From Candidatus Omnitrophota bacterium (GTDB lineage Bacteria > Omnitrophota > Gorgyraeia > Gygaellales > Profunditerraquicolaceae), in the NCBI GenBank assembly GCA_043814315.1, contig JBDRKE010000024.1, positions 4,680 through 68,679 of the forward strand: DNA of 64,000 nt, written 5' to 3'. Positions within the stretch are counted from its first letter, which is position 1. Each line of letters begins with the position of its first letter. Positions 1-64,000 of this stretch are shown in pieces. The notes below the pieces were generated by a model. It worked only from the letters and a program-made list of their open reading frames with translations. It did not search any database and was not told the DNA's origin. The position numbers and the translations under genes were made by a program.

Positions 1-272
1 ATTGCGCGGCTGTGCCTGGTGACGACATCCTCTCCCGAAATATTGACGTTGATGAATTTTATTTTGATGCCGGAGTGCGCCCTCAAGCTTTTAAGAAGCT
101 TACTGACCGTATCGATAAGGCTTGTTGAATCGACGATGATTCCGTTTTTTATGCCTTTGGAAGGAATACTTTCAAAGAAAATATCCGTGACACGTTTTCT
201 TTTAACCACAGCCACGCAAGCCGCACACTTGCTTGAGCCGATATCTAACGCACAGATATAACTATCGAACAT
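1..272 (-). CDS. ftsA: cell division protein FtsA, N-terminal part (open at window edge)
   Basis: My reverse translation from ATG (272-270) gives MFDSYICALDIGSSKCAACVAVV..., an actin-fold phosphate-binding N-terminus typical of FtsA. It follows ftsQ as in dcw clusters. It is absent from the ORF track because it is truncated by the window edge. Confidence 0.8.
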   Translation of the reverse strand, partial: MFDSYICALDIGSSKCAACVAVVKRKRVTDIFFESIPSKGIKNGIIVDSTSLIDTVSKLLKSLRAHSGIKIKFINVNISGEDVVTRHSRA

Positions 273-280
273 TGTTATAG

Positions 281-431
281 AAGTTCTTAAATCCCAAATG
301 CAGGAAATAGCTATGGGTCGATAGTCGATAGCCGATAGCCGATAGTAAAACCATAGGCCATTGACCATAGACTATAGACCCGTCTTTTTTAAGTTCTGTT
401 TGGGATTTGGTGCTTGGGATTTGGGATTTCA
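281..431. repeat. LC-family low-complexity hairpin (copy R1) filling the ftsQ-ftsA spacer
   Basis: Outer arms are aaatcccaaatgc (289-301) versus tttgggatttgg..gggatttgggattt (398-429). Inner words ctatgg/cgatag pair with ccatag/ctatag. Confidence 0.55.
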
Positions 432-1223
432 TTATCTTGTATCCTTCAGCTTAATAACGGGTTCCTTGAATCGCAGGTCTATGTATTTTATATTATTCCA
501 TTCCTTCTTTGCGGCGACCATAAGGTTAGCTAACACAGCAACCTTGTACCCGACTCTATCCGAGCTCAACTTGACTTCCAGCCCTTCATAACGCAGGGTG
601 CTATCGATATATTCATAATCGCTTGTGCCCGGTATAACAAAAACGCAAGCATTGGTCGTATTGGGAACGTCTATTTTTCTGATTTTATAATCTCTCAATA
701 CCTTGTTCCTTTTGGCTTCTTTTATAATACTTAAAGCAAACTCCAGCTCCTTGATATTGTATTTTTGCCCGATTTTAGGCCCAAAAATTTTGGTTTCCAT
801 CCCTAGGATAACAGGCAAACCGTATTCCTGCGAGTCAACAAGAGCAGGAACCTCAAAAAGCACCTGATCCTCATCCAGGGCGAAGACCCTGTATAATTTT
901 ATCAAAGCCACTGGCTTCCTTTTTATGAGGTTGATAAAAATTCTGTTGGGTAAAATCCTGACCATCCGAATTCTTTTGCATTCAGGGAAGTATTGTAAAA
1001 TATTTCTGGACTCTTGCCTTAAATCTAAACTCAGCAAGTTTCTGCCTTTTAAGTAAGAAAAATCAATGGTGGTATCGTCCCTGGTTAATACTTCTGTGAT
1101 CTTAAATTGGTCGGAGGTTCTTAAGAATCTCCAGGTATAGATTACAATAAATGTCAAAGTAAGAAGAATTGTGGCATAAAAACATATCCGTTTAAAGGGA
1201 ATCTTCAACTTATTCTTTTTCAT
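432..1223 (-). CDS. ftsQ: cell division protein FtsQ (TM + POTRA-like)
   Basis: 263 aa ORF with an N-terminal TM helix, positioned between ddl and ftsA. Confidence 0.75.
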   Translation of the reverse strand: MKKNKLKIPFKRICFYATILLTLTFIVIYTWRFLRTSDQFKITEVLTRDDTTIDFSYLKGRNLLSLDLRQESRNILQYFPECKRIRMVRILPNRIFINLIKRKPVALIKLYRVFALDEDQVLFEVPALVDSQEYGLPVILGMETKIFGPKIGQKYNIKELEFALSIIKEAKRNKVLRDYKIRKIDVPNTTNACVFVIPGTSDYEYIDSTLRYEGLEVKLSSDRVGYKVAVLANLMVAAKKEWNNIKYIDLRFKEPVIKLKDTR

Positions 1224-2187
1224 AAGCGATTTTTATCAATTCAAGGCATAAGGTGCCGAACTCTATACCGACGGCCTTAGCGGCTTTAGGCAGCAGGCTC
1301 GTAGATGTCAGGCCGGGGATCGTATTGACCTCCAAAACAACGACATCATTATAGTCGCTTAAAATCATATCCACCCTGGAGAACCCCCTACAACCTAAAA
1401 GTTGATGGGCCCACAAGGCAGCTGTGCTTACTTTCTCGGCAATACCCTCTTCTAACGGGGCCGGCACCGCATAGTCTGTCATGCCGGGTTGATATTTTGC
1501 CTCATAATCAAAAAAGAGATTTCTCGGGATAATCTCTATGACAGGGAGGCTTTGCCGATTGAGTATGCCTACCGTCACCTCCCTTCCTTTTATGTACTCC
1601 TCCATAAGGATTCTATCATCAAAAGTAAATGCCAGATCAATGGCTTTCTTTAACTTGTCCTTTTCGCGAACAATAGATAATCCTATACTTGAGCCCTGGG
1701 TCACTGGTTTAATAACCAAAGGGAAGTTCAGGCGAGGGTCAAGTTCTAATTCCCCGTGATAGGAGGCCCTGTCTAATAATTTATATTGGGGCACTCGTAA
1801 TCCATGGGATTCAAATATCGAGCGCGAAGCCGCCTTATCCATGGCTAACTGGCTTGCCCGGACGCCAGAACCCGTATAGGGAATTTTCATCGTCTCCAAA
1901 ATATCCTGGATCTGTCCGTCTTCTCCAAAACGGCCGTGCAGAGCTAAAAAGGCGCAGTCTATTCTTTTTGATTTTAGCAATTTTACATTTTCTTCAACGC
2001 TATCCGTCGTGATGTCAATAGCCAGAACCTCCAGCTCCAGGGATTTGAGGGCTTCATAAACCGCACTCCCCGACTTCAGCGAAATCTCTCTCTCTGAAGA
2101 AAGGCCGCCCATTAAAACGCCTATTGTGCCAAAATTGTTGCTGGTCCTTGGGCTCGTGAGTGCACCGGTTCTCTGATTCATCGCCAT
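1210..2187 (-). CDS. ddl: D-alanine--D-alanine ligase
   Basis: 325 aa ATP-grasp protein (GVLMGGLSSEREISLKSG, ALHGRFGEDG, LEVNTIPG) in the dcw context. Confidence 0.95.
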   Translation of the reverse strand: MAMNQRTGALTSPRTSNNFGTIGVLMGGLSSEREISLKSGSAVYEALKSLELEVLAIDITTDSVEENVKLLKSKRIDCAFLALHGRFGEDGQIQDILETMKIPYTGSGVRASQLAMDKAASRSIFESHGLRVPQYKLLDRASYHGELELDPRLNFPLVIKPVTQGSSIGLSIVREKDKLKKAIDLAFTFDDRILMEEYIKGREVTVGILNRQSLPVIEIIPRNLFFDYEAKYQPGMTDYAVPAPLEEGIAEKVSTAALWAHQLLGCRGFSRVDMILSDYNDVVVLEVNTIPGLTSTSLLPKAAKAVGIEFGTLCLELIKIAYEKE

Positions 2188-3068
2188 ATTCTTATTTCCG
2201 GCTCTAGATTTATATCAAATTTGCGCTTGACCTTTTTTTTCATTATGTTCATCAATTTTAAAACATCGCTGCAACGCGCCGAGCGAAGGTTTAATATGAA
2301 ATTGGCGTGCCTTTTGGATACAACGGCACCGCCGCTTTCCTTTCCCTTTAACCCGCACAGATCTATCAATCGGCCGGCAGTATATCCGGGAGGATTACGA
2401 AATATGCATCCGGCGTTAGGAGCCAAGCTGTCTTGAGTGTTTTTACGCAACGCCAGATATCTTTTTATAAGGCCGTTTATTTCTTTTTTGCTCTTCTTAT
2501 GAAGCCTCAGGCGCGCGCTTAAAATGATATATTTTGCCAGACTTGACTTTCTATAACCGAATCTGATCTGTTTTTTATTTAAAACTTTTATCTTTCCATT
2601 ATAATTCATAACCTTGACTTTTTCCACTAAATTACCTAAGGCCTGACCCCAGGCGCCGGCGTTCATGGCCAGGGCCCCTCCTACGGTGCCGGGTATACCG
2701 GCCAGAAATTCTGCCCCTGACAAAGAATGGTTTTTGGCTAACTGTACCAATCGGCCAAGAGACAAACCGCTATTCACAGTCAGGAGGTTGCCGGATATGG
2801 ATGCTTTTTTAAAAAAGGGCGCATTAAACTTCACCACTACAGCCTCAACACCCCTGTCGCTGGCAAGGATGTTGCTGCCCCTGCCCATCAAGAGAACAGG
2901 AATCTTTTGAATTCTCGCCCAGGCGACCAATGCCTTCAGGTCCTTTAAGCCCCTGGGTTCAATAAAAAATTGCGCCGGTCCTCCGATTCGAAAAGTTGTG
3001 TGTTTGGCCAGCGGTTCTTTCCGTTTAATCCTTCCTTTGATTGTGTCAAACACGCTCCCTTTCATCAT
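2178..3068 (-). CDS. murB: UDP-N-acetylenolpyruvoylglucosamine reductase
   Basis: 296 aa with the LAKHTTFRIGGPA motif and an FAD-binding fold pattern. Confidence 0.95.
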   Translation of the reverse strand: MMKGSVFDTIKGRIKRKEPLAKHTTFRIGGPAQFFIEPRGLKDLKALVAWARIQKIPVLLMGRGSNILASDRGVEAVVVKFNAPFFKKASISGNLLTVNSGLSLGRLVQLAKNHSLSGAEFLAGIPGTVGGALAMNAGAWGQALGNLVEKVKVMNYNGKIKVLNKKQIRFGYRKSSLAKYIILSARLRLHKKSKKEINGLIKRYLALRKNTQDSLAPNAGCIFRNPPGYTAGRLIDLCGLKGKESGGAVVSKRHANFILNLRSARCSDVLKLMNIMKKKVKRKFDINLEPEIRIWR

Positions 3069-4447
3069 GCCCTGTTCTCTTTTTTACCCGCATGCAGAGT
3101 TTCTGACAAAGAATCGCTCACCTTGGCAATATCCCCTGCTCCGAGGGTCATCACCAGATCCCCAGGCCTAAGGATCTTCAGAATATCTTCAGCGACCTGC
3201 TCTGTAGGCCATAAAAAAACATCTTTATCCGGCGCGTGCTGTTTAATTCTTTCCAAGACGCACTGACTGTTGACTCCTGGGATAGGAAGTTCACTGGCCG
3301 GATAGATATCTGTGAGAATGACCGTATCCGCTAAATCAAAACTCTCCCCAAATTCGCTCAAGAGAAGTTTCGTCCTTGAATAGCGGTGCGGCTGAAAAAC
3401 AACGATAATCCTTTTGCGGCCAAGGTTCTTGACCGCCTCCAGAGTCGCTTTGATCTCCGTCGGATGATGCGCATAATCGTCGATCAGCAGAAAATTTGAA
3501 TCGCAGAATTTAATCTCAAGCCTCCGGCCGGCTCCTTGAAAGCCTTTAAGGGCCCCTCTAATGAACTTTAAGTCTATTTTGAGCTCCAGCCCCAAGGCGA
3601 TAACGGAAAGCGCGTTGGAGATATTATGCCAGCCACCTAAAGCCAGTTCAAATCTATCGATGAACCGGCCCTTTGAAAAACAGTCAAACTCCGACGCCAG
3701 GCCCGCCCGTTTGATATTTTTTGGATAAATATGCGCGGTTTCCCGCAGGCCGAATAACACAAATCTTCCCCCGTACTCCTTAAGCATATTTTTTAAATAA
3801 GCGTCGTCATCACAACAAAAAACGCAACCCTCTTCCTGCGTCTTGTCCAAATATGCCTTAAAAGCTTCCAGCTCCCTGTCAAACTCTTTATAATAATCCA
3901 GGTGCTCCCGGTCTATATTAGTAATAATGGAATAGTCGGGGCGGTAATACAAAAAGGAGCCGTCGGATTCATCTGCTTCTACCACAAAAAATTCACCGCT
4001 GCCCAGGCACGAATTGGTATCGATATTTTTCAAGATCCCTCCGACGGCAACACAGGGCTGTAAGCCCGCTTCCAGTAAAAGCGCGGATATCAAGGAAGCC
4101 GTTGTGGTTTTTCCGTGGCTGCCTGCAACCGTAATAACTTTTTTCCCTTCCATCAGCCGGGCCAAAACCTCTGCCCGCCTTAGAACAGGAAGCCCGAGGC
4201 TCCTGGCCTCCCGCATCTCCGGATTCTCTTCTTTAATCGCCGAGGAATAACAAATCGTTTCAGCTTTGCGTATATTCTGCGGGTGGTGCCCGATAAAAAT
4301 CCTGGCTCCCAATTTTTTAAGCTCTTGGGTGATCCTGGTTTCTTTTAAATCGGATCCGCTTACGCTCGCGCCCTTTCGCAAAAGCAGCTTGGCAATACCG
4401 CTCATCCCGATACCGCCGATACCGATTAAGTGATAGTGCTTATTCAT
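3065..4447 (-). CDS. murC: UDP-N-acetylmuramate--L-alanine ligase
   Basis: The protein starts MNKHYHLIGIGGIGMSG and has GSHGKTT. I place the start at ATG 4447, which overlaps the upstream stop as ATGA. The longer ORF-track start at 4561 is an out-of-family extension. Confidence 0.93.
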   Translation of the reverse strand: MNKHYHLIGIGGIGMSGIAKLLLRKGASVSGSDLKETRITQELKKLGARIFIGHHPQNIRKAETICYSSAIKEENPEMREARSLGLPVLRRAEVLARLMEGKKVITVAGSHGKTTTASLISALLLEAGLQPCVAVGGILKNIDTNSCLGSGEFFVVEADESDGSFLYYRPDYSIITNIDREHLDYYKEFDRELEAFKAYLDKTQEEGCVFCCDDDAYLKNMLKEYGGRFVLFGLRETAHIYPKNIKRAGLASEFDCFSKGRFIDRFELALGGWHNISNALSVIALGLELKIDLKFIRGALKGFQGAGRRLEIKFCDSNFLLIDDYAHHPTEIKATLEAVKNLGRKRIIVVFQPHRYSRTKLLLSEFGESFDLADTVILTDIYPASELPIPGVNSQCVLERIKQHAPDKDVFLWPTEQVAEDILKILRPGDLVMTLGAGDIAKVSDSLSETLHAGKKENRA

Positions 4448-5229
4448 TTTATCCCGCTTAAATATTTCTGCCAAGCCCCATCCAGCTCCTGAATATTGCT
4501 GAAAGAGTAGGCGGAAGCCAAAGCTCGCCGGAAATCCTTTCTGTCTCTTAAATACTGGCAAAAGAGAACAAATCGGTCCCTGCCAAATTCTTTAATAAGA
4601 AAATCCACGAGGCTCACGGCTTCGGCATAAAAAATACCTACGGTCTGCGCATCTACTTCTGCGAAGGGATCAAAATCAAAAAGCTTCTCCAGGTTCATAA
4701 ATTTGTTTTCGTTTATGGCCCCTCGCAAAACCCTGCTTGCCGATGCCACCCTTGATCTCTCCTGATAACTGGCCACTCCCTCATGGAGCCAATGGGGAAC
4801 CGCGGGATTCACGAAGCCCACAAACTCTTTAAAGATAATGTGTCCCATCTCGTGCGGCAGCACGCTTTCAAAGAATCCTTCTTCAAAGACAAAACCGAGA
4901 ATGGTCTTTTCTTTTCTCCCTATCAGGGCGCTTCCGTAAGACCAGGCAGGCTGCTGGGTGGCCTTCTGGTATTCTGATTTATTATCGTAAATAGTAATGT
5001 TGGCGCGATTATCCCAGAGCCAGAAATTAAAACGAATAAACCCTAAGGCCTCGGCAATCCGGTTATAATAATCTTCTGCCTCTTGTGTGACCCTGTTGAT
5101 AAAATCTTCTGGAGCGTTTTGGTAATAAACGACAAAATGTGTGCTCTTGACAACGTTCCAGCCTTGCGTATCGGCAAAGGCAAAAGGCAAAAATACAAAA
5201 ATAATTAAAGAAAAAAGAATGATCCTCAT
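4444..5229 (-). CDS. secreted HExxH zinc peptidase, MA-clan-like
   Basis: 261 aa with signal peptide MRIILFSLIIFVFLPFAFA, then HEMGH and a downstream HEGVASYQE (HExxH + E pattern). Confidence 0.55.
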   Translation of the reverse strand: MRIILFSLIIFVFLPFAFADTQGWNVVKSTHFVVYYQNAPEDFINRVTQEAEDYYNRIAEALGFIRFNFWLWDNRANITIYDNKSEYQKATQQPAWSYGSALIGRKEKTILGFVFEEGFFESVLPHEMGHIIFKEFVGFVNPAVPHWLHEGVASYQERSRVASASRVLRGAINENKFMNLEKLFDFDPFAEVDAQTVGIFYAEAVSLVDFLIKEFGRDRFVLFCQYLRDRKDFRRALASAYSFSNIQELDGAWQKYLSGIK

Positions 5230-6315
5230 TTAATTCAAGGATACTGCGAGTTCTGCCAGTAAATCGCCTGAGTGGTATTCAGGAATCTTGCAATACCCTT
5301 CCCGCATCTGCCTTGTCTTTTCGGGAACACTACTCAATTCCCGCAGGGCCCTTCTTAATCCTTCAGCTTCCAGCTCTTCATCCCTGATAAGAATGGCGCA
5401 CTTGTGTTCCTGCAGCATCTTGGCATTGTAGAGTTGATGTCTATAAGCAAAGGGATAAGGAATGATTATGGCTGGGATCTTAAAATAGATGAGCTCAGCG
5501 ATGGTGGTGGCCCCTGCCCTGCAAATAACCAGATCTGCCATGCTATAGGCGTATTGCATTCCTTTAAGAAAAGGGAACAATTTTACATGCCAATTTAATC
5601 TCCGATAACCGTTTTCTAATACGGGATAATCCTCAATGCCGGCTATATGGATGACCTGGAATGCTAAATCCTCAGGAAGGCCACAGACGGCTTCTAAGAA
5701 ACAGGAATTGATCCTGTGGCTGCCACGGCTGCCACCCGTAACCAATATCGTAAACTTACGCTCCTGGAATCCGAAATAATCCGAAGCCTTATTTCTATCA
5801 ATTCTTTGTAAGCTTTTCCTGATAGGGTTGCCTGTCAGCGTTATCTTGTCCTTATTCACTTTTAAGAATCTCTGTGTTTCAGCGAATGAAATGGCGATTC
5901 TGTCGCAAAACTTAGCCAATAATCTGTTGGCGCGCCCCGGCAAATAGTTCTGTTCATGAATCAATGTCTTAATCCGCGCCAACCAGGCCATCAACACAAG
6001 AGGAATGCTATCCAGACTTCCGAATCCGACGACAGAATCCGGTTTAAATGCCAGAAGGATCCCGAGGCTTTCTACAGACCCCCGGATAAAGTTAAATAGC
6101 GCAATGACATTCTTAAGATTTAAACGTAGACTGATAGGAGTCGTGGAGAGGGTCTTGACTCTATAACTCTGTGCGAGCACATTAAACTCTAAGCATCTTT
6201 TCGGCACAACTAAAAGGGTCTCTATGTCTTTATATTTGTCTTTCAGGGCCTCTAAAAAACCTATGGCCGGGAATATGTGGCCGCCACTGGCCCCTGTCAC
6301 AATCAGGATTCTCAT
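5230..6315 (-). CDS. murG: undecaprenyldiphospho-muramoylpentapeptide beta-N-acetylglucosaminyltransferase
   Basis: Begins MRILIVTGASGGHIFPA. ATG at 6315 is chosen over the ORF-track start at 6456. Confidence 0.9.
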   Translation of the reverse strand: MRILIVTGASGGHIFPAIGFLEALKDKYKDIETLLVVPKRCLEFNVLAQSYRVKTLSTTPISLRLNLKNVIALFNFIRGSVESLGILLAFKPDSVVGFGSLDSIPLVLMAWLARIKTLIHEQNYLPGRANRLLAKFCDRIAISFAETQRFLKVNKDKITLTGNPIRKSLQRIDRNKASDYFGFQERKFTILVTGGSRGSHRINSCFLEAVCGLPEDLAFQVIHIAGIEDYPVLENGYRRLNWHVKLFPFLKGMQYAYSMADLVICRAGATTIAELIYFKIPAIIIPYPFAYRHQLYNAKMLQEHKCAILIRDEELEAEGLRRALRELSSVPEKTRQMREGYCKIPEYHSGDLLAELAVSLN

Positions 6316-6409
6316 TCTTCGCCTCCGCAATGCCGCAGAGCTTGCGGCTCGGAATTCTTCCCAGAATCCCAAACTGTAATAATTATGCCTGTCGTCATCT
6401 GCGAGGGGA

Positions 6410-7504
6410 TCATGGATATTCTCCACTGCGGCCGATATTGATAAGCAAGCCCACACTGATCATATCAAAGACAAAAGAAGATCCGCCGTAACTGATAAAA
6501 GGTAACGGGAGCCCTTTCGTGGGAAACAAGCCGCAGGAAACTCCTATATTGATGACGGCTTTCAGAGAAAACATCAGAACCAAACCCAGGGCAAGAAAAT
6601 AGCCGAATCTGTCGTTAGCGTTCTTGATGATCTTTAGCCCCTGCTGGATAAAAATCATAAACAGAACGATGACGCCAAACGTCCCTAAAAGCCCCAGCTC
6701 CTCTCCGATGATTGAAAAAATAAAATCGGTATGGGCCGCTGGCAGATAAAATAACTTCTGCCTGGAATGGCCTAACCCCAGGCCGAATAATCCGCCGGAA
6801 CCCAGGGCGATCTGCGACTGTATAATCTGAAAACCACTTCCCTTGGGGTCCATCCAGGGATTTAAAAACGCCAGAATACGCATCCTTCTGTAAGGCACGC
6901 TGAATACCAACATGTAAAGCAAGGGCAGACTTGCCATCAGCATGGATAATAGATAGGAAATACGTCCTCCGGCAATAAAGAGTATGATGATAACTACGGC
7001 CACGATAGCCAGAGTCGTGCCCAGATCCGGCTGCATAAGAATTAATAGTGCCATGACCCCTAAAACGCCTAACGGAGGAAGAAACCCTTTAAAGAAATCT
7101 TTGATCGTATGGCCTTTACGGGCAATAAAATCTGCCATATAAATGACCATGCTAAGGCCCGCTAATTCTGAAGGCTGAAAACTGATAAATTTGTACCGGA
7201 ACCATCTCCGTGCGCCTGAAACCTCCCTTCCCAATCCCGGTATTAATACGAGCACCAGCAAGAATAAAGAGATTAACAACAGGGGCTTAGCATAATTTCT
7301 TAATTTTCGGTAGTCAAAACTCATGACAAAAAACATCAGGAGCACACCGATAAACAGGAAGATTGAGTGCCTTTTCAAAAAGAAAAAACTGTCCTTGTAT
7401 CTCTCCAGGGCGTAAATACTGGAAGCACTGTAAATCATGACGATGCCGATACAGACAAGAACCACGGTTACGGTAAAAAGATTTATTCTGACACCGCGAA
7501 TCAT
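6410..7504 (-). CDS. ftsW: lipid II flippase / SEDS protein FtsW
   Basis: 364 aa polytopic membrane protein with SEDS motifs (PSELAK-like PSELAG, TDFIFS), in the dcw position. Confidence 0.9.
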   Translation of the reverse strand: MIRGVRINLFTVTVVLVCIGIVMIYSASSIYALERYKDSFFFLKRHSIFLFIGVLLMFFVMSFDYRKLRNYAKPLLLISLFLLVLVLIPGLGREVSGARRWFRYKFISFQPSELAGLSMVIYMADFIARKGHTIKDFFKGFLPPLGVLGVMALLILMQPDLGTTLAIVAVVIIILFIAGGRISYLLSMLMASLPLLYMLVFSVPYRRMRILAFLNPWMDPKGSGFQIIQSQIALGSGGLFGLGLGHSRQKLFYLPAAHTDFIFSIIGEELGLLGTFGVIVLFMIFIQQGLKIIKNANDRFGYFLALGLVLMFSLKAVINIGVSCGLFPTKGLPLPFISYGGSSFVFDMISVGLLINIGRSGEYP

Positions 7505-7528
7505 AAAATAACCCTCTTGCGACGTTAA

Positions 7529-7706
7529 GTCAAATCCAAATCACAAAGCACAAAACACAAAACAAGCCCAAAGCACAAAATCCAAAATAAAGAATCCTTT
7601 GTTTTGAATTTTGAGTTTTGGCACTTCGACTGCGCTTGAGAGCCAATGGTGAGCGGAGTCGAACCATTGGATTTATTTTGAATTTTGAATTTTGACATTT
7701 GAATTT
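7529..7706. repeat. LC-family long hairpin (copy R2) with a nested NW module
   Basis: The A/C-rich arm is caaatccaaatcacaaagcacaaaacacaaaac... The G/T-rich arm is tttgttttgaattttgagttttg ... atttattttgaattttgaattttgacatttgaattt. The right end is near-identical to the right ends of R4 and R5. Confidence 0.7.
7620..7670. repeat. NW module (ggcacttcgactgcgcttga..ccaatggt-loop-accattgg), nested in R2
   Basis: An 8-bp stem ccaatggt/accattgg. The same module recurs at 59798-59872 with a 24-nt insertion. Confidence 0.7.
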
Positions 7707-9007
7707 ATCTTAGTAGTATTCTTCTTTAGGCTAGAGACCGCTTTCTTAAAGACATTCCCTCTTTCTTCATAGCCGGAAAACATATCAAAGCTTGAACACA
7801 TGGGGGATAATAACACAGAGTCTCCTGGCACGGCCTTTCGATAAGCCTTAAGAACGGCTTCTTCTAAACTGCCGGCTTCTTCAATGGACAGGGTGTCTTT
7901 AAGCACCTGAGCAATTTTCTCCTTTGCCTCGCCGATCAGAATAACTTCTTTTACTTTTTGGCGCGCCTGTCCCAGAATGATCCCGTAATCCACCCCCTTA
8001 TCCTTGCCTCCGGCAATCAAAATGACAGGCGCCTGAATGTTATTTAAGGCCCAGAGGGCCGAATCGGCTGTCGTCGCCTTGGAATCGTTAATGAATCTTA
8101 TATGATTTATTTCCGCCACCTGTTCTAGGCGGTGCTCAATGCCTTTGAAATCTCTAAGGACTCTTAAAACCGATTCCTGATCGATGCCTAGGATCGAACC
8201 CACCGCTACTACGGCAGCCTGATTCGGATTCAATTCTTTTGTTTGTGAAAAAAAGATAGGCCGGGCTTTTGTTTCCTTCGCTAAATCTCTTAATACGGGG
8301 TCATCCTGATTCAGAACCACATAATCGAACTTATCCTGATTCTCAAAGATCCTTTTCTTTGCCTCAAGATACTCCTGCATATTCTTATACCGGTCCAAGT
8401 GGTTACGGGTGAAATTTAAGATCACGGAAATCTTCGGCTTAAACGTGACGATATTCTCCAACTGAAAAGAGCTTACCTCAAGCGTCACAAAATCCTTCTC
8501 TCTTATCCTGCGCACTTCCTGAGAAAAAGGGTTGCCGATATTGCCGCAAATGAACACCTGCTTACCGCTGGATGAAAGGATCCTGCCGATTAACGTGGTG
8601 ACAGTGGTCTTGCCGTTTGAACCTGTAATGGCTATGATTTCGCCGGGACATAAACTCCAGGCAAACTCAATCTCGCTGATGATGAGAGTATTTTCTTGTT
8701 TTGCCCACAGGATGGGCGAGGCATCAGAAGGAACACCCGGAGAAATAATCAATAAATCCTTATCTATTACAAACTCCTGCGAGTGTCTGCCCAACTCCGC
8801 TTTTATGGCTTTTGATTTTAACTTCAATCTATGGGCGCGCGTGCTGTCATCATCCTTATAGTCCGTGACGCTTACATCCGCTCCTAAATCCCAAAGCAGA
8901 TTGACGCAGGCCACCCCTGAGCGGCCCAGGCCTACCACTACCACTTTTTTATTTTTATAATAATCCGTGTTACGCATAGTAAAAATCTGATAAATCTCAA
9001 ATGCCAA
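7673..9007 (-). CDS. murD: UDP-N-acetylmuramoylalanine--D-glutamate ligase
   Basis: VVVVGLGRSG and GSNGKTT motifs. The start is 9007 or ATG 8977. The last ~11 codons (INSNVKIQNSK) are encoded by the R2 repeat arm. Confidence 0.9.
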   Translation of the reverse strand: MAFEIYQIFTMRNTDYYKNKKVVVVGLGRSGVACVNLLWDLGADVSVTDYKDDDSTRAHRLKLKSKAIKAELGRHSQEFVIDKDLLIISPGVPSDASPILWAKQENTLIISEIEFAWSLCPGEIIAITGSNGKTTVTTLIGRILSSSGKQVFICGNIGNPFSQEVRRIREKDFVTLEVSSFQLENIVTFKPKISVILNFTRNHLDRYKNMQEYLEAKKRIFENQDKFDYVVLNQDDPVLRDLAKETKARPIFFSQTKELNPNQAAVVAVGSILGIDQESVLRVLRDFKGIEHRLEQVAEINHIRFINDSKATTADSALWALNNIQAPVILIAGGKDKGVDYGIILGQARQKVKEVILIGEAKEKIAQVLKDTLSIEEAGSLEEAVLKAYRKAVPGDSVLLSPMCSSFDMFSGYEERGNVFKKAVSSLKKNTTKINSNVKIQNSK

Positions 9008-9010
9008 GCA

Positions 9011-9051
9011 CCCTGCCTACCCTGCCTACCGGCAGGCAGGCGGCAGGCAGG
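9011..9051. repeat. GC palindrome, cctgcc family (double length)
   Basis: The sequence is ccctgcctaccctgcctaccggcaggcaggcggcaggcaggc. The A/G differences give G-U pairs only on the minus-strand RNA. Confidence 0.7.
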
Positions 9052-9052
9052 C

Positions 9053-9166
9053 AAATTCCAGATAAATTACAAATCACAAATTCCAAATTACAAACTCATG
9101 AGTTTCGGACATTGTGATTTTGGATTTGGGATTTGTTTGGGATTTGGAATTTGGAAATTGGGATTT
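9053..9166. repeat. LC-family hairpin (copy R3)
   Basis: The aaattcc..caaatcacaaattccaaattacaa arm faces ttgtgattttggatttgggatttgtttgggatttggaatttgg. The centre is a perfect palindrome, aaactcatgagttt (9092-9105). Confidence 0.65.
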
Positions 9167-9189
9167 AACTTATTATTTGTCATTTCGGC

Positions 9190-10278
9190 TTATCTTATCT
9201 TCAAAGTGACCAATGTCAGGAGTGCCAGCAGGCCGGCTATAATCCAGAACCTTACGATAACCTTATTTTCTGGCCAATTGAGGAATTGAAAATGATGGTG
9301 TAAGGGAGCGATTTTAAAGATACGTCTCTTAAAGATGCGAAAAGAACCTACCTGCAAAATGACGGATAAAGCCTCTAATACGAAAATACCCCCAACGATA
9401 ACTAAAAGTAATTCCTTCTTTATGAGCAGGGCCACCGTTCCGAGCGCCCCTCCCAAAGCCAAAGACCCGACGTCTCCCATAAATATGGAGGCCGGATGGC
9501 AGTTAAACCATAAGAAACCCAGGCCCGCTCCTAAGATGCCCGCACAAAATACGGTGAGCTCTCCCGCACCGCTTAAATAAGGAATGAGAAAGTAATTGCT
9601 GAAATTTACGTTTCCCGTTACGTAACTCAATACGCAGAACGTAAAGGCGACCATCACCGCGATGCCGACAGCCAATCCATCAAGGCCGTCGGTCAGGTTC
9701 ACCGCATTGGAAGACCCGGCGATCACCAGAATCACAAAAAGTATATACAGTCCATTTAAGTTTAAACAGGCGTCTTTCAAAAAAGGCAATTCCAGTTGAA
9801 TATTATGCTGGGGGTCGAGAAAAAGAAAGGTCCCCAATATCAGTCCCAGAACGACCTGGCTGGTTAATTTGGCGCTGGCCGTCAGTCCCTTTGATTTCTT
9901 TCTTGTCTGTTTTATATAATCGTCCATGAATCCCGTCACGCCTAACCAAAGGGTGCTTGCCAATGCGATCAACACGTACTTGTTGAGAATTTCGGCCCAC
10001 AGCAAAGTGGAAATGACAATGGCCCCTAATATCAAGATGCCTCCCATGGTAGGCGTATCCTGTTTGTTGCGGTGCAACTCATGTAATCTCGCGCTGTCGT
10101 CTTTTCTTATATGTTCACCGACCCTCAATCTCTGAAGCTGTCTTATCAATACCGGACCGAAGATCAGGCTCAAGACAAAAGCGGTGATGGTGCACATGGC
10201 CGCGCGGAAAGTTATATACCGGAAGATATTAAAAAAGGAAATGGATTCGTGCAGGGGATAAAAAAGGTAATAGAGCAT
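9190..10278 (-). CDS. mraY: phospho-N-acetylmuramoyl-pentapeptide transferase
   Basis: 362 aa polytopic protein with conserved NAVNLTDGLDGLA and HHHFQ-type motifs. Confidence 0.95.
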   Translation of the reverse strand: MLYYLFYPLHESISFFNIFRYITFRAAMCTITAFVLSLIFGPVLIRQLQRLRVGEHIRKDDSARLHELHRNKQDTPTMGGILILGAIVISTLLWAEILNKYVLIALASTLWLGVTGFMDDYIKQTRKKSKGLTASAKLTSQVVLGLILGTFLFLDPQHNIQLELPFLKDACLNLNGLYILFVILVIAGSSNAVNLTDGLDGLAVGIAVMVAFTFCVLSYVTGNVNFSNYFLIPYLSGAGELTVFCAGILGAGLGFLWFNCHPASIFMGDVGSLALGGALGTVALLIKKELLLVIVGGIFVLEALSVILQVGSFRIFKRRIFKIAPLHHHFQFLNWPENKVIVRFWIIAGLLALLTLVTLKIR

Positions 10279-10304
10279 ATTTTTGACTTCGCCCGTTAAT
10301 AAAC

Positions 10305-11681
10305 CTAACTATATTGGCGCATCTGGAGAATCTTTTCCAGCATCATGGCCCGCGAACCTTTGATAAGGACGAGATCTTCCGAGCCGGGATTCACCTTTTT
10401 ATACAGAATGTCGCGCGCCTCGAGGTTGTTTTCGCACAGAAATACATCCTGCGCCTTAAGGCCTTCCTTCCTGGCGGCCAAGGCAGCCCATTTAGACAGG
10501 GGCCCTACCGCAATAAATACGTCGCAGATCCGGGCTGCCTCTTTACCTATTTGACGATGAAAATGCACGGCCCTGCGGCCCAGCTCCAGCATATCTCCCA
10601 TAACAAAAATCTTTCTTCCTTCAGCGCGAGAATCCTTCAAGACAGCCAATGATTGCCTTAAAGAAAGTGGATTTGAATTATAGGTATCGTCAATGAATGT
10701 TATATTATTTAATGTCAGCAGCTGGAGTCTGTTCTGAGGGGGAACAAAAGTGGCCAATCGCGATGCCGCATCCGGCATACTCATGCCAAATATGCGAGCG
10801 CAGGCAACCGCCGCCAGTGCGTTATGGATATTATAATACCCTAATGTCCTTAATGTAAATCTATATTTTTGGTTCACCGAGAATTGAAGGCTCTGCCCCA
10901 ATGCGCGGATTTCCGTAGCCAAAAAATCACTTCGGTTCTTGATACCGAAACCTAAGGCCAATGGCCTTTTATGCGCCCTATGCAAAACTTTTTTTAAAAA
11001 ACGGTCATCGGCATTCAGTATGGCTAAACCTGGCTTCTTAAGTTCTCTGATTAAAGCCATCTTTTCTCTGAATACGCCTTCTAAATTCTTAAAGTACTCC
11101 AGGTGACTCGGACCGATGTTCGTTATGACCCCTATATCGGGTTGGCAAATACGGCAGAGATATCCGATTTCACCAAAATGATTGGACCCTATTTCTAAGA
11201 CGGCTAAGTCACAGGCGTTATTAAGCCCCAGTAAAGTCAGAGGTAACCCTATTTGATTATTTTTTGTGCCCGAGGTCTTAAGCACTTTAAACTTCCGGGA
11301 CAATACCCAGAAAATCATCTCCTTGGTTGTGGTTTTGCCGTTACTGCCGGTAACGGCGATGACGGGGATGTCAAATCTTTGGCGGTGGAATCGTGCGATA
11401 CCGCCTAAGGCCCTGACCGTATCCTTGACTTCTATAAACGTTATCTCATCTTTTGGTTTTGTCCTCAGGAATGGTTTCTTAAAAATAATGACGTTTGAGC
11501 CTTTCTTGATGGCCTCATTCACAAAACAATGCCCGTCGTAATTCCTACCCTTAATCGCGATAAAAGCCTCACCTCGCTTTAGGGTCCTGGAGTCTATGGA
11601 AACGCCCTTAACGCAGGCGTCTCTCTTGCCGCTAACGAACTTACCCTGAGTCGCCTTTAATAATTCTTCGACCTTAAACAT
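10305..11681 (-). CDS. murF: UDP-N-acetylmuramoyl-tripeptide--D-alanyl-D-alanine ligase
   Basis: 458 aa Mur ligase (GSNGKTTTKEM) positioned between murE and mraY. Confidence 0.9.
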   Translation of the reverse strand: MFKVEELLKATQGKFVSGKRDACVKGVSIDSRTLKRGEAFIAIKGRNYDGHCFVNEAIKKGSNVIIFKKPFLRTKPKDEITFIEVKDTVRALGGIARFHRQRFDIPVIAVTGSNGKTTTKEMIFWVLSRKFKVLKTSGTKNNQIGLPLTLLGLNNACDLAVLEIGSNHFGEIGYLCRICQPDIGVITNIGPSHLEYFKNLEGVFREKMALIRELKKPGLAILNADDRFLKKVLHRAHKRPLALGFGIKNRSDFLATEIRALGQSLQFSVNQKYRFTLRTLGYYNIHNALAAVACARIFGMSMPDAASRLATFVPPQNRLQLLTLNNITFIDDTYNSNPLSLRQSLAVLKDSRAEGRKIFVMGDMLELGRRAVHFHRQIGKEAARICDVFIAVGPLSKWAALAARKEGLKAQDVFLCENNLEARDILYKKVNPGSEDLVLIKGSRAMMLEKILQMRQYS

Positions 11682-13129
11682 TCTTTTATGACTTCCTTAT
11701 CGTCAAAAGGCATAACCTTATCTTTGATAATCTGATAATTCTCATGCCCCTTGCCTGCTACCAATACGATATCCTGGCGCTTGGCCATCTTTAAGGCTTT
11801 CTTTATGGCTTCCAAGCGTTCAGGAATTATGCAGAAGTTTGATTTCTTTATGCCGCGCCTTATGTCCCGGATGATGTCTTGAGGGTTTTCAAAGCGCGGG
11901 TTGTCGCTGGTAATAATAACGTAGTCTGAAAGTTGCGTAGCCACTTTCCCCATCTTGGGCCTTTTTGTCCTATCCCGGTCTCCTCCGCAACCGAAAACCA
12001 GAATGATCCTTTTACGGCATAACGGCCTTAAGGACATCAGGATATTCTTAAGGGCATCCTGCGTATGTGCGTAATCAATAAAGATCGAGAAATCCGCATC
12101 TATCTGGACTCTCTCCAATCTTCCCGGCACAAAACGGAAATTTCCTAAGGTTCTCTTGATTACCGACAAAGAAATTCCCTCTGCGATGGCCCAAGCCACG
12201 CAAGCCAATATATTGTAGATATTATGCCTGCCGATGAGGGAGGTTGAAAGTTTCATCTCCTGTTGCCTTGTTACAAGTTCAAACGTGGTACGCTGGCAAT
12301 CCAGTTTTATATCCTTGGCCGTAATATCGGACTTATGGTTTAGCCCATAGGTAATAATTTTGGCTGCGGTCTTCTTCTTTAATTTTACGCCGAACCTATC
12401 ATCGTTATTGATGACCGCAAATGTTTGCGGGCCCATGCCTTCAAAAAGCCTCGCCTTGCTTTCAAAATAATCTTTAAGGGTCTTATGGTAATCCAGATGA
12501 TCCTGGGTGAGATTGGTGAAAATAGCTGAATGAAAGCGGATGCCTCTGGTCCTCTCCTGGTGCAAGGCATGCGAGGAAACTTCCATGATGCAATAATCAA
12601 CGCCTTCTGCAAGCATTTCAGACAGCATCGATTGGATTTCGACGGGCCCGGGAGTCGTATTTTTGGAAGGGAAGATTTTATCCTTGAAGCGATAGTTGAT
12701 CGTGCCGATGACCGACGGATGGGAACCAAATTCTTTTAACAGGGCTTCCAGAAGATAGGTAACGGTGGTTTTTCCGTTCGTGCCCGTAACACCGATAACT
12801 TTTGCTTTCGAAGAAGGATAGCCATGAAAACGTGCGGCCAATTCTGCCAAGGCTTTACGTGCATCCTTGACTCTTATAAAGGGCACATGATAAGAGTTCG
12901 CGAGTTCGTAAGTTCCCAAACTCTCCAGTATTACCGCTTTTGCGCCTCTTTGAATAGCTTCCTCGATATAGTCCCTGCCGTCTTCATGGACACCCTTAAT
13001 GGCTACGAAGATATAATTATTTTTCGTAAGTTTTGAATGGCAGCTAACCCCTTTGACTTCAAAATCATCCAAACCAGGATGCTCTTTAAGGCTGGCTAAA
13101 GACTGTAACAGATATTTAATCTTCATCAA
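11657..13129 (-). CDS. murE: UDP-N-acetylmuramoyl-L-alanyl-D-glutamate--2,6-diaminopimelate ligase
   Basis: 490 aa Mur ligase (GVTGTNGKTT, DNPR motif region DNPRFENP). Confidence 0.9.
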   Translation of the reverse strand: MMKIKYLLQSLASLKEHPGLDDFEVKGVSCHSKLTKNNYIFVAIKGVHEDGRDYIEEAIQRGAKAVILESLGTYELANSYHVPFIRVKDARKALAELAARFHGYPSSKAKVIGVTGTNGKTTVTYLLEALLKEFGSHPSVIGTINYRFKDKIFPSKNTTPGPVEIQSMLSEMLAEGVDYCIMEVSSHALHQERTRGIRFHSAIFTNLTQDHLDYHKTLKDYFESKARLFEGMGPQTFAVINNDDRFGVKLKKKTAAKIITYGLNHKSDITAKDIKLDCQRTTFELVTRQQEMKLSTSLIGRHNIYNILACVAWAIAEGISLSVIKRTLGNFRFVPGRLERVQIDADFSIFIDYAHTQDALKNILMSLRPLCRKRIILVFGCGGDRDRTKRPKMGKVATQLSDYVIITSDNPRFENPQDIIRDIRRGIKKSNFCIIPERLEAIKKALKMAKRQDIVLVAGKGHENYQIIKDKVMPFDDKEVIKECLRSKNY

Positions 13130-14825
13130 GGAGCGCCATCCGGCGAGGGAGTTGATTTGTCTTTAGGTATCTTATGCAATCACTAGCAACATTTTTAAAA
13201 ACCGGTGCGGCTACCACTCCGCCGAAATAAAGAGGGCGAGGCTCATCTATGAGGACAACAATGGCAATTAAGGGATCCTCTACAGGCGCAAATCCAATAA
13301 AAGAAGCTATAAATTTACTATGAGAATACGCACCCGTTGGTTCCAATTTCTGCGCTGTCCCTGTTTTACCCGCAGCTGTAATCCCGGCGATCTTGGCTAA
13401 TGTGCCCGTGCCATTTTCTACAACCCCCATCAATATCTTCTTGGCCCTTTCCGCCGTGTCTAAAGAGATGACTTTACGGATCAAGACTGGAGAAAATTCT
13501 TTGATAGTCTCTTGCCGCTTATCTTTAATAGACTGCACGACATAAGGCCTCATAAGCTGTCCTCCATTAGCAATCACAGAGATAGCACTGGCTAATTGTA
13601 ATACCGTAACCCCCACCTCCTGTCCGATAGGGATAGCGGCGATAGAAATCTTAGACCACTGGCGCGGCTCTTTAGCCACACCGTTGATTTCTCCCGGCAA
13701 TTCAATACCTAATTTTGTTCCAAAACCAAAAAGCTCTACGTAGCGGGAAACCTGTTCAGGGCCCAACATCTGCGCCACTTTGGTAGTCCCGATATTGCTA
13801 GATTGCTGAATGACTTCCCTAAAAGTTAGCCATCCATGCGGCCTGTGGTCATGTAGAGTATGGCTTACGACTTGATAGGAACCGTTTTCGCAGAAAATCT
13901 TATCCTCTTCGCTCACTTTTTTTTCCTCCAGGGCCGCAGCGAGAGTCACGATTTTGAATACCGAACCCGGTTCAAACAAATCGCAAATGGCGCGGTTACG
14001 CATCTGATCTTTATCTACTTTGCAAATGTTTAAATCAAAGGTAGGACGGTTAGCCAGAGCCAGTATCGCTCCGGTGTGAGGATCCATCACCACAATACTG
14101 GCGCCTTTTGCATGAGAAGACTTGAAGGCCTTATCAAGCTCCCTTTCTGCAATATACTGCACCACTTCATCAATCGTCAATATCAAATCGTAGCCGTCTT
14201 TGGGTAATACCATTTCTTCCCATATATCCAATTTTCTCTGACGCGCATCCCTTAAAAAAAGGGCCCACCCCGCCTCTCCTTTTAGGTATTTATCAAAGGC
14301 AAGCTCCAGCCCCTCAAGGCCCTTATTATCAAGACCGGCAAAACCAAGAACATGGCTGGCCAAATAATTGTTAGGATAGGTCCGCTTGCTTTCTTTGATA
14401 AAACCGATTCCCTTAATATTGAGACTCTTGATTGCCTCTGATTGCTCGGGAGTCATTTTTCTCGCCAGCCAGATAAAAGACTTTTTCCGATATAATCGAT
14501 CTCGTAAGAAAGAGGAGGCCACGTTTAAAAGAGGGACGAGTTGTTTTATAATCGATTCTTTATCCTGATCCTTGATTTCATTAGGAGCAGCGTAGAGGGA
14601 CTCTGTAGGCAGATTGATGGCTAGGGGGTTAAGGTTGGCATCGTAGATGGTGCCTCGCATGGGCTCCAGTTCTAAATAGAGATTATGCTGTTTTTTGGCC
14701 AGACCCGCTAAGTAGCTGGAGCGAAAGAATTGTATAAAAAAAAGGCGCAATAGACAGGCTATCAGGAAGACAATAACTAACAAAAATACCGCCTCACACT
14801 TTGGGCGATAGTTGCTTATCTGCAC
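13116..14825 (-). CDS. ftsI: penicillin-binding protein, FtsI-type transpeptidase
   Basis: 569 aa with an N-terminal TM, a PBP dimerisation region and SxxK (GSVFK), SSN and KTGTA motifs. The start is GTG. Confidence 0.88.
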   Translation of the reverse strand: MQISNYRPKCEAVFLLVIVFLIACLLRLFFIQFFRSSYLAGLAKKQHNLYLELEPMRGTIYDANLNPLAINLPTESLYAAPNEIKDQDKESIIKQLVPLLNVASSFLRDRLYRKKSFIWLARKMTPEQSEAIKSLNIKGIGFIKESKRTYPNNYLASHVLGFAGLDNKGLEGLELAFDKYLKGEAGWALFLRDARQRKLDIWEEMVLPKDGYDLILTIDEVVQYIAERELDKAFKSSHAKGASIVVMDPHTGAILALANRPTFDLNICKVDKDQMRNRAICDLFEPGSVFKIVTLAAALEEKKVSEEDKIFCENGSYQVVSHTLHDHRPHGWLTFREVIQQSSNIGTTKVAQMLGPEQVSRYVELFGFGTKLGIELPGEINGVAKEPRQWSKISIAAIPIGQEVGVTVLQLASAISVIANGGQLMRPYVVQSIKDKRQETIKEFSPVLIRKVISLDTAERAKKILMGVVENGTGTLAKIAGITAAGKTGTAQKLEPTGAYSHSKFIASFIGFAPVEDPLIAIVVLIDEPRPLYFGGVVAAPVFKNVASDCIRYLKTNQLPRRMALLDED

Positions 14826-14838
14826 TATAAATAATAAA

Positions 14839-14962
14839 TACTAGTAAACTAGTAACTCGGTGACTAGTAATCCGAGGCAAAACGAATGGAGCCTAAAATA
14901 CTTATATCCTTTTTAAGCTATGCATGGCAAGTTACTAGTTACGAAATTACGAGTTACCGAGG
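14839..14962. repeat. 'actagtaac' word hairpin in the ftsL-ftsI spacer
   Basis: tactagtaaactagtaactcggtgactagtaatccgagg faces caagttactagttacgaaattacgagttaccgaggg. The right arm overlaps the ftsL stop. Confidence 0.55.
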
Positions 14963-15328
14963 GTTAAGGGTATTTGCCTCAGCTTGCCTTTTTATCCCAA
15001 ATATTTTTGATAATAACGTTTCCTGCTTCGGTTGTCCTTGCGTAAGTATGATGCCTCCTTGAGATACAGGCGATAATCTTACCAAACGACAACTGTCCGG
15101 CATCTGAAAATCGGCAAGATCAGAGATTCTATCGCCTATCTGAACCAAAGAGGCTTGACGGGCAATATTATATCTTAACAGGGTGTTCTTATCAAACAAT
15201 TCCTCGAATCTAACCTGCCTCTTTTGGCCGGCGTAGCCAAGGCGAAAAATCTCCGTTTGCTGGTATACGTAAAGAAGGGAAAAATAGGTTATGAAGGTAA
15301 CTGTCGCTAAGAATTTGAAAAGCCTCAT
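14954..15328 (-). CDS. ftsL: FtsL-like small bitopic division protein
   Basis: Single TM (MRLFKFLATVTFITYFSLLYVY) followed by a helical region, positioned between rsmH and ftsI. I place the start at ATG 15328, just after the rsmH stop. Confidence 0.5.
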   Translation of the reverse strand: MRLFKFLATVTFITYFSLLYVYQQTEIFRLGYAGQKRQVRFEELFDKNTLLRYNIARQASLVQIGDRISDLADFQMPDSCRLVRLSPVSQGGIILTQGQPKQETLLSKIFGIKRQAEANTLNPR

Positions 15329-15329
15329 C

Positions 15330-16265
15330 TTACGATCTTTCCGCCACCCGTAACTTTGAAGACCGGCTGGAAGGATTCGCATAAACTTCCGCGGGGCTTG
15401 CCGTTAGGGGTTTGGGCGTTTTAATATTTATCAAACCTTGCGCATAGGCTTGACGAAAGCTTAATTTGACCACGCGATCCTCTAAAGAATGAAAAGCAAT
15501 AACAACAATTCTTCCTTTTTTACTTAAGACGGTAATGGCCTTTTGAATCGTGGACTCCAGCGTCTCTAGTTCCCGATTCACGGCAATACGCACAGCCTGA
15601 AAGGTCCTGGTGGCAGGATGGATCCGGTAGTGCCTGTGACTATACCGATGCGGAATCGACCTGACCACGATGTTGGTTAACTGTGAGGTTGTGGCAATAG
15701 GATGCTGTTGCCTTTCCTTTACTAAAAGGCGCGCTATCCGGTTGTGCCACCTTTCCTGACCGAAATTCCAAAGCAAAGTAGAGATCTCTTCTTCATTAAG
15801 ATTGTTCAATAAATCGTATGCCGAAATGTAGCTATCCCTATCCATGCGCATATCTAAAGGCCCTTCGTACTGAAAACTAAAACCCCGGTTGGGATTCTCC
15901 AGCTGAAACGAAGAAACCCCCAGGTCAAAAATAACGGCATCCACTTTCTTAATATTTAAGTCGGCTAATGTCTTATCGATGTCAAAGAAATTCGCGTGCA
16001 CAAAATCGCAAACATTGCTGTAAGCTGCGAGCCTCTCCTGGGCCACGGCTAACGACTCTTGGTCCCGGTCAATGCCGATGAGCCTGCCGCCGGGAAGAAT
16101 GCTCTTGAGCATGGCTTCGCTATGGCCTCCCGTACCTAGGGTCGCATCGACAACAATCTTGCCTGGGCTTAAATTGAGGTAACTTAATACTTCACTCAAC
16201 ATAACAGGCGTATGATATCTGGTTCCCACAAGAAACTCCAAATCCTGTATCAGGGAATTAAACAT
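15330..16265 (-). CDS. rsmH: 16S rRNA (cytosine1402-N4)-methyltransferase
   Basis: 311 aa with HTPVML, DATLGTGGHS and FHSLEDR motifs. Confidence 0.95.
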   Translation of the reverse strand: MFNSLIQDLEFLVGTRYHTPVMLSEVLSYLNLSPGKIVVDATLGTGGHSEAMLKSILPGGRLIGIDRDQESLAVAQERLAAYSNVCDFVHANFFDIDKTLADLNIKKVDAVIFDLGVSSFQLENPNRGFSFQYEGPLDMRMDRDSYISAYDLLNNLNEEEISTLLWNFGQERWHNRIARLLVKERQQHPIATTSQLTNIVVRSIPHRYSHRHYRIHPATRTFQAVRIAVNRELETLESTIQKAITVLSKKGRIVVIAFHSLEDRVVKLSFRQAYAQGLINIKTPKPLTASPAEVYANPSSRSSKLRVAERS

Positions 16266-16695
16266 CTATCAGTTTTTCGGCAATCTCTTCAAAAGATTGA
16301 CGGGTATTTCTGTAGAATTCTTCCCATTTATCCTTCGCCCAGATTTCAATTCTATTGGAGACACCCACGACAACCACCTCTCTTTTGATCTGGGCAAAAT
16401 CCTTTAAATATTGCGGCAGCAGTATCCTCCCCTGGCTATCAAAATCCATCTCAGCGGCACCGCTGAAATACAAACGGTTGAATGTGCGTGCCTGTTGCTT
16501 CGTGAAGGGGATAGACTTAAATTTGCTCTCCTGGGTCCTCCATTCTTCTTCCGGAAACATAAAGAGACAGACATCCAAACCGCGCGTAACAAAAAATTTC
16601 TCTATATAATGGCCCTTGGCAACTTCGCGAAACTTAGCGGGCAATATGAGGCGGCCTTTGCGGTCAATGGTATGAAAATACTCTCCATAAAACAT
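16258..16695 (-). CDS. mraZ: transcriptional regulator MraZ
   Basis: 145 aa starting MFYGEYFHTIDRKGRLILPAKFR, with a second DSQGRILLP repeat. Confidence 0.95.
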   Translation of the reverse strand: MFYGEYFHTIDRKGRLILPAKFREVAKGHYIEKFFVTRGLDVCLFMFPEEEWRTQESKFKSIPFTKQQARTFNRLYFSGAAEMDFDSQGRILLPQYLKDFAQIKREVVVVGVSNRIEIWAKDKWEEFYRNTRQSFEEIAEKLIDV

Positions 16696-16698
16696 AAA

Positions 16699-16929
16699 CG
16701 AGCACTTGACTTATGGTGCACTAAGTCCGCCATAAGTCAATTCTCCTTTTGTGTATTCCGCTTCTTGTACGAACTTACCCCCCCTCCACCACTTTCAATA
16801 TAGCACAGGTTATAGCGAAAGTGGTGGGGGGTGAATTCGCCCAAACAACTTACGTTCGCTTGCCGCACAAGCGGCACACCGACTGATCCGATAAAGCCGG
16901 GTGCTCGCTCCGTAAGTTGTGGTCTCATC
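16699..16929. repeat. composite palindromic element, copy A (H1 16699-16745; H2 16778-16831; H3 16833-16929 with nested 48-nt insert 16860-16907)
   Basis: It shares modules with 27386-27600, 29944-30090, 32088-32246 and 62140-62195. It occupies the mraZ 5' leader between the operator and the ATG. Confidence 0.8.
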
Positions 16930-16955
16930 CACTTTATTCCACTTATTCCCACTTT
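16929..16955 (-). promoter_or_regulatory. MraZ operator: three direct AAGTGG(G/A) boxes at 10-nt spacing
   Basis: The minus strand reads AAAGTGGGAATAAGTGGAATAAAGTGGAT immediately downstream of the -10. This matches the known MraZ repeat architecture (GTGGN plus a 5-nt spacer). Confidence 0.7.
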
Positions 16956-16963
16956 GTATCCCT

Positions 16964-16991
16964 AGTATAAGTAATTTTGCTATTTTGTCAA
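16964..16991 (-). promoter_or_regulatory. sigma70-type promoter of the dcw operon
   Basis: The minus strand reads TTGACA-16 nt-TATACT. Confidence 0.65.
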
Positions 16992-17094
16992 GTTAAAAAT
17001 TTACCTAACTTTATAAAATACAAGAAGTAGGGGATATTTAGGCTTCAAGAGGGCATATATTGTGGTATGTTGAGGTGGGAGAAATTAATGGCTT

Positions 17095-17994
17095 TTAGGA
17101 CGTTTTCGAAGATTCTAAGATGTCTTTTTTGATTTGTGCGGCTAAGGCAGCGGGCGAGGAAAATTTTCTGGGGCTTCGTATCTTTCTAATGAATTGAACC
17201 TCTAATGTCCGGCCATATATATTCCTGTTAAAATTCAAGATATGAACTTCGATGCTCGTTGTGGTTTGATGTTTTAAGAATGCGGGTTTGGGCCCGATAT
17301 AACAAGCCCCTTCAAATTTTTTATTACGAAAGTTAACTTTTACCGCATAAACTCCTTTGGGCGGGATAACCTCATGGTGCGGATCTATATTGGCCGTCGG
17401 AATCCCAAACTTTCTTCCTAAAGATATTCCTCTGACCACCGTCCCTAAGATGCTCACCGGACGGTTGAGCAGCCTCTGGGCGGCTTTAAGGTTTCCTTTT
17501 TTAATCTGTGTCCTGATATACGTACTGCTCACAGGAGCACCGTTTATTCTAACCACAGGAAAAACTCTTACTTTGAAATGATACTCAACCGAAGCCTTCT
17601 GAAGCGTGTTGCCATCGCCTTGTGCTTTTTTTCCGAACTTGAAATTTCTTCCCACGAATATATAGGAGGCGCCTAGTTTCTTGAATAAAACATTCCTGAT
17701 GAAATCATTTGCCGAAACTCGCGCTAGCTTCTTGTTAAATCTTATGATCACGCATACATCTATCCCCAGTTCGCTGATTAATTTGAGGCGATGCTCCAAT
17801 GAGTAAAGGCTCCCTTCTTTTTGAGGGTGCGGCCAAAAAGTGAAAACTATACTTGTACCATGCTCTCTCCTGGCGTTCCTGACGGCACTCTTAAGAATCT
17901 TTCTGTGCCCCAGGTGCACGCCATCAAACACCCCTAACGCCACCACAGGCTTTGGATATTTCTTAATCTTATGGATACCGTATATGACTTCCAT
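17095..17994 (-). CDS. ribF: bifunctional riboflavin kinase / FMN adenylyltransferase
   Basis: VVALGVFDGVHLGH and a C-terminal riboflavin kinase domain. ATG 17994 is preferred; the ORF-track TTG at 18015 lies in the K1 hairpin arm. Confidence 0.9.
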   Translation of the reverse strand: MEVIYGIHKIKKYPKPVVALGVFDGVHLGHRKILKSAVRNARREHGTSIVFTFWPHPQKEGSLYSLEHRLKLISELGIDVCVIIRFNKKLARVSANDFIRNVLFKKLGASYIFVGRNFKFGKKAQGDGNTLQKASVEYHFKVRVFPVVRINGAPVSSTYIRTQIKKGNLKAAQRLLNRPVSILGTVVRGISLGRKFGIPTANIDPHHEVIPPKGVYAVKVNFRNKKFEGACYIGPKPAFLKHQTTTSIEVHILNFNRNIYGRTLEVQFIRKIRSPRKFSSPAALAAQIKKDILESSKTS

Positions 17995-18011
17995 TATCAG
18001 TGTCAACAGTG

Positions 18012-18086
18012 TCAAGATCGGGTCTTGTAATAGATTGAGAAATAATGAGTTGCAAGACCCGATCTTGAGGCGGTTTTGAGGCGGTT
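18012..18086. repeat. K hairpin copy 1 plus tandem tgaggcggtt x2
   Basis: Arms are tcaagatcgggtcttg (18012-18027) and caagacccgatcttga (18053-18068). The tandem 10-mer is at 18066-18086. Confidence 0.8.
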
Positions 18087-19060
18087 CAGGAGAGACTTTC
18101 TTTTATCTTAGCTAAGACTTTTCTTCTGACGACAGAGAGACTGCCGCGGATGGTGGCGCCGCTGGCCGTCTTATGCCCCCCTCCCCCAAAGCAAGCGGCA
18201 ATCTTATTGACATCCACCTTCCCTTGCGACCTGAAATTAACCCTGATTTCACCCTTCGCCTTCAGGTTCTCTTTCAAAAGAACACACACCTCCACGCCCT
18301 TTATGGCGCGCGCAAAACTCAGTATTTCTTCGGAAAGATCAAAATACAGTTTTTTCTTCTGTAGCATAGAACGCCTAACCTGCACCCAGGCCAATTTCCC
18401 TTTTTCCGCCAGTCTTATCCCGGGCAAAATTCTCGCTAACAATTTTATGTCCTGGAAAGGGATGTTGTTATAAATGCTCCTGTAAATACGCACAACATCA
18501 AGATTGTGCCTTAAGAGTTCGGCTACGGCTTCATGGACCTGGCTGGTTGTGTTCGAATAACGAAACGAACCCGTATCGGTAAGTATGCCTGCATACAGTA
18601 AAAGAGCGGCTTCTCTATCAAGGGCAACGTGAAGAATCTTATAAAGCTGGTAAATCATTTCGCAGCAAGAGGAAAAATTCGGTTCGATCCAGTTGACGTC
18701 GCCAAATCCTTGATTGCTTATATGATGGTCTATGTTGAGAGTCGCTTGATGACATGAGTTAAGTTTATAGACTTCTCCCGTCCGCGCTAGATCCGAACAA
18801 TCCAGGACACAGAAACAATCAAATTTGATTTTCTTTGCGGTAACTTCTTGAAACTTCTTGGGGATCTTCTTACCGGGCAAAAAACCATACCCGTACGGCA
18901 AACCATCCTGGTTAACGACGGTAGCGCGCTTACCTAATTTCTTAAGGAGCCTGTAAAAGGCGAGTTCCGAACCCAGCGCATCCCCTTCCAGGTTCGTATG
19001 GGTGGTTATTAAAAAATTCTTATGCTTTTTTATGCAAGCGACGGCTTTTTTTATGCTCAC
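18086..19060 (-). CDS. nrnA: DHH/DHHA1 phosphoesterase (NrnA-like oligoribonuclease/pAp phosphatase)
   Basis: 324 aa with DGDALGS, NIDHHISN and GGGHKTASG motifs. The start is GTG. Confidence 0.75.
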   Translation of the reverse strand: MSIKKAVACIKKHKNFLITTHTNLEGDALGSELAFYRLLKKLGKRATVVNQDGLPYGYGFLPGKKIPKKFQEVTAKKIKFDCFCVLDCSDLARTGEVYKLNSCHQATLNIDHHISNQGFGDVNWIEPNFSSCCEMIYQLYKILHVALDREAALLLYAGILTDTGSFRYSNTTSQVHEAVAELLRHNLDVVRIYRSIYNNIPFQDIKLLARILPGIRLAEKGKLAWVQVRRSMLQKKKLYFDLSEEILSFARAIKGVEVCVLLKENLKAKGEIRVNFRSQGKVDVNKIAACFGGGGHKTASGATIRGSLSVVRRKVLAKIKESLS

Positions 19061-19460
19061 CTCGGCCCTCTTTCTTCTTTTTTTTTGGTTTTGCCTTTTC
19101 TTCTGCAGGAGTTTCGGCCTCAGTAAGCTGCTTAATCTCCTGCAGCACTTCCTGGATCCTTACGCTGTATTCGCTGGATCTATCTTCTTTAAAAGCGATC
19201 TCGGGAGCTAACCGCAGATTAATCCTTTGGGCGATTTTGCTGCGGATGAATCCCAGCGCGGAATCCAAGGCTTGCTTTGTCTTTTTATGATCTTCTTCCT
19301 TTCCCAGGACGCTAAAAAAAATCCTGGCGAACCTTAAATCCGGCGTCATCTCTACGTGCGTCACGGTGATAAACCCCAGACGCGGATCCTTTAACTCATC
19401 GTGAAGAATCATACTTACTTCTCTCTTGATCGCCTCCGTGATTCTGTCTTGTCTCGACAT
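19020..19460 (-). CDS. rbfA: ribosome-binding factor A
   Basis: RbfA core (RITEAIKREVSMIL..DPRLGFITVTHVEMTPDLRFARIFFSV) with a Lys-rich C-terminal tail that overlaps the nrnA start. Confidence 0.85.
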   Translation of the reverse strand: MSRQDRITEAIKREVSMILHDELKDPRLGFITVTHVEMTPDLRFARIFFSVLGKEEDHKKTKQALDSALGFIRSKIAQRINLRLAPEIAFKEDRSSEYSVRIQEVLQEIKQLTEAETPAEEKAKPKKKKKEGRGEHKKSRRLHKKA

Positions 19461-19741
19461 CAGATTAACTCCATTTCATGATCTATAAGATGGATGCCGC
19501 TCGTATCTTTTATAAAATTGATAATACGGCAAAGAATGCTATCCATTATTTTCCTGTCTCTTTCAACGCCCACGATAGCTAAAGTGGATTTCTGCCATTT
19601 GTCTTCGTCCCCTATCTGCGTCACCGCAACATTAAAATACTTGCGCAATCTTGCTCTCAAGCTATGCAGCACCCTTCTTTTTTCCTTCAATGAATTGCTG
19701 TTATGAATAAAAATCGCTAATTGCAGGATGCCTACCGTCAT
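19460..19741 (-). CDS. DUF503 (YlxP-like) protein
   Basis: 93 aa. Both the size and the position upstream of rbfA are typical of this family. Confidence 0.6.
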   Translation of the reverse strand: MTVGILQLAIFIHNSNSLKEKRRVLHSLRARLRKYFNVAVTQIGDEDKWQKSTLAIVGVERDRKIMDSILCRIINFIKDTSGIHLIDHEMELI

Positions 19742-19754
19742 TTTCTTAAAAAAC

Positions 19755-21032
19755 TTATATGATTCTCTGAATAAGTTTTTTAACCAGCTTTAACTCTTCT
19801 TCTTTCGTCCTGACGAGTCCGTTGAGCCTTGCATTCAATATCCTGGCAAAAATCTTCTGGTACACCGGTCCGGGACGCACTCCCCATTGACGCAAGTCTT
19901 CTCCCGAGACTTGAATTCGCATAGGGTTGTATTCTCTCAAAAATTCTTCAATGTGCTTTTGCAACAAGGAACTTTTATATTTTGATTTAAGAAAAAGAAT
20001 CACTTCATAGCTAAGGGGCTCCAATAAGGCAAAGATGCGCGAAGGCTTGGCCCCTTTCTCCTTCAGGCGCTTTAGCTGAAAATGACTGATTTTCTTGCAG
20101 CTCATCATTCTTTTCTCTTCGCCTTTGCGAAAAGCAAACCTGCGGCAGATACGCTTGATCTCGCTTAGTGGAATTGAATCCGCAAGCCCCAAAAAATAAA
20201 TGAGCCAGGTATCCAGGACCCGGCGTTGAAAATGAACTTTTCGAAACCACTTGATTTGTTTTTCTATTGAATTCAAGAGCCCGAAAGTTGTTTTATTCAC
20301 CGATAGCCGGGGACTTATAAAGCTAAAACCCGCCAGGGATTTCAGGCGCCTGATCTCTCTTAGGGGATGTTCTTCCTTTAAGACCAATATCAAATCATCC
20401 CGGAGGCGCTGCGGCTGGACTTCTTGAAGCATATTCAGCGAGACAGCCTGTTTTAAGCATCGCAGAGTCCGGGGTTCAATCTTAAAACTGTATCTTTGTT
20501 CAAAACGTATGGCCCTCAATATCCGCGTAGGGTCATCCAGAAAACTCCTATCGTGCATGAACCGAATTTCTCCATTTTTTAAATCTTCCTGTCCATGAAA
20601 GAAATCTATAAGCCTTGCGAAGTTTTCCTCGCGAATGCCAAGAGCCATCGCATTTATCGTGAAGTCCCGCCTGAAAAGGTCATCTTTAAGGGAACCGGGG
20701 CTTACCTGCGGAAGGTGAGCCGGATGCGGATAGGACTCTTTACGGGCGCTGGCAATATCAATCTTAAGCTGGGACGTAAGAACAACGGTTGCCGTCCCAA
20801 ACCTTCTATGCCGGATCAGCTTTGCTTTTAACCGCGCGGCTAACCCTTCCGCAAATTTAATACCGTCTCCTTCTACGACAATATCCAAATCCAGGTTGGC
20901 CAGGCCCAGCAGCAAATCCCGCACAAAGCCGCCTACCAGATAGACGTTCAACTTCCCTGAAGAAGCTAAATCTCCTGCCTTATAAATCAAATCCAGGATT
21001 TCTCTCGGTAATCTCTTTAGATAATCTTTCAT
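19755..21032 (-). CDS. cca: CCA-adding enzyme / poly(A) polymerase-family tRNA nucleotidyltransferase
   Basis: GGFVRDLLLG..DLDIVVEG pol-beta head followed by an RFEQRY-type body. Confidence 0.7.
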   Translation of the reverse strand: MKDYLKRLPREILDLIYKAGDLASSGKLNVYLVGGFVRDLLLGLANLDLDIVVEGDGIKFAEGLAARLKAKLIRHRRFGTATVVLTSQLKIDIASARKESYPHPAHLPQVSPGSLKDDLFRRDFTINAMALGIREENFARLIDFFHGQEDLKNGEIRFMHDRSFLDDPTRILRAIRFEQRYSFKIEPRTLRCLKQAVSLNMLQEVQPQRLRDDLILVLKEEHPLREIRRLKSLAGFSFISPRLSVNKTTFGLLNSIEKQIKWFRKVHFQRRVLDTWLIYFLGLADSIPLSEIKRICRRFAFRKGEEKRMMSCKKISHFQLKRLKEKGAKPSRIFALLEPLSYEVILFLKSKYKSSLLQKHIEEFLREYNPMRIQVSGEDLRQWGVRPGPVYQKIFARILNARLNGLVRTKEEELKLVKKLIQRII

Positions 21033-21051
21033 AACTTACCTTATTCTAACT

Positions 21052-21939
21052 TTAGGGCCGGGGATGATACATTTTATGTATCGCCTTAAGCCTCTCCTTA
21101 TTAATGTGCGTATAAATCTGGGTCGTGGAAATATTGGAATGCCCCAGCATCTCCTGAACAGAACGCAGATCCGCTCCTCTTTCTAAAAGATGCGTGGCGA
21201 ATGAATGTCTTAAGGTGTGCGGTTTCATGGGTTTTTTGATTCTTGCATCTTGGGCGTATCTTTTAATAATCTTCCATATAGATTGACGGGAGAGCTTCTT
21301 GCCCAAGCGGCTTAAGAAAAGGAATTCGGACTCCTTTGTTTTACAAAAATGCGCTCGGCTGACCTTTGAGTACCTGTTGATACTGACCGCCGCTTTCTTT
21401 CCCAAAGGGATAACGCGCTCTTTATTCCCTTTTCCCACGCACCGCAAAAAACCGATATCCAAATTAACATTTTCTTTTTTGAGGTTCGTTATTTCCGAAG
21501 CCCGCATGCCTGTTGCATAAAGCGTTTCAAGGATGGCTTTATCCCTTGAGCCCTGCCTGTTTCTTATGTCAGGTTGAGCCAATAGTGTTTCCACTTCATT
21601 CAGAGACAATGTCTCAGGGATCTTCTTCCATAACTTAGGAGAATCAATAATGCTGCTGGGATCGCTTTTTAACACCCTTTCCCGGGCCAGGAATCTATGA
21701 AACATCCTTATGGCGGCTAAACGCCTGGCGATGGAGTTTGCCGATATCCCTTTGTCTTTCTGATTCATCATAAAATTTGTTATATCATCTTTGGTAATCT
21801 TTGATAAAGCGTCAACGTGACGGCTGGAAATAAAATCAATATAGGAATTAAGGTCTCTGCGGTAAGAAACAATGGTGTTCAAAGACAGGCCGCGCTCTAC
21901 AGACAGATAATTCAAGAATGTATCTATAAGCTCTTTCAT
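21052..21939 (-). CDS. xerD: tyrosine recombinase XerC/XerD type
   Basis: 295 aa with RASE..HTLRHSFATHLL..GHSNISTTQIYTH catalytic motifs. The context is housekeeping and no mobile element flanks it. Confidence 0.8.
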   Translation of the reverse strand: MKELIDTFLNYLSVERGLSLNTIVSYRRDLNSYIDFISSRHVDALSKITKDDITNFMMNQKDKGISANSIARRLAAIRMFHRFLARERVLKSDPSSIIDSPKLWKKIPETLSLNEVETLLAQPDIRNRQGSRDKAILETLYATGMRASEITNLKKENVNLDIGFLRCVGKGNKERVIPLGKKAAVSINRYSKVSRAHFCKTKESEFLFLSRLGKKLSRQSIWKIIKRYAQDARIKKPMKPHTLRHSFATHLLERGADLRSVQEMLGHSNISTTQIYTHINKERLKAIHKMYHPRP

Positions 21940-21942
21940 TCT

Positions 21943-22559
21943 TTATGCCAGAAAGGGATTATTTCTCTTTTCGTCCCCGATAGTAGAAGAAGGGCCATGG
22001 CCGGGATAAACTATAGTATCGTCGGATAAGGTCAATAATTTTTCCTTTATGGATTTACTCAATAAAGCCTCATCCCCGCCCGATAGATCCGACCGGCCAA
22101 TCCCCTGGCAGAACAGGGTGTCTCCGGTAAACACAATTCTTTGCGCAGGCTTTATCAGGCTAAGAGCTATGCCGCCGGGCGTGTGTCCGGGTATATGCAG
22201 GACTTGTAATTGTAAATCACCTAGTTCGATCATCTGACGGTCTTCTAATGTCCGTATTTCAGATTTGACCTCGCAGGGCAAAGCAAATAATTCTGAGAGA
22301 TTAAGCCTTCCGTCTTTCAGGAAGCCGGAATCCTCTCCGTGGATATAAATGGGAACCCCAAAACTATCGTCACTACCGATATGGTCATAATGGCCGTGCG
22401 TATTGATGATGAAGGCAGGCTTCAATCTAAGCCTCTCGAGAACCTGTTTTATCTTTCGCGCCTGGGCTCCCGGATCAATAATAAGACACGGACTGTTCTC
22501 GCGGGAAGCCAAGATATAACAGTTAACCTGCATGGAGCCAACACAGATGGTTTCTAAAA

Positions 22560-22563
<4 letters not shown>
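21943..22563 (-). CDS. MBL-fold metallo-hydrolase (glyoxalase II-like)
   Basis: THGHYDHIG motif, 206 aa. Confidence 0.75.
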
Positions 22564-25054
<2,491 letters not shown>

Positions 25055-25792
25055 TTATCTTCCCAGTAAAAGCCTGTCTCCCAGAAACCATGGCAATCCC
25101 GCATCCAAAATTTTTCTTCTTGCGTTTTCCATATCGTAGCCTACCCGCTTGATCCGGATTTCCTTCTTTCGGGAATCGTAAATACAGTAGCTTGCCTTAG
25201 GGTTGCCGTCTCTGGGCTGGCCTACGCTTCCGACATTCACGATGTATTTATTGTGAGGCGCCATATGGACAAACCCGTCTTCTTGATAACGCACGTTTCC
25301 ATGGCCATCCTTAGAGAATATGGCCGGCCTATGGGTGTGACCTATAAAACAAACGCCCGTACCAAGCAAACGGAAGGTGGCTTCAGCATCAGAAGTGTCA
25401 AACAGATAAAGAAAATCAGCGGGGTCATTCAACGTGCCATGAACCAGAGTCAAGTCTTCATTCTCATAGACTAATTTTAAGGATTGCAACAAAGATCGGT
25501 TCTTATCCGTTAAAGACCTTATGGTCCAAGACATGGCCTGGACAGCCAGGGGATTAAAATAATTTAGAGAAAATAAATTGACCGCTGCCCGATCGTGATT
25601 CCCTGCCACTATAGTAAGCGCTAGATTTAGTATTAGCTCGATGCATTCGTTGGGGTTCGCCGCATAACCCACCAGGTCACCACAGCAAAGATAACTATCG
25701 ATATCTTCTTTTTTAAAGGCCTCAAGAACCGCTTCGAGCGCCTCCCCATTGGAGTGGATATCGGAGAAGATTGCGTAACGCATAAAATGCAA
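25055..25792 (-). CDS. calcineurin-like metallophosphoesterase
   Basis: DIHSN..GDLVGY..GNHD..GHTH motif series. Confidence 0.7.
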   Translation of the reverse strand: MHFMRYAIFSDIHSNGEALEAVLEAFKKEDIDSYLCCGDLVGYAANPNECIELILNLALTIVAGNHDRAAVNLFSLNYFNPLAVQAMSWTIRSLTDKNRSLLQSLKLVYENEDLTLVHGTLNDPADFLYLFDTSDAEATFRLLGTGVCFIGHTHRPAIFSKDGHGNVRYQEDGFVHMAPHNKYIVNVGSVGQPRDGNPKASYCIYDSRKKEIRIKRVGYDMENARRKILDAGLPWFLGDRLLLGR

Positions 25793-25805
25793 TTCCGGGT
25801 GAAGG

Positions 25806-26078
25806 TCAAAACTTTATCCGGAAGTCTTTAAACTTACCGGTGGCTTCCTTGCGCTCTATATCCGTATCTTGAATAGTGCGGGAAAAATGCTTGCGGATTC
25901 TATCCAGAAAATCTTTCAGGACGTCTTCCTCTGCCTCAGCTTCAACCTCCACTCTCCCATCGTCTAAATTCTTGGCCCACCCGTTAACCCCTAGATTATC
26001 GGCGATGCTTTTCGCCATAAACCTAAAACCCACACCTTGCACCTGGCCCCTATAGTAAACATGAATTTGTTGTTTCAT
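25806..26078 (-). CDS. acyP: acylphosphatase
   Basis: YRGQVQGVGFRF..GWAKNLDDGRVE. ATG 26078 is preferred over the ORF-track start at 26132. Confidence 0.8.
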   Translation of the reverse strand: MKQQIHVYYRGQVQGVGFRFMAKSIADNLGVNGWAKNLDDGRVEVEAEAEEDVLKDFLDRIRKHFSRTIQDTDIERKEATGKFKDFRIKF

Positions 26079-26163
26079 GTAAAAACTGCTCCTCGTTGCA
26101 TATCCTCTTTTGCTATGGCAACTCGGAATCAAATTCGCCTATCATTCAAGACACAGACGAATT

Positions 26164-26241
26164 TGGTCGGGGCGGACAGACTTGAACTGTCGACCTCAGC
26201 GTCCCGAACGCTGCGCTCTAGCCAAACTGAGCCACGCCCCG
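26164..26241 (-). tRNA. tRNA-Pro (anticodon CGG), CCA encoded
   Basis: I folded the cloverleaf manually. Acceptor is CGGGGCG/CGCCCCG, D arm GCTC/GAGC, and anticodon stem CAGCG/CGCTG with loop TTCGGGA. T arm is GACAG-TTCAAGT-CTGTC, ending in ACCA. Confidence 0.95.
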
Positions 26242-26483
26242 ATTTTCAAGCTATTCCTTATCGGAAAATCGTACTACCGCACTATCCGTAGCCGGAGTAC
26301 ATTCCAAGTCAAAATGTCTTTTTCGCAACGGAAGCTGAAATTCGACAAAGTACCTTCTTACAATCTTAAGCGGCGAGGGGCATCTTGGCGCGTGGTGAAA
26401 TCCTCCGAAGTGCGCCAAAACTATAACCTCAGATAAATGGAGCCAAGAGACAGACTATTCTTTTCTTAAGCTCAACAACGTGA

Positions 26484-26753
26484 TCAATAAATAGCCTTAC
26501 TTCTTTTTTTTAACTTTTTTATGTACGTGATAAACCTGGGGCCTTTGGCTATGAAATGAAAATCCTCAGGCGTTCTCTTATGCCAATCCTGAAAAGTCTT
26601 TTTCTGGAGCAAGCGATAGAACGTTACGTTTAACTCTACTGAATTGAAGAAGTTAGCGCAGTATTCAAGCCACCTTTTTTGGCTCATGCTAACAGGATAG
26701 AATACTCCCTTTGCCCAATGCGGGTAATTCAAGCCGTTTGTACAGATGAACAA
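26484..26753 (-). pseudogene. truncated DUF72-family gene (N-terminal ~90 aa only)
   Basis: YPHWAKGVFYP..YCANFFNSVELNVTFYRL..TPEDFHFIAKGPRFITY matches the N-terminal third of DUF72 proteins. The reading frame then stops, and downstream DNA (about 26290-26483) keeps only faint out-of-frame similarity. Confidence 0.5.
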
Positions 26754-26812
26754 CCGAGTCCTATTTTATTAGTATAACAGAAATTTAAAAACACGCAACG
26801 ATTTGATATGGC

Positions 26813-27385
26813 CTAAATTAGATTTTTCTTGGTAAGGATATCGAATTCGATGTTAACTTTATCGGAAGGGCCTTTAAACTTAAGCGTGGTATTTTTAAGC
26901 GTATGCGCAATGACATAGATACTAAAAGTACTGGCTTTAATATTTGCGACCGTAAAGCTGATGCCATCCACCGCAATAGAGCCTTTGGGTAAAATAGTAT
27001 TCATAAACGGCAAAGGGATGGCGATTTCAAAACAGAGGTTGTTGTTTATATAATTTTTCCTGCGGATTGTGCCCAGGCAGTCCGCGTGTCCCGTGACGAA
27101 ATGGCCACAGATCCTATCCCCCATCTTTAAACTACGCTCAAGATTGACTTCATCCGAAATCCTCAAAAACCTTAAATTCGTTACTTTCAGGGTTTCCGGG
27201 ATAATCTCAAAAGTCAAGGCTGGTTCTTTTTTTATAACCGTAAGGCAAACACCATTAACCGACAGGCTATCGCCTATCTTGATGTCCTCTTGCACTTTTT
27301 TTGTTTTTATTTCAATAAGCGTGGATTTATCGCGCGGCAAGATGCTTTTAACTTCGCCTAATTCTTCAATGATACCTGTAAACAT
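26813..27385 (-). CDS. ribE: riboflavin synthase (alpha chain)
   Basis: Starts MFTGIIEELGEV and has a two-lumazine-binding repeat architecture. ATG 27385 is preferred over GTG 27397. Confidence 0.9.
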   Translation of the reverse strand: MFTGIIEELGEVKSILPRDKSTLIEIKTKKVQEDIKIGDSLSVNGVCLTVIKKEPALTFEIIPETLKVTNLRFLRISDEVNLERSLKMGDRICGHFVTGHADCLGTIRRKNYINNNLCFEIAIPLPFMNTILPKGSIAVDGISFTVANIKASTFSIYVIAHTLKNTTLKFKGPSDKVNIEFDILTKKNLI

Positions 27386-27600
27386 AAGTGAGTGCACAAT
27401 TTATAGAACGCAATCTTTCGCTTCGTTCAGGATTATCCTAAGAAACGAAATGCCGAAGGATGAAGTGAACATATATTGTATGCTCGAACTTACCCCCCAC
27501 CACTTTCATTATAGAGTAAGCTAAATAAGAAAGTGGTGGGGGGTCAAATTCAGACATACAACTTACGTCATTTCATTCCGTAAGTTGTGTCTTCATTTAA
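27386..27600. repeat. composite palindromic element, copy C (H1-like 27386-27485; H2 27493-27543; H3 27545-27600)
   Basis: It fills the whole ribD-stop to ribE-start interval. The H2 arms are ccccccaccactttc/gaaagtggtgggggg, and the H3 stem is acaacttacg/cgtaagttgt. Confidence 0.8.
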
Positions 27601-28690
27601 CGTGCCCCTCTATTAAGAAATCTTCCCCGGACCTTCGCCATCGGACGTCCTTTAATTTTATGATTTTATCGATGCGCTCGACACCTTTGCCCATCACCGA
27701 GCTTATCGCTTCTTTGCCGCCGATGATCTTGGGGCTGATAAAAAATAATGCCTTATCAACAAGCCCCTCATCAAATAGCGAACCGATCAAGGTTCCGCCG
27801 CCCTCTACCAATACACTCATTATCTCCAGCTGCGCTAACTTTTTCATCATATCCTTAAGATTCACCTGACCTTCCTTCTCTTTGACTTCTAAAATCCTTG
27901 CTTTCTCTGAAAGCATCTTTCTGTTCTCTGTTTCCTGGCCAGGCCGGGAGGACAAAGTAACGATGATAACTTGTTTTTTAGTTGCGAATATGTTAGCATT
28001 CTGAGGGGTACTCAACCGGCTATCCACGATGATTTTAATGGGTTGTTTTGATGAAAACCAGGCATCCAGTTTGGGGTTATCCCGCAATACGGTATTGACG
28101 CCAACCATGATAGCATCATAATCCTGACGCAGGCGATGTGCCACAGATCGCGATTTGTCAGAGGTAATCCATTTAGAATCTCCTCGCGAAGTAGCGATCT
28201 TACCGTCTATGGATTCGGCAACTTTTACCGTAACAAAAGGCATTCTTTTCAAGATATATTTGATAAAGGCCTCGTTGAGCTTTCTTAATTTGTCTTCTAA
28301 AACCCCTGCATGAACCTTTATTTTATGCTGCTTGATAATATGAATACCTTTGCCGTTATTTAAGGGATTAGGATCCACCATGCCCACGATGACCTCCTTG
28401 AGCCCACTCTTAATGATTCTATCCACGCAGGGAGGAGTTCTGCCGAAATGGGTGCAGGGTTCTAAGGTCACATACAGTGTCGCATCCTTTGAAAGCTCTC
28501 CTGCCTTATCGAGCGCAACGGCCTCGGCATGGCTCATGCCGCACTTTTGATGGAAGCCTTTGCCTATGATCTTGCCGTTCTTCACCACCACGGCCCCGAC
28601 CATAGGGTTAGGAGAAGTTCGCCCCTTTGCCTTTAAGGCCAATTTCATAGCGATATTCATGTAATATTCGTGATTCTTCTTCATCGGCAC
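27593..28690 (-). CDS. ribD: bifunctional diaminohydroxyphosphoribosylaminopyrimidine deaminase / 5-amino-6-(5-phosphoribosylamino)uracil reductase
   Basis: HAEAVAL..TLEPCTHFGRTPPC deaminase motif followed by a reductase domain. Confidence 0.9.
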   Translation of the reverse strand: MPMKKNHEYYMNIAMKLALKAKGRTSPNPMVGAVVVKNGKIIGKGFHQKCGMSHAEAVALDKAGELSKDATLYVTLEPCTHFGRTPPCVDRIIKSGLKEVIVGMVDPNPLNNGKGIHIIKQHKIKVHAGVLEDKLRKLNEAFIKYILKRMPFVTVKVAESIDGKIATSRGDSKWITSDKSRSVAHRLRQDYDAIMVGVNTVLRDNPKLDAWFSSKQPIKIIVDSRLSTPQNANIFATKKQVIIVTLSSRPGQETENRKMLSEKARILEVKEKEGQVNLKDMMKKLAQLEIMSVLVEGGGTLIGSLFDEGLVDKALFFISPKIIGGKEAISSVMGKGVERIDKIIKLKDVRWRRSGEDFLIEGHVK

Positions 28691-29505
28691 TTATCTTTAG
28701 CTCGCTTTAAATTCTCTACCAGTTCATAGGGTATTTTCATGGAGCCGATCTTAACCTCTGACTTGGCATTTCCGTGGCAATCCGAACCCCCCGTGACTAA
28801 TAAATTATTCTTCCCGGCTAACTCAAGATAAAAATTTACCATCGACTGAGAATGTTCGGGATAATAGGCCTCTAAGCCCCTAAGGCCGTATTCTATAAAT
28901 TTGAGAATAATATCGTCGTTATGAATCGTGTAGGGGTGCGCCAATATGGAAATACCACCCGTGTCTGCGATCAATTTTATCGCATCCCTCGGCGACAATT
29001 TAAAACCCAAAGTATAAGCAGGGCCCTTATCTCCGATATATTTCTGGAATGCTTCATAGATGTTTTCCACAATACCCTCTTTGACCATAGCCCGTGCCAC
29101 GTGCAATCTTCCCACGGTTCCCTGACCGGCGATATCAAATACGGTCTTGGGGTTCAGGTCAATGCCTACAGCCTTAAGCTTATCTACTATTTTATAGATA
29201 CGCTCAATACGATTCTTTTTTAAAGCATCTAAATTTTGTTTCAACTCTTTGTTTTTATAATCTATCAGATATCCTAAGATGTGTACTTCGACGTCATCAT
29301 AATCGCAACTCACTTCTATCCCCGGCAAAACCTCGATATCATGCTCCTTGGCTATTGCTATAACGGGTTGCAGCCCTTCCACCGTATCGTGGTCAACCAC
29401 GGCAATAGCAGAAAGGCCGGCCTTCCTGCTTTCGAAAACCAGCTGCGCAGGCGTGTACGTACCATCGGAATAAATCGTATGTAAATGGAGATCTGCGAAT
29501 TTCAT
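28681..29505 (-). CDS. PHP-domain phosphoesterase (TrpH/YciV-like)
   Basis: Starts MKFADLHLHTIYSDG. Later His/Asp motifs (VDHD, HP, GGSDCHG) are present. Confidence 0.75.
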   Translation of the reverse strand: MKFADLHLHTIYSDGTYTPAQLVFESRKAGLSAIAVVDHDTVEGLQPVIAIAKEHDIEVLPGIEVSCDYDDVEVHILGYLIDYKNKELKQNLDALKKNRIERIYKIVDKLKAVGIDLNPKTVFDIAGQGTVGRLHVARAMVKEGIVENIYEAFQKYIGDKGPAYTLGFKLSPRDAIKLIADTGGISILAHPYTIHNDDIILKFIEYGLRGLEAYYPEHSQSMVNFYLELAGKNNLLVTGGSDCHGNAKSEVKIGSMKIPYELVENLKRAKDKCR

Positions 29506-29526
29506 GAATAATAAAGGTTAGCTATC

Positions 29527-29943
29527 TTATTTATCCTTCTCCAGCTTTATCTTGTCCAGTATAGCATTAACGAATTTTCCGGCTTCGGGGTCCGAATATT
29601 TCTTGGCTAGCTCTACAGCCTCATTAATAGAAACTTTGGGAGGGATATCCTCGCGAAACAGAAGCTCAAAACAACTCATTCTTAATATATTCCTATCGAC
29701 TACGGCCATACGATCCAATTGCCAATTCGTAGCGTATTGAGAGATTTTTTCGTCAATGATTTCCAGATTTTGTATCACGCCGAGGACCAGCTCTGTCGTA
29801 AAAGTTTTTAAATCTTGGACGATTGCCTCATCCGCATGCGACTCCCAAAAGCTATCCAAAGCCATATCGCCGGTATCGTGGGCGACATCCACCTGATACA
29901 GGATCTGTAACGCAAATTCTCTGGCCCGTGTGCGTTTACGCAT
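29527..29943 (-). CDS. nusB: transcription antitermination factor NusB
   Basis: 138 aa, R(A)REFALQILYQ..., and the classic ribH-nusB linkage. Confidence 0.9.
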   Translation of the reverse strand: MRKRTRAREFALQILYQVDVAHDTGDMALDSFWESHADEAIVQDLKTFTTELVLGVIQNLEIIDEKISQYATNWQLDRMAVVDRNILRMSCFELLFREDIPPKVSINEAVELAKKYSDPEAGKFVNAILDKIKLEKDK

Positions 29944-30090
29944 TTAATGAGCGCTTGACTTACGAACATGCGAGTAAGTCAATGCGCGAATTAAGTTCGG
30001 ACATAAATTTATGTTCACTTGCCGCAGAAGCGGCACACCGGCTGTTCCGATACAGCCGGGTGCTCGTTCCGTAAGTTTAGTCCTCACTTA
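29944..30090. repeat. composite palindromic element, copy D (H1 29944-29994; H3 29992-30090 with nested insert 30019-30066)
   Basis: It spans exactly from the ribH TAA (30088-30090) to the nusB ATG (29941-29943). H1 is bounded by ttaatgagcgc...gcgcgaattaa. Confidence 0.85.
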
Positions 30091-30555
30091 TTTCAACTGG
30101 CTGAAGAGATTAGCCATTTCAATCGCAGATAAAGCCGCATCTCTTCCTTTGTTGCCGTCTTTTGTCCCTGCGCGCTCAATAGCCTGCTCAATCGTATCAG
30201 CTGTAATGACGCCAAAGATGACCGGACAACCTGATTCCTGGGAGACCTTGGCAACGCCTTTTGCGACCTCTGAAGCGATGTAATCAAAATGCGGGGTTGC
30301 GCCTCGTATGACCGTCCCTAAACAGATAAGAGCATCATATGATTTTGCACGGGCTAATCTCGAAGCAACGCTGGGGATTTCAAAGGCCCCCGGCACCCAG
30401 GTGACCGCGATGTCCGCATCCAGAGCGCCGTGCCTAACCAGCGTGTCGATGCAGCCAGAGATCAGCTCTTTGGTGACAAAATCATTGAAACGCGAAGCTA
30501 CAATGCCAAATTTCTTACCTTTGGCAATCAAAGTCCCTTCAATTATTTTTGCCAT
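30088..30555 (-). CDS. ribH: 6,7-dimethyl-8-ribityllumazine synthase
   Basis: 155 aa with FGIVASRFN and VPGAFEIP motifs, preceded by the SD gaggagg. Confidence 0.95.
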
Positions 30556-30626
30556 TTTGACCTCCTCGCATAATCTTCACGTATAACAGTGGATTATACG
30601 TGATTACAGTGATTTTAAGATAGATT

Positions 30627-30651
30627 AAAGCGATTAAGCATTAATCGCTTT
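30627..30651. other. perfect 11-bp hairpin in the 248-nt ribBA-ribH spacer
   Basis: aaagcgattaa-gca-ttaatcgcttt. There is no U-tract after it on the sense strand. Confidence 0.4.
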
Positions 30652-30803
30652 GCTTGACAACCCTTATCATGGTTCCGGCTTGATATTGTTTTCTGCATCA
30701 TAGCCTCATTTGGCCTCTTTTATGGCGCAAAACTCCTTTCTTTATCACTGGAATCTCCCCTTTAATTTCTGAAATCATAGGCAAGCATTAGTGTATGCCT
30801 TTG

Positions 30804-32015
30804 TTAATCAATATTCAAATCGTGTCCCAGCTTTTCCTTCTTTGTCTTAAGATATTGGTAATTTAAAGGATTAGGTTGGATCTGTAAAGGCAGGCGTTCA
30901 ATAACGCGAAGGCCATACCCTTCCAGCCCGACGATCTTACGGGGATTGTTCGTCAGGAGCCTGATAAACTTTATCCCAAGGTCTACGAGAATCTGTGCGC
31001 CTATACCGTAATCCCTAAGGTCTGCGCTGTGCCCTAGGGCCTCATTAGCCTCAACCGTATCAAGGCCCTTATCTTGTAACCTATAGGCTTTGATTTTATC
31101 CACGAGGCCGATACCCCGGCCTTCCTGGTTCATATAAAGAATAACTCCTTTTTTTTCTTTTCCGATCATCCTCATGGCTTCGTTAAGCTGCCTGCCGCAA
31201 TCGCAACGCAAAGACCCAAACACATCTCCCGTCAGGCATTCGGAGTGCACACGCACTAACACCCCTTTTTCATCCAAATCCCCCATCACTATGGCCACGT
31301 GAACCTTGAGATTCGTTAAATCGCGATAAAGTACGAGACTAAATTTACCGAACTCTGTCGGAAGACTCGTCTCGGCCACTCTCTCTATTAATTTTTCAGA
31401 ACGCCTGCGGTACTCGATTAAGTCAGCGATGGAACATATCTTGAGCGAATGCTGCCTGGAAAAATGGAATAATTGGCTCATACGTGCCATGCTTCCGTCA
31501 TCGTTCATAATCTCACAAATGACTCCCGCAGGATACAGGTCAACCAATTTCATCAAATCAACAGCTGCTTCTGTATGTCCTGCCCTGACCAAAACTCCCC
31601 CCTTTCGTGCCCTTAAAGGGAAGATATGTCCTGGCCGAACCAAATCTTCTCGTTGAGTCTGGGGACAAATTAAGACTTCTATGGTCCTGGCTCTGTCATA
31701 GACAGAGATACCGGTGGTTATTCCTTTGGCAGCATCCGCCGACATCATCCAGGCTGTGGCAAAAGGGTCCTCTGGCGAAGAGCTTATCTTATCTTTTAAC
31801 ATCGGCTCTAATTCAAGCTGGCGTAATCGCTGCTCTTCCATAGGAACACAGATCAGGCCTCTGCCGAATTTAGCCATGAAATTAACATGTTCCGGCTTAA
31901 CAAAAGAAGCAGCCATAACCAAATCCCCTTCATTCTCACGGTCTTCATCATCTACTACTATGACTATCTTACCTTGTTTTAAATCCTGCAATATTTCTGA
32001 AATGGAATGGAACAT
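30804..32015 (-). CDS. ribBA: bifunctional 3,4-dihydroxy-2-butanone-4-phosphate synthase / GTP cyclohydrolase II
   Basis: 403 aa with DDEDRENEGDL (DHBPS) and ECLTGDVFGSLRCDCG (GCHII). Confidence 0.95.
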   Translation of the reverse strand: MFHSISEILQDLKQGKIVIVVDDEDRENEGDLVMAASFVKPEHVNFMAKFGRGLICVPMEEQRLRQLELEPMLKDKISSSPEDPFATAWMMSADAAKGITTGISVYDRARTIEVLICPQTQREDLVRPGHIFPLRARKGGVLVRAGHTEAAVDLMKLVDLYPAGVICEIMNDDGSMARMSQLFHFSRQHSLKICSIADLIEYRRRSEKLIERVAETSLPTEFGKFSLVLYRDLTNLKVHVAIVMGDLDEKGVLVRVHSECLTGDVFGSLRCDCGRQLNEAMRMIGKEKKGVILYMNQEGRGIGLVDKIKAYRLQDKGLDTVEANEALGHSADLRDYGIGAQILVDLGIKFIRLLTNNPRKIVGLEGYGLRVIERLPLQIQPNPLNYQYLKTKKEKLGHDLNID

Positions 32016-32026
32016 GACTTCTCCCG

Positions 32027-32057
32027 AAAATAAACTGCCCGAAGATGACCTTCGGGC
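32027..32057 (-). terminator. intrinsic terminator, expression platform of the FMN riboswitch
   Basis: The sense strand reads gcccgaag-gtcat-cttcgggc followed by agtttatttt. Its 5' arm can alternatively pair with the riboswitch P1 5' strand cttcgggg. Confidence 0.7.
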
Positions 32058-32087
32058 ATAAAGCTTTAATCTTCTCTCATCTGGACT

Positions 32088-32167
32088 TTAATGAGCACTA
32101 AACTTGCGAGCCGCCTGCCTGCCTTTAGGCATGTAGGCGAGTGCGAGTAAGTTTATGTGCGAATTAA
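32088..32167. repeat. H1 module copy E, inside the riboswitch
   Basis: ttaatgagcac...gtgcgaattaa has the same ends as H1 at 29944-29994. A cctgcc-type insert lies at the tip (32110-32138). Confidence 0.75.
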
Positions 32168-32195
32168 CCATCGGCTCTGGAATCTCGCCAGATCT

Positions 32196-32246
32196 CCCCC
32201 CACCACTTTCGCTTTTAACCTGTGCTATATCGAAAGTGGTGGGGGG
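32196..32246. repeat. H2 module copy E, inside the riboswitch (P4-hairpin position)
   Basis: ccccccaccactttcg / cgaaagtggtgggggg. The loop is the reverse complement of the loop in copy A. Confidence 0.8.
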
Positions 32247-32303
32247 TCGCGGGCTAAACCGCCGGTCAGGAATTTCACCTTGCCCCGAAGATTATTGAAC
32301 ACA

Positions 32304-32331
32304 ATTATAACATGAAATCTTTACTTGTCAA
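32304..32331 (-). promoter_or_regulatory. sigma70-type promoter of the rib operon
   Basis: The minus strand reads TTGACA-16 nt-TATAAT, ending about 10 nt before the riboswitch P1. Confidence 0.7.
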
Positions 32332-32353
32332 CATAATTAGATGCATCTATAAT
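32325..32353 (+). promoter_or_regulatory. divergent promoter for the cinA-like gene (probably a leaderless transcript)
   Basis: The plus strand reads TTGTCA-17 nt-TATAAT, and the ATG at 32360 lies 6 nt after the -10. The -35 hexamers of the two divergent promoters overlap. Confidence 0.5.
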
Positions 32354-32359
32354 ATAAAT

Positions 32360-32830
32360 ATGATACAACGCATTGTCAGCCAGATACATAAACTTCTGAT
32401 AAAAAATAAAAAAACTATGGCTGTGGCAGAATCCTGCACCGGTGGCTTGCTCTCTAGTTTTCTGACCCATTCCTCTGGCAGTTCACGATACTTTCAGTTG
32501 GGGGTAGTTGCTTACAGCAATAATATGAAGAGCACTCTTCTACAAGTACCTCCTAAGATGATTGAACAAAAAGGCGCCGTCTCCGAGCTTATCGCCAGAA
32601 GGATGGCTAAATCTGTGAGAGAATTAGCTGGGACAGACTTCGCAATAGCTATCACCGGCATTGCCGGTCCCACCGGCGGCACTCCGCAAAAACCCATAGG
32701 CACCGTCTTTATCGCCGTGAGCGCTAAGAATAAAACCATTTGCGAAGAATTCCATTTTACCGGTAACCGAACTACCATAAGAAATAAATCGGCCCTAAAA
32801 GCTTTGGAATTACTAAAGAGTTTCTTCTAA
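32360..32830 (+). CDS. CinA C-terminal-domain protein / nicotinamide-nucleotide amidohydrolase PncC-like
   Basis: TMAVAESCTGGLL..GVVAYSN motif. I prefer the start at 32360 because the longer ORF-track start (32312) overlaps the rib promoter. Confidence 0.75.
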   Translation: MIQRIVSQIHKLLIKNKKTMAVAESCTGGLLSSFLTHSSGSSRYFQLGVVAYSNNMKSTLLQVPPKMIEQKGAVSELIARRMAKSVRELAGTDFAIAITGIAGPTGGTPQKPIGTVFIAVSAKNKTICEEFHFTGNRTTIRNKSALKALELLKSFF

Positions 32831-32834
32831 AATT

Positions 32835-32922
32835 CAAGATCGGGTCTTGGAATATCTTGATAGACAACAAGTTACAAGACAAGTTACAAGACCCGATCTT
32901 GCGAGAGGGATCTTGCGAGAGG
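32835..32922. repeat. K hairpin copy 2 with tandem duplications at both borders of the right arm
   Basis: Arms are caagatcgggtcttg (32835-32849) and caagacccgatcttg (32887-32901). aagttacaagac x2 lies at 32869-32892, and gatcttgcgagagg x2 at 32895-32922. Confidence 0.8.
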
Positions 32923-32923
32923 T

Positions 32924-33487
32924 ATGCGAACATTTATAGCCATCGAGCTACCGGAAGAAATCAAAGAATCTCTTGCTCAACTGCAAGGCCGGCTCAAAGA
33001 TTCCAAAGCGGATGTGAAGTGGGTCGAGCCGAAAAATATCCATCTGACTTTAAAGTTTCTTGGCGAGATCAATGACGAACAGCTAAGAGAGATAACGAAG
33101 ATCCTGGAACAGGTGGCAGAAAAAAACGTTGGCTTTCAGATGCGCATTTCGTCTATAGGCGTATTCCCAAAGATGAATTTTCCGCGCGTCATATGGGTGG
33201 GTCTCGATAAAGGCGACAGTGAAACGAAAAAGATAGCAACGGATCTGGAAGAAAGAATTATTGCTGTCGGGATACCCAGGGAGAAACAAACCTTCTCTTC
33301 CCACATCACTATAGGCAGAGTTAAATCTTCTTTTAATAGGGATGAGTTAGTTAATTGTTTAAAGGCGATTGATTCTTTAGAGGGGAAGGAATTTGTGGTT
33401 CAAAAAATTATTTTGTTTAAGAGCATCTTGACGCCTAAGGGCCCTACCTATGAAGCCCTAAAAGTTGCCAGCCTCAAAGCGGATTGA
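32924..33487 (+). CDS. thpR: RNA 2',3'-cyclic phosphodiesterase (ThpR/LigT, 2H family)
   Basis: Two HxT/S motifs (HLTLKF, HITIGR), starting MRTFIAIELP. Confidence 0.8.
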   Translation: MRTFIAIELPEEIKESLAQLQGRLKDSKADVKWVEPKNIHLTLKFLGEINDEQLREITKILEQVAEKNVGFQMRISSIGVFPKMNFPRVIWVGLDKGDSETKKIATDLEERIIAVGIPREKQTFSSHITIGRVKSSFNRDELVNCLKAIDSLEGKEFVVQKIILFKSILTPKGPTYEALKVASLKAD

Positions 33488-33924
33488 ATGATAATGTTGG
33501 TATAAAGTCCGGCGACGAGATCATCTCCCATGACCCCGAAACTCCCCTTGAATTCCTGAAACTTATTAGCCGGATAAGGCTTAAGAGTGTCCAGGATTCG
33601 GAATAAAAAGAAGGCTATAACAACCAGTTTAATATCATAGGGCAAATACAAAAGGCTTAACAGCATGCCGCTAACCTCGTCTATAACGATGCACTTGGCA
33701 TCTTTCTGGCCCAGCACGGTCTCCGTCCGGCCGGAAACGAATAAGCCGACAACGATACAAATAAAAGTCACCAGAAGAAAGACGGCAGAATTATCTTTAA
33801 TAAAGTAGTATAAAAGCACTCCGGCGCAACTCCCGAAGGTTCCGGGGATTAACGGAAGGTATCCTGTGCCAAAAAATGTGCTTAAGGATAGTAGGGTCTT
33901 CTGACGCAGATCTCGATGTTTCAT
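33448..33924 (-). CDS. pgpA: phosphatidylglycerophosphatase A
   Basis: 158 aa membrane protein with GTFGS..DEV..GD motifs. Its 3' end overlaps thpR convergently by 40 nt. Confidence 0.75.
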   Translation of the reverse strand: MKHRDLRQKTLLSLSTFFGTGYLPLIPGTFGSCAGVLLYYFIKDNSAVFLLVTFICIVVGLFVSGRTETVLGQKDAKCIVIDEVSGMLLSLLYLPYDIKLVVIAFFLFRILDTLKPYPANKFQEFKGSFGVMGDDLVAGLYTNIIIQSALRLATFRAS

Positions 33925-33933
33925 CGACGTTTG

Positions 33934-34512
33934 TTATAAGCGGGAAATAATTTTGCGGTTCTCCCAGAGATAGGATAATCCTGAATAAAGCGTAAGGCCT
34001 ACGGTCAAAAGCATTAGGATATAAATGCCCTGCCGAAAGATGTTTTCCCACGCCGGATTCCACGTAAAATAAGTCTTCATCGCTTCTTTAGCCACCACAA
34101 AACCTAATATGGAAAATATGACGAGCATCTGAGATAGAGTCTTATGCTTACCGGAGCGCGTGGCGGATAAAACCTTACCCTTATTCAAAGCGAATAACCT
34201 TAAAGACGTAATCAGTATTTCGCGCGAGACGATAATGACAAACATCCATGCCTCAATCAGCTGCATCTGCACAAACGCCGCGAAAGCGGCAAGTACCAGG
34301 ATCTTATCTGCGATAGGATCCATAAGCCTGCCAAAATCCGTAACCATATTCTTCCTGTGGGCGATCAGTCCGTCCAGAAAATCCGAAAGGGCGGCAAATA
34401 TAAAAATGGCGAGACTGGCCACCTTAGCCCAAAGGCCGTGACAAAATAGAAAGAACATAAAAATAAAGGTCAATAGAATCCGAAGTATCGTTAACTTATT
34501 AGCTAGGTTCAT
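33934..34512 (-). CDS. pgsA: CDP-diacylglycerol--glycerol-3-phosphate 3-phosphatidyltransferase
   Basis: CDP-alcohol phosphatidyltransferase motif D..DG..AR....T.FG...DP.AD. Confidence 0.85.
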   Translation of the reverse strand: MNLANKLTILRILLTFIFMFFLFCHGLWAKVASLAIFIFAALSDFLDGLIAHRKNMVTDFGRLMDPIADKILVLAAFAAFVQMQLIEAWMFVIIVSREILITSLRLFALNKGKVLSATRSGKHKTLSQMLVIFSILGFVVAKEAMKTYFTWNPAWENIFRQGIYILMLLTVGLTLYSGLSYLWENRKIISRL

Positions 34513-35771
34513 ACTTCCCCCACTAAATCATATTCTAGGGTATCGGTAATCTTGACGCTGACAAAATCACCGGGAGTGAGTTCTCTATCCGACTTCACAT
34601 AGACAAGCCCGTCCACCTCGGGTGCGTCGTATTGCGTCCTGCCTAAATAGCCGTCTTTTTCTTTTTCATCGATTAAAACCTCTAGAGTCTTCCCCAGAAA
34701 TCTAGCATTGACTTCCCGAGAGACCTTCTGCTGATAAGACATGACCGAATTCAGGCGCTCACTTTTAGTTTTCCTGGGGATCTGGCCCTTAAAATGATAG
34801 GCCAAAGTTCCTTCTTCCCGAGAATAGATAAATGCCCCCAACCGTTCAAATCGGACGTCTTGCAAAAAAGAAAGCAATTCCTTAAATTCTTTTTGCGTTT
34901 CCGAAGGGAAACCTACGATAACGGACGTACGCAGGCACACCTGCGGGATGACCTTTCTGATTTTATCAATAAGTCTTAGGATATCTTTCTTTTTTATGCC
35001 TCTGTGCATCAGCTTCAGCAGGCGGTCATTGATATGCTGGATAGGTAAATCGATGTATTTACAAATCTTCGGCTCATCCTTAACCACCTTTAACAAGTCA
35101 TCGGTGAGACGGATGGGATGCAAATAAAGAAGCCTCAGCCAGCCCACGTTATCCATCCTCCTGGTGATCTCTCTTAGAACTTCAGAGAGCTTCATAGAGC
35201 CATATAAATCCATCCCGTAACCCGTGATATCCTGGCCGATACAATTGATCTCCGATACGCGATCCTTGTTAAAACCGTCTACCTGACGAAGGAGCGTTGC
35301 CTTATCCAGGCTGTTGAACTTTCCTTTTATTTTTGGAATAATGCAAAAACTACAATTGTTGATGCATCCTTCACAAATCTTTAGATACACATAATGCCTT
35401 GGGGTTATAGGAAATCTCTCCAGGCTATGATTGAGAGAAATCCTGCCCACAAAGGCATCAATCTCCGGAAGCTCCTGTTTTAGAATATACTTGTAACGCT
35501 GAGTCAGGCAACCGTAAACGATAATCTTCTTTAGCCGGCCTTCTTTCTTTAATTCCACTAAACCCAAGATGGACTGGACAGATTCCTGCCTGGCTTCTTC
35601 TATAAAAGCGCATGTATTGATAATGGCCACATCCGCGTCCTCCATATCAACGATAGAATGGCCTTTAAGGCGTAGCCTCCCGATGATATTCTCAGAGTCT
35701 ACCAGATTCCTTGGACAACCCAGGCTTAAGATCCCGATAGATTGTTTTCGCATTTTATCTTTCTTTTTCAT
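34509..35771 (-). CDS. rimO: ribosomal protein S12 methylthiotransferase
   Basis: UPF0004 N-domain, radical SAM CEGCINNCSFC, and a C-terminal TRAM domain. Confidence 0.85.
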   Translation of the reverse strand: MKKKDKMRKQSIGILSLGCPRNLVDSENIIGRLRLKGHSIVDMEDADVAIINTCAFIEEARQESVQSILGLVELKKEGRLKKIIVYGCLTQRYKYILKQELPEIDAFVGRISLNHSLERFPITPRHYVYLKICEGCINNCSFCIIPKIKGKFNSLDKATLLRQVDGFNKDRVSEINCIGQDITGYGMDLYGSMKLSEVLREITRRMDNVGWLRLLYLHPIRLTDDLLKVVKDEPKICKYIDLPIQHINDRLLKLMHRGIKKKDILRLIDKIRKVIPQVCLRTSVIVGFPSETQKEFKELLSFLQDVRFERLGAFIYSREEGTLAYHFKGQIPRKTKSERLNSVMSYQQKVSREVNARFLGKTLEVLIDEKEKDGYLGRTQYDAPEVDGLVYVKSDRELTPGDFVSVKITDTLEYDLVGEV

Positions 35772-36751
35772 CGGTTGATATTGAGGCCTTCTTTCGTGAT
35801 CAAGATATTCTTTAACACCTGGCCCCTTCTGCCTAAATTTGAAAACAGCTGGCCGTTGACCTCAAGTTCCACAGCGGAAGCATTACCTATGGAAAGTTCG
35901 ATTTTTTCTTTAGCCTGCCAGCTTTCGAATCGCCCCTTCTCCAGGGTCCTTTGAAACACGACCTTCCCGTCCACTTTAACGTAAACCCAGCAATTCTCTC
36001 TGGTCCGAAGCCCCAGCCTGATACCGGAATTCGTTTCTTTCTTAGCCGTCGACGGAGGCTGGGGGGCCGCAGGTGCAAATGAACCTCTTGCCGCGGCAAC
36101 TACGCCGGGTTCTTTAACGGCCCTGGGCGTGCGGCGTGCTGAGGTTTGAACAGGGGCGGATTTCTTTCGCGCTAAATACGCTTTGCGCTTAGAAGATATA
36201 AACTTTCCAAAATTAAAAAAAACAAAAGCCACAAACAGCAGTCCGATAACAAGTATCGCGCCCCTTTTGATTGCCTGAGCATGAACCTTGAGCCCTCTTA
36301 TTTTCTCAACGGCAATTTTTAAGTAAGAAGCTGTCTTTTGGAATAGAATTTCGAGTCTCTCCTTAAGTTTCTGCTGAGGTTTTTCCTGAGGTTTCAGCTG
36401 AGGCTTCTCTTGGGGTTTCTGCTGAGATTTTTCCTGGAGTTTCTGTCGAGGTTTTTCCTGAGGTTTCTCCTGGAGGGAAGACTTTTTTTTCTCTTTGACT
36501 GCGACAATGGGCGGTTTCGCTTGAGGCCTTGCTTCTTTATGCTCCGAAATGTAATCCTTCGGGTCAACCCCTAAGAAATTGCAATATATCTTCAAGAAAC
36601 CTTTTAAATAGACCGGACTAAGATTAGTCAGCCCATCCCCTTCGATAGCCTTCAATATATTTATATGAATCTTGGTTTTCTTATGCACCTCTTCCAGATG
36701 AATGCCCTTTTCCAGGCGGATTTTTTTAAGCCCTTCTTGCGGCTGAGTCAT
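35768..36751 (-). CDS. RodZ-like protein (HTH + TM + DUF4115-like C-terminal domain)
   Basis: N-terminal HTH (LEEVHKKTKIHINILKAIE), a low-complexity linker, a TM, and a C-terminal beta domain (CWVYVKVDGKVVF...). Confidence 0.55.
   Translation of the reverse strand: MTQPQEGLKKIRLEKGIHLEEVHKKTKIHINILKAIEGDGLTNLSPVYLKGFLKIYCNFLGVDPKDYISEHKEARPQAKPPIVAVKEKKKSSLQEKPQEKPRQKLQEKSQQKPQEKPQLKPQEKPQQKLKERLEILFQKTASYLKIAVEKIRGLKVHAQAIKRGAILVIGLLFVAFVFFNFGKFISSKRKAYLARKKSAPVQTSARRTPRAVKEPGVVAAARGSFAPAAPQPPSTAKKETNSGIRLGLRTRENCWVYVKVDGKVVFQRTLEKGRFESWQAKEKIELSIGNASAVELEVNGQLFSNLGRRGQVLKNILITKEGLNINR
36368..36475. repeat. nine tandem 12-nt units inside the rodZ-like gene
   Basis: Units tttctgctgagg/tttttcctgagg... 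encode (P/L/S)Q(E/Q)K tetrapeptides on the minus strand. Confidence 0.85.
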
Positions 36752-36753
36752 AT

Positions 36754-38949
36754 CTATTCTGTCCTATCTTTCTCTTGCATTAAGGCCTTTTCATTCTCAA
36801 GCCACGCTTCTCGATCCACCAGAATCTTGCGAGGTTTACTTCCTTCAAAGGAACCGACAAACCCTTCCTGTTCCATAGTATCGATAATGCGCGCCGCGCG
36901 TGTGTAACCCAAACGAAGGCGCCTCTGAAGGATAGAAACGGAGGCCTGGTTACTTTCCATAATAATCCTCACGGCCTGGTCAAAAAGCTCATCTTTTCCG
37001 CCGCTGGCCAAAGAAGACTTTTGCTGTTCTTTTAAAATCTCCTCGTCGTAAACGGGTTCGGCCTGCGATTTGATAAAACTCACGACTTTTTCGATCTCTC
37101 TATCGGAAACGAGGGTTCCCTGGATACGGGTTAATTTGGATTCCCCCGGTCTTAAAAATAACATATCTCCCTTTCCTAAAAGCTTATCCGCGCCATTCAT
37201 ATCCAGTACGGTGCGCGAATCTACTTTAGAAGCGACTTTGAACGAAATCCGGGCAGGTAAATTTGCCTTGATGACGCCTGTGATAACGTCTACGGATGGC
37301 CTTTGTGTAGCCAGGATAAGATGGATACCCACGGCACGGGATAATTGGGCGAGCCTTGTGATCGCCGTCTCTATCTGATCACGGGATACGGTCATGAGGT
37401 CCGCGAACTCATCGATGATGACAATAATATAAGGGATCTTTTCCTGTTTCTCGTTATAGGATTCGATGCTTCTTACGCCTGCCTTTGCCAAAAGCTGATA
37501 GCGTTCCTCCATCTCATTCACAACCCAGTTAAGCGCCACATAGGCCTTTTTCGCGTCTGTCACCACCGGACACAAGAGCTGCGGCAGGCCGTTAAAAGGC
37601 ATCAATTCAACCATTTTTGGGTCGACCATTAAGAATTTTAAATCCTGGAGAGTTGTCTTGTAAAGCAATGATAAAATGAGGGAGTTCACGCATACGGTCT
37701 TGCCAGATCCGGTGGTACCGGCAATAAGAAGATGGGGCATCTCATCCAAATCAGCGACCATAGCCGTTCCAGAGATATCCTTACCCAGAACCAAGGTCAA
37801 AGGAGACGTCGCTTCCTGAAACTCTTTCGAAGCCAACACTTCTTTTAAATAGACAAAACTGCTCTGCATATTGGGAACCTCAACCCCCACTCTTCCCTTG
37901 CCGGGGATAGGGGCAATAATCCTCACGGATTGGGCCTTCATAGTCAAAGCAATATCATCGCTTAAAGCCACAATCTTGTTGAGCTTGACGCCGGGCGCAG
38001 GCTCCAGTTCGTAACGGGTGATGATGGGCCCACGTTCTATATCGGTGACCTTAGCCGAAATTCCAAAATCTTCCAACGTGTCTTCCAGAATCCGGGCATT
38101 GGCCTCCAAGTCTTCCTTAATCTGCCGCGCCTCAAGCGGCGGAGGAGATTCCAGAAGATCTAAAGAAGGAAGACAATAATCTCCTATCTTGAGCTCTTTA
38201 GGTTCTGTTTTTGATACCGAAGTGCTTTGCGGTTTTGTCTTAATCTGGATCTTGGGCCTTGGCGGAAAACTCTGCGAAGCATCGGCTTTGGATTTGAGAG
38301 CCGTTGCCAAAGGTTTTTCTTTCTCCTCGTGCCCTTGAACTTTAGATAACAAAGATGGCTTAGTCTTTATCCTGAAAGGCCTTCCTTTTGTTTTAAATCT
38401 GAATAAAGGGCTTAATAAAAGTTTGGTTTTATTGAAGATGTTCAAGAATAAAGATGAGATAAGAATCTCGGTGACCAGAGCAAGGGATAAAATGATAAAC
38501 GTAATAAATATTAAAAAACCGCCTAAGCGGCTAAAATAGGCCGTGATAAAATTAGATATGGCAGATCCGAAAAAACCAGCTGTATAAAAACGGATATATC
38601 CGTTATTCAGATTAAACATGCCCACCAGAGAGCTGATAGATAATAACAAAAAGAGCATGCCTAAGATTCTGGGGAGGCTTAGATAAGGAATGTCCTGTCG
38701 GAAAAACTTTATCCCTAAAAGCATAACAAGTAAAGGCAAAAAGAAGCTCGTGGCTCTTCCAAATAAGAACACGATGATCCCGCCTAGATACGCGCCGAAG
38801 ATACCGAGAAAATTTTTGGGGGGGATATTGGGATGGGATGTATAAAAAGCCAAGTCCAGGCGGTCAAACCGAAGGAGGCTTGCCAGAATCATGAGACCTA
38901 CGGCGACTAAAATGACCCCTTTGACTTCGTTTAAACTTCTTTCCTTCAC
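36754..38949 (-). CDS. ftsK: DNA translocase FtsK
   Basis: 731 aa with N-terminal TMs, Walker A (GTTGSGKT) and a C-terminal gamma winged helix. Confidence 0.9.
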   Translation of the reverse strand: MKERSLNEVKGVILVAVGLMILASLLRFDRLDLAFYTSHPNIPPKNFLGIFGAYLGGIIVFLFGRATSFFLPLLVMLLGIKFFRQDIPYLSLPRILGMLFLLLSISSLVGMFNLNNGYIRFYTAGFFGSAISNFITAYFSRLGGFLIFITFIILSLALVTEILISSLFLNIFNKTKLLLSPLFRFKTKGRPFRIKTKPSLLSKVQGHEEKEKPLATALKSKADASQSFPPRPKIQIKTKPQSTSVSKTEPKELKIGDYCLPSLDLLESPPPLEARQIKEDLEANARILEDTLEDFGISAKVTDIERGPIITRYELEPAPGVKLNKIVALSDDIALTMKAQSVRIIAPIPGKGRVGVEVPNMQSSFVYLKEVLASKEFQEATSPLTLVLGKDISGTAMVADLDEMPHLLIAGTTGSGKTVCVNSLILSLLYKTTLQDLKFLMVDPKMVELMPFNGLPQLLCPVVTDAKKAYVALNWVVNEMEERYQLLAKAGVRSIESYNEKQEKIPYIIVIIDEFADLMTVSRDQIETAITRLAQLSRAVGIHLILATQRPSVDVITGVIKANLPARISFKVASKVDSRTVLDMNGADKLLGKGDMLFLRPGESKLTRIQGTLVSDREIEKVVSFIKSQAEPVYDEEILKEQQKSSLASGGKDELFDQAVRIIMESNQASVSILQRRLRLGYTRAARIIDTMEQEGFVGSFEGSKPRKILVDREAWLENEKALMQEKDRTE

Positions 38950-41033
38950 TTTGAGCTGTCTGCTTCCGCCTGTTTTTTGCTAAGATTGATTCTGCCCAAC
39001 TCGTCAATACCGATGACCTTCACTTTAAACTCATCACCGATTTTGACGACCTCTTCCACGCTTTTTACAAAATGATCCGCGAGTTCCGAAACATGCACCA
39101 GGCCGTCTTTTCCTGGAGCGATTTCACAAAACGCTCCGAAATTGACAATACGCTTTACCTTGCTCGTATAGATGCGGCCCACCTCGACCTCATCCGTTAT
39201 GGCCTTGATCATCTTGATCGCTGCTTCTGACTTCGCGGGTTCCGTGGAAGAGACGAGGACACTGCCGTCATCCTGAATATCAATCGCCGCACCTGTCTGG
39301 GCAATTATTTTCTTGATATTCTTTCCGCCGGGGCCGATCAGCTCTCCGATTTTTTCAGGATTTACCTTAATAACATCTATACGTGGCGCGTAGCTGGATA
39401 ATGTCTGGCGGGGCATAGCGAGCGCAGCATTCATCTTCTCTAAGACAAGGGCCCTAGCCTCCTTCGCCTGAAACAGACAATCGCGAAGCAATTCTAAGTT
39501 AATGCCGTCAATTTTTAAATCCAGTTGCACAGCCGTCATTCCGTTTTGCGTCCCAGCTACTTTAAAATCCATATCTCCAAAATGATCCTCTAATCCGGCA
39601 ATATCCGTCAAGATAACAGCCTTCTTATCGTCTTTAATCAAGCCTAAAGCAATTCCTCCCACGGTTTCTTTGATCGGAACGCCGGCATCCATTAGAGACA
39701 GGGCCGCCGCACAGACACTGGCCATACTAGAGGAACCGTTGGACTCGAGAATTTCAGAAACTACCCGGATGGTATAAGGGAATTCTTCCTTGGAAGGCAT
39801 GATAGCTAAAAGCGCTTTTTCGGCTAAGGCGCCATGGCCGATTTCCCTGCGGCCGGGACCGCGTACAGGCGCCGTCTCTCCTACGCTAAAGGGCGGAAAG
39901 CTGTAATGCAACATAAAAGATTTGTATTTCTTCCCTTCCAACGCCTCAACCAACTGCTCATCTTGTCCGGTGCCTAATGTGGTAACTGCCAGGCTTTGCG
40001 TCTGGCCGCGCGTAAAAAGGCTTGATCCATGCGTGCGCGGCAAAACTGACACTTCGCAGCTGATGGGCCGGATTTCCTTGAACCCTCTCTCATCAAAACG
40101 CGCATTTTCTTTAAGGACTTTTCTCCTTAGCTGCATCTTCTCGACTTCATCCAAAGCCATTTTGATGTCAGCCAGGGTATGCGTCTCGTTGGCAAGATCC
40201 GCTTCTAATTTCTTTGTTAATAGATGGATCTGCTCTACCCTTTGTTCCTGCGTTCCTAACTGATAAATCTCTTTCAACTTATCTGCCGAGAATTCTTCAA
40301 CCTTTTTTATAAGTTCGGGGTCTATTGTCTTTAAGGGGACTTCCTGTTTAGGTTTTCCGCACATCTTCTGAAACTCATCCTGAAGCCCGATGACGCCTTG
40401 AAGGTTATCAAATCCAAACTTTACGGCCTCTAAATATTTCTCTTCGGCGACCTCTTTGGCTTTTGATTCCAGCATCATCACGCCCTTACGATTAGCAGCT
40501 ATAACCACATCTAACTGAGAAACCTCCAATTCCGCATAAGTAGGGTTGAGTATAAATTCATTATTCGCAAAAGCCACCCGGCAACAGGCCAGAGGCCCTT
40601 GGAAGGGAATATCGGATAGGGTCAAGGCTGCGGAAGCGCCGATGACGGCTAGAATATCGGGGTCATTTTCTCCGTCACTGGACAAAACAATAGCCATAAT
40701 CTGTACATTATTCAGCATGCCCTTGGGAAAAAGAGGACGAATGGGACGATCTATAAGTCTGGCGGTTAAGATTTCACTCTCAGAAGGCCTGCCTTCTCTC
40801 TTGAAGAACCCTCCAGGAATCCTTCCTGCGGAATAGGTCTTCTCTTGGCACTCAACCGTCAGAGGGAAAAAATCCTGGTTTTCTCTGATTTCTTTGGACA
40901 TACAAGCCGTCACCAGCACCACGGTCCCGCCGTACTGAACGGTCACAGAGCCGTTTGCCTGTTTGGCGATCTTTCCCGTTTCCAGGATTAAATCCTGCCT
41001 TCCAAACTTTAGTTTCAGGTTGTTAACTTGCAT
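38946..41033 (-). CDS. pnp: polyribonucleotide nucleotidyltransferase
   Basis: 695 aa with two RNase PH domains, KH and S1. Confidence 0.95.
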   Translation of the reverse strand: MQVNNLKLKFGRQDLILETGKIAKQANGSVTVQYGGTVVLVTACMSKEIRENQDFFPLTVECQEKTYSAGRIPGGFFKREGRPSESEILTARLIDRPIRPLFPKGMLNNVQIMAIVLSSDGENDPDILAVIGASAALTLSDIPFQGPLACCRVAFANNEFILNPTYAELEVSQLDVVIAANRKGVMMLESKAKEVAEEKYLEAVKFGFDNLQGVIGLQDEFQKMCGKPKQEVPLKTIDPELIKKVEEFSADKLKEIYQLGTQEQRVEQIHLLTKKLEADLANETHTLADIKMALDEVEKMQLRRKVLKENARFDERGFKEIRPISCEVSVLPRTHGSSLFTRGQTQSLAVTTLGTGQDEQLVEALEGKKYKSFMLHYSFPPFSVGETAPVRGPGRREIGHGALAEKALLAIMPSKEEFPYTIRVVSEILESNGSSSMASVCAAALSLMDAGVPIKETVGGIALGLIKDDKKAVILTDIAGLEDHFGDMDFKVAGTQNGMTAVQLDLKIDGINLELLRDCLFQAKEARALVLEKMNAALAMPRQTLSSYAPRIDVIKVNPEKIGELIGPGGKNIKKIIAQTGAAIDIQDDGSVLVSSTEPAKSEAAIKMIKAITDEVEVGRIYTSKVKRIVNFGAFCEIAPGKDGLVHVSELADHFVKSVEEVVKIGDEFKVKVIGIDELGRINLSKKQAEADSSK

Positions 41034-41063
41034 CGTATTTTATACTTAGGAAAAAGCCGGAAA

Positions 41064-41333
41064 TTATTTTCTCAAGTTTAGCTTATTGATGACTTCTCCG
41101 TACTTCTTAAAATCCTTCTTCTTGAGATAATCGAGGAGTCTGCGGCGCCTGCCCACAAGGCTGAGCAAGCCGCGGCGAGAATTAAAATCCTTCTTGTGAC
41201 TCTTGAAATGCCCTCCTAAGGTATTAATCCTTTCCGTTAAAATGGCGATCTGAACCTCCGCGGAACCTGTATCTCTCGCATGGACTTTGAATTCGTCAAT
41301 AAGCTTTGTCTTTTTCTCTTTGACTAAAACCAA
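41064..41333 (-). CDS. rpsO: 30S ribosomal protein S15
   Basis: 89 aa with a TTG start and the SD aaggagg 7 nt upstream. Confidence 0.95.
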
Positions 41334-41360
41334 TCTGTTTGCCTCCTTTCACTTCTTGAC

Positions 41361-41389
41361 ATTATACGTTAATTTGTTTCATAAGTCAA
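41361..41389 (-). promoter_or_regulatory. sigma70-type promoter of rpsO-pnp
   Basis: The minus strand reads TTGACT-17 nt-TATAAT. Confidence 0.7.
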
Positions 41390-41440
41390 TACATTCATAT
41401 CTTTTTTACCGTAGAATATGAAATGATGCCTGCCATTAAA

Positions 41441-41542
41441 CACAGATGATCACAGATAAAGATCCACGCGGAACCTTTCTTTAAAAACGACAGATGATCC
41501 CAGACAAAGTCCACTTAAAGAGAGTATCAGCGATCATCTGTG
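41441..41542. repeat. 'cacagatgatc' word hairpin downstream of the hypothetical gene
   Basis: cacagatgatc (41441-41451) pairs with gatcatctgtg (41532-41542). A third direct copy, acagatgatcc, lies between them. Confidence 0.45.
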
Positions 41543-41622
41543 TCTTTTAATCTGCGGCCATCTGTACAAATAGCGTTACATGACCATGATAATGGCACAT
41601 TCTTATCTTTTCACCATAAACC

Positions 41623-42285
41623 TTAAATATTTATCTCTGACTCAATGTTTTTTATCAGCTCAGATGTCTCCTGAATGATGGCCGACGGCAACAATTTCAA
41701 TATCTGGGCTTCTTTGTTAAGGGACCTCAAGGTACCGAGCAACCTTTTAACGGTAGAAAGCCTTCTCTTTTTCCATGCCTCCTGCGGCGTGAGTTCCTGC
41801 CTTTCTCTTATCAGACTGGTCAGGTCTCGTTTTAACTCCCTGGCATCCTTGCCTTTTTCAAAGATCTCATTTCTTAGGTGCCGGTATTCTTGGGTTCCTA
41901 GTTCTCTATTGTTTTTAGCGAGCCTCAACGCGTCAATAGCCTCATAACTCGGTAGCAGTGCCGCATCCGTGGTCTCTGAATAATTCTTTGTTAAATAAAC
42001 AGGTTCCTCTTTTTCCAGAAAATAATAAGATTTCAAGAGCTTCATCGCCGTCTGTTTTCTTATCCCTATTTCTTTAGCCGTGTAGGTTTCAAACTTAACG
42101 TAACCCCATTCCTTATAAAGCTTGTCTTTCCATACGCTATATAAAGCCTGTCCGAGCTCTACCCATGAAGCCTTAAAGTTCTTAGCGCTTTCCAGTATGC
42201 GGTATCTCAAAGAATCCTGATCCATATCCTGCATCTTTTGTTCAATGGCCCTCAACGATTTTGTTTTAAGGATATCCTTTTGCAT
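41623..42285 (-). CDS. hypothetical protein (N-terminal region looks HTH-like; no family recognised)
   Basis: 220 aa ORF, helical and charged, co-oriented with and 29 nt after the small ORF. Confidence 0.5.
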   Translation of the reverse strand: MQKDILKTKSLRAIEQKMQDMDQDSLRYRILESAKNFKASWVELGQALYSVWKDKLYKEWGYVKFETYTAKEIGIRKQTAMKLLKSYYFLEKEEPVYLTKNYSETTDAALLPSYEAIDALRLAKNNRELGTQEYRHLRNEIFEKGKDARELKRDLTSLIRERQELTPQEAWKKRRLSTVKRLLGTLRSLNKEAQILKLLPSAIIQETSELIKNIESEINI

Positions 42286-42314
42286 CTCTTACTAAAGCCC
42301 AAAGTCCGAAATTT

Positions 42315-42467
42315 CTAAATTTTTTTCTGAAGCAAGTCCTCTATTTCTGCCAATTTCCTCAGGAGCCTCTCAAAATTCCTGCCAATCCTGCGCAGGTTAA
42401 AGGATACGTCAAAGACAAAAACAATGATAAAAAGAAGTGCGATCAACACCAACATATCTCCTGCCAT
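42315..42467 (-). CDS. small membrane protein (50 aa), not in the ORF track
   Basis: My translation is MAGDMLVLIALLFIIVFVFDVSFNLRRIGRNFERLLRKLAEIEDLLQKKI, preceded by the strong SD gaggaggtgg. Confidence 0.5.
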   Translation of the reverse strand: MAGDMLVLIALLFIIVFVFDVSFNLRRIGRNFERLLRKLAEIEDLLQKKI

Positions 42468-42524
42468 GCCCCACCTCCTCTTAAAACCATTCCCCCTGTT
42501 CTAATTATTTCGGTATGCTGTATA

Positions 42525-42553
42525 ATTTTACTGCTGAATCCCAAATAGTGCAA
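42525..42553 (-). promoter_or_regulatory. candidate sigma70 promoter for the small-ORF operon
   Basis: The minus strand reads TTGCAC-17 nt-TAAAAT. Confidence 0.45.
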
Positions 42554-42582
42554 TGAATTTTAAAATTTTGATTCATCCCAGA

Positions 42583-45495
42583 TTATTTTTTAATAACCGA
42601 AGGGCAAATCTGATTATACGCGCAATAGGAGCACGCCATAAAACTTGGAGCAGCAGAAAAGTTACGCTGGCGGATACCGCGTGATACCTCTTTAATTTTT
42701 TCTATAACCTTTTCACAATCATCCTCGTCTTTCGTATCGGCCCCGATGAGCCCGGATTCCAGAAAATGCAGTTCCACGCGCCTGGGAAGCTGCTTATGAA
42801 TATTCTTGTAGGCTAATGCGTACAAGGCCAACTGTAGGCTTTCTTTGGCACGCTTATCCGCGTCCTTTTGTTTATTAAGCTCAGAGGTCTTAAAATCGAT
42901 GATGACAGCCCTTTCTCCTTCTTTATCCACGCGGTCAAAGCGGCCTGTAATTTTATTATTTTCTACGAAAATTGAGAATTCTTTTTCGATAAGGAAGGGT
43001 TTGGAATCATTCCGTTGTTCGTCTTTATAGAATCTTATCAACGCCTCCTGGCCGACACGGAAACGTTCCTCTTGATGCCTTTCATCAAGAAAACCCTGCG
43101 GGTCAAAACTTTTTCTAAATATACCAAGCAACTCAGCCAGCTCCATTTTCTTACCCGCCATCTTAAACTGAAAATACTTGGTGACGGCCTCATGCATGGC
43201 CCGGCCGTATATGACCGTATGATGTTCTAATATCGGAACCCTGAGGATATGAACATATTTATATTTTAGAGGACAGGTTAAATAATCATCTAGCTGGTAA
43301 AAACTTAGATGAAGAAGCTCATCTTCGGGGACTGCGGAAATCTTAAGCGAAGAAGATTCTTTCTGAGGGGCGTAACGCTTGATGGATTCGAGGGCACATC
43401 TCTTTTCTTTTTCTTTCTCCTTGATTTCCTCTCCCAGGGCTTCGATAACAAACGGACTGATCCGCCGGCTCCTGGGGCCACCGTAATCAACGGCACTGGT
43501 TAAATACAACTCCTCTTTGGCGCGCGTCATCGCCACATAAAATAACCGGCGTTCCTCCTGAATATGAAAATCTCCTGAAGGCAGGATCTCCTTTAAGAGG
43601 AGATCCGGTAATTCAATGGGTTGCCGGCGGCCGGACACGGGGAATCTCCCATGGATAAGGCTCACCATAAAAACCACACGGAATTCTAATCCCTTGGCCT
43701 TGTGAATAGTCAGCACCTGGACGGCATCCATATCCGGGTCGCTGGCCGCTGTCTCCGGGTCATCTTTGGCTTCCATCAAAAGGCCCAAATAGTTAACAAA
43801 ATTTATCACGCGGTCTTCTTTCGCCACGAGCTCAAAATCTCTCACAATATTAAAAAACTTGGCGAGATTCTCAATCTTGGTCTCCTTTTCCAGCGTAGGT
43901 TGATGCGAAAGCTTTTTGAGAAGGCCGGTTTGAGTTAAAAATTTATACAGCAATCTTCCCGTACTTTCTTCGCGCGATACCTTTAAGTATTGCTCCAGGT
44001 CAATCAATAGTTCGTTAATTTTATCGCGGCTTGAGACGCTTGCTTCGGATAATTCCGATATATTTTCGATATTCTTAAACACAAAATGGAGCGATTTATT
44101 CCTGCGTTTCGAATAATGCATGCATAAACTCAAATCAGAAAGATTCAACCCATAAACTTCGCTTGAGACTAGATAATAAAGGCTCAAAGAATCAGAGGCG
44201 CTTGCTATGACGCGCAGGAAATGAATACATAACTTGACCTCTTCCTTGGAATATAACCCTTGAGCGCCGCTAAATTGCCACGGCAGACCCTGCATATTCA
44301 ACGCCTGCAAAAAGGCCTGGGCATCGGAATTGGAACGTACAAGAATGGCAAAATCCCTGCAATTGTATTTTTGACTCTCAACCTTCTTCTTGATAGTTTT
44401 AGCCACCCAATCGGATTCTTGGGAATGACTATCAAAATACAAGTGCTCAGGAGCCAAGCCCTTTTTGGACACGCCGATGAGTTTTTTATCGATTCCGGCC
44501 TTCACCTCAAAACGTTCCGGATTATTATGCTGGATGAGCCGATAGGCGCTATCCAACATGACTTGCGCAGAACGATAATTATGCGTCAAGGTAACTTTTT
44601 TGCTGTCTGGAAATGCCTCTATGAAATTTAAAAGATTACTATAAGCTGCGCCTCTCCATCGATAAATACATTGGTCATCGTCTCCTACAACCGTAATATT
44701 CTTGCTTTCTTGCGCCAATAACCTAACCATTTGAAATTGGGCGAAGTTGGTATCCTGAAACTCATCCAACAGAATGTATTTAAACTGCTTCTGATATTTC
44801 TTTAAAATTAAGCGGTGTTCTCGAAGGAGTTTCAAAGCCAGATAAAACTGGTTTCCGAAATCAAGGGCTGCGTATTTGGAAAGAAGCTCCTGATACTTCA
44901 CATAGGCCCTAGCCACATCCATTTGCTGCAGGGCTTGCTCCTTAAGCGCTTCATCCTCCGGCTTTTCTTTTGCCTTCTGCATAAGGCTCTCGGCAAAAGC
45001 AAGGTATTCTCCCGGAGAAATATCTTCATCTTTGGCGCGGCTAAAAACGGAAATCAAAGCCTCGATGAAACGTGTGGGGTCAGATAAGGGCCGGTAGTAG
45101 GAAAGGTCAAACTCAAAGAGATGCTCGCGGAAAAAAACCGCCGCCTCAGGCCGGGTGAAGACTTTAAAATCCGGATCTAGGCCCGCGATAAGGGCATTCT
45201 CTCTTAAGAGCCTATCTCCAAAGGCATGAAAGGTAGAAACCCAGATATCCGTGTAACCGTAAGGCACAAGGATATCCACGCGCTCAAGCATTTGAGAAGC
45301 GGCTTTATCCGTAAAGGTCAAAGCTAAGATTTCATGGGTCTTGGCGAGGTTATTGGATAAAAACCAAGCGATCCTACGAGTAATAACCGTAGTTTTACCC
45401 GTACCGGCTCCCGCAATGATCAAAAGCGGCCCTTCCCGGTGCGTCACCGCCTCCTTTTGCTCCTTATTAAGTCCTTCTAATAAAATATCGTTCAT
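42583..45495 (-). CDS. UvrD/PcrA-type SF1 helicase fused to a C-terminal PD-(D/E)XK nuclease with a Cys cluster
   Basis: 970 aa with Walker A (GAGTGKTT), helicase motifs, and a C-terminus carrying CPLKY... and MACSYCAYNQICP (Cas4/AddB-like Fe-S nuclease pattern). Confidence 0.8.
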   Translation of the reverse strand: MNDILLEGLNKEQKEAVTHREGPLLIIAGAGTGKTTVITRRIAWFLSNNLAKTHEILALTFTDKAASQMLERVDILVPYGYTDIWVSTFHAFGDRLLRENALIAGLDPDFKVFTRPEAAVFFREHLFEFDLSYYRPLSDPTRFIEALISVFSRAKDEDISPGEYLAFAESLMQKAKEKPEDEALKEQALQQMDVARAYVKYQELLSKYAALDFGNQFYLALKLLREHRLILKKYQKQFKYILLDEFQDTNFAQFQMVRLLAQESKNITVVGDDDQCIYRWRGAAYSNLLNFIEAFPDSKKVTLTHNYRSAQVMLDSAYRLIQHNNPERFEVKAGIDKKLIGVSKKGLAPEHLYFDSHSQESDWVAKTIKKKVESQKYNCRDFAILVRSNSDAQAFLQALNMQGLPWQFSGAQGLYSKEEVKLCIHFLRVIASASDSLSLYYLVSSEVYGLNLSDLSLCMHYSKRRNKSLHFVFKNIENISELSEASVSSRDKINELLIDLEQYLKVSREESTGRLLYKFLTQTGLLKKLSHQPTLEKETKIENLAKFFNIVRDFELVAKEDRVINFVNYLGLLMEAKDDPETAASDPDMDAVQVLTIHKAKGLEFRVVFMVSLIHGRFPVSGRRQPIELPDLLLKEILPSGDFHIQEERRLFYVAMTRAKEELYLTSAVDYGGPRSRRISPFVIEALGEEIKEKEKEKRCALESIKRYAPQKESSSLKISAVPEDELLHLSFYQLDDYLTCPLKYKYVHILRVPILEHHTVIYGRAMHEAVTKYFQFKMAGKKMELAELLGIFRKSFDPQGFLDERHQEERFRVGQEALIRFYKDEQRNDSKPFLIEKEFSIFVENNKITGRFDRVDKEGERAVIIDFKTSELNKQKDADKRAKESLQLALYALAYKNIHKQLPRRVELHFLESGLIGADTKDEDDCEKVIEKIKEVSRGIRQRNFSAAPSFMACSYCAYNQICPSVIKK

Positions 45496-45544
45496 GGTTT
45501 ATTATATTTAGCGAGCCCCCTGTCCTATAAATTTTCAAACTTTC

Positions 45545-45617
45545 TCAAGATCGGGTCTTGTAACTCATTATTTACCAAACTATTTCAAGACCCGATCTTA
45601 AATTTCTTAAATTTCTG
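45545..45617. repeat. K hairpin copy 3 plus tandem aaatttct(t/g) x2
   Basis: Arms are tcaagatcgggtcttg (45545-45560) and caagacccgatctta (45586-45600). The loop is about 80% identical to the reverse complement of the K1 loop. Confidence 0.8.
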
Positions 45618-45744
45618 TGCGTTTCGCCGGAGGCGCATTAGTCCTGCGCAGGACAGCACCGGAAGCGAAACCATAAAATCAAAGTTGCATGAACATCTCA
45701 AGCGACCCGAAAGAGAAAATGACAGGGCTATTTACTATTCTATC

Positions 45745-45772
45745 TTGACAATATCCAAATTTCAAGTATACT
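45745..45772 (+). promoter_or_regulatory. sigma70-type promoter of rpmB
   Basis: TTGACA-16 nt-TATACT. Confidence 0.6.
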
Positions 45773-45863
45773 TATTTTCCTTAGGACGTCACAAAAATGC
45801 CACCCTTAGGCTAGAACGAATTTCGTGACAGCCTATTATTTTCCTAATAAGGAGAAAATCAGA

Positions 45864-46091
45864 ATGCTAAAGAAATGTGCGTTGTGCGGAAAAGGCGCAC
45901 TCAGCGGAAAAATGATTACCCGCAAAGGCCAATACAAAGCTAAGGGCGGGACTGGCAGTAAAATAGCCCGCTGGACCATGCGTAAATTCCTGCCTAACCT
46001 TCAGAAAATGCGCATCTTGATCAAGGGGCACCCCAAGAGGGTCTATGTATGCGCAAAATGCATCAAAAAACAATCTTTTCAAAGGGCCTAA
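45864..46091 (+). CDS. rpmB: 50S ribosomal protein L28
   Basis: MLKKCALCGKG...RKFLPNLQKMRI...RVYVCAKCIK, with the SD aaggag 9 nt upstream. The ORF-track start at 45825 is too early. Confidence 0.8.
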   Translation: MLKKCALCGKGALSGKMITRKGQYKAKGGTGSKIARWTMRKFLPNLQKMRILIKGHPKRVYVCAKCIKKQSFQRA

Positions 46092-46133
46092 GTTTGCCTC
46101 TCCAATAATTCAGCGCCGAATAGAAGACTGGGC

Positions 46134-47822
46134 TCACTTAAAGAATATGTCTTTGACTTCTAAAAGAACTGAACTGTTGCCCGCCCAACTATCCATTCGG
46201 GCCGTATAGACCAGATCAAATCTTTCTGTTTCTAAGAGGCTCTCCTTCAGAGAACCCATGCCGAATCCGATCGCCTGATAGGTGGTTTGGCCGTCTGTGA
46301 CCCAGAATTTCAGCGTTTCTCTGCTTAAAACCTGCGGCTGGCCCTTCCTTCTTAAATTTCTTGAAAAAAACAAAGGTTCGGGGTTTCCTGCGCCGAAAGG
46401 CTCAAGGCTATCGAACTCGGCAACGCTCTCTTCATCCAGGTCCGAAAGGGTCAACTCCATATCGATATCGAGGCTAGGCAACAGGTCTTCGATGGATAGT
46501 CGTTCTCTGGCTAACTCGTTGATGCTGCGTTTAAAATCTTCTATGCTATCTTTAGCGATCACCAGGCCTGCGGCGTGGCTGTGCCCGCCAAAGCTATTTA
46601 AAAACTTCTTACACTCAACCAGTGCCTGGAAAAGATGAAAATTCTTTATAGAGCGGGCTGAACCCTTACATAATTTTTCGTCCAATGAGATGACGATGGC
46701 CGGCCTGTAAAATCTATCCGCCAGTTTAGAGGCCACGATACCTAAAACACCCTGGTGCCAACCCTCCTTAGCAATAACGATAATTTTATGCTCCTTAAAA
46801 TTAATCTCTTTATTAATCAAGTCCTGAGCCTCTTCCATGATCCTACCTTCTATTCTCTGCCGCTGCCGATTATGGCCTTCTATGACTTTAGCGTACCTTT
46901 GAGCCTCTTCCCGTGTCTGGCTCATTAATAAATTGAGAGAAGTTTCTGCGGTATCCATACGTCCGCTGGCATTGATACGGGGGCCGAGTATAAAACTGAC
47001 CGATGTTGAGGTGAACTTACGGCCGCTGATTCCGGCGTTTTCTATAAGAGCCCGCAGGCCTTCTCTTTTTGTTTGCGATAACCGCCGTAAGCCTTCTTTA
47101 GCAATGATACGATTTTCACCCGTCAGCGGCACACTGTCGGCAATAGTCCCTAATGAAACTAAATCCAAATCCTCTGTCAGGGAGGAATCCCTTAAAGCCT
47201 GGCATAGCTTGTAAGCTACGCCCACCCCTGCCAAATCCCTGAATTTATAACCGCTTGTTTTAAGCTTAGGATTCAGGATACTCAAAGCCACCGGCAGCGT
47301 TTCGTCTACCGATTCATGATGGTCGGTGATGATCACGTCTATATGGTGGCGCTTCAACTCCTTTATCTCTTTGTGATTGCTCGTCCCGCAATCAACCGTG
47401 ATCAAGAGCCTGACTTTATTTTCCAGGACATACTTAAGAGTATTTTTGTTCAGGCCATACCCTTCATTAATGCGATGCGGCAGGTAATGGAGTGCGGGTA
47501 TGCCCATTTTTTTAAGCGTATCCTTTAAAAGGCTCAAAGCGGTTATTCCGTCCACATCATAATCCCCAAAAACCATGACTTTTTCTTTATTCCTGGCTGC
47601 CTCCTTGACCCGACTTACGGCCCTGGGCATATCAGCGAAGAAATAGGGATCCAGGAGATGTTCGGATTTCACATTCAGGAACTTTTCCGCTTCCTGGGGT
47701 GTGCCTATTCCCCGATTAATCAATACCTGGGCCAGTATTTCCGATATGCCTAATTCCTTACTGAATTTATTACGAAGGCTAACAGAGGAAGTTGCAATCT
47801 TTAAGATTTTGTGGCTGGGCAT
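46134..47822 (-). CDS. recJ: single-stranded-DNA-specific exonuclease RecJ
   Basis: 562 aa with DHH (DYDVDG, DHH) and DHHA1 (GGHSHAAG) motifs. Confidence 0.9.
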   Translation of the reverse strand: MPSHKILKIATSSVSLRNKFSKELGISEILAQVLINRGIGTPQEAEKFLNVKSEHLLDPYFFADMPRAVSRVKEAARNKEKVMVFGDYDVDGITALSLLKDTLKKMGIPALHYLPHRINEGYGLNKNTLKYVLENKVRLLITVDCGTSNHKEIKELKRHHIDVIITDHHESVDETLPVALSILNPKLKTSGYKFRDLAGVGVAYKLCQALRDSSLTEDLDLVSLGTIADSVPLTGENRIIAKEGLRRLSQTKREGLRALIENAGISGRKFTSTSVSFILGPRINASGRMDTAETSLNLLMSQTREEAQRYAKVIEGHNRQRQRIEGRIMEEAQDLINKEINFKEHKIIVIAKEGWHQGVLGIVASKLADRFYRPAIVISLDEKLCKGSARSIKNFHLFQALVECKKFLNSFGGHSHAAGLVIAKDSIEDFKRSINELARERLSIEDLLPSLDIDMELTLSDLDEESVAEFDSLEPFGAGNPEPLFFSRNLRRKGQPQVLSRETLKFWVTDGQTTYQAIGFGMGSLKESLLETERFDLVYTARMDSWAGNSSVLLEVKDIFFK

Positions 47823-47825
47823 TTT

Positions 47826-49463
47826 TCACATCTTCTCTGGTCTTGAAATACCCAGGAGCTTGAGCCCCTGGGCAGTAACGATCCGGGTGGCTTCGATGAG
47901 AGAAAGCCTGGCTTTTGTCAGCTCCTCTTCCTGGCCCAGAACGCGGTGGAGATCATAAAATTTATGGAAGGTTTCGGAGAGTTCCTGCAGGTAGACGGTC
48001 AGCATATAAGGATCTGTGGTACTCAGACAAATATTCAATATATACGGAAACTGCAACAATTTTTTTATCAGGCTTATTTCTTCTTTTTCCTTAAGGAGAG
48101 ACAATCGTACCTCTTTATCTAATTTGTGAGTGTTTTCTTTAAGAATACTGCGGATTCGGGCATGGGCATACTGAATATAATAAACGGGGTTTTCGGGAGT
48201 GTGTTTCTTGGCTATGTCTAAATCAAAATCCAGAAGACTTGAGGTCCGGCGCATCAGGAAAAAGAACCGGGAGGCATCCACACCCACCTCATCCAGGACA
48301 TCTCTCAGCGTGATGTATTGGCCTTTACGCGTGGACATCTCCAATGATTTTCCTGATTTAAAGATAGAGGCTAATTGCACGATGAGGATAGACAGGCTCT
48401 TCGATTCATGGCCCAGCGCCTGCACAGCGGCTTTTAGCCTATTTATGTAACCGTGATGGTCAGGACCCCACAGATTGATCAGCCAACGAAAGCCGCGAGC
48501 GTATTTTTCCCGATGATAAGCAATATCGGGAGCCAGATACGTGTAAGCTCCGTCGCTCTTGATCACCACCCTGTCTTTATCATCGCCGAATTCCGTAGAC
48601 TTAAACCACAGGGCACCCTCCTGTTCATATAAAAATCCCTTTTTCTTTAAGAAATCCAGCGCCTTATCAATCTTACCGCTCGTCCTCAGATCCTTTTGAG
48701 AATACCAATAATCAAACTTGACCCCGAACTCGCTCAACTCTTTTTTAATAATATCTAATATATACCCTGCCGCAAACTCTCCTAAGCTTTGAGCTTTGAG
48801 CTTTGAGCTTTGAGCTTTCCTGGCTATGTCGTAAATATAATCTCCCTGGTAATAGTTTTCAGGAAAATCGATTTTTTCACCGTCTGATTCCTTGAGCCTT
48901 AACTCAACGGATTTCCCCAAGATATCAATCTGATTACCTTCGTCATTCAAGTAATATTCCCTTTTGACCTTAAAATTTAAGAAATCTAAGATGTTGGCCA
49001 AGCAATCTCCTACGGCTGCCTGCCGGGCGTGGGCTACCGATAAAGGACCCGTAGGATTGGCGCTTACAAACTCAATCAAGACGGGCCGACCCTTACCGAG
49101 GTTAATTTTTAAAGCACCGATTCCCTTTATCACTAAATCCTTTAACTGCTCATAAAAATAATCGTCGTTTAAATAGAAATTGATAAACCCTCCTCCCTCA
49201 ACTTTAACGTGACTCACCATATCCCAAGCAGGGCTTCTTTCCAATTGTTTTTTTATGGAATCAGCGAGAATCTGGGCTATTTCCGGGGGGGGTTTTCGAA
49301 CCTTCTTTTTTAAACGAAGGGCAATGCTGGTAGATAAATCGCCGAAACGCGGATCCGTGGGAAAATCGAGGTTTATATCCTCAGGAGTATCTTTATCTAA
49401 TCCAAACTCCTTCAAGGCTTCACCAATAATTTCTATCAATACGTCCTGAATATTCTGTTTCAT
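47826..49463 (-). CDS. argS: arginine--tRNA ligase
   Basis: Class I aaRS with SANPTGPLSVAHAR (HIGH-like) and MSTRKG (KMSKS-like). I prefer the ATG at 49463; the ORF-track TTG at 49475 is possible. Confidence 0.93.
   Translation of the reverse strand: MKQNIQDVLIEIIGEALKEFGLDKDTPEDINLDFPTDPRFGDLSTSIALRLKKKVRKPPPEIAQILADSIKKQLERSPAWDMVSHVKVEGGGFINFYLNDDYFYEQLKDLVIKGIGALKINLGKGRPVLIEFVSANPTGPLSVAHARQAAVGDCLANILDFLNFKVKREYYLNDEGNQIDILGKSVELRLKESDGEKIDFPENYYQGDYIYDIARKAQSSKLKAQSLGEFAAGYILDIIKKELSEFGVKFDYWYSQKDLRTSGKIDKALDFLKKKGFLYEQEGALWFKSTEFGDDKDRVVIKSDGAYTYLAPDIAYHREKYARGFRWLINLWGPDHHGYINRLKAAVQALGHESKSLSILIVQLASIFKSGKSLEMSTRKGQYITLRDVLDEVGVDASRFFFLMRRTSSLLDFDLDIAKKHTPENPVYYIQYAHARIRSILKENTHKLDKEVRLSLLKEKEEISLIKKLLQFPYILNICLSTTDPYMLTVYLQELSETFHKFYDLHRVLGQEEELTKARLSLIEATRIVTAQGLKLLGISRPEKM
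48786..48818. repeat. heptanucleotide tandem repeat (gctttga x4.7) inside argS
   Basis: It is read directly from the sequence and encodes AQSSKLKAQSL on the minus strand. Confidence 0.9.
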
Positions 49464-49538
49464 TGTGGTTTTCAAACGGAAGGAGTGTTTCCAGGAGGAA
49501 TCCTTAAGGATCTTAAGGTCGAACCGATCTCTTGCCCC

Positions 49539-49910
49539 CTAGAGCTTTCGGGGAATCCGTACCCTTTTGGCGTCCGACCATAGGCGCTCCAAAGAATAAA
49601 ACTCTCTCAACGGTTTATAAAAGATATGGACGACAACGCTGATATAATCCAACACCACCCAACCCGATTCATCGTTAGGTGACACCTTTGAGAGAGATTC
49701 TATTCTGTCTTTATCTAAACTAACCTCAATAGCCTGCGCCACAGCATTAACGTGCCTCAGGGACGTTCCGCTTAAAATAACAAAATAATCACAAAAGCTG
49801 CAAGCCTCGCGCATATCCAAGACAAGTATCTTCTGCGCTTTCTTTTCTCTGGCTTCAGCTACGATGCGAAATGCTATTTTCTTAGGCTCTATTAGTAATT
49901 TACCTCCCAA
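49539..49910 (-). CDS. rsfS: ribosome silencing factor RsfS
   Basis: 123 aa with a DYFVI..G.S.RH...A and WVVLDY..VVVHIF pattern. Confidence 0.85.
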   Translation of the reverse strand: MGGKLLIEPKKIAFRIVAEAREKKAQKILVLDMREACSFCDYFVILSGTSLRHVNAVAQAIEVSLDKDRIESLSKVSPNDESGWVVLDYISVVVHIFYKPLREFYSLERLWSDAKRVRIPRKL

Positions 49911-49965
49911 CGCTAAAACGGAAAGAGAAGTTTTTGCGTTCTTGCGGATTTTGCGCTTTTTAAGG

Positions 49966-50115
49966 TTATTTCTTTCCTAAAATCCTGTACATACCCGTAC
50001 CACAATCAGGGCATTTACCTTTAACGGCTAAACGCTGATTTTTCATGGTCACTTTTTGCTCATCCTTAATTTCCTTTTTAGCTTTACATTTTACGCAATA
50101 ACCTGTTTCTGCCAT
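49966..50115 (-). CDS. small zinc-ribbon protein (DUF5679-like, 49 aa), not in the ORF track
   Basis: My translation is MAETGYCVKCKAKKEIKDEQKVTMKNQRLAVKGKCPDCGTGMYRILGKK, preceded by the SD gaggagg. Confidence 0.6.
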   Translation of the reverse strand: MAETGYCVKCKAKKEIKDEQKVTMKNQRLAVKGKCPDCGTGMYRILGKK

Positions 50116-50159
50116 TACCCCTCCTCTTTTTGTCAACCGAGTTCTTAAATACTTTTATA

Positions 50160-50188
50160 ATCTTATCACAGGTTCATTTGTATGTCAA
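50160..50188 (-). promoter_or_regulatory. candidate sigma70 promoter for the zinc-ribbon gene
   Basis: The minus strand reads TTGACA-17 nt-TAAGAT. Confidence 0.45.
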
Positions 50189-50214
50189 CATATTCATCGG
50201 GCCCCTAGCCTTAA

Positions 50215-51240
50215 TTAATTCTTTTTTCTAAGGGTATGGTTAACATGCTTCTCTTCGATCTCACCCACAATCTCTTCAAGCAAATCTTCCAAAGTGACCA
50301 GCCCCAAGGTATTTTTATTCTCATCCACCACAATCGCAATCTGGATTTTGTCCTTTTGAAAGTCCACCAGAAGCTCATTCACGCGCATAGCAGGGCTTAC
50401 ATAACGAGGATCGCGCACCAGGTCCTTTATCAGAAAGAAACCCTTGTCTCTAAGCAGATAAAGCAGGTCGCTGGCATAGATAATCCCTACGATTCTTTCA
50501 ACGGACCCCTCATACACCGGCAGCCTCGCATGACCCTGCTCAACAAAAATATTCAACAGCTCTTCAGGGCTAACTTCAAAATTAACAGCGACAATCTTAT
50601 CTTTAGGTATCATCACTTCTTTCAATTGGGTATCCCCGAATTCGAAAATACGATACAGCATCTTCCGTTCCTGATCGCTTAAAACCCCTTCTTCTTTGCC
50701 AATCTCAATCATCAGCTTTAATTCTTCCTCGGTTATCAAAGGAGACCTCTTAGAAGGAGATATCTTGAATATTTTCAAGATAAGGCTACTTACCCCTACA
50801 AAAATACTAACGATGGGGTGAAAAATCCTGAGGAAGACCTCCATAAAAGGAGCTGTAAACAAAGCCATTTTCTCCGTCAGTTTGATGGCTAAGATCTTAG
50901 GGGTTATTTCACAAAAAATCAGGATAAACAGAGCGGTAACAAACGTGGCGACGATAATCCCCCAACGATAGCCGAGGAAGCTAACGAAGATACCCGTCAC
51001 AATGGCGGAGATGGCGATATTGACGAAATTATTACCCACCAGAATCCCCACGATAAGCTTATCTAGATTGGCCCCCAGGTGCTGGATGTGCTTGGCGCCC
51101 TTGATACCCTTGGCTACCATATGACGCAGCTTTATTTTGCTTAATTTGATCGTGGATGTTTCCGATGCGGAAAAGAAAAAAGACACAAGCAGCAGAAAGA
51201 ACAATAACAGGATGATGGGGATGTTTAATACGGAATCCAT
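50215..51240 (-). CDS. CNNM/DUF21 + CBS-pair membrane protein (hemolysin/CorC-type transporter family)
   Basis: 341 aa with four N-terminal TMs followed by tandem CBS domains. Confidence 0.8.
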   Translation of the reverse strand: MDSVLNIPIILLLFFLLLVSFFFSASETSTIKLSKIKLRHMVAKGIKGAKHIQHLGANLDKLIVGILVGNNFVNIAISAIVTGIFVSFLGYRWGIIVATFVTALFILIFCEITPKILAIKLTEKMALFTAPFMEVFLRIFHPIVSIFVGVSSLILKIFKISPSKRSPLITEEELKLMIEIGKEEGVLSDQERKMLYRIFEFGDTQLKEVMIPKDKIVAVNFEVSPEELLNIFVEQGHARLPVYEGSVERIVGIIYASDLLYLLRDKGFFLIKDLVRDPRYVSPAMRVNELLVDFQKDKIQIAIVVDENKNTLGLVTLEDLLEEIVGEIEEKHVNHTLRKKN

Positions 51241-52508
51241 TAATCTATCCGCAGTTCCTTATGAATTTTATTGTGGCTATCCTTCAGAGGGCCAATCAAG
51301 GCCATGTTTAATTTTCTTTCCTGAAAAATAGCTCTTGCCACCAACCGCACATCTTCTCTTTTCACTTTACGGACCTCATCGATTATATCGCCAAGAGAAT
51401 AGGTCCGATCCAGACACATTGTGCATTCACCAATCCAAAGCATATGGTCCAGCGTATCTTCCAAAGCCAGCATGAGCTGTCCTAAGTAAAACTCCTTGGC
51501 CCGTCTGAACTCACCCATGCTGATTAATTCTTTCTTGCAAATCCTTAGTTCCTTTAAGATCAGCCTTGTGGCTTCTTGGACTTTGGAGTTATCTATCCCC
51601 GCATGCACCAGGAAGGCCCCCGTATCCAAATAGCGCTTCACGAGCGTAGCGATTTCATAGGCCAGGCCTCTTTTTTCTCTGATCTCATTAAACAGACGAC
51701 TGGACATATTCGCGCCTAAAACAATATTCAGGATTCCCAAGGCATGCTTTAAGGGATGGCCCCGCTTTAAACTATGAAATCCTAAGGCCATATGGGTTTG
51801 TTCTGTCTCTTTATAAAATATCTTGAGAGACGGTGCTTTTTGGCGCTCTTGAGCCTTTTCAAAACTGTTGAGACTGTCTTCTTCTGCACGAGAAAAAGTC
51901 CTTTGTGCCATGCGAACCAGCTTTTCATGTCTTAAGGAGCCGGCAGCGCTGATAATAATATTGGCCGGCACATAGAATCTGCTCTTGAAAGAACGAATGT
52001 CTTCCTTTTTTATCCGGCTGACAGAATCCACCGTGCCTATAACGGGAGCTCCTAAGGGTTGACCGGGCCAGAGAAGTTCGTCCAATAATTCATAGATATA
52101 GATCTGGGGCTGGTCTTTATACATCTTGATCTCTTCCAGGATCACGGTTCTTTCTTTTTCAATTTCCTGAGCCGGCAAGAGCGGATTTAAAACCATGTCC
52201 GATAAGACATCAAGTGCTATTTCTATATGGCGTGCCGGTATTTTAGCCAGATAACAGGTAACCTCCTCCGAAGTGAACCCATTCAGAGAACCTCCCACGC
52301 CCTCAATAGACTCTTTTATTTTTCGGTAAGAGAATTTTTTGCTCCCTTTGAACAGAAGATGCTCTAAAAAATGGGATATGCCTTTGTTGCGGTCAGATTC
52401 GTATCTGCCTCCGACCTTAATCCAGAGGCCGATAGCAACAGATTGCATTCGAGGCATAGGGTGGCTGACAATCCTTAAACCATTATGTAACAGTGTCTTT
52501 TTATACAT
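51240..52508 (-). CDS. M16-family zinc peptidase (pitrilysin-like)
   Basis: Inverted zinc motif HFLEH in GISHFLEHLLFKG, 422 aa. Confidence 0.8.
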   Translation of the reverse strand: MYKKTLLHNGLRIVSHPMPRMQSVAIGLWIKVGGRYESDRNKGISHFLEHLLFKGSKKFSYRKIKESIEGVGGSLNGFTSEEVTCYLAKIPARHIEIALDVLSDMVLNPLLPAQEIEKERTVILEEIKMYKDQPQIYIYELLDELLWPGQPLGAPVIGTVDSVSRIKKEDIRSFKSRFYVPANIIISAAGSLRHEKLVRMAQRTFSRAEEDSLNSFEKAQERQKAPSLKIFYKETEQTHMALGFHSLKRGHPLKHALGILNIVLGANMSSRLFNEIREKRGLAYEIATLVKRYLDTGAFLVHAGIDNSKVQEATRLILKELRICKKELISMGEFRRAKEFYLGQLMLALEDTLDHMLWIGECTMCLDRTYSLGDIIDEVRKVKREDVRLVARAIFQERKLNMALIGPLKDSHNKIHKELRID

Positions 52509-52510
52509 GG

Positions 52511-53296
52511 TTATGTTTTTAGATAGGAAACGAACCGGCTGACCTTCTGAATGAGATCAGGTCTTGCGATATGCTCTTTTATCTTATGAACAATGGCGCT
52601 TCCTACAATAACACCGTCGGCGATTTTCTGAATTTTTCTGACCTGTTGAGGACTTGATACGCCAAAACCCACACATACGGGCTTGACCGTTAATTTTTTA
52701 ATTTCCCTGACCTTGGCGATAACATCACGAGGCAGTTCTTTCCTCGGCCCGGTAACACCCGTTAAAGAAACGTAATAGATGAACCCCCTGGAGATTTCCG
52801 ATATGAATTTCATTCTTTTGGGCGTGCTCGTGGGTGAAAGAAAATAGATAACGTCCAGTCCTTTCTTTTGGGCGTATCGGGTAAACGATGCCCCTTCTTC
52901 AGGCGTAAGATCAGGCAGAATAAGACCATCCACCCCGCATTGCAGAGCCTGATCAATGAATTTTTTCTCACCAAAACAGAACACAGGATTATAGTATGTC
53001 ATAAGGCACAAAGGCGTATCTATAACCTTTCTCACCTTTTTGACCAAACGCAATATGTCTATAAGGTGCACGTTTTTTTCCAGGGCTTTTTGGGAGGCCT
53101 CCTGAATGATGGGGCCATCTGCCAGAGGATCTGAAAAGGGCACCCCCAGCTCTATAATATCCACGCCCCTTTTAGCGAACTCCAGAATGAGCTTTTCGGT
53201 GGTGGATAAATTCGGGTATCCGGCAGTGATAAAAACAATGAAGGCCTTTTTATTAACCCTTCTTAATTCTTCGAACTTCTTATCAATCCTATTCAT
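52511..53296 (-). CDS. trpA: tryptophan synthase alpha chain
   Basis: 261 aa with the ELGVPFSDPLADGP motif. Confidence 0.95.
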   Translation of the reverse strand: MNRIDKKFEELRRVNKKAFIVFITAGYPNLSTTEKLILEFAKRGVDIIELGVPFSDPLADGPIIQEASQKALEKNVHLIDILRLVKKVRKVIDTPLCLMTYYNPVFCFGEKKFIDQALQCGVDGLILPDLTPEEGASFTRYAQKKGLDVIYFLSPTSTPKRMKFISEISRGFIYYVSLTGVTGPRKELPRDVIAKVREIKKLTVKPVCVGFGVSSPQQVRKIQKIADGVIVGSAIVHKIKEHIARPDLIQKVSRFVSYLKT

Positions 53297-53335
53297 GAGA
53301 ATTTAGTTTACGCTCAATTGGTTATTGATAATATT

Positions 53336-53492
53336 AAATGACAAAGCACAAGGTTATCAATAAATTCAAATACCAAAGCACAAAGCACAAATATCAAAAC
53401 AGAGAATTTCTTGTTTTGAATTTTGGGTTTTGCCTGCCTGCCGGCAAGGCAGGGATTTATTTTGAATTTTGAATTTTGTCATTTGTGCTTTA
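53336..53492. repeat. LC-family hairpin (copy R4) with a nested cctgcc palindrome
   Basis: The left arm aaattcaaataccaaagcacaaa is identical to the R5 left arm. The right end atttattttgaattttgaattttgtcatttg is shared with R2. Confidence 0.7.
53432..53454. repeat. GC palindrome, cctgcc family
   Basis: gcctgcctgccggcaaggcaggg lies at the apex region of R4. Confidence 0.7.
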
Positions 53493-53494
53493 AG

Positions 53495-54688
53495 TTAAAG
53501 GCCTAAACGCTGCGCCGCAACATAAGTGTCTTTATCGCCTCTTCCCGAAAGGCAGACAATAATGATAGATTTCTTATTTATTTTGCCTTTTAACTTTTTC
53601 AAATAAAAAATAGCATGCGCCGGCTCAAGGGCAGGGATAATCCCTTCTGTTTCCGAGAGCAGCTTAAAACCTTCCAACGCTTCTTCGTCCTTTACGGCGA
53701 CGTACCGGGCTCTGCCTATTTTCTTATAGTAGGCGTGTTCCGGACCAACGCCTGGATAATCCAGGCCCGGGGCTATAGAGTGCGCATTTTTGATTTGGCC
53801 GAATCTATCCTCTAAAAGGTCGGACTTTGAACCGTGCAAAACCCCCGGCTTTCCCGCAACTAAACTTGCCGAATGCCTACCGGAATGAAGCCCTGCTCCT
53901 GCAGCCTCAACCCCGATCATCCTCACCTTTCTATCATTAAAGAACGGATGGAACAACCCCATGGCATTACTGCCTCCTCCCACGCAAGCCACCAGATAAT
54001 CAGGAAGCCGGTTTTCTTTCTTTAAAATTGCGCCTCTGGCTTCCTTGCCAATCACCGACTGAAAATCGCGCACCATCTCCGGGTAAGGATGGGGCCCTGC
54101 CACAGAACCTATAATATAATGCGTGTGACGCACATGCGTAACCCAATCCCTTAAGGCTTCAGTCATGGCATCCTTGAGTGTCTTTGTTCCGTTTTTAACC
54201 GGGATGACGCGGCTGCCTAATAACTTCATGCGATAAACGTTAAGGCTTTGCCTTTTTATATCTTCCTCACCCATATAAATATCGCACGTTAAACCAAACA
54301 TCGCGGCCACCGCTGCCGTAGCGACGCCGTGCTGGCCCGCTCCGGTCTCTGCGATGATGCGAGACTTTTTCATCCGAAGCGCCAGCAAAACCTGACCCAG
54401 GGTATTGTTGATTTTATGCGCGCCTGTATGCAGCAGGTCTTCCCTTTTCAGATAGACCCTCACCCCGCCTAAGAAACAACTCAAATTCTTCGCAAAATAC
54501 AAAGACGTGGGCCGGCCCGCATACTCTTTAAGATAATAATCCAGCTGACGGTTAAATTTTCTATCCCGCCTGGCTTTTCTGTATTCCTGCTCCAGTTCGT
54601 CAAGGGCATAAATGAGAGTCTCCGGTACAAATCGCCCCCCGAACTCCCCAAAATGCCCAGTCTTATCCGGTAACCTCTTTTTCATCAT
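53495..54688 (-). CDS. trpB: tryptophan synthase beta chain
   Basis: [13 protein letters not shown] and HTGAHKINN motifs. I place the start at ATG 54688 with the SD gaggag; the ORF-track GTG at 54772 is an extension. Confidence 0.95.
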
Positions 54689-54834
54689 AAATAACTCCTC
54701 TATTCTTAGCGGCCTGCCTAGTCTGTGCTTTCGCGGGGACGTTCGTTTTGCCCCTGCGAGGCAAAACTTCACTCGTCTCGGCTGCGTCGTCTTTTCCCAT
54801 GCTCAAAGTAAAGATAGGGAAAGGATGCCCGCTC

Positions 54835-54854
54835 CCTGCCTGCCGGCAGGCAGG
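54835..54854. repeat. GC palindrome, cctgcc family (perfect 20-mer)
   Basis: cctgcctgccggcaggcagg. Confidence 0.75.
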
Positions 54855-54926
54855 CTTGCCTCCACGCCCCGCTCAATCACAGCCAAGCCATCCCGCTAAA
54901 AAATTACCTAATCGATGACTTTATTA

Positions 54927-55163
54927 AATAATGACTCTGCCATTTTCGAGCGAATGGAGATTTTAGCAAGAGGAGCTTGAGCATTTGAGGGAATCCCAGT
55001 GGAGCGCTAGCGACAACACTGGGACGGCTGCGGGTGTTTGAGCGACGAGGCAAAGGCCGAGGAGCGAGTTACGCAGACGCCGAAAATGCGAAAGAACTCT
55101 TGCGTCCCCCGCCGCTGGCGGGGGAAAAGCGACCTGAGCGAGAAAATCGGCAGAGGCATTATT
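54927..55163. repeat. ~237-nt structured domain closed by a ~24-bp stem, in the trpF-trpB spacer
   Basis: The closing arms are aataatgactctgccattttcgagcg and gcgagaaaatcggcagaggcattatt. Internal hairpins include cccagtg/cactggg and cccccgcc/ggcggggg. Confidence 0.6.
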
Positions 55164-55189
55164 AAAAATTTTCTTAAATCTATAAAGAG

Positions 55190-55804
55190 CTAAGCCTTGG
55201 CGGCCTTGATAAAGGCGCGGACCTTCTGATGATCCTTTTTGCCGGGCTTTGATTCGACAAAACTGGAGACATCCACCCAGTCCGGCCGCACAATTCCTAT
55301 CGCCTCCTTCACATTCTTGCTGCTTAACCCGCCGGACAGAAATATTGGCTGCCTTGTCTTACCTGAGGGCTTTAATAAATTCCAATTGAAGGACCTGCCT
55401 GTGCCACCTACGCGCTCCCTGACAAACGCATCAAACAGATATCCAAAGGTCTTATATTTCTTTACCTTGCTAAAATCTATCTTCTTCTTCACCCGAAATG
55501 CCTTGATAACCTTATAACCTTTGAACTTCAAGCAGAATTCAGGAGTCTCATCACCGTGAAACTGTAGTATATCAAGATCACAGGAGTTCGCAATATTTTT
55601 TATTGTTTTCTCTTCTGCATCCACAAACACGCCGACTTTCTTGATATTCTTAGCAAGGGTCTTGATTATTTTTTTGGCGGCTTCGGGCCTGATAAAACGC
55701 TTACTTTTCCTGTAGAATATGAATCCTAAGGCATCGCAACCCGCTGCCTGAGCGGCTGAGGCATCCTCTTGATTGGTAATCCCGCAAATCTTAACCTTAA
55801 TCAT
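55190..55804 (-). CDS. trpF: phosphoribosylanthranilate isomerase
   Basis: Starts MIKVKICGIT. The start is ATG 55804; ATG 55816 is also possible. Confidence 0.9.
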   Translation of the reverse strand: MIKVKICGITNQEDASAAQAAGCDALGFIFYRKSKRFIRPEAAKKIIKTLAKNIKKVGVFVDAEEKTIKNIANSCDLDILQFHGDETPEFCLKFKGYKVIKAFRVKKKIDFSKVKKYKTFGYLFDAFVRERVGGTGRSFNWNLLKPSGKTRQPIFLSGGLSSKNVKEAIGIVRPDWVDVSSFVESKPGKKDHQKVRAFIKAAKA

Positions 55805-55818
55805 ACAAAAAACCATAA

Positions 55819-55907
55819 GCGAGGGGTGACGCGGAAGAAAGGCTTCGCCGTTGCGAGGACATACCTGCCCGCAGGAATGGGGAAACTTCCGCGGCAGGAC
55901 CCCGAGC
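55819..55907. repeat. nested hairpin filling the trpC-trpF spacer
   Basis: The outer stem is gcgagggg/ccccgagc and the inner stem is cgcggaag/cttccgcg. Confidence 0.6.
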
Positions 55908-55909
55908 CA

Positions 55910-56698
55910 TCACCACCCCATCATCTCTGCAACTTTTTTCTTGATGTCTAGCGCCTCCATAAAGGCTTCGCCAATCAACACAGCGCTGACTCCCAGAATC
56001 TTCAGAAATAACACATCTTGATAACTCTTGATCCCGCTTTCTACGACCACGATTCTTTCCTTCGGAATTAAGGGAAAAAGCTTCTGCGTAGTCTTGAAAT
56101 CCACTTCCAGCGTATGGAGGTTACGATTATTTATGCCGATTAGGGCCACATCCAGGTTCAAGACTTTTTTTAACTCCTTTTCGGTATGGACCTCCACCAG
56201 GCACTCCATTCCCAGGCCAGAGGCAATCTGTAAAAACTCGGATATTTTGTCTTTCGTTAATAAATCCGCGATCAACAGGATGGCATCTGCTCCAAAAAGG
56301 CGCGATTCATAAATCTGATACGCCTCCAGGATAAAATCTTTTCTTAAGATGGGAGCCTCAACCCAATTCTTAACTTCGTTGATATAGGAAAGGCTCCCCC
56401 CAAAATAATCTTCTTCAGTTAATACGGATATCGCCTGCACCATGGTCTCCTGGTAAGCCTTGGCAATCTCCTGATGATTAAAATCCTGGCGGATAACGCC
56501 ACGGGAGGGAGACTGTCTTTTTATCTCGGCGATAAGGGAAATCGTGCGGGGCTTATGGATCGCTTCTCTAAAAGGCCTGGTTGGCGACAGATTGGCTAAT
56601 TTCGCCTTCACATCTTCTTCGGGAAGATTCTCTTTGGCTAAAGCGATCCTCTCCTTTTTCTTCTGAATGATCTCCTTAAGGATATCCACCTTTTTCAT
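55910..56698 (-). CDS. trpC: indole-3-glycerol phosphate synthase
   Basis: 262 aa with IAEIKRQSPS and LVEVH motifs. Confidence 0.9.
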   Translation of the reverse strand: MKKVDILKEIIQKKKERIALAKENLPEEDVKAKLANLSPTRPFREAIHKPRTISLIAEIKRQSPSRGVIRQDFNHQEIAKAYQETMVQAISVLTEEDYFGGSLSYINEVKNWVEAPILRKDFILEAYQIYESRLFGADAILLIADLLTKDKISEFLQIASGLGMECLVEVHTEKELKKVLNLDVALIGINNRNLHTLEVDFKTTQKLFPLIPKERIVVVESGIKSYQDVLFLKILGVSAVLIGEAFMEALDIKKKVAEMMGW

Positions 56699-57705
56699 CT
56701 TAAAGAATACTCCTTCAGTAATTCCAGTTTCTCATAAGCCTTTTTAGAATCAATAGACTCCCTGGCTAACTCTAGGCCCTCTTGGATGGAACGGGCTTTA
56801 TCCGCAACGTATATGGCAGCTGCGGCATTGAATAAAACAATCTCCCGTCTTGGCCCTGGCTCTCCTTTTAAGATCCCAGTTAATATTTTGGCATTATCCA
56901 CGGCTGTTCCACCTAACAGATCTTCCCGCCTGGCTTTCTTGAATCCGAACTCCTCAGGAGTAATCTGGTAATTCTTGATTGTGCCTTTATGTTCCTCCCA
57001 GACGTGGGTCGCTGCGGTCGTGCTTATCTCATCCAGGCCGTCTTCGCCGTGGATAACGAGGGCGTGCACCGAACCCAAGTACCCCAACACCTCTGCAAGG
57101 ACATGGGCCCAGCGTTTATCAAAAACACCAATCAATTGATGTGTGGCTCCTGCGGGATTCGTCAAGGGACCAAGAATATTGAACAGGGTCCTTTTTCCTA
57201 TCTGCTTTCTTGCCGGCATGGCATATTTCATGGCCGGATGCAGATTTTGAGCAAACAAAAAGGCAATACCGATCTCATCTAAACACTTCTCTATTTTTTC
57301 CTTGCCCATAAGGATATCGATGCCTAAGGCCTCCAGGATGTCGGCGCTTCCGCAGCAACTGGAGACGGAACGATTTCCGTGTTTGGCCACGGCGATTCCG
57401 CTGCCGGCAGCCACAAACGCAACAGCCGTAGAGACATTAAACAAGCCTGATTGATCGCCTCCGGTACCACAGGTATCCAGAATCACCTCGTGCCTTGTAT
57501 GTATACGGGTAGAGTACCGGCGCATGATTTTAGCCGCTACCGTCAATTCTTCTGCCGTCTCGCCTTTGTTGCTTAAGAGGGTCAGGAAAGAAACAATATC
57601 CCGGGTGTCGACTTTTCCGGTCATAATCTCTTCCATGGCCAGCTGCATAAGCTCACTGCTTAAATTTTGACCTTTTGATAATGGACCTATGATTTTCTGG
57701 ATCAT
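56695..57705 (-). CDS. trpD: anthranilate phosphoribosyltransferase
   Basis: 336 aa with the [13 protein letters not shown] motif. Confidence 0.9.
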
Positions 57706-58265
57706 TCTCTCAAAAAGTTGGCTAAAATATCCAAACCGGCCTTGGTTAAAATAGATTCAGGATGAAATTGTACGCCCCAGAGAGGATATTTCTTATGCCT
57801 TAACCCCATGATTTCTTTTTCCCGCGTCCAGGCGGTTATCTCCAGGCAATCCGCAAGCCCCTTTCTTTCCACTATCAAAGAATGGTACCGCGTAGCCTCA
57901 AAGGGATTGGCAATGCCCTTAAAAATATTCCTGCCATTATGATAAATGCGTGAAATCTTTCCATGCATAAGTCTTTTTGCGCTGACAATGCGTGCCCCAT
58001 AAACGAACCCTAAGCATTGATGCCCAAGACATACGCCCAATAGCGGGACTTTTCCGGCGAATTCCCTTATGCAATCGCAAGAAATACCCGCATCCTCCGG
58101 ACGTCCGGGCCCGGGAGAAATAACGATTCTTTGTGGCTTAAGGCTTTTCATTTTTTCCAAAGTCACTTTGTCGTTTCTAAAAACCTTCACCTCCTGGCCT
58201 AAGATTCTCAAATACTGGACCAGATTGAAGGTAAACGAATCGTAATTATCGATCATTAATATCAT
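57702..58265 (-). CDS. trpG: anthranilate synthase component II (glutamine amidotransferase, TrpG/PabA)
   Basis: 187 aa with GVCLGHQ and FHPES triad motifs. Confidence 0.85.
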
Positions 58266-58282
58266 ATGGACTTACCCTTTTT

Positions 58283-58408
58283 AAAATTCAAATACCAAAG
58301 CACAAAATCCAAAATAAACTCAAAGCACAAAATCTAAAACTAAAAAGGTTTGTTTAGAATTTTTGATTTTGGATTTGTTTTGTGCTTTGGATTTTGTCAT
58401 TTGAATTT
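58283..58408. repeat. LC-family hairpin (copy R5) in the murA-trpG spacer
   Basis: The arm aaattcaaataccaaagcacaaaatccaaaataaa... faces ...ggatttgttttgtgctttggattttgtcatttgaattt. There is an internal ~26-nt direct duplication. Confidence 0.7.
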
Positions 58409-58411
58409 ACA

Positions 58412-59674
58412 TTATTCTTTTTCCCTCCAGATCTTGGCCCCTAATCTTCGTAATTTTTCATCGATGTTTTCATATCCGCGCTCCAGATGGTAAATCCTAG
58501 ATACGGTAGTTTTCCCGAGAGCTGCCAGACCTGCCAATATAAGACATGCGGAAGCGCGTAAATCCGAGGCCATCACCGGTGCGCCGGACAACCTCTTGAC
58601 GCCCCCGACAATGGCATGCGGCCCTTCTCTTTGAATATGGGCACCCATACGATTAAGCTCGGCAACATGCATGAACCTATCCGGATAAACCTTCTCCGTA
58701 ATGACACTGATGCCTTGCGTTACGCTCATCAAAGCCATAACCTGTGCTTGCATATCCGTAGGAAAACCGGGATAGGGCAATGTCGTGACGTTCACGGGCT
58801 TTAGTTTCTTTTTGGCACGTACGCGCACAGAACTATCCGTTCTATTGATGCCAGCACCTGCTTCTTCCAACTTGTCTATAAGGGCTCCCAGATGATGGAA
58901 AAGGACATTTTTGATGAAAATGTCTCCCCGCGTAATCAAAGCTGCAATCATCAAGGTACCTGCCTCTATTCTATCGGGGATGATGGCGTGTGCGGCTCCA
59001 TGCAAGTGCCTGACACCTTCTATTTCTATGATAGGTGTGCCATGGCCTTTTATTTTAGCTCCCATCTTAATCAAAAATTCCGCTAAATCTACAACCTCCG
59101 GCTCGCAGGCCGCGGATTCAATGAGCGTCTTACCCTGCGCCAAGACCGCTGCCATCATCACATTATCTGTTGCTAAAACCGATGACCCATAAATCCCGCC
59201 CAGATAGATGTGATTGCCTTTGAGTCTATCTGCCTTTGCCACGACATAACCTGAATCGACATCAACCTCAGCACCTAGAGCTTTTAATCCTTTGATATGC
59301 AAATCCACAGGCCTAATCCCTATGACGCATCCGCCCGGAAGAGAAACTTTGGCTTTCTTAAATTTTGCAAGAAGCGGGCCTAAGACACAGAAGGAAGCAC
59401 GCATGGTAGAAACGAGCTTATAATCGGCGATGCAATTTGCGCTTCTGCCCGACATTACGCTAATGATGCCTTTGTCAAATTCAACGGCCTTTCCCAAAGA
59501 GCGCAAGATCTTAACCATGGTGCCGGTATCCCGCAGATGAGGCACGCCCTTAATGACACAGGCATCATCGGTCAATAAAGTTGCCGCTAAAATGGGAAGC
59601 ACGGCATTCTTGGCACCTGATACCGTCACCTCTCCCGATAATCTCACGCCCCCTTCTATCATCAGTTTATCCAT
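58412..59674 (-). CDS. murA: UDP-N-acetylglucosamine 1-carboxyvinyltransferase
   Basis: 420 aa starting MDKLMIEGG..L.GEV.VSGAKNA, with an active-site region around PGGC. Confidence 0.95.
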   Translation of the reverse strand: MDKLMIEGGVRLSGEVTVSGAKNAVLPILAATLLTDDACVIKGVPHLRDTGTMVKILRSLGKAVEFDKGIISVMSGRSANCIADYKLVSTMRASFCVLGPLLAKFKKAKVSLPGGCVIGIRPVDLHIKGLKALGAEVDVDSGYVVAKADRLKGNHIYLGGIYGSSVLATDNVMMAAVLAQGKTLIESAACEPEVVDLAEFLIKMGAKIKGHGTPIIEIEGVRHLHGAAHAIIPDRIEAGTLMIAALITRGDIFIKNVLFHHLGALIDKLEEAGAGINRTDSSVRVRAKKKLKPVNVTTLPYPGFPTDMQAQVMALMSVTQGISVITEKVYPDRFMHVAELNRMGAHIQREGPHAIVGGVKRLSGAPVMASDLRASACLILAGLAALGKTTVSRIYHLERGYENIDEKLRRLGAKIWREKE

Positions 59675-59702
59675 CTTTAATCACCTCAATATGATTACTC
59701 CA

Positions 59703-59917
59703 GAAATTCCAAATCACAAATCCCAAATCGCAAACAAATCCCAATACCGAAATCCCAATGTCCGAAATAAAAGATTTATTTCGGAATTTTGCAAATTGGC
59801 ACTTCGACTACGCTTGAACGCCAATGGTGAGCGGAGTCCTGAGCCTGTCGAAGGGCGAAGCCGAACCATTGGAATTTATAATTTGTTTGTAATTTGTGTA
59901 TTGGGATTTGGGATTTT
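59703..59917. repeat. LC-family hairpin (copy R6) with a nested NW module and a small inner hairpin
   Basis: The arm gaaattccaaatcacaaatcccaaatcgcaaacaaatccc... faces aatttataatttgtttgtaatttgtgtattgggatttgggattttt. The inner hairpin is tccgaaataaa/tttatttcgga (59761-59785). Confidence 0.7.
59798..59872. repeat. NW module copy 2 (with a 24-nt insertion at 59839-59862)
   Basis: ggcacttcgactacgcttgaacgccaatggtgagcggagtc[ctgagcctgtcgaagggcgaagcc]gaaccattgg, compared with 7620-7670. Confidence 0.75.
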
Positions 59918-60694
59918 TCTTGCTACTATGACTCTATCTATATGATTATAATCCTTAACGACTTCTATAATTTCTAGGCATCCTGAGTTCTCGAATAGTT
60001 TTCTTATGGGCCCTAATTGGTTATAACCCATCTCCAAAACCAAGAAGCCTTCTCTTTCTAAATAACCCGCAGCCACGCTTATAATCCGGCGGTAGAAATC
60101 CATCCCCTCTCTGCCTCCGTCCAAGGCTATCTGAGGCTCATAGCTAATCTCCGGCTGCAAAGTAGCAATTTCATCCGTGGGGATGTAGGGAGGATTGGAA
60201 ATGATAAGTTCATAGTTCATAGTTTGCAGTTCAGAGTTATTGAATAAATCGCTGCATAAAAAATTGATTTTTGCATTATTTATTACCGCATTCTGCTTTG
60301 CTATTCTTATCGCGCTCTCTGAAATATCTGTAGCTGTTATATTTGTATTTGGTAAAAATTTTGCTACACTCACTGCGATGCATCCTGAACCTGTCCCCAG
60401 ATCTAGAATACTCCGAGCTCCGATCCCCGAACTCCGAACTAAATTTATTACCGTCTCCACCAAAATCTCCGTTTCGGGCCTGGGGATGAAGACGTCTTGG
60501 TTCACTTTAAATTTCAAACCCATGAATTCCGTCTTGCCTAAAATATACTGCAGCGGCTCTCCCCGGATTCTTCTTTTTAATACGGATGCCGCCAAAGACG
60601 CTTTATCTTTATCTAAACAGAAGCGTTTGTTTTGATACAGGTCAACTCTCTCATAATCCAATATCTCTGTAAAGAGAAGTTCAGCTTCGTTCAT
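59876..60694 (-). CDS. prmC: peptide chain release factor N5-glutamine methyltransferase
   Basis: 272 aa with DLGTGSG and NPPY motifs. The C-terminal tail KIPNPNTQITNKL is encoded by the R6 arm. Confidence 0.9.
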   Translation of the reverse strand: MNEAELLFTEILDYERVDLYQNKRFCLDKDKASLAASVLKRRIRGEPLQYILGKTEFMGLKFKVNQDVFIPRPETEILVETVINLVRSSGIGARSILDLGTGSGCIAVSVAKFLPNTNITATDISESAIRIAKQNAVINNAKINFLCSDLFNNSELQTMNYELIISNPPYIPTDEIATLQPEISYEPQIALDGGREGMDFYRRIISVAAGYLEREGFLVLEMGYNQLGPIRKLFENSGCLEIIEVVKDYNHIDRVIVARKIPNPNTQITNKL

Positions 60695-61764
60695 GTCTTT
60701 TGTTCGCCTTGTCGCGCTCTTTCTTCTTGAGCCTTGATAAGGGCATCCGATAGTCCATCCAGCTCTCCCTCAAGAACAGCCTCTAATTTGTGCAGGGTAA
60801 AATTGATGCGGTGGTCGGTGACTCTACGATCGGGGAAATTATACGTGCGGATTTTTTCGCTGCGGTCACCTGTACCAATCTGAGATTTCCGTGCCTGAGA
60901 AAGCTTCTTAGATTCCTGTTCCCTTTTCATGTCCAGCAACTTTGCGCCCAGGATCCTCATGGCCTTAAGTTTATTTTTAAGCTGAGAACGCTCATCCTGA
61001 CAGGCGATCACAACGCCCGTGGGGATATGCGTAATTCTGACGGCAGAGTCGGTTTTTTGCATGTGCTGGCCGCCGGGGCCGCTGGACCTATATGTGTCTA
61101 TCCTCAAATCTTTCGCATCGATAACCAGATCGGACTGTTGTGGTTCTACAAGCACAGCAACCGTTGCCGTAGAGGTGTGGATCCTGCCTTGAGCCTCCGT
61201 AACGGGAACGCGCTGCACGCGATGGACTCCGCTTTCAAATTTAAGTCTTCTGTACGCGTCTTTTCCTTTAACGCTAAAAATAACCTCTTTCAACCCCCCT
61301 GCCTCATTGGAGTTGGAAGACATGGACTCTACGGCCCAGCCTTTATTAGTGGCGTATTTGACATACATCCGGTAAAGGTCTGCGGCAAACAATCCCGCCT
61401 CATCTCCGCCTGTGCCTTGCCTTACCTCTACAATAACATCTCTTCCGGCATCAAGATCCTCCCCGGCTAAGGCAACCCTCAACTGCTCTTCTAAATTTGA
61501 CTTCCTGGCTTCTAAATCCTGGAGTTCTTTTTTGGCTAAATCACCAAATTCTTTATCATGCTTTTCTTTAAGCACAACCGTCCAGTCCTCCATCTCTTTA
61601 GCGGTCCTTTTATATTCCCTGAATAGGGATACGGAGTCTTTCAGATCCGACAGCTCTTTGGCCAACTTATTATATTTTGCTTTTTCAGAAATGACTTCAG
61701 GAGAAGCCAAAAGCTGCTCTAACTCCCCATAGCGCTGTTCTGACTTCTGTAACTGCTCAAACAT
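60691..61764 (-). CDS. prfA: peptide chain release factor 1
   Basis: 357 aa with GGQ (SGPGGQHMQKT) and a PxT-region pattern. Confidence 0.95.
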   Translation of the reverse strand: MFEQLQKSEQRYGELEQLLASPEVISEKAKYNKLAKELSDLKDSVSLFREYKRTAKEMEDWTVVLKEKHDKEFGDLAKKELQDLEARKSNLEEQLRVALAGEDLDAGRDVIVEVRQGTGGDEAGLFAADLYRMYVKYATNKGWAVESMSSNSNEAGGLKEVIFSVKGKDAYRRLKFESGVHRVQRVPVTEAQGRIHTSTATVAVLVEPQQSDLVIDAKDLRIDTYRSSGPGGQHMQKTDSAVRITHIPTGVVIACQDERSQLKNKLKAMRILGAKLLDMKREQESKKLSQARKSQIGTGDRSEKIRTYNFPDRRVTDHRINFTLHKLEAVLEGELDGLSDALIKAQEERARQGEQKT

Positions 61765-61767
61765 AAC

Positions 61768-61998
61768 TTAAAGAACGTCTCTTAAATTTTCACTAACCTT
61801 CTTTTTCCCGTATTTTTTCATAAATTTATCCACCCGGCCCGCAGAATCCACGAATTTCTGTTTCCCCGTAAAGAACGGATGGCATTTAGAGCATATCTCG
61901 ACGCGAATACTCGGTTTAGTGGAACGGGTATGAATGGTCTCTCCGCAAGCGCAGACAATCGTGCAAACTTTATAGTCCGGATGAATCTTGTCTTTCAT
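61768..61998 (-). CDS. rpmE: 50S ribosomal protein L31 (Cys-containing type)
   Basis: MKDKIHPDY...[10 protein letters not shown], preceded by the SD aaggagag. Confidence 0.95.
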
Positions 61999-62011
61999 TT
62001 TCTTCTCTCCT

Positions 62012-62082
62012 TAATTTGCCCGCTATAGCGGGTCAGCAAATTAATCCCGAGCTTCTTTCTATTCGTGGTTTGAAGCGAGGGA
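62012..62082 (-). promoter_or_regulatory. L-motif copy 1 (two-hairpin leader motif) directly upstream of the rpmE SD
   Basis: Hairpin A spans 62045-62082 (tcccgag-cttc...gaag-cgaggga) and hairpin B 62019-62032 (cccgctatagcggg). caaatt and the SD follow on the sense strand. Confidence 0.55.
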
Positions 62083-62139
62083 TATCCCTCGTCCCAAGCA
62101 CTCATTGTATTTTTACTTGTTTGCGCAAGGGACTCGGGA

Positions 62140-62195
62140 TAAGTTCGGACATAAATTTACGTTCACTTTCGTTCCGTAAATTTAGTCCTCACTTA
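62140..62195. repeat. H3 module, minimal copy F, starting at the rho stop codon
   Basis: taagttcggacataaatttacg-ttcactttcgttc-cgtaaatttagtcctcactta. It has the same ends as H3 in copy D but lacks the 48-nt nested insert. Confidence 0.8.
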
Positions 62196-63449
62196 CTGGT
62201 TCATACTGTTCAAAAACTCTTCATTATTCTTTGTTTTAGAAAGCTTCTCAATCAAAAGCTCCATCGCCTCCACATTGTTAAGCTCATTCAAGACCTTCCT
62301 TAAGATCCAGATCTTCTGTAATTGTTCCTGTTTAACCAGTAATTCCTCGTGTCTCGTATTGGAACGTTTGATATCCATAGCAGGGTAGATCCTGCGTTGG
62401 AATAAATTTCTGTCCAGTTGCAATTCCATGTTTCCTGTGCCTTTGAATTCTTCGAAAATCACGTCATCCATGCGGCTTCCCGTTTCTACGAGAGCCGTAG
62501 CGATGATCGTCAGGCTCCCTCCTTCTTCAATGGCGCGCGCTGCACCAAAAAATCTTTTCGGTTTTTGAAGGGCATTGGAATCAATTCCACCTGAGAGAAC
62601 CTTGCCGCTGTGCGGTATAACGGAGTTATACGCCCGCGCCAGGCGCGTGATGCTATCCAAAAGCACCACCACATCCCTCTTATGCTCAACGAGCCTCTTT
62701 GCCTTTTCCAGAACTATCTCGGCAACCTGTACATGACGCTCAGGCGGTTCGTCAAACGTAGAAGATATAACCTCCCCCTTAACGTTTCTCTGCATATCGG
62801 TAACTTCCTCCGGACGTTCGTCTATCAGAAGCACGATTAATATCACATCCGGCGTATTGGCAGTTATGGCATTGGCGATTTTCTGCAAAAGCACGGTCTT
62901 GCCGCTGTAAGGCTGGGCGACGATCAAGCCTCTTTGCCCCTTTCCTATGGGCGTGAGTAAGCTCATCACCCGCATTGACACCTCTTCCGGCTTTGTCTCT
63001 AGATTAAAAGGCAGGCGCGGATAAACCGGAGTCAAATTATCGAACAAAACCTTTTCTTTGGCCTCCTCGGGATTCTCAAAATTCACCGCTTCGACTTTAA
63101 GCAAGGCAAAATATTTCTCCCCTTCTTTAGGCGGCCTGATCTGGCCGCTGACCGTATCCCCTGTCCTTAAATCAAATTTCCTTATCTGCGAGGGGGAGAT
63201 ATAGATGTCGTCCGGACAGGGCAGGTAATTATAATTCGGGCTCCTCAAGAATCCGAATCCTTCGGGCAAAATCTCTAAAATCCCTTCGCCGAACATCAGC
63301 CCCTCTTTTTCCGCCTGGGCCTGAAGAACTTTAAAAATGAGATCCTGTTTCTTGAGCCCGCTTGTGCCGTTTACATGAAGCTCCCTCGCCAATTTATTAA
63401 GCTCGGTGATTTTCATGTCTTTTAAGTTTCCGATGTCTAATTTTTCCAC
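62193..63449 (-). CDS. rho: transcription termination factor Rho
   Basis: 418 aa with an N-terminal RNA-binding domain and a RecA-type ATPase with Walker A (GKTVLLQ). The start is GTG, 5 nt after the SD gaggagg. Confidence 0.95.
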
Positions 63450-63461
63450 CTTACCCTCCTC

Positions 63462-63531
63462 AATTTTCCCGCATTCTACGGGTTAAAAATTGATCCCGAG
63501 TATCCAGCTATTGCTTCTGTGATACGAGGGA
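63462..63531 (-). promoter_or_regulatory. L-motif copy 2, directly upstream of the rho SD
   Basis: Hairpin A spans 63494-63531 (tcccgag-tatc...gata-cgaggga) and hairpin B 63468-63482 (cccgcattctacggg). Confidence 0.55.
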
Positions 63532-63605
63532 CTAATTTTCCTGCTTTTTACTGGTCAGCAAATTATCCTAAAGCATCCATCATTCCCTTACATGATGCGT
63601 AGGAT

Positions 63606-63673
63606 ATAATTTTCCCGCATTCTACGGGCCTGCAGATCCCGAGCACCGTCTATTGCTTATCAGGTGCGAGGGA
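63606..63673 (-). promoter_or_regulatory. L-motif copy 3, distal part of the rho leader, overlapping the coaE stop
   Basis: Hairpin A spans 63637-63673 (tcccgag-cacc...ggtg-cgaggga) and hairpin B 63614-63628. The coaE stop codon lies in the hairpin A loop. Confidence 0.55.
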
Positions 63674-64000
63674 CAAGTTCAGCCTTTTCCAAATATCCTT
63701 TACCTGTCTTTTTGTTTTTTTCAGACTACCGTTGTTATCTATGATAAAATCCGCCAACCGTATCTTTTGGGATTGGGAGATCTGACTCTTTACCCTGCCT
63801 AACACGCTCTTAAAACTCAGGCAATCTCTTTTCTTTATTCTTTCTAACTGTTTGGCCTTGGCGATCTTTACAACCGCCAGCTCCTCAACGATAGTTTTTA
63901 ATCCCGCCTCCAGCAAGAGCGGGGCGTCCAAAATAACAACCTTTGACCGAGAAAGCTCTATCTTTTTTTTAATGATTCTGATGATCGGGGGGTGTAAAAT
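63650..64000 (-). CDS. coaE: dephospho-CoA kinase, C-terminal part (open at window end)
   Basis: ...VVILDAPLLLEAGL... is the CoaE pattern. The frame stays open to the window edge. Confidence 0.8.
   Translation of the reverse strand: MLHPPIIRIIKKKIELSRSKVVILDAPLLLEAGLKTIVEELAVVKIAKAKQLERIKKRDCLSFKSVLGRVKSQISQSQKIRLADFIIDNNGSLKKTKRQVKDIWKRLNLSLAPDKQ

Follow-up and report, generated by a model that had tools for sequence, protein, structure and literature searches.

Heptamer-array hairpins between essential genes of an Omnitrophota bacterium as probable selfish insertions related to rRNA intervening sequences

The window analysed here, a stretch of 64,000 nucleotides from a Candidatus Omnitrophota bacterium, carries six long imperfect hairpins in the gaps between co-directional protein genes. 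We consider it probable, at roughly 60%, that these hairpins belong, as copies without an ORF, to a family of selfish palindromic insertions resembling the intervening sequences (IVSs) of 23S rRNA genes. The data suggest that selfish insertions between essential genes are tolerated by this genome, and we infer their mobility from the distribution of the copies rather than from a mechanism. The elements break stop-start overlaps of essential cell-wall and tryptophan genes that are intact in relatives, and this Omnitrophota lineage must express these genes from transcripts broken by stems of 110-215 nt. It therefore offers a natural test of how far operons tolerate intercistronic structure.

Hairpins and heptamer arms in the window

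The best matches to MraY of the window were all from Omnitrophota, with at most 80% identity to any species representative, and the closest relatives reach a protein identity of only about 80%. The window has a G+C content of about 0.44 and almost all of its genes on the minus strand. Pfam searches found FtsW, MurD, MraY, TrpA, TrpB, TrpG, MurA and PrmC where the preliminary description of this DNA had placed them; its labels ftsQ and ftsA could be assigned only via alignment with relatives. The position of the hairpins inside polycistronic units, which it had also proposed, agrees with the common direction of the flanking genes. Alignment with relatives furthermore showed that the true start codon of murD is the ATG at 8977 and not the TTG at 9007, so the real mraY-murD gap comprises 8978-9189. 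At the gathering threshold, Rfam reported only a tRNA-Pro in the window and no rRNA, and the hairpins therefore fit no known RNA family.

The presence of imperfect hairpins in six gaps was borne out by searches for inverted repeats and by RNA folds compared with shuffled sequences. Five gaps (R2-R6; inverted repeats I1-I17) contain arms of 23-42 nt with 73-88% complementarity, and the hairpin of R1 is known from the RNA folds. For all six and on either strand, the folds were better than those of 200 dinucleotide shuffles, with z between −3.2 and −6.2, and the terminal inverted repeats of the window hairpins pair into a long stem. The elements are 110-215 nt long, AT-rich and without an ORF. 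They start just past the upstream stop codon, sometimes supplying a replacement stop, and about 20-35 nt including the ribosome-binding site remain between the element and the next start codon.

The arms are arrays with a period of seven nucleotides, in which (CAAANNN)n stands opposite (NNNTTTG)n. Tandem Repeats Finder reported the units CAAATCA, CAAAGCA, TTTTGAA and TTGGGAT in the arms. With up to one mismatch allowed, the pattern (CAAANNN)3CAAA had 18 matches in the window, compared to 0.02 expected, and all lay within R1-R6 except for one array in the arginyl-tRNA synthetase gene, matched at 48788-48819. Left arms matched on the plus strand and right arms on the minus strand in all six hairpins, including R1. 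In addition, strong self-match of the window was seen at a lag of seven alone (seven regions; none at lags 5, 6, 8 and 9). Because the elements are palindromic, both strands have the same polarity: the 5′ arm is rich in A/C and poor in G, the 3′ arm rich in G/T and poor in C. Detectors based on composition, which looked for A/C-rich or G-free runs, lacked specificity and were abandoned. A G-quadruplex idea for the GGGATTT arms was dropped, as R2, R4 and R5 have no G-runs.

In the ftsQ-ftsA gap, R1 (281-431) starts directly at the ftsQ stop codon. Its outer arms (3′ arm 399-431) are built from (AAATCCC)-type heptamers and its inner heptamer hairpin (about 310-380) from the units GTCGATA and ACCATAG; the fold reached z values of −3.2 on the plus and −6.2 on the minus strand. 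R2 (7525-7712) occupies the murD-ftsW gap and is the copy under which the preliminary description presented the family. It consists of a left arm (7529-7594), an inner hairpin (7569-7620) and a right arm (7670-7706), and its fold has an MFE of −56.6 (z −5.4). The murD frame extends into R2, whose right arm encodes the last 12 codons of the gene and its stop codon (to 7673). A GC-rich module inside R2 (7621-7669, plus strand; GCACTTCGACTGCGCTTGA..CCAATGGTGAGCGGAGTCGAACCATTG) is also nested in R6. R3 (9053-9166; inverted repeats I1, I3 and I12) lies in the mraY-murD gap and is adjoined by a GC-rich palindrome of the CCTGCCTACCGGCAGGCAGG type (9010-9053), of which the 20-mer CCTGCCTGCCGGCAGGCAGG reappears in loci of other organisms.

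R4 (53331-53492), in the trpB-trpA gap, is colinear with R2 through left arm, inner hairpin and right arm. Its nested GC hairpin (53433-53453) differs from the R2 module, occupies the colinear position and is present at the equal internal site in one locus compared here (L151). R5 (58283-58408), in the murA-trpG gap, starts 3 nt past the murA stop codon. R6 (59703-59917) fills the prmC-murA gap, contains a nested module at 59799-59871 and holds the last approximately 14 codons of prmC in its right arm, into which the prmC frame runs. The array in the arginyl-tRNA synthetase gene (48785-48819, minus strand) is a one-armed, perfect (CAAAGCT)5 repeat that is read in frame (KAQSSKLKAQS).

Homologous copies and their turnover at orthologous junctions

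The preliminary description had regarded the hairpins as homologous copies rather than the result of mere composition. The shared words that it quoted were exact when the sequences were compared. One 23-mer is common to R2 and R5, a 23-mer to R4 and R5, and a 25-mer to R2 and R4. Homology was also supported by a profile HMM (A1) built from 28 copies that are all foreign to the organism of the window. This profile matched five of the six elements, with E-values of 5.9e-22 for R5, 4e-14 for R4, 2.6e-11 for R2, 5e-9 for R3 and 2e-5 for R6; the matches span 7532-7639 (the E-value given) and 7662-7702 in R2, and 9052-9163 in R3. R1 was not matched by A1. All that it shares is the heptamer construction in its general form and, with R6, a 16-mer; it is a putative member through the generic heptamer pattern only.

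In one contig scan that allowed three degenerate positions, the R2/R5 23-mer was found in 99 metagenome stretches from many samples, none from the organism of the window, with a G+C content ranging from 0.27 to 0.62. A single sample yielded about 30 contigs with near-identical copies in unrelated flanks. Judged indirectly, via their proteins, many of the metagenome contigs are from Omnitrophota (54-77% identity to the window or to Omnitrophota reference loci), and some appear to belong to Patescibacteria, as indicated by close homologues of their four-helix-bundle protein. The 23-mer was unmatched in viral contigs, and there is therefore no evidence of a phage vector. When the six copies were compared by short-word BLAST with 80 cell-wall-cluster loci from other genomes, there were hardly any matches; the A1 profile later found copies in two of these loci (L005 and L044).

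The foreign copies align across 133-134 nt with a sharp 5′ boundary, and their consensus reads TAAATYCAAATGACAAAGCACAAAATCCAAAATAAATCC...AAAAC, loop, GTTTTG...ATTTATTTTGTGCTTTGAATTTTGTCATTTGACATTA; R5 is the window copy nearest to it. CAAA and TTTG are invariant every 7 nt in strict phase, the remaining three positions vary freely, and heptamer units appear shuffled between copies. A typical member of the family is about 110-215 nt long, with each half a degenerate heptamer array. The invariant CAAA/TTTG phase and the occurrence of the 23-mer across apparent phyla speak against a purely neutral parasite, and their conservation suggests a sequence-specific constraint such as a binding protein.

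Comparison of related genomes, proposed earlier as a check on these hairpins, showed that occupancy differs among lineages at orthologous junctions. Among Omnitrophota relatives, the mraY-murD gap measures 5-21 nt in most, the murD-ftsW gap is 0-6 nt, and ftsQ and ftsA overlap by 11-23 nt; the three dcw gaps of the window measure 168-212 nt. MurD of the window ends in a 12-residue tail, KINSNVKIQNSK, translated from R2, which is absent from the 422-aa MurD of all relatives (at ≤80% identity). PrmC of the window likewise terminates within R6. Other lineages carry copies where the orthologous genes of the window overlap (L170 and L142; L117 and L172) or at other dcw junctions (L115). Furthermore, one lineage has its own copy at murD-ftsW, the junction of R2 (L005), and another, with a TrpB 74% identical to that of the window, has a copy at trpB-trpA that is inverted relative to R4 (L134). 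These data show that the hairpins at the dcw junctions are insertions and that copies turn over from lineage to lineage. Copies are also found outside intergenic DNA: low-GC contigs contain half or whole arrays in frame in ArgRS, MnmA, a P-type ATPase and another protein, and one complete foreign copy lies in a group I intron that interrupts a 23S rRNA gene.

PF05635 genes between heptamer arms and comparison with known elements

In two loci (L084 and L092), arms of the family with the exact 23-mer enclose a 120-codon ORF, and a third locus (L094) is arranged likewise except that its ORF is reversed. In all three, the gene between the homologous arms encodes the PF05635 four-helix-bundle protein known from 23S rRNA IVSs. 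We searched all ORFs of the fetched loci iteratively for PF05635, and all six genes that were found lie between inverted heptamer arrays, each locus having its own vocabulary of heptamer units. Five further homologues, picked to cover a range of taxa (Nitrospirota, Planctomycetota, WOR-3, Shapirobacteria and one unassigned MAG), are built alike, and these cassettes are inserted between co-directional genes. In total, inverted heptamer arms flank 11 of 11 PF05635 genes, in a small sample that was partly selected via the 23-mer. A strict lag-7 detector missed the degenerate arms of PF05635 loci, so we used a softer comparison of lags, in which self-match over 22 arms was highest at lag 7 (0.52, compared to 0.30-0.42 at other lags). 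The upstream arms are A-rich and G-poor and the downstream arms T-rich and C-poor. The independent 3′ arms of L094, L084 and L092 matched the A1 profile only weakly (E 0.006-0.1). The architecture is consistently associated with PF05635 genes. The window yielded no four-helix-bundle gene, and those of its small ORFs that were searched with Pfam proved to be housekeeping genes.

PF05635 is also known as S23p and is related to Avd, an accessory protein of retroelements. Where rRNA IVSs and their four-helix-bundle ORF come from, and how they spread, have been open questions since about 1990. In Coxiella, the IVS has a terminal inverted-repeat stem around an S23p ORF, and tandem heptameric repeats, the number of which varies by strain, lie upstream of the ORF; IVS stems are RNase III substrates, and the Coxiella IVS is cut at the first heptameric repeat (PMC4990558). 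PF05635 genes have furthermore been seen between cas genes (PMC3936711) and in rRNA insertions of candidate-phyla bacteria (PMC11270868). Our literature search found nothing that links inverted heptamer arrays with PF05635 genes. It likewise gave no account of the ORF-less hairpins, whether by topic or by sequence words, in line with the earlier statement that no published description was known, and the hairpin family is apparently undescribed.

The shared architecture and the presence of the same 23-mer in three cassettes point to a MITE-like relation, in which the window copies would stand to the PF05635 cassettes roughly as MITEs stand to full transposons. A wider reading, which we put forward tentatively and hold to be doubtful as a whole, is that PF05635 genes are the cargo of a huge class of hairpin cassettes in several phyla. 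The rRNA IVSs would then be the copies that landed in rRNA, the ORF-less copies would be non-autonomous, and the protein would read the heptamers, each subunit recognising one, and aid spread or processing. Should this hold, it would represent a new mode of mobility without target duplication and without a classical transposase. If the arms across phyla are one kind of heptamer array, IVSs are part of a much larger mobile family, and their origin becomes testable by genome surveys, RNase III assays and binding assays.

Among known elements, the IVSs of 23S rRNA (Salmonella, Leptospira, Coxiella) share with the window family a stem of terminal repeats, which in IVSs encloses an optional small ORF. 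rRNA IVSs are considered selfish DNA that spreads horizontally. A PF05635 gene lies between the same arms in relatives of the window copies, and the foreign copy in the group I intron lies inside a 23S rRNA gene. In contrast to IVSs, all window copies are found between protein genes in mRNA operons and not in helices 9, 25 or 45 of 23S rRNA; they have no ORF, and the entire arm is a heptamer array.

MITEs such as the Correia/NEMIS elements of Neisseria, RUP, Nezha and QMITEs are likewise small, noncoding, multi-copy and intergenic, with terminal inverted repeats that fold into hairpins on read-through transcripts. Some MITEs, e.g. Correia elements, are RNase III targets. Unlike MITEs, the window family has no target-site duplication and no insertion-sequence partner with a transposase, the four-helix-bundle gene being the sole cargo in the fetched loci, and its inverted repeat is full-length and 7-nt periodic. 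Rickettsia palindromic elements (RPEs) are palindromes of 100-150 nt that can enter protein genes in frame and add peptide segments. This is similar to the in-frame copies in ArgRS, MnmA and the ATPase and to the C-terminal tails gained by murD and prmC, but the two are unrelated in sequence, and to our knowledge RPEs are confined to Rickettsia and have no heptamer periodicity. Like REP, BIME and REPIN elements, the hairpins are extragenic palindromes that form mosaics with other palindromic modules, here the GC-rich mini-hairpins nested in or adjoining the arrays, and have no target duplication. REPs, however, are 20-40 nt long and GC-rich, mostly follow the 3′ end of a gene and depend on an associated RAYT gene, whereas the window elements measure 110-215 nt and are AT-rich, and the family has no preference for a type of junction. 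A RAYT gene was not seen in the sequence analysed.

The cyanobacterial STRR and the TAACTGA repeats are also tandem heptamers in intergenic DNA, patchy across phyla, often near start codons and of unknown mechanism of spread, the TAACTGA repeats occurring in Beggiatoaceae, cyanobacteria and Bacteroidetes (PMC4679880). Those repeats are direct arrays of one unit and have no reported link to PF05635 genes, whereas the window family consists of paired inverted arrays with degenerate CAAANNN units and conserved non-repetitive ends.

Selfish insertion and host function

We examined the copies for signs of a role in RNA or at junctions. All five window copies matched by A1 are antisense to the genes, although the strand scores of R3 and R6 are less than 5 bits apart. 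That orientation relative to transcription is important, as these five of five copies might indicate, was ruled out by 70 copies between co-directional genes, 37 of which have the same and 33 the opposite orientation. Among 82 copies whose context was defined, 69 lie at tandem, 8 at divergent and 5 at convergent junctions, compared to 66.6, 7.6 and 7.8 expected from the gene pairs of the same loci (crude ORF calls). The junction types thus equal the background, and the enrichment at operon junctions that the preliminary description would have led one to expect is absent. By the same crude ORFs, copies fill their spacer, with a median of 19 nt from the end of the upstream gene and 21 nt to the next start.

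RNAalifold detected no covariation, the 31 consensus pairs being essentially invariant. At variable positions of eight 134-nt copies, pairing was 0.54 within a copy and 0.55 between copies, and compensatory base-pair changes that preserve the stem were not found. A terminator-like site was absent from the sense strand of every window element; the nested GC hairpin of R4 with its T-run scores as a terminator on the antisense (plus) strand only. Direct repeats of 2-8 nt at any offset, indicative of target-site duplication, showed no excess over a shuffled control in 45 copies. In the fetched loci, arms split by 0.4-4 kb gave four-helix-bundle cargo only; we identified neither a transposase nor a reverse transcriptase or HUH enzyme. 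The RNA roles proposed in the preliminary description were not borne out in that form, as the observations it had itself named as contrary were largely made. The lack of orientation bias, covariation and junction enrichment, together with variable presence, argues for selfish insertion over an evolved regulatory RNA.

Accordingly, we consider it rather improbable that the hairpins serve the host as intercistronic RNA, i.e. as RNase III sites, 3′-end stabilisers or translational decouplers that set the expression of the cistrons. Such a role would agree with the long and stable stems of the sense strand, their position exactly between the stop codon and the next ribosome-binding site, the lack of a sense-strand terminator and the cleavage of the related IVS stems by RNase III (PMC4990558), and murD-ftsW and trpB-trpA are also occupied in a second lineage. 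However, it is at odds with the unbiased orientation, the share of tandem junctions at background level and the absent compensatory covariation; moreover, most relatives have no hairpins at the same essential-gene junctions, and copies also occur within coding sequences and an intron. The arms could instead be arrays of binding sites, one heptamer per protein subunit on DNA or single strands, with the hairpin as a by-product and a four-helix-bundle, cold-shock or nucleoid protein as the candidate ligand. Since the 7-nt phase of CAAA is conserved, this explanation stays alive: CAAA and TTTG are invariant while the other positions pair at chance, the polarity is A-rich then T-rich in all subfamilies, one-armed arrays exist, and CspB binds heptamer units with one protein each, according to a passage in PMC4679880 that cites this work. 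We nevertheless hold it to be unlikely, as even very different subfamilies have arms that are self-complementary, which indicates that pairing or symmetry matters; in addition, we identified no binding protein and saw no four-helix-bundle gene in the window.

Local heptanucleotide microsatellites of the STRR/TAACTGA kind, grown by slippage at each junction and forming a family only in appearance, are largely refuted because copies from many organisms are colinear, ends and loop included, for more than 130 nt. The non-repetitive identities of 23-25 nt between copies, the strong profile E-values and the roughly 30 near-identical copies with unrelated flanks in one sample point the same way, and we give slippage very little weight, even though the arms are period-7 tandems and as such intergenic 7-nt repeats of the STRR type, units are seemingly shuffled between copies, the array at 48785-48819 is perfect, and other phyla are known to have heptamer repeats in their intergenic DNA (PMC4679880). 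It is also very unlikely that the elements are intrinsic transcription terminators or attenuators. The stems are imperfect and AT-rich, the sense strand of every element is free of terminator-like sites, and a stop between mraY, murD and ftsW would kill the cell; the T-rich 3′ arms and the score of the inner GC hairpin and T-run of R4 would fit, but the R4 match is antisense.

Under selfish insertion, the reading we prefer, the elements would have landed in the tiny or overlapping cistron spacers of the dcw, trp and prfA-prmC-murA operons. They would be transcribed within the operon mRNA, where they would form long, imperfect stems, and these stems are probably cleaved by RNase III, by analogy with IVS stems in rRNA. 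Cleavage would separate the cistrons, and independent initiation, using the ribosome-binding site left outside the stem, would replace translational coupling. The cell would tolerate the elements rather than need them. The family also leads to faulty gene calls, with false C-terminal tails and misplaced start codons, and enters proteins of uncultured bacteria in frame.

GC-rich palindromes and modules nested in the arrays

A 20-nt GC-rich palindrome, CCTGCCTGCCGGCAGGCAGG, of which exact or near-exact copies were found in contigs of different organisms, frequently lies within or beside heptamer arrays. In the window, such copies are located at 9021-9040, 53433-53453 and 54835-54854, and among the loci fetched from other genomes and metagenome contigs they were found in L004, L015, L094, L109, L128, L151 and L167. 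In L151, the palindrome occupies an internal site identical to that in R4, the trpB-trpA hairpin. The GC palindrome adjoining R3, the mraY-murD hairpin, contains the TTG at 9007 with which the longest murD frame starts. Alignment to relatives places the true murD start at the ATG at 8977, and the public record of MurD is the 444-aa version.

A second nested module, GCACTTCGACTRCGCTTGA..CCAATGGTGAGCGGAGTC..GAACCATTG, was found at 7621-7669 in R2 (murD-ftsW) and at 59799-59871 in R6 (prmC-murA). Its relative position is the same in both hairpins, and the R6 copy carries an extra insert of 24 nt. No further copy of this module was detected among the fetched loci.

Arrays within genes and an intron

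A perfect tandem heptamer array, (CAAAGCT)5, is located at 48785-48819 of the window, in frame within the arginyl-tRNA synthetase (ArgRS) gene, where it is read as KAQSSKLKAQS. Slippage by a single unit in this array would shift the frame of an essential gene. The ArgRS of the Patescibacteria-like contigs L128, L109 and L135 also harbours in-frame heptamer arrays, at a site that differs from that in the window ArgRS. These three belong to a set of low-GC contigs (with L086, L087, L121, L107 and L178) in which heptamer arrays and GC mini-hairpins lie in frame within proteins, namely ArgRS, MnmA, a P-type ATPase and one other. Here, they contribute peptides rich in lysine, glutamine, serine and asparagine, and in adding peptides to proteins they resemble the Rickettsia palindromic elements. 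Furthermore, a complete family copy of 134 nt (L100:1479-1612) is located within a group I intron (1347-1741), which itself interrupts a 23S rRNA gene (1007-4330).

Intergenic mosaics and other hairpin families

In loci of the metagenome sample Ga0208325 (e.g. L088, L115, L129, L141 and L146), the family copies are flanked by extra heptamer arrays of other vocabularies, with AGTGAAC or AGTGATC upstream and TATCTTG/TAACTTG or CTCTGCT downstream. Since several array vocabularies surround these copies, the intergenic regions are mosaics of several array types. Heptamer runs of the AATTCAA and GGGAATC type are also present in the cyanobacterium Lyngbya, where they lie in the intergenic regions that precede jamI and jamG of the jamaicamide cluster. 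When placed in an E. coli reporter, these regions were active as promoters (PMC2799420), which hints that heptamer arrays of this type can create promoters.

The window also harbours hairpins different from R1-R6. One, CAAGATCGGGTCTTG, with a perfect stem of 15-16 bp, is present in three copies (18005-18075, 32835-32901 and about 45545-45601). The loop of the copy at 32835-32901 contains CTTGTAA-type heptamers, a vocabulary that also flanks family elements in Ga0208325. A further family, CCCCCCACCACTTTC ... GAAAGTGGTGGGGGG, has three intergenic copies (16782-16831, about 27445-27500 and about 32170-32230). In the cell-wall operon, two ORFs of 569 aa and 142 aa are separated by a seventh intercistronic hairpin (14840-14957). 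The hairpin was not matched in the search with the family profile A1, and its units (ACTAGTA, AGTTACG) are heptamers other than those of R1-R6. This hairpin is absent from the list in the preliminary description.

The strongly folding gap before trpB

The PRA isomerase gene and trpB are separated by a gap of 417 nt (54773-55189) that is predicted to fold very strongly (MFE -155 kcal/mol) and contains the CCTGCCTGCCGGCAGGCAGG palindrome. No Rfam match to the gap was obtained, even at E <=1. It shares 72% identity over 343 nt with L004:20616-20922, a region downstream of ftsA in another Omnitrophota genome. The gap could represent a non-coding RNA of a new kind or another type of dispersed element.

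Follow-up and report, generated by a model that had tools for sequence, protein, structure and literature searches.

The window, meaning the whole stretch of 64,000 nucleotides analysed here, is placed in the Omnitrophota by homologues of its NusB; exact matches to its NusB and RibH proteins were not found. The Omnitrophota are uncultured, often ultra-small bacteria with compact genomes. The window contains ribH followed by nusB. All genes around this pair lie on the minus strand, and the neighbours ribBA, PHP phosphatase, ribD, ribE, mraZ, ribF and rho are, like ribH and nusB themselves, NCBIfam equivalog matches. The gap between the ribH stop codon and the nusB start codon is exactly 144 nt long (29944-30087), as the first-pass annotation had stated, and is palindromic throughout. 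It is made of two hairpins, called H3 and H1 in that annotation, whose quoted sequences are correct and which are named unit A and unit B here. The features of the locus are:

30088-30555, minus strand: ribH, with its TAA stop at 30090-30088 (TIGR00114, 175.6 bits, cut-off reached)
30088-30090, minus strand: ribH stop codon TAA, which is also the terminal TAA of unit A (sequence and MFE structure)
29992-30090, minus strand: unit A ("H3"), long form of a 57-nt hairpin repeat, running L to R on the sense strand (covariance model R1, positions 1-57, 53.6 bits, E 1e-10)
30019-30063, minus strand: 45-nt two-hairpin insert in the apical loop of unit A (45 nt against 2 in the R1 model, covariance-model alignment)
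29944-29994, plus strand: unit B ("H1"), short form of the same repeat, inverted with respect to unit A (R1 end to end, 51.1 bits, E 4.5e-10)
29941-29943, minus strand: nusB start codon ATG, immediately 3' of the terminal TTAA of unit B and preceded by an in-frame TAA (29946-29944)
29527-29943, minus strand: nusB, with its ATG at 29943-29941 (TIGR01951, 145.6 bits, cut-off reached)

The outer (L) end of unit A reads TAAGTGAGG, its first triplet being the ribH stop at 30090-30088, and its inner (R) end reads ...GTCCGAACTTA. Unit B has the outer end TTAATGAGCGC, which adjoins the nusB ATG at 29943, and the inner end GCGCGAATTAA, so that the TAA at 29992-29994 is common to both units. The gap is a tail-to-tail dimer, in which the L ends face both coding sequences and the R ends join at ccgaacTTAAttcgcg. 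The sense strand of the gap region folds with -59.4 kcal/mol (z -4.7) and the antisense strand with -64.1 kcal/mol (z -6.3), and in either case none of 200 dinucleotide shuffles equalled the value. In the sense-strand MFE structure, the ribH UAA is base-paired at the foot of the H3 hairpin, in agreement with the earlier description of a stop codon held in the basal stem, and the nusB AUG comes directly after the base of the second hairpin. The nusB start is secure, with 138 aa also in nearly all of the best 120 homologues, and none of the motifs GGAG, GAGG and AGGA occurs within 25 nt 5' of its ATG; H1 does abut a start codon that has no Shine-Dalgarno (SD) sequence, as had been claimed. A small uORF ending at the TAA before the nusB ATG was considered and rejected, as there is no start in that frame. 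A split SD brought close by a hairpin, as reportedly found in T4 gene 38, was also rejected, as no SD-like sequence lies upstream of the nusB or mraZ composites.

Covariance model R1 was built on an alignment of 55 canonical units of 55-57 nt, 54 of them from other genomes. Because R1 matches H1 and H3 over all 57 positions on opposite strands, the two are one family in opposite orientation and not distinct modules; of the composite of two modules described earlier, the fully palindromic gap and its two hairpins stand, but the division into different modules does not. The complementary strand of unit B reaches only 18.8 bits with R1. The only difference between H3 and H1 is the 45-nt two-hairpin insert in the apical loop of H3. 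This insert reads GCACCCGGCTG-tatcggaa-CAGCCGGTGT / GCCGC-ttct-GCGGC, has a 91% identical copy nested in the unit at 16832-16931, and has relatives in the loci L001, L061/62 and L003.

The canonical unit runs from an outer end, T(T)AA-(R)TGAG, through 4-6 variable covarying base pairs, the semi-conserved AAYTTAYGG stem with its conserved loop (AAYTTAYGG-AACGnnAGTGAAC-RTAARTT) and again variable base pairs to an inner end, CGAA-(Y)TTAA. In the 55-unit alignment, standard pairs fill 98.5% of 1153 cells over 21 pairs, with G.U in only 5 of the 1153. Both-sided changes occur in 14 of the 21 pairs (212 cells), the observed score was reached by none of 500 shuffles, and pairing falls to 19-37% when the partner columns are slid. 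The stem extends to the very ends of the unit, where the last 5 nt are paired and covarying. Invariance is seen in the T.A pairs at the ends, in the loop GGAACGnnAGTGAAC and in a tandem G.A/A.G mismatch, where TGAG faces CGAA; in the foot T(T)AA-(R)TGAG, columns T1, A3, G6 and A7 do not vary. Because the invariant mismatch and loop are asymmetric, the L-to-R strand folds better than its complement, which is seen in 86 of 88 distinct units (means -22.6 vs -18.3 kcal/mol), and R1 likewise separates the two strands (76.6 vs 19.3 bits in one example). Together, this strand bias and the invariant mismatch and loop hint at a single-stranded DNA or RNA form with constraints of its own.

Single units measure 51-108 nt and composites 144-235 nt, all without coding capacity, and three frames are closed by stop codons at the L end (TAAgTGAggacTAA). 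Units were scanned for by gapped comparison of end pairs; ungapped arm matching missed most of them because one arm has a bulge of 1-2 nt. Copies bearing inserts are found by R1 with default filters and are missed with the filters off. Against Rfam, the whole window gave only a tRNA at the gathering score, and a search of 29850-30200 at E up to 10 gave only a chance lncRNA match of 12 bits. Integron attC sites consist of RYYYAAC...GTTRRRY core sites around an imperfect palindrome and lie downstream of promoterless cassette ORFs; this identity was rejected, as the ends of the present repeat (TWAnTGAG / CGAAnTWA) are without core sites and its flanks are the housekeeping operon genes ribH, nusB, rho and mraZ. 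The anatomy also speaks against a CRISPR array or a terminator, and both were rejected.

R1 finds seven full-length units in the 64-kb window, units A and B included, and an eighth, degenerate unit lies at mraZ. The copies outside the ribH-nusB gap, with the central hairpin of one composite, are:

62140-62195, minus strand: canonical 56-nt unit, whose L-end TAA is the rho stop at 62195-62193 (R1 76.6 bits, E 1.5e-16)
27545-27599, minus strand: unit at the ribD stop, opening an A-C-B composite that occupies the ribD-ribE gap (R1 59.6 bits)
27493-27543, no strand assigned: central "C" hairpin of the ribD-ribE composite, CCCCCCACCACTTTC...GAAAGTGGTGGGGGG (repeat search)
27385-27492, plus strand: unit with a 53-nt apical insert at ribE (R1 49.2 bits)
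16832-16931, minus strand: long-form unit with the same 45-nt insert as unit A (R1 58.4 bits; 85% identical to 30006-30086 in the repeat search)
16695-16778, plus strand: degenerate unit at mraZ (sequence reading; not reported by R1)
32088-32167, plus strand: unit with a nested GCCTGCCTGCC palindrome (R1 42.3 bits; FMN alignment)

The parallels to nusB that had been seen at mraZ and ribE are real. The L ends of these two units (TAAACGAGCAC at mraZ, TAAGTGAGTGCAC at ribE) each overlap the ATG by one base (TTATG), the start contexts being ...gtgctcgtTTATG at 16695 and ...gtgcactcacTTATG at 27385. The rho TAA (62195-62193) is indeed the first triplet of a copy, and at ribD the L end TAAATGA of the unit supplies the last Lys codon together with the TGA stop (27595-27593). 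In the mraZ 5' leader, an A-C-B composite has the long-form unit of 16832-16931 as its upstream end, and the C hairpin recurs at about 16779-16832 and at 32196-32247. An FMN riboswitch upstream of ribBA has the unit of 32088-32167 at a TA in the loop of a peripheral hairpin. This insertion reads GATGGT-TA-[unit]-TA-AAGTCCAGATGAG, with TA on both sides (GGT-TA-[unit]-TA-AAGTCC), and the same loop holds a different insert in L003. Because of the nested insertions, the riboswitch falls just under the Rfam threshold.

Among 185,579 species genomes (one genome per species), a loop-plus-stem pattern found at least 120 stretches with the 55-57-nt unit, and among the matches listed, all are Omnitrophota MAGs or SAGs, or MAGs labelled "uncultured Planctomycetia/Planctomycetales". 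A scan of 2.9 million viral contigs was without a match, and R1 finds 41 units in 692 kb of orthologous loci. Full-text literature searches returned no relevant description of the repeat content of Omnitrophota. As far as the searched literature and Rfam show, the family is new, but its REP/MITE-like kind is already known.

Gapped comparison of end pairs returned 40 raw hits from the first 756 kb, where three shuffles had 0, 0 and 0, and 115 distinct units over the full 1.6 Mb; Omnitrophota units are real and highly non-random. Preference for gene boundaries had been named beforehand as one of the points on which the earlier proposal could fail, and it is borne out: of 115 units, 90 have their L end at a gene boundary, but only 12 their R end. 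An inward-reading ORF stops at the L end of 46 units, mostly with TAA at offset 0 or TGA at +4, and an outward-reading ORF starts there in 55. In about 75% of the units, the R end is followed by TCCC, CCCC, TCCT or ACCC, with which a second hairpin of variable type begins. In its usual complete form, the element is a mosaic that reads stop-[A unit]-[central hairpin]-[B unit, inverted]-(GGAGG)-ATG, with the TGAG ends outward, as at ribD-ribE and in the mraZ leader of the window; the ribH-nusB copy is without the central hairpin. Eleven inverted unit pairs have spacers of 17-64 nt, and tandem arrays were also seen.

Start offsets are bimodal, being either -1 to +3 without an SD (23 cases) or 8-16 with GGAGG right after the terminal TWA. 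Both classes are explained by entry at the stop-codon TA of junctions in which the ATG or the SD came directly after the stop. SD sites outside the element had been mentioned as a possible objection: the nusB start stays secure without one, but in about half of the start-adjacent copies an ordinary GGAGG does lie just outside the element. An SD-like motif precedes only 14 of the 55 ORFs in the window (about 25%), and the contrast drawn earlier between nusB and other genes with GGAGG was therefore overstated. Because of this low fraction, and because most empty orthologous junctions also have no SD, the missing nusB SD is ordinary and not made by the element. Flush copies without an SD are also present at the first genes of operons, namely at mraZ in the window and at ribBA in L104, L037 and L203, and termination-reinitiation cannot operate there. 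Along the transcript the ends have a polarity, TAAG-type ends being found at stops 17:5 and TTAA-type ends at starts 31:7. In the mRNA, 40 units are oriented L to R and 50 R to L.

Comparison of orthologous junctions bears on how the ribH-nusB gap arose. Altogether, 83 orthologous loci were compared, and the distance from the ribH stop to the nusB ATG was taken in 80 junctions, the window included. Of the 80, 57 are empty, their spacers measuring between -1 and 25 nt (TAATG, TAAaATG and TAAtatATG are examples). The other 23 are filled with 66-254 nt, always palindromic, with modules that differ between lineages. The dimer of the window is also present, with three substitutions, in the 99%-identical strain L001, whereas L002 and L003 (86% relatives) have a different central-type hairpin and a different unit subfamily at the ATG side; further module combinations occur in L015, L037, L041, L061/62, L070 and L075/78. 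Because most junctions are near-empty and the filled ones hold differing palindromes, the comparison shows that the ancestral ribH-nusB junction was spacer-less, with stop and start adjacent or overlapping, and that it was later hit repeatedly. Some of the short spacers, such as TAGgTTAATTCGCACaacaaATTAAaagATG in L004 and L007, resemble what a deletion would leave behind.

The sense strand of the window reads gaaa-TA-[AGTGAGG...CCGAACT]-TA-[ ATTCGCGC...GCGCTCAT ]-TA-AATG. When the units are removed with one TA each, gaaaTAAATG remains, like the 0-7-nt empty junctions of relatives; in this lineage, the units are shown to lie at the TA of the ribH TAA. The TAA stop is rebuilt on the upstream side because the units begin with A after the TA, and on the downstream side the original stop/start context is kept. 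Where a TA 4 nt upstream is used, the end TA-A[AG]TGA rebuilds the Lys codon and the stop, as at ribD (window and L077) and at nusB (L002). Other junctions of the operon provide similar comparisons: in L003, ribD-ribE is gtaaagTAAatccaaaATG, a 7-nt spacer compared with 195 nt in the window, and ribBA-ribH is gatTAAgagaggaggagcgacATG, a 15-nt spacer compared with 248 nt. The ribBA-ribH junction that is empty in L003 (gatTAAgagagg) is filled in L002 as gatTAA[GTGAGG...GCTCAT]TAAaggagg, or, with its modules, gatTAA[GTGAGG...unit-C-unit...GCTCAT]TAAaggaggagg.

TA flanks are found at nearly every unit, in keeping with the earlier remark that unit ends are flanked by TA or TTAA, and three comparisons of empty with filled sites fit TA-[unit]-TA. 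A duplicated TA looks the same here as the repeat's own ends, because TA reads the same on both strands and covariation of the stem extends over the terminal 5 nt. The exact span from stop to start is a by-product of insertion into a spacer-less junction and not a design feature, because insertion at the stop-codon TA where the spacer is about 0-7 nt gives the same geometry. The precise placement had also been read as a sign of a role in translational coupling or mRNA processing, and for this, insertion into a 0-7-nt spacer suffices as an explanation. The other proposal, MITE-like insertion at TA in stop codons, is supported by the 57 of 80 empty junctions, the 23 that are filled differently, the L003/L002 pair, the TA in the riboswitch loop and the 90 of 115 L ends at boundaries.

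The units are conserved in place. Between the window and L077, at about 70% protein identity, the composite of the ribD-ribE gap is orthologous, and its unit arms are 97-98% identical, compared with 40-43% identity at third codon positions of ribD and ribE. The central hairpin and the apical insert have diverged in the same comparison, the central hairpin with compensating changes. Conservation of 97-98% at the same site, where synonymous sites are saturated, would not be expected of passively decaying junk. An enzyme for the units was sought in the window and 203 further loci, which are genome fragments and amount to 1.6 Mb. E. coli RayT had no hit there by tblastn (best E 0.22), and no long element bounded by unit ends was found in the 1.6 Mb. 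The 871 ORFs that neighbour units in 120 loci include no recurrent transposase-like family, and the commonest recurrent neighbours are genes of the rib-nusB operon. The transposase with matching repeats that the first-pass annotation had suggested looking for did not turn up in the 1.6 Mb of loci.

Altogether, it is quite probable that the ribH-nusB gap holds two inverted copies of an Omnitrophota-wide, REP/BIME/MITE-like non-autonomous hairpin repeat at the TA of the ribH stop codon, and not a purpose-built coupling device. The units would spread by a transposase-type reaction at TA, with tandem duplication and nesting into apical loops as additional processes. Insertion would be tolerated because each unit folds back on itself. 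The last 5 bp, all A-T and beside a 2-nt mismatch, may allow the region before the AUG to breathe open, and nusB would be translated without an SD, like most genes here.

An intercistronic RNA module selected by the host could also be hypothesized, in which placement is functional, whatever the sequence derives from, and the hairpins serve reinitiation by bringing stop codon and next AUG together, cleavage at the hairpin base to give a leaderless or SD-first mRNA, or protection from 3' exonucleases. We consider it unlikely, even though several observations favour it: L ends either adjoin the AUG (offsets -1 to +3, in 23 cases) or immediately precede GGAGG (8-16), the ribH UAA is paired with the AUG right after a hairpin base, composites have a polarity relative to transcription, flush copies stand at the operon first genes mraZ and ribBA (L104, L037, L203), where coupling is impossible, and same-site conservation is 97-98% where synonymous sites are saturated. 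However, insertion at the stop-codon TA of 0-7-nt junctions predicts the same geometry, 57 of 80 orthologous junctions work without any element, and SD-less starts are common without one. Moreover, units lie in both orientations relative to transcription (40 vs 50) and at sites with no cistron junction, such as the riboswitch loop, and the 5 G.U cells among 1153, with an H3 antisense strand that folds better than the mRNA strand, point to complementarity at the level of DNA and away from selection on the RNA. A domesticated form of mRNA punctuation is, in our view, improbable; here a conserved factor would read the G.A mismatch and the GGAACGnnAGTGAAC loop, and cutting or ribosome hand-over would take place at the hairpin base. 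If true, it would make an AUG flush with the element (-1 to +3) usable without an SD and, in first genes such as mraZ and ribBA, with no cistron upstream, and would account for the 97-98% conservation, the A-to-B polarity and the exact abutment to AUG or GGAGG. Least of all do we credit an intrinsic terminator or attenuator between ribH and nusB, or a nusB promoter: stable GC-containing hairpins do follow directly after the stop codon, but neither is followed by a T-run, a scan of 29944-30090 found no terminator-like or promoter-like site, and units are also present in a riboswitch aptamer loop and before SDs within operons.

How the repeat moves is a separate matter. It could be mobilized as REPs and REPINs are, by a single-copy, vertically inherited RAYT-like transposase of the HUH/Y1 type that moves a single-stranded DNA hairpin without target duplication, in place of a TA-duplicating DDE (IS630-like) transposase acting on a MITE. 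This is possible, although we lean against it. The greater stability of the L-to-R strand in 86 of 88 units and the R1 contrast (76.6 vs 19.3 bits) are consistent with it, as are the covarying stems with short invariant foot and loop motifs, the inverted pairs with spacer and the tandem arrays, which resemble REPINs and BIMEs, and the phylum-wide persistence with conservation at the same sites. Against it, TA bounds the units as in insertions of the IS630/mariner type, the size of 55-57 nt with 21 bp is longer than in typical REPs, and the ends read TWA-n-TGAG, without the GTAG head of classical REPs. The lack of a RAYT-like ORF in 1.6 Mb of loci is a weak argument, as a single-copy gene would rarely lie inside such loci. 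Conservation, polarity, copies at first genes and the lack of an enzyme in the searches leave room for a vertically inherited REPIN/RAYT-like system or, less likely, for a host function at the RNA level.

The position of this highly structured, phylum-wide repeat precisely at stop and start codons, at SDs and even in riboswitch loops has practical consequences. The repeat is a source of annotation errors, as stop codons and a last Lys codon are supplied by the element. It is also a marker by which Omnitrophota DNA can be recognised and binned, and it provides a natural experiment in which the amount of structure tolerated by a translationally coupled junction can be gauged. Should the conservation and polarity stem from a host function, the repeat would be a new kind of intercistronic signal; otherwise it is one more REP/MITE-like family.

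Compared with known systems, the repeat shares several traits with MITEs, being shorter than 300 bp and without coding capacity, having terminal inverted repeats and showing insertion polymorphism at orthologous sites. With REPs and REPINs it shares high-copy imperfect palindromes and inverted doublets with a spacer, but not the GTAG head. REP/BIME sequences of E. coli and REPINs of Pseudomonas are likewise short, multicopy, extragenic imperfect palindromes that lie in operons between a stop and the next gene; their mosaics consist of two unit types whose orientation alternates, and include linker motifs and, in some cases, tandem arrays; each unit is oriented by a fixed mismatch inside it, and persistence in a lineage is long (PMC3116915; PMC3337134). 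REPIN-RAYT systems are inherited vertically and persist for millions of years (PMC3116915; PMC8049555). Unlike these, the Omnitrophota units, with which they have no sequence similarity, are longer and TA-bounded, have TWA-n-TGAG / CGAA-n-TWA ends and belong to another host phylum.

The Correia elements (CREE) or NEMIS of Neisseria are also small non-coding elements with terminal inverted repeats (TIRs) at TA, often adjoining coding sequences; they are co-transcribed with their neighbours, form long hairpins in the mRNA and vary in presence or absence between relatives (PMC2649163; PMC2229807). CREE measure 100-155 bp and have 26-bp TIRs, an IHF site and ends that generate promoters (PMC2649163; PMC2229807), whereas the Omnitrophota element is built from 57-nt hairpins, as a rule two of them on either side of a variable central one, and no promoter-like sites were found in the copy at 29944-30090. 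In Streptococcus pneumoniae, RUP resembles the present repeat in its TA target, TIRs and stop codons in all frames, and BOX in its modular boxA-boxB(n)-boxC build and the stable RNA hairpins in its transcripts; RUP is mobilized by IS630-Spn1, a matching IS630 transposase (PMC2229807; PMC3049150). The sequences of RUP and BOX are unrelated to those described here, and, in contrast to both, the Omnitrophota units are phylum-wide and conserved at the same sites far above neutral expectation.

The riboflavin-nusB operon is a phylum-wide hot spot for the units, the 55-57-nt hairpin repeats. Among 120 unit-bearing loci from different genomes (L084-L203), its genes were the top recurring unit neighbours, with ribBA found in 7 loci and ribD, ribE, ribH, nusB and the PHP phosphatase gene in 5 each. 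In the window, an FMN riboswitch was detected:

32146-32296, - strand: FMN riboswitch, 5' of ribBA, 65.1 bits (Rfam)

Its peripheral hairpin loops host two nested palindromic modules, a C hairpin (32196-32247) and a unit (32088-32167), and because of these the score falls slightly below the Rfam gathering score of 66.2 bits. The FMN riboswitch of the relative L003 scores 77.1 bits, and the same loop holds a different insert of 48 nt.

Two further modules were found nested in unit apical loops. The two-hairpin I module, GCACCCGRCY-ktatmggaw-ARGYCGGTG plus GCCGC-nnnn-GCGGC, lacks TA flanks and also occurs in a riboswitch loop and alone between a stop codon and an SD. The other is a short palindrome, CCTGCCTGCCGGCAGGCAGG, nested at window 32105-32131 and, in the relative L002, at 9208-9282 and 10411-10465.

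I module: window 30019-30063, 16861-16904; L003 844-885; and, in two other compared loci, L061 6651-6680 and L041 about 170-215
Palindrome CCTGCCTGCCGGCAGGCAGG: window 9021-9049, 32105-32131, 53440-53460, 54826-54854

Other repeat families are also present in the window. The second gap-filling family consists of long, AT-rich hairpins (arms: AAATCCAAATCACAAAGCACAAAA... / ...TTTTGAATTTTGAGTTTTGG) that take up entire intergenic spaces, such as the single 146-nt hairpin between two genes at 58266-58411; a low-complexity hairpin resembling this family fills the ribH-nusB gap of L006, from another genome. The third family forms intergenic palindromic pairs, copies of which are 82-92% complementary to each other.

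AT-rich long hairpins: 380-444, 7531-7706, 9060-9170, 53337-53496, 58284-58410, 59704-59767
Third family, CAAGATCGGGTCTTGTAA...TTGCAAGACCCGATCTTG: 18014-18076, 32830-32910, 45537-45605
Repeat GGCACTTCGACTRCGCTTGA..CCAATGGTGAGCGGAGTC, two copies, 87% identical: 7606-7672, 59784-59875

Within the ORF at 35768-36751, a 12-nt tandem repeat (TTTCTGCTGAGG-like) is present in at least 8 copies (36346-36477). The L002 orthologue has RodZ-type domains, so the tract probably encodes a low-complexity protein linker.

Upstream of the mraZ composite, a promoter precedes three GTGG[GA]A boxes with 10-nt spacing, the third overlapping the L end (outer end) of the unit at 16931.

About 16930-16995, - strand: near-consensus promoter (TTGACA, 16 nt, TATACT)

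These boxes resemble MraZ operator repeats. Across the whole window, an SD-like motif (GGAG, GAGG or AGGA, counted if 4-22 nt from the naive start) precedes no more than 14 of the 55 long ORFs. Translation that starts independently of an SD thus seems to be frequent in this Omnitrophota genome.

The unit together with the central hairpin is also found tandemly repeated, with up to four copies per array and a period of about 109 nt:

Tandem arrays: L191 about 3300-3830; L089/L095; L150 2385-2640

Tandem duplication therefore also amplifies units, as it likewise does in BIME-2 arrays.

Follow-up and report, generated by a model that had tools for sequence, protein, structure and literature searches.

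The window, a 64,000-nucleotide stretch of DNA from the metagenome-assembled genome of an uncultured Candidatus Omnitrophota bacterium, carries the riboflavin operon ribBA-ribH-nusB-PHP-ribD-ribE, a gene order common to its relatives. The operon is preceded by a leader in which promoter, aptamer, terminator, SD and ribBA follow one another (Table 1). The promoter agrees with the consensus at 12 of 12 positions, has an extended -10 element and, like the terminator, is kept in the orthologous leaders. In addition, the leader as a whole folds with a z-score of -5.7.

The terminator and P1 offer the parts of an expression platform, as the 5′ arm of the terminator can alternatively pair with the 5′ strand of P1 to give an antiterminator. 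Folding assigns -16.5 kcal/mol to the terminator hairpin and -15.4 kcal/mol to the antiterminator duplex. With FMN bound, P1 would close and the terminator would form; in its absence, the 5′ P1 strand would pair with the 5′ arm of the terminator, and the riboflavin operon would be controlled in this way.

Table 1. Riboswitch leader parts and dispersed hairpin elements located in the window
Feature	Position	Strand	Remarks
H copy A, ribF-mraZ spacer	16782..16831	.	most closely related to the copy in P4
Composite element, unit - H copy B (27493-27543) - unit	27398..27592	-	fills the ribD-ribE spacer
Composite element without H	29944..30087	-	unit 1 30006-30086, empty junction GAATTAAGTTC, unit 2 29944-29994
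ribBA (DHBP synthase / GTP cyclohydrolase II)	30804..32015	-	first gene of the operon; RibBA accession MFH1458342.1
Intrinsic terminator	32027..32058	-	UGCCCGAAGG UCA UCUUCGGGCA + UUUAUUUU; terminator scan
FMN (RFN) riboswitch aptamer	32067..32294	-	228 nt, P1 to P1
L6 insert, one complete 'unit 2' hairpin module	32088..32167	-	TTAAT-TC-GCAC...GTGC-TC-ATTAA
CCTGCC/GGCAGG-type hairpin, tip of the L6 unit	32112..32141	-	30 nt
P4 hairpin, copy of dispersed element H	32196..32246	-	YC-CCCCACCACTTTC-21 nt-GAAAGTGGTGGGG-GR
rib leader promoter	32304..32331	-	TTGACA, 16-nt spacer, TG-TATAAT
Solo 'unit 1' hairpin	62140..62195	.	TAAGT-TC-GGAC...GTCC-TC-ACTTA

A conserved aptamer just below the Rfam threshold

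An anchored dissection of the aptamer finds every core block present and colinear (UCUUCGGGGCAAGG, ACCGGCGGU..AGCCCGCGA, GAUCUGG..CCAGAGCCGAUGG and AGUCCAGAUGAGAGAAGA) between the P1 strands UAAUCUUC/GAAGAUUA at 32294-32287 and 32074-32067. The junction blocks carry no lesions, and nine orthologous aptamers agree with the core at 88-95% of positions, versus 47-63% at the third codon positions of ribBA. The minimum free energy structure (-91.4) contains P1, P2, P3, P4, P5 and the hairpin of an insert described below. When P1 and P6 are enforced, the aptamer folds at -89.3 kcal/mol with that insert stacked on P6, so that P6 costs about 2 kcal/mol and the complete six-helix P1-P6 architecture can form. 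The T-loop of L5 reads CGAGA, not UGAAA or UAAGA.

A scan of the whole window at Rfam gathering thresholds returned no FMN riboswitch match. The permissive scan scores the aptamer against RF00050 at 65.1 bits (E 1.3e-14), 1.1 bits short of the gathering score of 66.2, and the alignment puts the 3′ third of the aptamer inside the 80-nt insert in L6 instead of on the true P6 and P1 strands. Thus, the aptamer falls under the threshold because the insert derails its 3′ alignment. Ten orthologous loci were fetched, and the nine leaders that pass the model score 66.4-104.5 bits; one of them (L242) passes marginally, with the same 3′ mis-alignment. An earlier note, made from the letters of the window alone, had called the riboswitch solid. 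This stands for the core blocks, all of which were found, and for the coordinates and sequences given for the locus, which hold throughout, but not for the Rfam gathering score, which is missed. Judged from core blocks, orthologs, conservation, predicted fold and the terminator/antiterminator pair, the element is a genuine FMN riboswitch.

Dispersed hairpins in P4 and L6

The exact position of P4 is occupied by a 51-nt hairpin with a perfect 16-bp stem (CCCCCCACCACTTTCG/CGAAAGTGGTGGGGGG), as had been proposed, and the Rfam model likewise puts it in the P4 loop. P4 is the normal variable hairpin of the aptamer, so only its content is unusual. This content is a copy of element H, a 51-nt palindrome with 26 specified bases and a conserved 21-nt loop that occurs in 112 metagenome contigs, a sample biased by the exact stems that were demanded. 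The window itself holds three copies, and the arms of the H stem match it six times against 0.52 expected, a number reached in 0 of 100 shuffles; the recurrences claimed for the mraZ leader and the ribD-ribE spacer are thereby borne out. The copy in the mraZ leader is indeed inverted relative to transcription, because mraZ lies on the minus strand. The P4 copy matches window positions 16786-16831 at 94% over 47 nt that include the loop, and metagenome copies at 90% over 52 nt; 16 of its 21 loop positions agree with the family consensus. Moreover, it has in common with the ribF-mraZ copy a loop variant, GCACAGGTTA, that is absent from every metagenome copy.

Among 106 non-redundant copies of H, 99 are intergenic. 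The flanking triplets, TAA/TAA or TTA/TTA, stand as direct repeats in 51 copies versus inverted repeats in 7 (p = 2e-9), and junctions without H (GAATTAAGTTC) also exist. The P4 copy has no TAA flanks and is bordered by GCGA and AGAUC instead. Riboswitch flanks were found at 0 of the 112 metagenome copies and, in the non-redundant set, only at the P4 copy of the window. The orientation of the H loop relative to transcription is unbiased in general (32 versus 20, not significant); in P4 it is A in the window and B in L240 and L002, a difference between lineages that is expected if P4 receives copies from a pool.

No credible Rfam family covers H or the hairpin units, either at gathering thresholds in the whole window or in a permissive scan of 31950-32400, which includes both H and the L6 unit. 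Matches to mir-4433, MIR5304 and other families over the H hairpin were rejected as chance, as any long GC hairpin scores. A scan of a genome collection with the 14-base arm GAAAGTGGTGGNGGG gave chance matches across all phyla. The informative case is L042, which belongs to another candidate phylum and has an identical H stem that resembles a terminator.

The second insert is the 80-nt palindrome bounded by TTAA that had been placed in the loop of the last hairpin. It does lie in L6, between the P6 strands UGG (32170-32168) and CCA (32084-32082), and it corresponds to one complete hairpin unit, which lies in the favoured sense orientation. TAA stands as a direct repeat on both sides of it (GGT-TAA-...-TAA-AGTCC), and the L6 insert of L239 is bordered in the same manner (GG-TAA-...-TAA-AGTCC). 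Units end in TTAAT/ATTAA or TAAGT/ACTTA, and their flanks are partly palindromic, so target-site duplications and extended terminal inverted repeats are not fully separable for them. The recurrence claimed at 29944-29994 is weak by itself (26 nt, 88%, E 0.01) but is made secure by copies from the metagenome. Here, the arms of the insert match those of a unit that adjoins an H copy in L145/L126 at 26 of 26 and 24 of 25 nt (100% and 96%; E 1e-8), and an independent arm profile matches the insert at E 0.0015. The further CCTGCC-type insert noticed at the tip of the palindrome is also real, as the tip measures 30 nt in the window versus 7 nt in L145. A tip of this type is found in the unit of L131 too, and related hairpins lie at 9020-9050 and 54826-54855 of the window and form the L2 insert of four orthologs.

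H and the units combine into composite elements. H copy A, for instance, sits in one with units at about 16696-16750 and 16847-16927. The ribD-ribE spacer, filled in the window, measures 1-8 nt in orthologs or is replaced by overlapping genes, and the composite element without H takes up the entire ribH-nusB spacer between TAA stop and ATG. In general, composite elements fill spacers exactly from the stop codon to the start codon or SD, and operon spacers that are filled in the window are empty in orthologs. The ends of the elements hold TAA or TGA in two frames and adjoin the next start codon. Composite elements are also non-randomly oriented relative to transcription (31 versus 9, p = 7e-4), which indicates that the repeats are not purely neutral at the RNA level. 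Both H and the units are thus small, non-coding and multi-copy, have terminal inverted repeats, and show target duplication as well as filled and empty sites. The repeats spaced 72-74 nt apart at 63462-63628 were considered as a CRISPR array and rejected, since the repeated unit proved longer and did not divide into repeats and spacers.

Turnover among relatives and origin of the inserts

When the orthologous riboswitches are aligned, a check that the earlier note had suggested, the hairpins prove polymorphic at L2, P4 and L6. Across ten lineages, lengths range from 7 to 27 nt in L2, from 21 to 67 nt in P4 and from 3 to 113 nt in L6, and inserts at these sites are present, absent or replaced, some of them being dispersed modules. 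At a given site, close relatives carry inserts of unrelated sequence, and in two lineages inserts are lacking altogether. The relatives include the assemblies GCA_017973895.1, GCA_001304135.1, GCA_043798795.1, GCA_028713715.1 and GCA_041643235.1. Eight of the ten lineages have an extended L6 (41-113 nt). In one of them, L239, the L6 insert recurs in the ribBA-ribH spacer of the same lineage (95% over 40 nt), and it is found beside an H copy in L204. H-type P4 hairpins have decayed in L002 and L238. By contrast, P4 is short in L193, L231 and L242, which branch apart from the lineages with an H-type P4; between terminator and start codon, L193 has a composite element with an exact H and L231 an H variant, and the 3′ junction of both aptamers differs. 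No other copies of the P4 inserts of L001, L005 and L238 or of the L6 insert of L238 were found in a pool of 0.84 Mb, so not every insert can be assigned to a repeat family. Within the 64 kb of the source genome and the metagenome contigs that were covered, the hairpins are not unique to the locus, as H occurs in 112 metagenome contigs and the L6 unit beside H elsewhere.

Considering these observations, the locus likely holds a functional FMN riboswitch whose L6 and P4 hairpins are passengers from lineage-wide palindromic repeats. Of the two directions that had been envisaged, invasion of tolerated positions by palindromic elements is the favoured one, since groups with a short P4 still carry H elsewhere, which argues that the repeats entered the riboswitch rather than left it. 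A whole hairpin unit would have entered L6 at a TAA triplet, which the L6 consensus UAuAGU would naturally supply; the insertion would have left TAA direct repeats on either side, and the unit would stack as an extension of P6. P4, which is variable and solvent exposed (L4 is exposed in the FMN riboswitch; PMC3201879), would have been replaced by the 51-nt element H. The route of the P4 copy was probably recombination or gene conversion with another H copy of the genome, whether at its arrival or at a recent renewal, and not standard insertion, because it lacks a TAA duplication yet has a private loop variant in common with the ribF-mraZ copy. Selection would then retain only those insertions whose extra helix points away from the ligand-binding junction, which would explain why the patchwork of inserts is confined to L2, P4 and L6. 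We infer that the response to FMN is retained; a mobilising enzyme would be involved in the insertions, and the passengers would themselves be neutral.

Perhaps the inserts are instead put to use. H and the units could serve an RNase III-like enzyme or an RNA-binding protein as sites of recognition or processing, or could act as spacers that set pausing or timing. The cell would use them in many operon spacers, and the riboswitch would have recruited them for a second layer of control or for a longer co-transcriptional decision window from P5 to the 3′ strand of P1. Such a role is unlikely, though it has several observations on its side. Composite elements are biased in orientation and fill spacers exactly, the L6 unit is in the favoured sense, some L6 extension is found in 8 of 10 lineages, and the identical H stem of another candidate phylum (L042) is terminator-like. 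Nevertheless, the sites hold unrelated inserts in close relatives and no insert in two lineages, the H-type P4s of L002 and L238 are decaying, the H loop is unbiased in orientation, and TAA duplications and empty sites indicate insertion events and not designed modules. The same flow of material could also have run in reverse, with the P4 hairpin of the riboswitch as the ancestor of the H family. H does border directly on the P3 and P5 core with no remnant of a stem, native P4 stems in relatives resemble it in having a C-rich 5′ and a G-rich 3′ strand, and the P4 copy has no target duplication. However, the short-P4 lineages L193, L231 and L242 branch apart from those with an H-type P4, L193 has a canonical H elsewhere, riboswitch flanks are limited to a single copy among the 106, and the P4 loop is in orientation A in the window but B in L240/L002. 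We regard outward copying as very improbable.

A different concern is that the L6 insertion may have broken the riboswitch. L6 participates in L2-L6 and L6-P2 tertiary contacts (PMC3201879, PMC12219259), so an 80-nt insert could weaken folding. If the L2-L6 contact had been lost, the element would be a relic heading to loss, in agreement with its score under the gathering threshold, the role of L6 as a tertiary-contact loop and the atypical T-loop of L5. The core, by contrast, is 88-95% conserved with junction blocks free of lesions, P1, terminator and antiterminator are intact, and the promoter is perfect. Furthermore, relatives with L6 inserts of 41-113 nt have equally conserved cores, from which it follows that L6 extension is compatible with long-term retention; decay is therefore highly unlikely. 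Finally, contigs of metagenome-assembled genomes may be chimeric at repeats, and GC-rich hairpins can resemble each other by chance. Yet each insert is enclosed by riboswitch core that is colinear with ten orthologs from independent assemblies, and chance is excluded for H by the shuffles and the 26-base pattern and for the unit by arm matches at E 1e-8, so an artefact deserves hardly any credence. The passenger origin of the two hairpins remains the preferred reading.

Known elements and significance

As a riboswitch, the element resembles other members of the RF00050 class in its six-helix aptamer, junction blocks, rib-operon context and terminator/antiterminator platform. It is known that riboswitches accept stem-loops, termed variable insertions, at specific sites, and that a helix may interrupt the T-loops of the FMN class (PMC2258182). 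The stem-loops described here differ from the rest of the class in being recognisable copies of dispersed genomic repeats, and the length of L6 in this clade departs from the Rfam consensus, where it is fixed at 6 nt. The open-access literature yielded no precedent for a repeat, REPs and MITEs included, in the helices or loops of an aptamer, and no account of repeats in Omnitrophota. The nearest case is a BOX element that lies between two T-box riboswitches in the trp leader of Streptococcus pneumoniae (Croucher et al. 2011, PMC3049150). It is likewise a modular interspersed repeat co-transcribed in a riboswitch leader, with regulation apparently retained (PMC3049150), and it is directly comparable to the composites of L193 and L231 between terminator and start codon. 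Unlike the inserts of the window, BOX lies between two complete aptamers and not within one.

H and the units also have features of several families of repeats. They resemble bacterial MITEs such as Correia, ERIC, Nezha and Chunjie in being non-autonomous, palindromic, multi-copy and intergenic or intra-operon, with target duplications and filled and empty sites between relatives (PMC3184786). By contrast, H (51 nt) and the units (55-80 nt) are smaller than MITEs (100-400 bp), are nested and modular, have ends with stop codons in two frames adjoining a start codon, and duplicate TAA or TTA, whereas Chunjie duplicates 9 bp. REP/BIME sequences are also short imperfect palindromes in mosaic intergenic arrays of alternating orientation (PMC2817692). 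REPs, however, are not known to show the 3-nt direct duplication of TAA or TTA seen here, and no GTAG-type REP head motif was recognised in H or the units. In REPINs, each hairpin has conserved arms and a variable tip, as in the present units. Rickettsia palindromic elements are selfish palindromes of about 100-150 bp that survive inside functional genes, mostly in-frame in protein genes, where the structure of the product tolerates them. They belong to another lineage and are unrelated in sequence to H and the units, and we know of no riboswitch among their hosts. A bolder view, possible though doubtful, is that H and the units are undescribed nested mini insertion elements of Omnitrophota that target TAA, insert at stop codons, can fill operon spacers and leave the operon unbroken thanks to their ends, and colonise structured RNAs at tolerated loops exposing UAA.

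Variable insertions of riboswitches have long counted as stem-loops peculiar to single lineages and lacking an explanation. In this clade, their origin becomes legible, namely hairpin repeats that move or recombine, with filled and empty states in close relatives. This suggests that such insertions can come from mobile hairpins. The clade also offers a natural tolerance map of the FMN aptamer, an antibacterial drug target, with large insertions that include L6, a loop of fixed length in the Rfam model. In practice, annotation by covariance models misses such riboswitches, as with the copy in the window, below gathering, and the marginal one of L242. In addition, a stereotyped and previously undescribed system of stop-to-start intergenic repeats comes to light in a poorly known phylum. 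If the reading as TAA-targeting mini-elements were true, the riboswitch leaders of this clade would amount to an insertion mutagenesis of the FMN aptamer carried out by nature, and mobile hairpins would generally supply variable insertions and expansion segments to structured RNAs, riboswitches included, where some inserts, for instance the near-universal extension of L6, may have been co-opted.

The FMN riboswitch and its enlarged hairpins

The riboswitch locus lies on the minus strand, with cinA (plus strand) on one side and, on the other, ribBA, the first gene of an operon (ribBA-ribH-nusB-PHP-ribD-ribE) that is conserved in relatives. The window belongs to a Candidatus Omnitrophota MAG; its RibBA matches an NCBI MAG protein with 100% identity, and Omnitrophica WOR_2 SM23_72 is among the next relatives. 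As claimed in an earlier note, the aptamer contains two oversized hairpins: P4, 51 nt long, has a perfect 16-bp stem, and L6 holds an 80-nt imperfect palindrome bounded by TTAA. The note proposed a check against the Rfam FMN riboswitch model (RF00050). At gathering thresholds, the whole window yielded a tRNA only and no FMN riboswitch match. A permissive local scan gave 65.1 bits (E 1.3e-14; gathering score 66.2) and placed the 51-nt hairpin correctly in the P4 loop, but the last third of the model was mis-aligned inside the L6 insert. Read directly, the true 3′ part is ...CCGAUGG-[80 nt]-AGUCCAGAUGAGAGAAGAUUA, and its end beyond the insert closes an 8-bp P1 with UAAUCUUC.

Nine orthologous leaders, from ten fetched loci (RibBA identity 77-87%), score 66.4-104.5 bits with RF00050. 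Once the L2, P4 and L6 segments are removed, the aptamer core of the window is 88-95% identical to theirs, versus just 47-63% at third codon positions of ribBA in the same comparison, which indicates strong purifying selection on the core. The L5 T-loop reads CGAGA, the consensus and relatives having UGAAA/UAAGA; a C at T-loop position 1 is also found in L2 of three relatives (L240, L242 and L193).

The aptamer alone is predicted to fold into P1-P5 plus the insert hairpin (-91.4 kcal/mol) and, when P1 and P6 are enforced, with the insert stacked on P6 (-89.3 kcal/mol); the fold of the entire leader has z = -5.7. There is also a promoter (12/12 match, extended -10) and an intrinsic terminator with a U-tract, and the 5′ strand of P1 is predicted to pair alternatively with the 5′ arm of the terminator (-15.4 kcal/mol). 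This is the layout of a classical FMN OFF-switch, and a response to FMN may be presumed.

Hairpin H and its possible route into P4

The copies of the P4 hairpin (hereafter H) reported in the window were recovered (6 arm matches versus 0.52 expected), as was the recurrence of the L6 palindrome. Copy A, in the ribF-mraZ spacer, is indeed inverted relative to transcription, because ribF and mraZ are both minus-strand genes. It is the H copy most like P4 (94% identity across 47 nt, loop included), and a loop variant, GCACAGGTTA, is private to the two and absent from all metagenome H loops. This similarity points to recent intragenomic copying. Copy A lies directly downstream of ribF, another flavin gene, which is probably a coincidence.

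When metagenomes were scanned for the complete hairpin (a pattern of 26 specified bases, which limits the sample to exact stems), H was found in 112 contigs. Some encode orthologs of window proteins with 65-85% identity and thus come from related organisms. The loop is 21 nt long in 86 of 117 copies, with the consensus AATATAGCGTAGGCTAAATAC or its reverse complement, with which the riboswitch P4 loop agrees in 16 of 21 positions. Non-redundant copies number 106, mostly intergenic (99/106), and show no bias in loop orientation relative to transcription (32 versus 20). The triplets flanking H (YC-core-GR) are direct, TAA/TAA or TTA/TTA, in 51 copies versus inverted in 7 (p = 2e-9), and empty junctions (GAAT-TAA-GTTC) are found, including in the ribH-nusB spacer of the window. 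H thus behaves as a tiny insertion element that would produce a 3-bp duplication.

In the orthologous riboswitches, inserts turn over at exactly three sites.

Segment lengths at the three variable sites of the orthologous riboswitches
Lineage	L2 (nt)	P4 (nt)	L6 (nt)	Remarks
Window	7	52	80	P4 = H, L6 = unit 2
L001	27	33	46	
L238	27	36	41	decayed H
L002	26	55	3	decayed H
L005	27	36	56	
L239	7	67	50	
L240	7	51	4	pristine H, loop orientation opposite
L242	7	21	113	
L193	7	21	48	
L231	7	25	83	

Either H entered P4 or a riboswitch hairpin was copied elsewhere. In an NJ tree of RibBA (midpoint-rooted, and only indicative because it represents a single protein), lineages with a short P4 (L193, L231, L242) are separated from those with H in P4; L193 has an exact H elsewhere despite its short P4; and riboswitch flanks surround only 1 of the 106 non-redundant copies, that in the window P4. 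Together, these observations argue for transfer of H into P4, not out of it. TAA flanks are absent around the window P4 copy, and the orientation of H in P4 varies among lineages. Combined with the private loop variant, this suggests that recombination or gene conversion, acting on the identical stems, may exchange sequence between P4 and the other H copies of the genome.

Composite elements and the L6 unit

When oriented by gene direction, H-containing spacers have one stereotyped composite layout: stop-overlapping TAAGTGAGG, unit 1, GAACTTAYC-[H]-GRTTAATTC, unit 2, TCATTAA, an optional SD and ATG. Units 1 and 2 are hairpin modules, and unit 2 reads GCAC ATAAACTTAYG...CGTAAGTTTA GTGC. Both orientations occur, with sense unit1-H-unit2 favoured 31 to 9 (p = 7e-4). 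This stop-to-start intergenic element appears to be undescribed so far. It has TAA/TGA codons in two frames at the 5′ end and fills operon spacers exactly, both in the window and in L126-L237. Element-bearing spacers in the window measure 144-195 nt, while ortholog junctions are 1-22 nt or overlapping genes; for instance, the empty site AAA TAA TGT ATG in L242 corresponds to AAA TAA [GTGAGG...GCTCAT] TAA ATG in the window. The 15-bp H stem is also seen, with an unrelated loop and no unit flanks, in L042 (bacterium UBP18_UBA7526, classified outside Omnitrophota), where it directly follows a stop codon and precedes a T-run, as in a terminator.

Judged by its sequence, the L6 insert of the window corresponds precisely to a single unit 2 (TTAAT-TC-GCAC...GTGC-TC-ATTAA), lying in the sense orientation that the composites favour. 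Its two arms agree, at 26/26 and 24/25 positions, with those of the unit directly after the H copy in L145/L126, where the tip is 7 nt; the window tip is a 30-nt CCTGCC-type hairpin, and the same kind of tip is found in a unit of L131. A profile built from metagenome arms only matches the insert (E 0.0015) and four further window sites, in the ribF-mraZ, ribD-ribE and ribH-nusB spacers and a solo unit. The L6 insert of L239 is another dispersed module, with copies in the L239 ribBA-ribH spacer (95% identity across 40 nt) and beside H in L204 (91% across 44 nt). It is also bounded by TAA...TAA, so the loop before insertion would have read UAAAGU, in agreement with the Rfam consensus UAuAGU. This suggests that L6 may be a hotspot in which the conserved loop offers the element's target triplet. 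In L193 and L231, which are more distant relatives, an entire composite separates the FMN riboswitch terminator from the ribBA start codon, so repeats colonise the expression platform region besides the aptamer.

Other repeats occur in the window. A separate palindromic family (TCAAGATCGGGTCTTG...CAAGACCCGATCTTG) has one copy just downstream of cinA, adjoining the riboswitch locus. Some of the low-complexity palindromic arrays (AAATCCCAAATCACAAA / TTTGGGATTTGG) adjoin CCTGCC/GGCAGG hairpins, which resemble the L6 unit tip and the orthologs' L2 insert. A tandem repeat with a 12-nt period (at least 8 overlapping copies) probably belongs to a coding region. Three copies of AATTTTCCCGCATTCTACGGG are spaced 72-74 nt apart, with a longer repeat of ~146 nt around two copies; a CRISPR array was rejected there on inspection of the sequence. 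The ribBA-ribH spacer (248 nt versus 15 nt in L001/L002) has no H/unit modules; a hairpin (AAGCGATTAATGCTTAATCGCTT) and promoter-like motifs are present there.

Coordinates of the features (window positions unless a locus is named)
Feature	Position	Strand
FMN aptamer	32067-32294	minus
P4 hairpin (H)	32246-32196	minus
L5 T-loop	32181-32190	minus
L6 insert	32167-32088	minus
Promoter	32331-32304	minus
Terminator	32058-32036	minus
ribBA	30804-32015	minus
H copy A	16782-16831	
H copy B	27493-27543	
L6 palindrome copy	29944-29994	
Composite elements	16696-16930, 27398-27592, 29944-30087	
Solo unit	62140-62195	
ribBA-ribH spacer	30556-30803	
TCAAGATCGGGTCTTG...CAAGACCCGATCTTG family	18005-18076, 32830-32907, 45537-45605	
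Low-complexity arrays (6 loci)	388-429, 7531-7721, 9060-9181, 53337-53505, 58284-58423, 59704-59916	
CCTGCC/GGCAGG hairpins	9020-9050, 54826-54855	
12-nt tandem repeat	36346-36477	
AATTTTCCCGCATTCTACGGG copies	63462-63680	
L193 leader composite	8320-8485	
L231 leader composite	about 6170-6290	minus
L242 RF00050 match	4464-4578	
L042 H-stem copy	3131-3182	

Structural tolerance, precedents and annotation

Published work shows that particular sites in riboswitches can accommodate stem-loop 'variable insertions' and that some FMN T-loops contain an interrupting helix (PMC2258182). In the FMN riboswitch, L4 is solvent exposed, so that P4 replacement is unproblematic, whereas L2-L6 and L6-P2 are tertiary contacts (PMC3201879, PMC12219259), which makes L6 extension less expected. 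Nevertheless, L6 is extended in 8 of 10 lineages with conserved cores, so such an extension evidently does not prevent the riboswitch from being retained. The insert leaves U...AAGU around the new helix, perhaps like the P3a extension of the pseudo-symmetric L3.

A search of open-access papers turned up neither a repeat within an aptamer nor a description of Omnitrophota repeats. The closest published precedent is the pneumococcal trp leader, where a BOX element lies between a pair of T-box riboswitches (PMC3049150), and MITE reviews merely speculate on riboswitch formation by MITEs. The H/unit system resembles MITEs and BIME/REPIN mosaics, but differs from both in its 51-80 nt size, nesting, TAA/TTA duplication and stop-to-start architecture.

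The L242 riboswitch, at 66.4 bits, passes the gathering threshold with a wrong 3′ end, and that of the window falls below it. With a long L6 insert, Rfam-based annotation fails or mis-aligns, and annotation of this phylum probably misses other riboswitches of this kind.

Follow-up and report, generated by a model that had tools for sequence, protein, structure and literature searches.

In the window, which is the whole stretch of 64,000 nucleotides analysed here, the genes coaE, rho, rpmE and prfA are all located on the minus strand, and hairpin-forming repeats lie upstream of both rho and rpmE (Table 1). The pattern TCCCTCG-N(8-38)-CTCGGGA occurred three times in the window, always on the minus (sense) strand, compared with 0.01 occurrences in shuffled sequences, and RNAfold recovered two hairpins, A and B, at these sites. 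Two copies lie between coaE and rho, one distal and one proximal to rho, and the third precedes rpmE. The original prediction, made from the sequence of this region, had described the inner stems tatc (63501-63504) with gata (63521-63524) and cacc (63644-63647) with ggtg (63663-63666, all plus-strand positions), a cttc/gaag variant in the rpmE copy (62045-62082), a hairpin B (cccgtagaatgcggg) situated 6 nt from GAGGAGG of rho and a distal copy that overlaps the coaE stop codon; all of these details proved correct. Its count of three copies holds for the sense orientation, but an inverted copy (62085-62139) and a degenerate copy next to tRNA-Pro had been missed. Sensitive scanning of the entire 64 kb with a covariance model detected only four copies of hairpin A and the marginal one after tRNA-Pro, and a strict scanner for N4-TC-G...C-TC-N4' reported the same four copies and nothing else in the window. 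It should be noted that this strict scanner misses copies of a further long-hairpin module (module C) because of their irregular stems.

Table 1. Cassette elements and adjoining features of the window (positions are those of the whole stretch).
Feature	Position	Strand	Description
Hairpin A, distal rho copy	63634..63676, core 63637-63673	-	Inner stem cacc/ggtg; 45.8 bits (covariance model)
Hairpin B, distal rho copy	63608..63636	-	Upper stem cccg..cggg 63614-63628 plus AAAATT only
Spacer between rho-leader copies	63532..63607	-	~75 nt, read directly from sequence
Hairpin A, proximal rho copy	63491..63534, core 63494-63531	-	Inner stem tatc/gata; 49.7 bits
Hairpin B, proximal rho copy	63460..63493	-	UCAAUUUU..cccg..cggg..AAAAUUGA
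rho SD GAGGAGG and GTG start	SD 63455-63461, GTG 63447-63449	-	Sequence
Long-hairpin module C, reverse orientation	62141..62192	-	AAAUUUACG..CGUAAAUUU; window repeat family D8/D16
Hairpin A, opposite orientation (4th copy)	62082..62142, core 62085-62139	+	Inner stem tccc/ggga, long loop; 30.7 bits
Hairpin A, rpmE copy	62042..62085, core 62045-62082	-	Inner stem cttc/gaag; 51.7 bits
Hairpin B, rpmE copy	62011-62044	-	UUAAUUUGC..cccgc..gcggg..GCAAAUUAA, continues into SD
rpmE SD AAGGAGAG and ATG	SD 62005-62012, ATG 61996-61998	-	Sequence
AU-rich hairpin B' followed by degenerate inverted hairpin A	B' 26132-26163; A 26087-26131 (UUCCGAG..CGAGGAG)	+	12.5 bits, E=0.11, marginal

In the distal copy, the stop codon of coaE (63650-63652) is the TAG of the AATAG loop motif of hairpin A, and both the lower stem of hairpin B and the SD are absent. 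The spacer that separates this copy from the proximal one contains an additional local hairpin (AUCCUA..UAGGAU, 63562-63607) and a remnant resembling hairpin B (aatttgctgacc..ggaaaatt, 63534-63564). In the proximal copy, hairpin B is stacked on hairpin A without a linker and its final two bases form the start of the SD. On the 3' side of rho, module C directly adjoins the stop codon and the inverted hairpin A abuts the rpmE copy head-to-head; the rho cistron is bracketed by the proximal sense copy upstream and this inverted copy downstream. An SD (AAGGAG) lies between the rpmE-copy hairpin B and rpmE. The unit that contains the degenerate copy (26087..26163) follows tRNA-Pro (26164-26241, minus strand) in the same order of tRNA, B' and inverted A that was found elsewhere. 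Neither promoter-like nor terminator-like sites could be found in the window spacers (61900-63800); an intrinsic terminator was rejected for this reason and because the U run starts 5-6 nt past the stem.

The cassette as a whole comprises hairpin A, hairpin B and an SD, and is ~75-80 nt long. Hairpin A begins with four base pairs (UCCC/GGGA), which are followed by a symmetric 2x2 UC/UC mismatch, a G-C pair and a variable stem, giving the frame A-UCCC-[UC]-G ... C-[UC]-GGGA-U, inside which the inner stem (4-5 bp) covaries freely. Thus, the base UCCCUCG/CUCGGGA is invariant as had been predicted, but it does not form a continuous helix, with the UC/UC mismatch lying inside it. On the other strand, and hence in inverted copies, this mismatch reads GA/GA. 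The loops of sense copies carry nnAUAG. A symmetric UC/UC loop is also present in module C (TAAT-TC-GCGC..GCGC-TC-ATTA), and the loop suggests a common recognition factor. Hairpin B is AU-rich and variable in sequence, and begins at the base right after GGGA. The predicted order of hairpin A, linker, hairpin B, (A/C)AAATT and SD was right with respect to positions, but the supposed linker, AAUUU(U/G), is one strand of the hairpin B lower stem and pairs with (A/C)AAAUU; the rho and rpmE copies differ there by a compensatory U-A to G-C change. Complementarity of 7-8 out of 8 positions to the first 8 nt past GGGA was observed in 49% of copies, compared with 3% of shuffles, and the arms of hairpin B had 34 distinct sequences among the copies analysed. 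Its 3' arm terminates exactly at the SD, at the start codon (AUG) or at tRNA position +1. Sequestration of the SD by the 5' arm CCCUC was also considered and dropped, since complementarity to the SD was inconsistent between copies.

Public metagenome contigs were scanned with the pattern TCCCTCG-N(11-13)-AATAG-N(5-8)-CTCGGGAT, which was found in at least 120 contigs. Among the matches listed, there were 104 distinct cores, 94 of which passed a 4-of-5 pairing filter and 96 of which were included in alignment A1; approximately 7-10 of the listed matches look like chance (GC-rich, no complementarity), and at least ~95 distinct copies remained after the removal of such matches. The covariance model built from these copies identified 143 copies in 619 kb of non-redundant ascertained contigs, although estimates of family diversity and density are biased because the search pattern was taken from the window copies. 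In the 96 distinct copies of alignment A1 (from the matches listed), 91.7% of cells were paired compared with 81.6% in shuffles, two-sided changes were present in 122 cells compared with 38 +/- 7 (a value reached in 0 of 500 shuffles), and all four Watson-Crick pair types occurred in comparable numbers at two stem positions. This agrees with the original view of the hairpin as a selected structure with compensatory changes in its inner stem, and the covariation not only persisted but strengthened at ~100 to 140 copies. The outer frame TCCCTCG..CTCGGGA was essentially invariant also in 47 covariance-model matches that had not been forced to contain it by the scan pattern, in which the loop motif was loosened to nnATAG or gone. 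That this frame never covaries would not be expected from pure selection on RNA structure. Mismatches in the inner stem were similarly divided between G.U (15) and A.C (13), and the sense and antisense strands of the hairpin B region were equal in both folding energy and G.U counts, so that a hairpin at the level of DNA is also conceivable.

Comparison of the coaE-rho junction among relatives revealed a variable occurrence of the cassette. A Candidatus Omnitrophota MAG encodes a protein identical (100%) to Rho of the window. The contig L083, whose Rho is 99% identical, contains exactly one cassette at this junction, with a hairpin A stem of cacc/ggtg that overlaps the coaE stop and a complete hairpin B that runs into the SD; the inter-copy spacer of the window is missing. 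Considering this single cassette, the window holds a second, later addition. In L081, L082 (Rho 97%) and L084 (Rho 95%), coaE overlaps the start of rho, with no spacer and no motif. Across genomes with 95-100% identical Rho, the junction therefore contains 0, 1 or 2 copies, and no copy could be found at 11 other Omnitrophota rho loci examined. The rho-rpmE spacer of these relatives carries a different palindromic repeat in each case. The coaE-rho spacer of the window arose by one cassette insertion and then another, which implies that any effect on rho is generic and not a feedback by Rho or L31.

The family is far from limited to this locus: many Omnitrophota carry the cassette between genes of all kinds, tRNAs and rRNAs. 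For the multi-copy contig L163, the nearest named relatives of the ribosomal protein S3 are Omnitrophota proteins (61-64% identity). A search of Rfam 15 returned only a tRNA at the gathering threshold and nothing meaningful at E<=10 in 61700-64000, and no match was obtained to the L31 leader families. In addition, no match to the cassette was present in viral contigs (IMG/VR), and no description of such Omnitrophota repeats or RNA motifs was found in the literature searched. Apparently, this family of hairpin cassettes has not been described before.

We then considered the orientation of the copies relative to their neighbours. In co-directional spacers of the listed contigs, 66 copies were in the sense and 16 in the antisense orientation, and 18 out of 20 adjacent copy pairs were arranged head-to-head. 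The stop codon of the upstream gene precedes hairpin A by 0-17 nt or coincides with the loop TAG, the latter in seven independent cases that include the distal copy of the window, and the next start codon lies 31-46 nt past hairpin A. The cassette is co-linear with operons, fills the gap from stop to start and is oriented towards the unit it precedes. A single operon in L163 has copies at six junctions, upstream of the genes for L2, S3, S17, L24, S14 and IF-1, and other downstream genes (assigned by Pfam) encode S13, GroES, PhoU, Prs, MraZ, YebC, AccC, a peroxiredoxin and a T2SS ATPase. Whether hits concentrate upstream of rho or ribosomal-protein genes had been suggested as a check; copies were found upstream of no fewer than 20 unrelated genes and 7 tRNAs, and in rRNA operons. 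It had also been proposed that scattering over random intergenic sites in both orientations would indicate a selfish repeat. The copies are indeed largely scattered between genes and occur in both orientations, but they follow a strict polarity relative to the neighbouring gene and are not random.

The polarity was mirrored around tRNAs. On the 5' side of tRNAs there were 7 sense and 0 inverted copies, and on the 3' side 6 inverted and 2 sense copies; mirror-image units, [B'][inverted A], follow tRNAs and 23S rRNA. Two rRNA operons (in L150 and L085), whose 16S genes are only 80% identical, both have the arrangement tRNA-Ile-[B'][inverted A]-[A][B]-tRNA-Ala-[B'][inverted A]. In L085, [A][B] is also present 138 nt before the 23S gene and [B'][inverted A] directly after it, and the rrn promoters of L150 are closely preceded by one copy. 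In the RNAfold minimum free energy structures of [A][B]-tRNA-Ala-[B'][inverted A], the flanking copies pair with each other (z = -3.9 for L150 and -5.5 for L085), leaving hairpin B, the tRNA and hairpin B' within the predicted long stem. Where the polarity is mirrored over no more than 200 nt around a single tRNA, replication-strand bias cannot be the cause. On the other hand, the runs of sense copies only (six in L163) show that the cassette cannot generally act through mirrored pairing.

Gain and loss of the cassette could be followed at several orthologous sites. In the contigs closest to the L163 operon (L205 and L206, S3 78% identical), the corresponding spacers are 1-17 nt long and have no copy, and none was found in the ribosomal-protein operon of L209. 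In the more distant L207 and L208 (73% identical), a single nested copy is present at L23|L2, in which an inverted hairpin A takes the place of the variable stem-loop of the sense copy, and two further junctions are occupied by a different repeat family. Nested copies were observed in L207, in L177 and at 62085-62139 of the window. Filled and empty sites differ by the entire cassette of ~75-80 nt, its own SD included, between stop and ATG, and at two filled sites the old TAAAATG or TAATG junction can still be seen on the left flank. Direct repeats of 3-4 nt flank four of the six filled sites, no more than may be expected by chance where flanks are AT-rich, and single cassettes showed no terminal repeats beyond their own hairpins. 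No identical inner stem-loops were found at unlinked loci, only local tandem duplicates being identical; all six L163 copies differ in the inner stem, as do all window copies. Inspection by eye of the translated ORFs beside clustered copies (L202, L177 and L087) revealed housekeeping genes or an integrase-like ORF and no transposases. The patchiness among close relatives, the nesting and the local tandem duplicates look like mobile DNA. Retention was also observed: at pstB|phoU, the cassette is kept in five lineages with PhoU 67-81% identical, with the same type of hairpin A stem and two compensatory changes in hairpin B.

On the basis of these results, the element is a dispersed, modular and structure-constrained intergenic cassette with polarity towards the unit it flanks. 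Our preferred reading, to which we assign a probability of about 0.6, is a family of modular intergenic cassettes, similar to REP or BOX elements, that acts generically at the boundaries of transcript units. The cassette is probably transcribed with its neighbours and would act at the RNA level. Several observations argue for such an RNA role: hairpin B abuts the AUG, the SD or tRNA +1 exactly, with the SD inside the unit; the polarity is mirrored within 200 nt; compensatory changes occurred in situ at orthologous sites; and both position and frame are kept in rRNA operons across class-level divergence. The two stacked hairpins may cap the upstream cistron and, at the same time, insulate the start site downstream and present it, and a mirrored downstream copy could pair with a sense copy, enclosing the RNA between them in a long processing-type stem. 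A conserved factor is likely to recognize the invariant UC/UC frame with its two-fold symmetry. A mobile origin at the DNA level is in turn suggested by the patchy distribution in close relatives, the nested copies, the invariance of the frame without covariation and the neutral strand tests. As in the case of REP elements, the two are compatible, a mobile origin being followed by an RNA role that was acquired or tolerated.

A further-reaching version of the RNA role is a phylum-wide RNA punctuation code of Omnitrophota, in which one hairpin frame (AUCCC-UC-G...C-UC-GGGAU, with mirror GA/GA) would mark the 5' and 3' boundaries of cistrons, tRNAs and 23S rRNA. A dedicated and conserved reader, probably a dimeric nuclease or RNA-binding protein, would recognize the two-fold symmetric loop and cut or protect polycistronic precursors, and hairpin B would serve as a portable ribosome-entry module. 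We regard this version as unlikely. A somewhat better case, though still a doubtful one, can be made for a purely selfish mobile repeat at the DNA level (MITE- or REP/REPIN-like) without host function, whose transposase would need the hairpin as single-stranded DNA; the stops (TAATAG loop) and the SD would just make its insertions harmless. Such a repeat would account for presence and absence among genomes with 95-99% identical Rho and among related ribosomal-protein operons, for insertion of entire cassettes from stop to ATG beside a preserved old junction, and for nested copies, head-to-head pairs and local tandem duplicates. It also accords with the lack of covariation in the outer frame, with strand tests that were neutral for both G.U versus A.C and sense versus antisense energy, and with other palindromic repeat families in neighbouring spacers; moreover, the mismatch reads Y-GA-R on the opposite strand, a tandem G.A that is a stable arrangement in DNA. 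However, the inner parts are never identical at unlinked loci, unlike in recently spreading REPINs or MITEs, no consistent target-site duplication was seen, and no transposase was found beside clustered copies in the ORFs examined. It is also difficult to reconcile selfish spread alone with a frame that is nucleotide-exact at the same rRNA-operon positions across 80% 16S identity, with retention and in-situ compensatory change at pstB|phoU, with the exact meeting of hairpin B and tRNA +1, AUG or SD, or with mirrored polarity around single tRNAs that replication-strand bias leaves unexplained.

The remaining two explanations are far less probable. One is the gene-specific cis-regulatory leader of the original prediction, that is, autoregulation by Rho or feedback by L31 through a structured and duplicated leader. 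Rho autoregulates through its own leader in Escherichia coli and Bacillus subtilis, and the SDs of rho and rpmE directly follow copies of the element, whose structure is under selection. But the motif is missing from the rho leaders of the nearest relatives and of the 11 other Omnitrophota, the same cassette precedes dozens of unrelated genes, tRNAs and rRNA, the distal copy overlaps the coaE stop without an SD of its own, Rfam gave no match (L31 leader families included), and the leader is structured, unlike a rut-like site, which would be C-rich and unstructured. The abundance of the cassette between all kinds of genes, tRNAs and rRNAs points to a general boundary element, and we conclude that the rho-leader motif is not a regulator of rho or L31. 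Equally improbable is a protein-binding site or promoter element in double-stranded DNA with ATCCCnnG half-sites ~30 bp apart. Although the outer 7-8 nt are invariant on either side and the L150 copy is located just upstream of rrn promoters, covariation in the inner stem and in hairpin B would be meaningless for duplex binding, the variable length of hairpin B allows no fixed spacing to a transcription start, neither a positional -10/-35 signal upstream of hairpin A nor promoter-like sites in the window spacers could be detected, and copies are present within tightly packed ribosomal-protein operons.

These results remove a false lead, in that there is no rho or L31 riboregulator at this locus, and replace it with a concrete family of structured repeats that is apparently undescribed and probably very abundant in an uncultivated phylum. 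Its grammar is unusually strict, including orientation towards the gene, an SD of its own, abutment to tRNA +1, bracketing of tRNAs and 23S rRNA and a frame maintained across 80% 16S identity. If the cassette is mobile DNA, insertions that carry a ribosome-binding site can pry apart tightly coupled ribosomal-protein operons; if a host factor recognizes it, it would represent a type of general RNA signal, for boundaries or processing, that is not known from bacteria. In both cases, it is relevant to gene calling, to operon and UTR annotation and to RNA-motif screens in Omnitrophota MAGs, in which it will recur as the 'leader motif' of any gene inspected.

Comparison with known systems places the cassette close to several of them. 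Like the Rho leader and the ribosomal-protein leaders (Rfam L31), it is found immediately upstream of the ribosome-binding sites of rho and rpmE; unlike these leaders, it shows neither conservation at orthologous leaders nor gene specificity, and it matched no Rfam family. The synthetic RiboJ insulator also combines a structured element with a hairpin exposing the ribosome-binding site, a resemblance that is an analogy only. With rRNA processing stems it shares complementary copies that flank 23S rRNA and tRNAs and are predicted to form long enclosing stems, and with the intercistronic RNase III sites of phage T7 it shares internal-loop hairpins between the cistrons of a polycistronic mRNA. 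In contrast to both, one sequence frame recurs throughout the genome and in distant lineages, and most cassettes in mRNAs are single and, at ~12 bp, too short for classical RNase III substrates. The punctuation code discussed above, if real, would parallel in bacteria the bulge-helix-bulge processing of archaea or the tRNA punctuation of mitochondria.

Among mobile or dispersed repeats, MITEs share with the cassette the presence/absence polymorphism at orthologous sites (here coaE|rho and six ribosomal-protein junctions). The pneumococcal BOX, ERIC and Neisseria Correia elements resemble it in having hairpin-forming intergenic modules (A, B and C) in varying combinations that are co-transcribed with genes, polymorphic between strains and able to supply expression signals. 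The cassette differs from them in being far smaller, in having no demonstrable terminal inverted repeats or target-site duplication, in residing in rRNA operons where it abuts tRNA ends, and in the UC/UC loop common to modules A and C. The REP/BIME elements of Enterobacteria and Pseudomonas (REPINs with RAYT) are also short (~38 nt), imperfect and numerous extragenic palindromes, which occur inside operons near stop codons, are often paired in alternating orientation and are co-transcribed; roles in the stability, processing and translation of mRNAs have been proposed for them. Their hallmark of many extragenic palindromes in alternating clusters was also observed for the cassette (143 matches and 18 head-to-head pairs). 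However, the cassette has no flanking tetranucleotide of the GTAG type, the profile upstream of hairpin A consisting only of G-G-(T/A)-(T/A)-A, part of which belongs to the stop codon of the preceding gene, and its copies within a genome all differ in the inner stem. Finally, the REPs are species-specific, whereas the frame of the cassette is kept across class-level divergence and is combined with a hairpin at the ribosome-binding site and a strict polarity to the flanked unit.

The 2x2 TC/TC internal loop of hairpin A, which carries a covarying inner stem within an invariant frame, was also found in the long-hairpin repeats that we term module C. The latter occurred in two sequence forms, TAAT-TC-GCGC..ACTTACG..CGTAAGT..GCGC-TC-ATTA and AAGT-TC-GGAC..GTCC-TC-ACTT, and in metagenome contigs they often lay directly after hairpin A. 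One copy of the G/C-capped hairpin (CCCCCCACCACTTTC...GAAAGTGGTGGGGGG) adjoined a module C copy. Locations of these and other repeats are shown in the table, including a 12-nt tandem repeat that may be coding.

Repeat families in the window and in other contigs
Family	Sequence form	Window	Other contigs	Remarks
Module C long hairpins		16834-16930, 27573-27599, 29940-30090, 62141-62192		
G/C-capped hairpins	CCCCCCACCACTTTC...GAAAGTGGTGGGGGG	16782-16832, 27492-27543, 32196-32247		three sites
Further repeat family	TCAAGATCGGGTCTTG...CAAGAC	18012-18076, 32830-32907, 45537-45605		both orientations
12-nt tandem repeat	(T/C)TC(T/C)CTGAGGTT-like	36346-36477		~11 units
AT-rich quasi-palindrome (second intergenic family)	AAATCCAAAAT.../...TTTGGATTT	7532-7721, 9060-9181, 53337-53599, 58284-58423, 59704-59931	L082 10470-10600	
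Palindromic repeat (separate family)	GAGTGATTAGGG...CCCTAATCAC		L207 5167-5274 (L3|L4), 9933-10043 (L14|L24)	
Duplicated module	GC hairpin, then ATTTTnC..CTCAAGGAGGA		L001 3490-3600 (coaE-rho spacer)	Rho 93% identical

Two rRNA operon contigs carrying hairpin A cassettes were also considered. On L085, an insertion of ~900 nt (about 1739-2610), whose product is a LAGLIDADG endonuclease (Pfam PF00961, E=2e-13), split the 16S rRNA gene close to its 3' end, and the final ~75 nt of the gene resumed at about 2614. On L150, a cassette of hairpin A plus hairpin B (560-700) was located just upstream of two promoter-like sequences preceding 16S, which were read by eye as putative sigma-70-type promoters (TTGACA-N17-TATATT). 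This copy would be part of the upstream gene's 3' end rather than of the rRNA transcript.

Gene junctions elsewhere were occupied by other repeats. In the rho-rpmE spacer of L082, whose Rho is 97% identical to that of the window, the AT-rich quasi-palindrome stands where the window has a hairpin A cassette, and in the ribosomal-protein operon of L207 the palindromic repeat occupied both the L3|L4 and L14|L24 junctions. Junctions of one kind have evidently been colonised by several repeat families. The duplicated module at L001, another Omnitrophota rho locus, had no sequence relationship to hairpin A.
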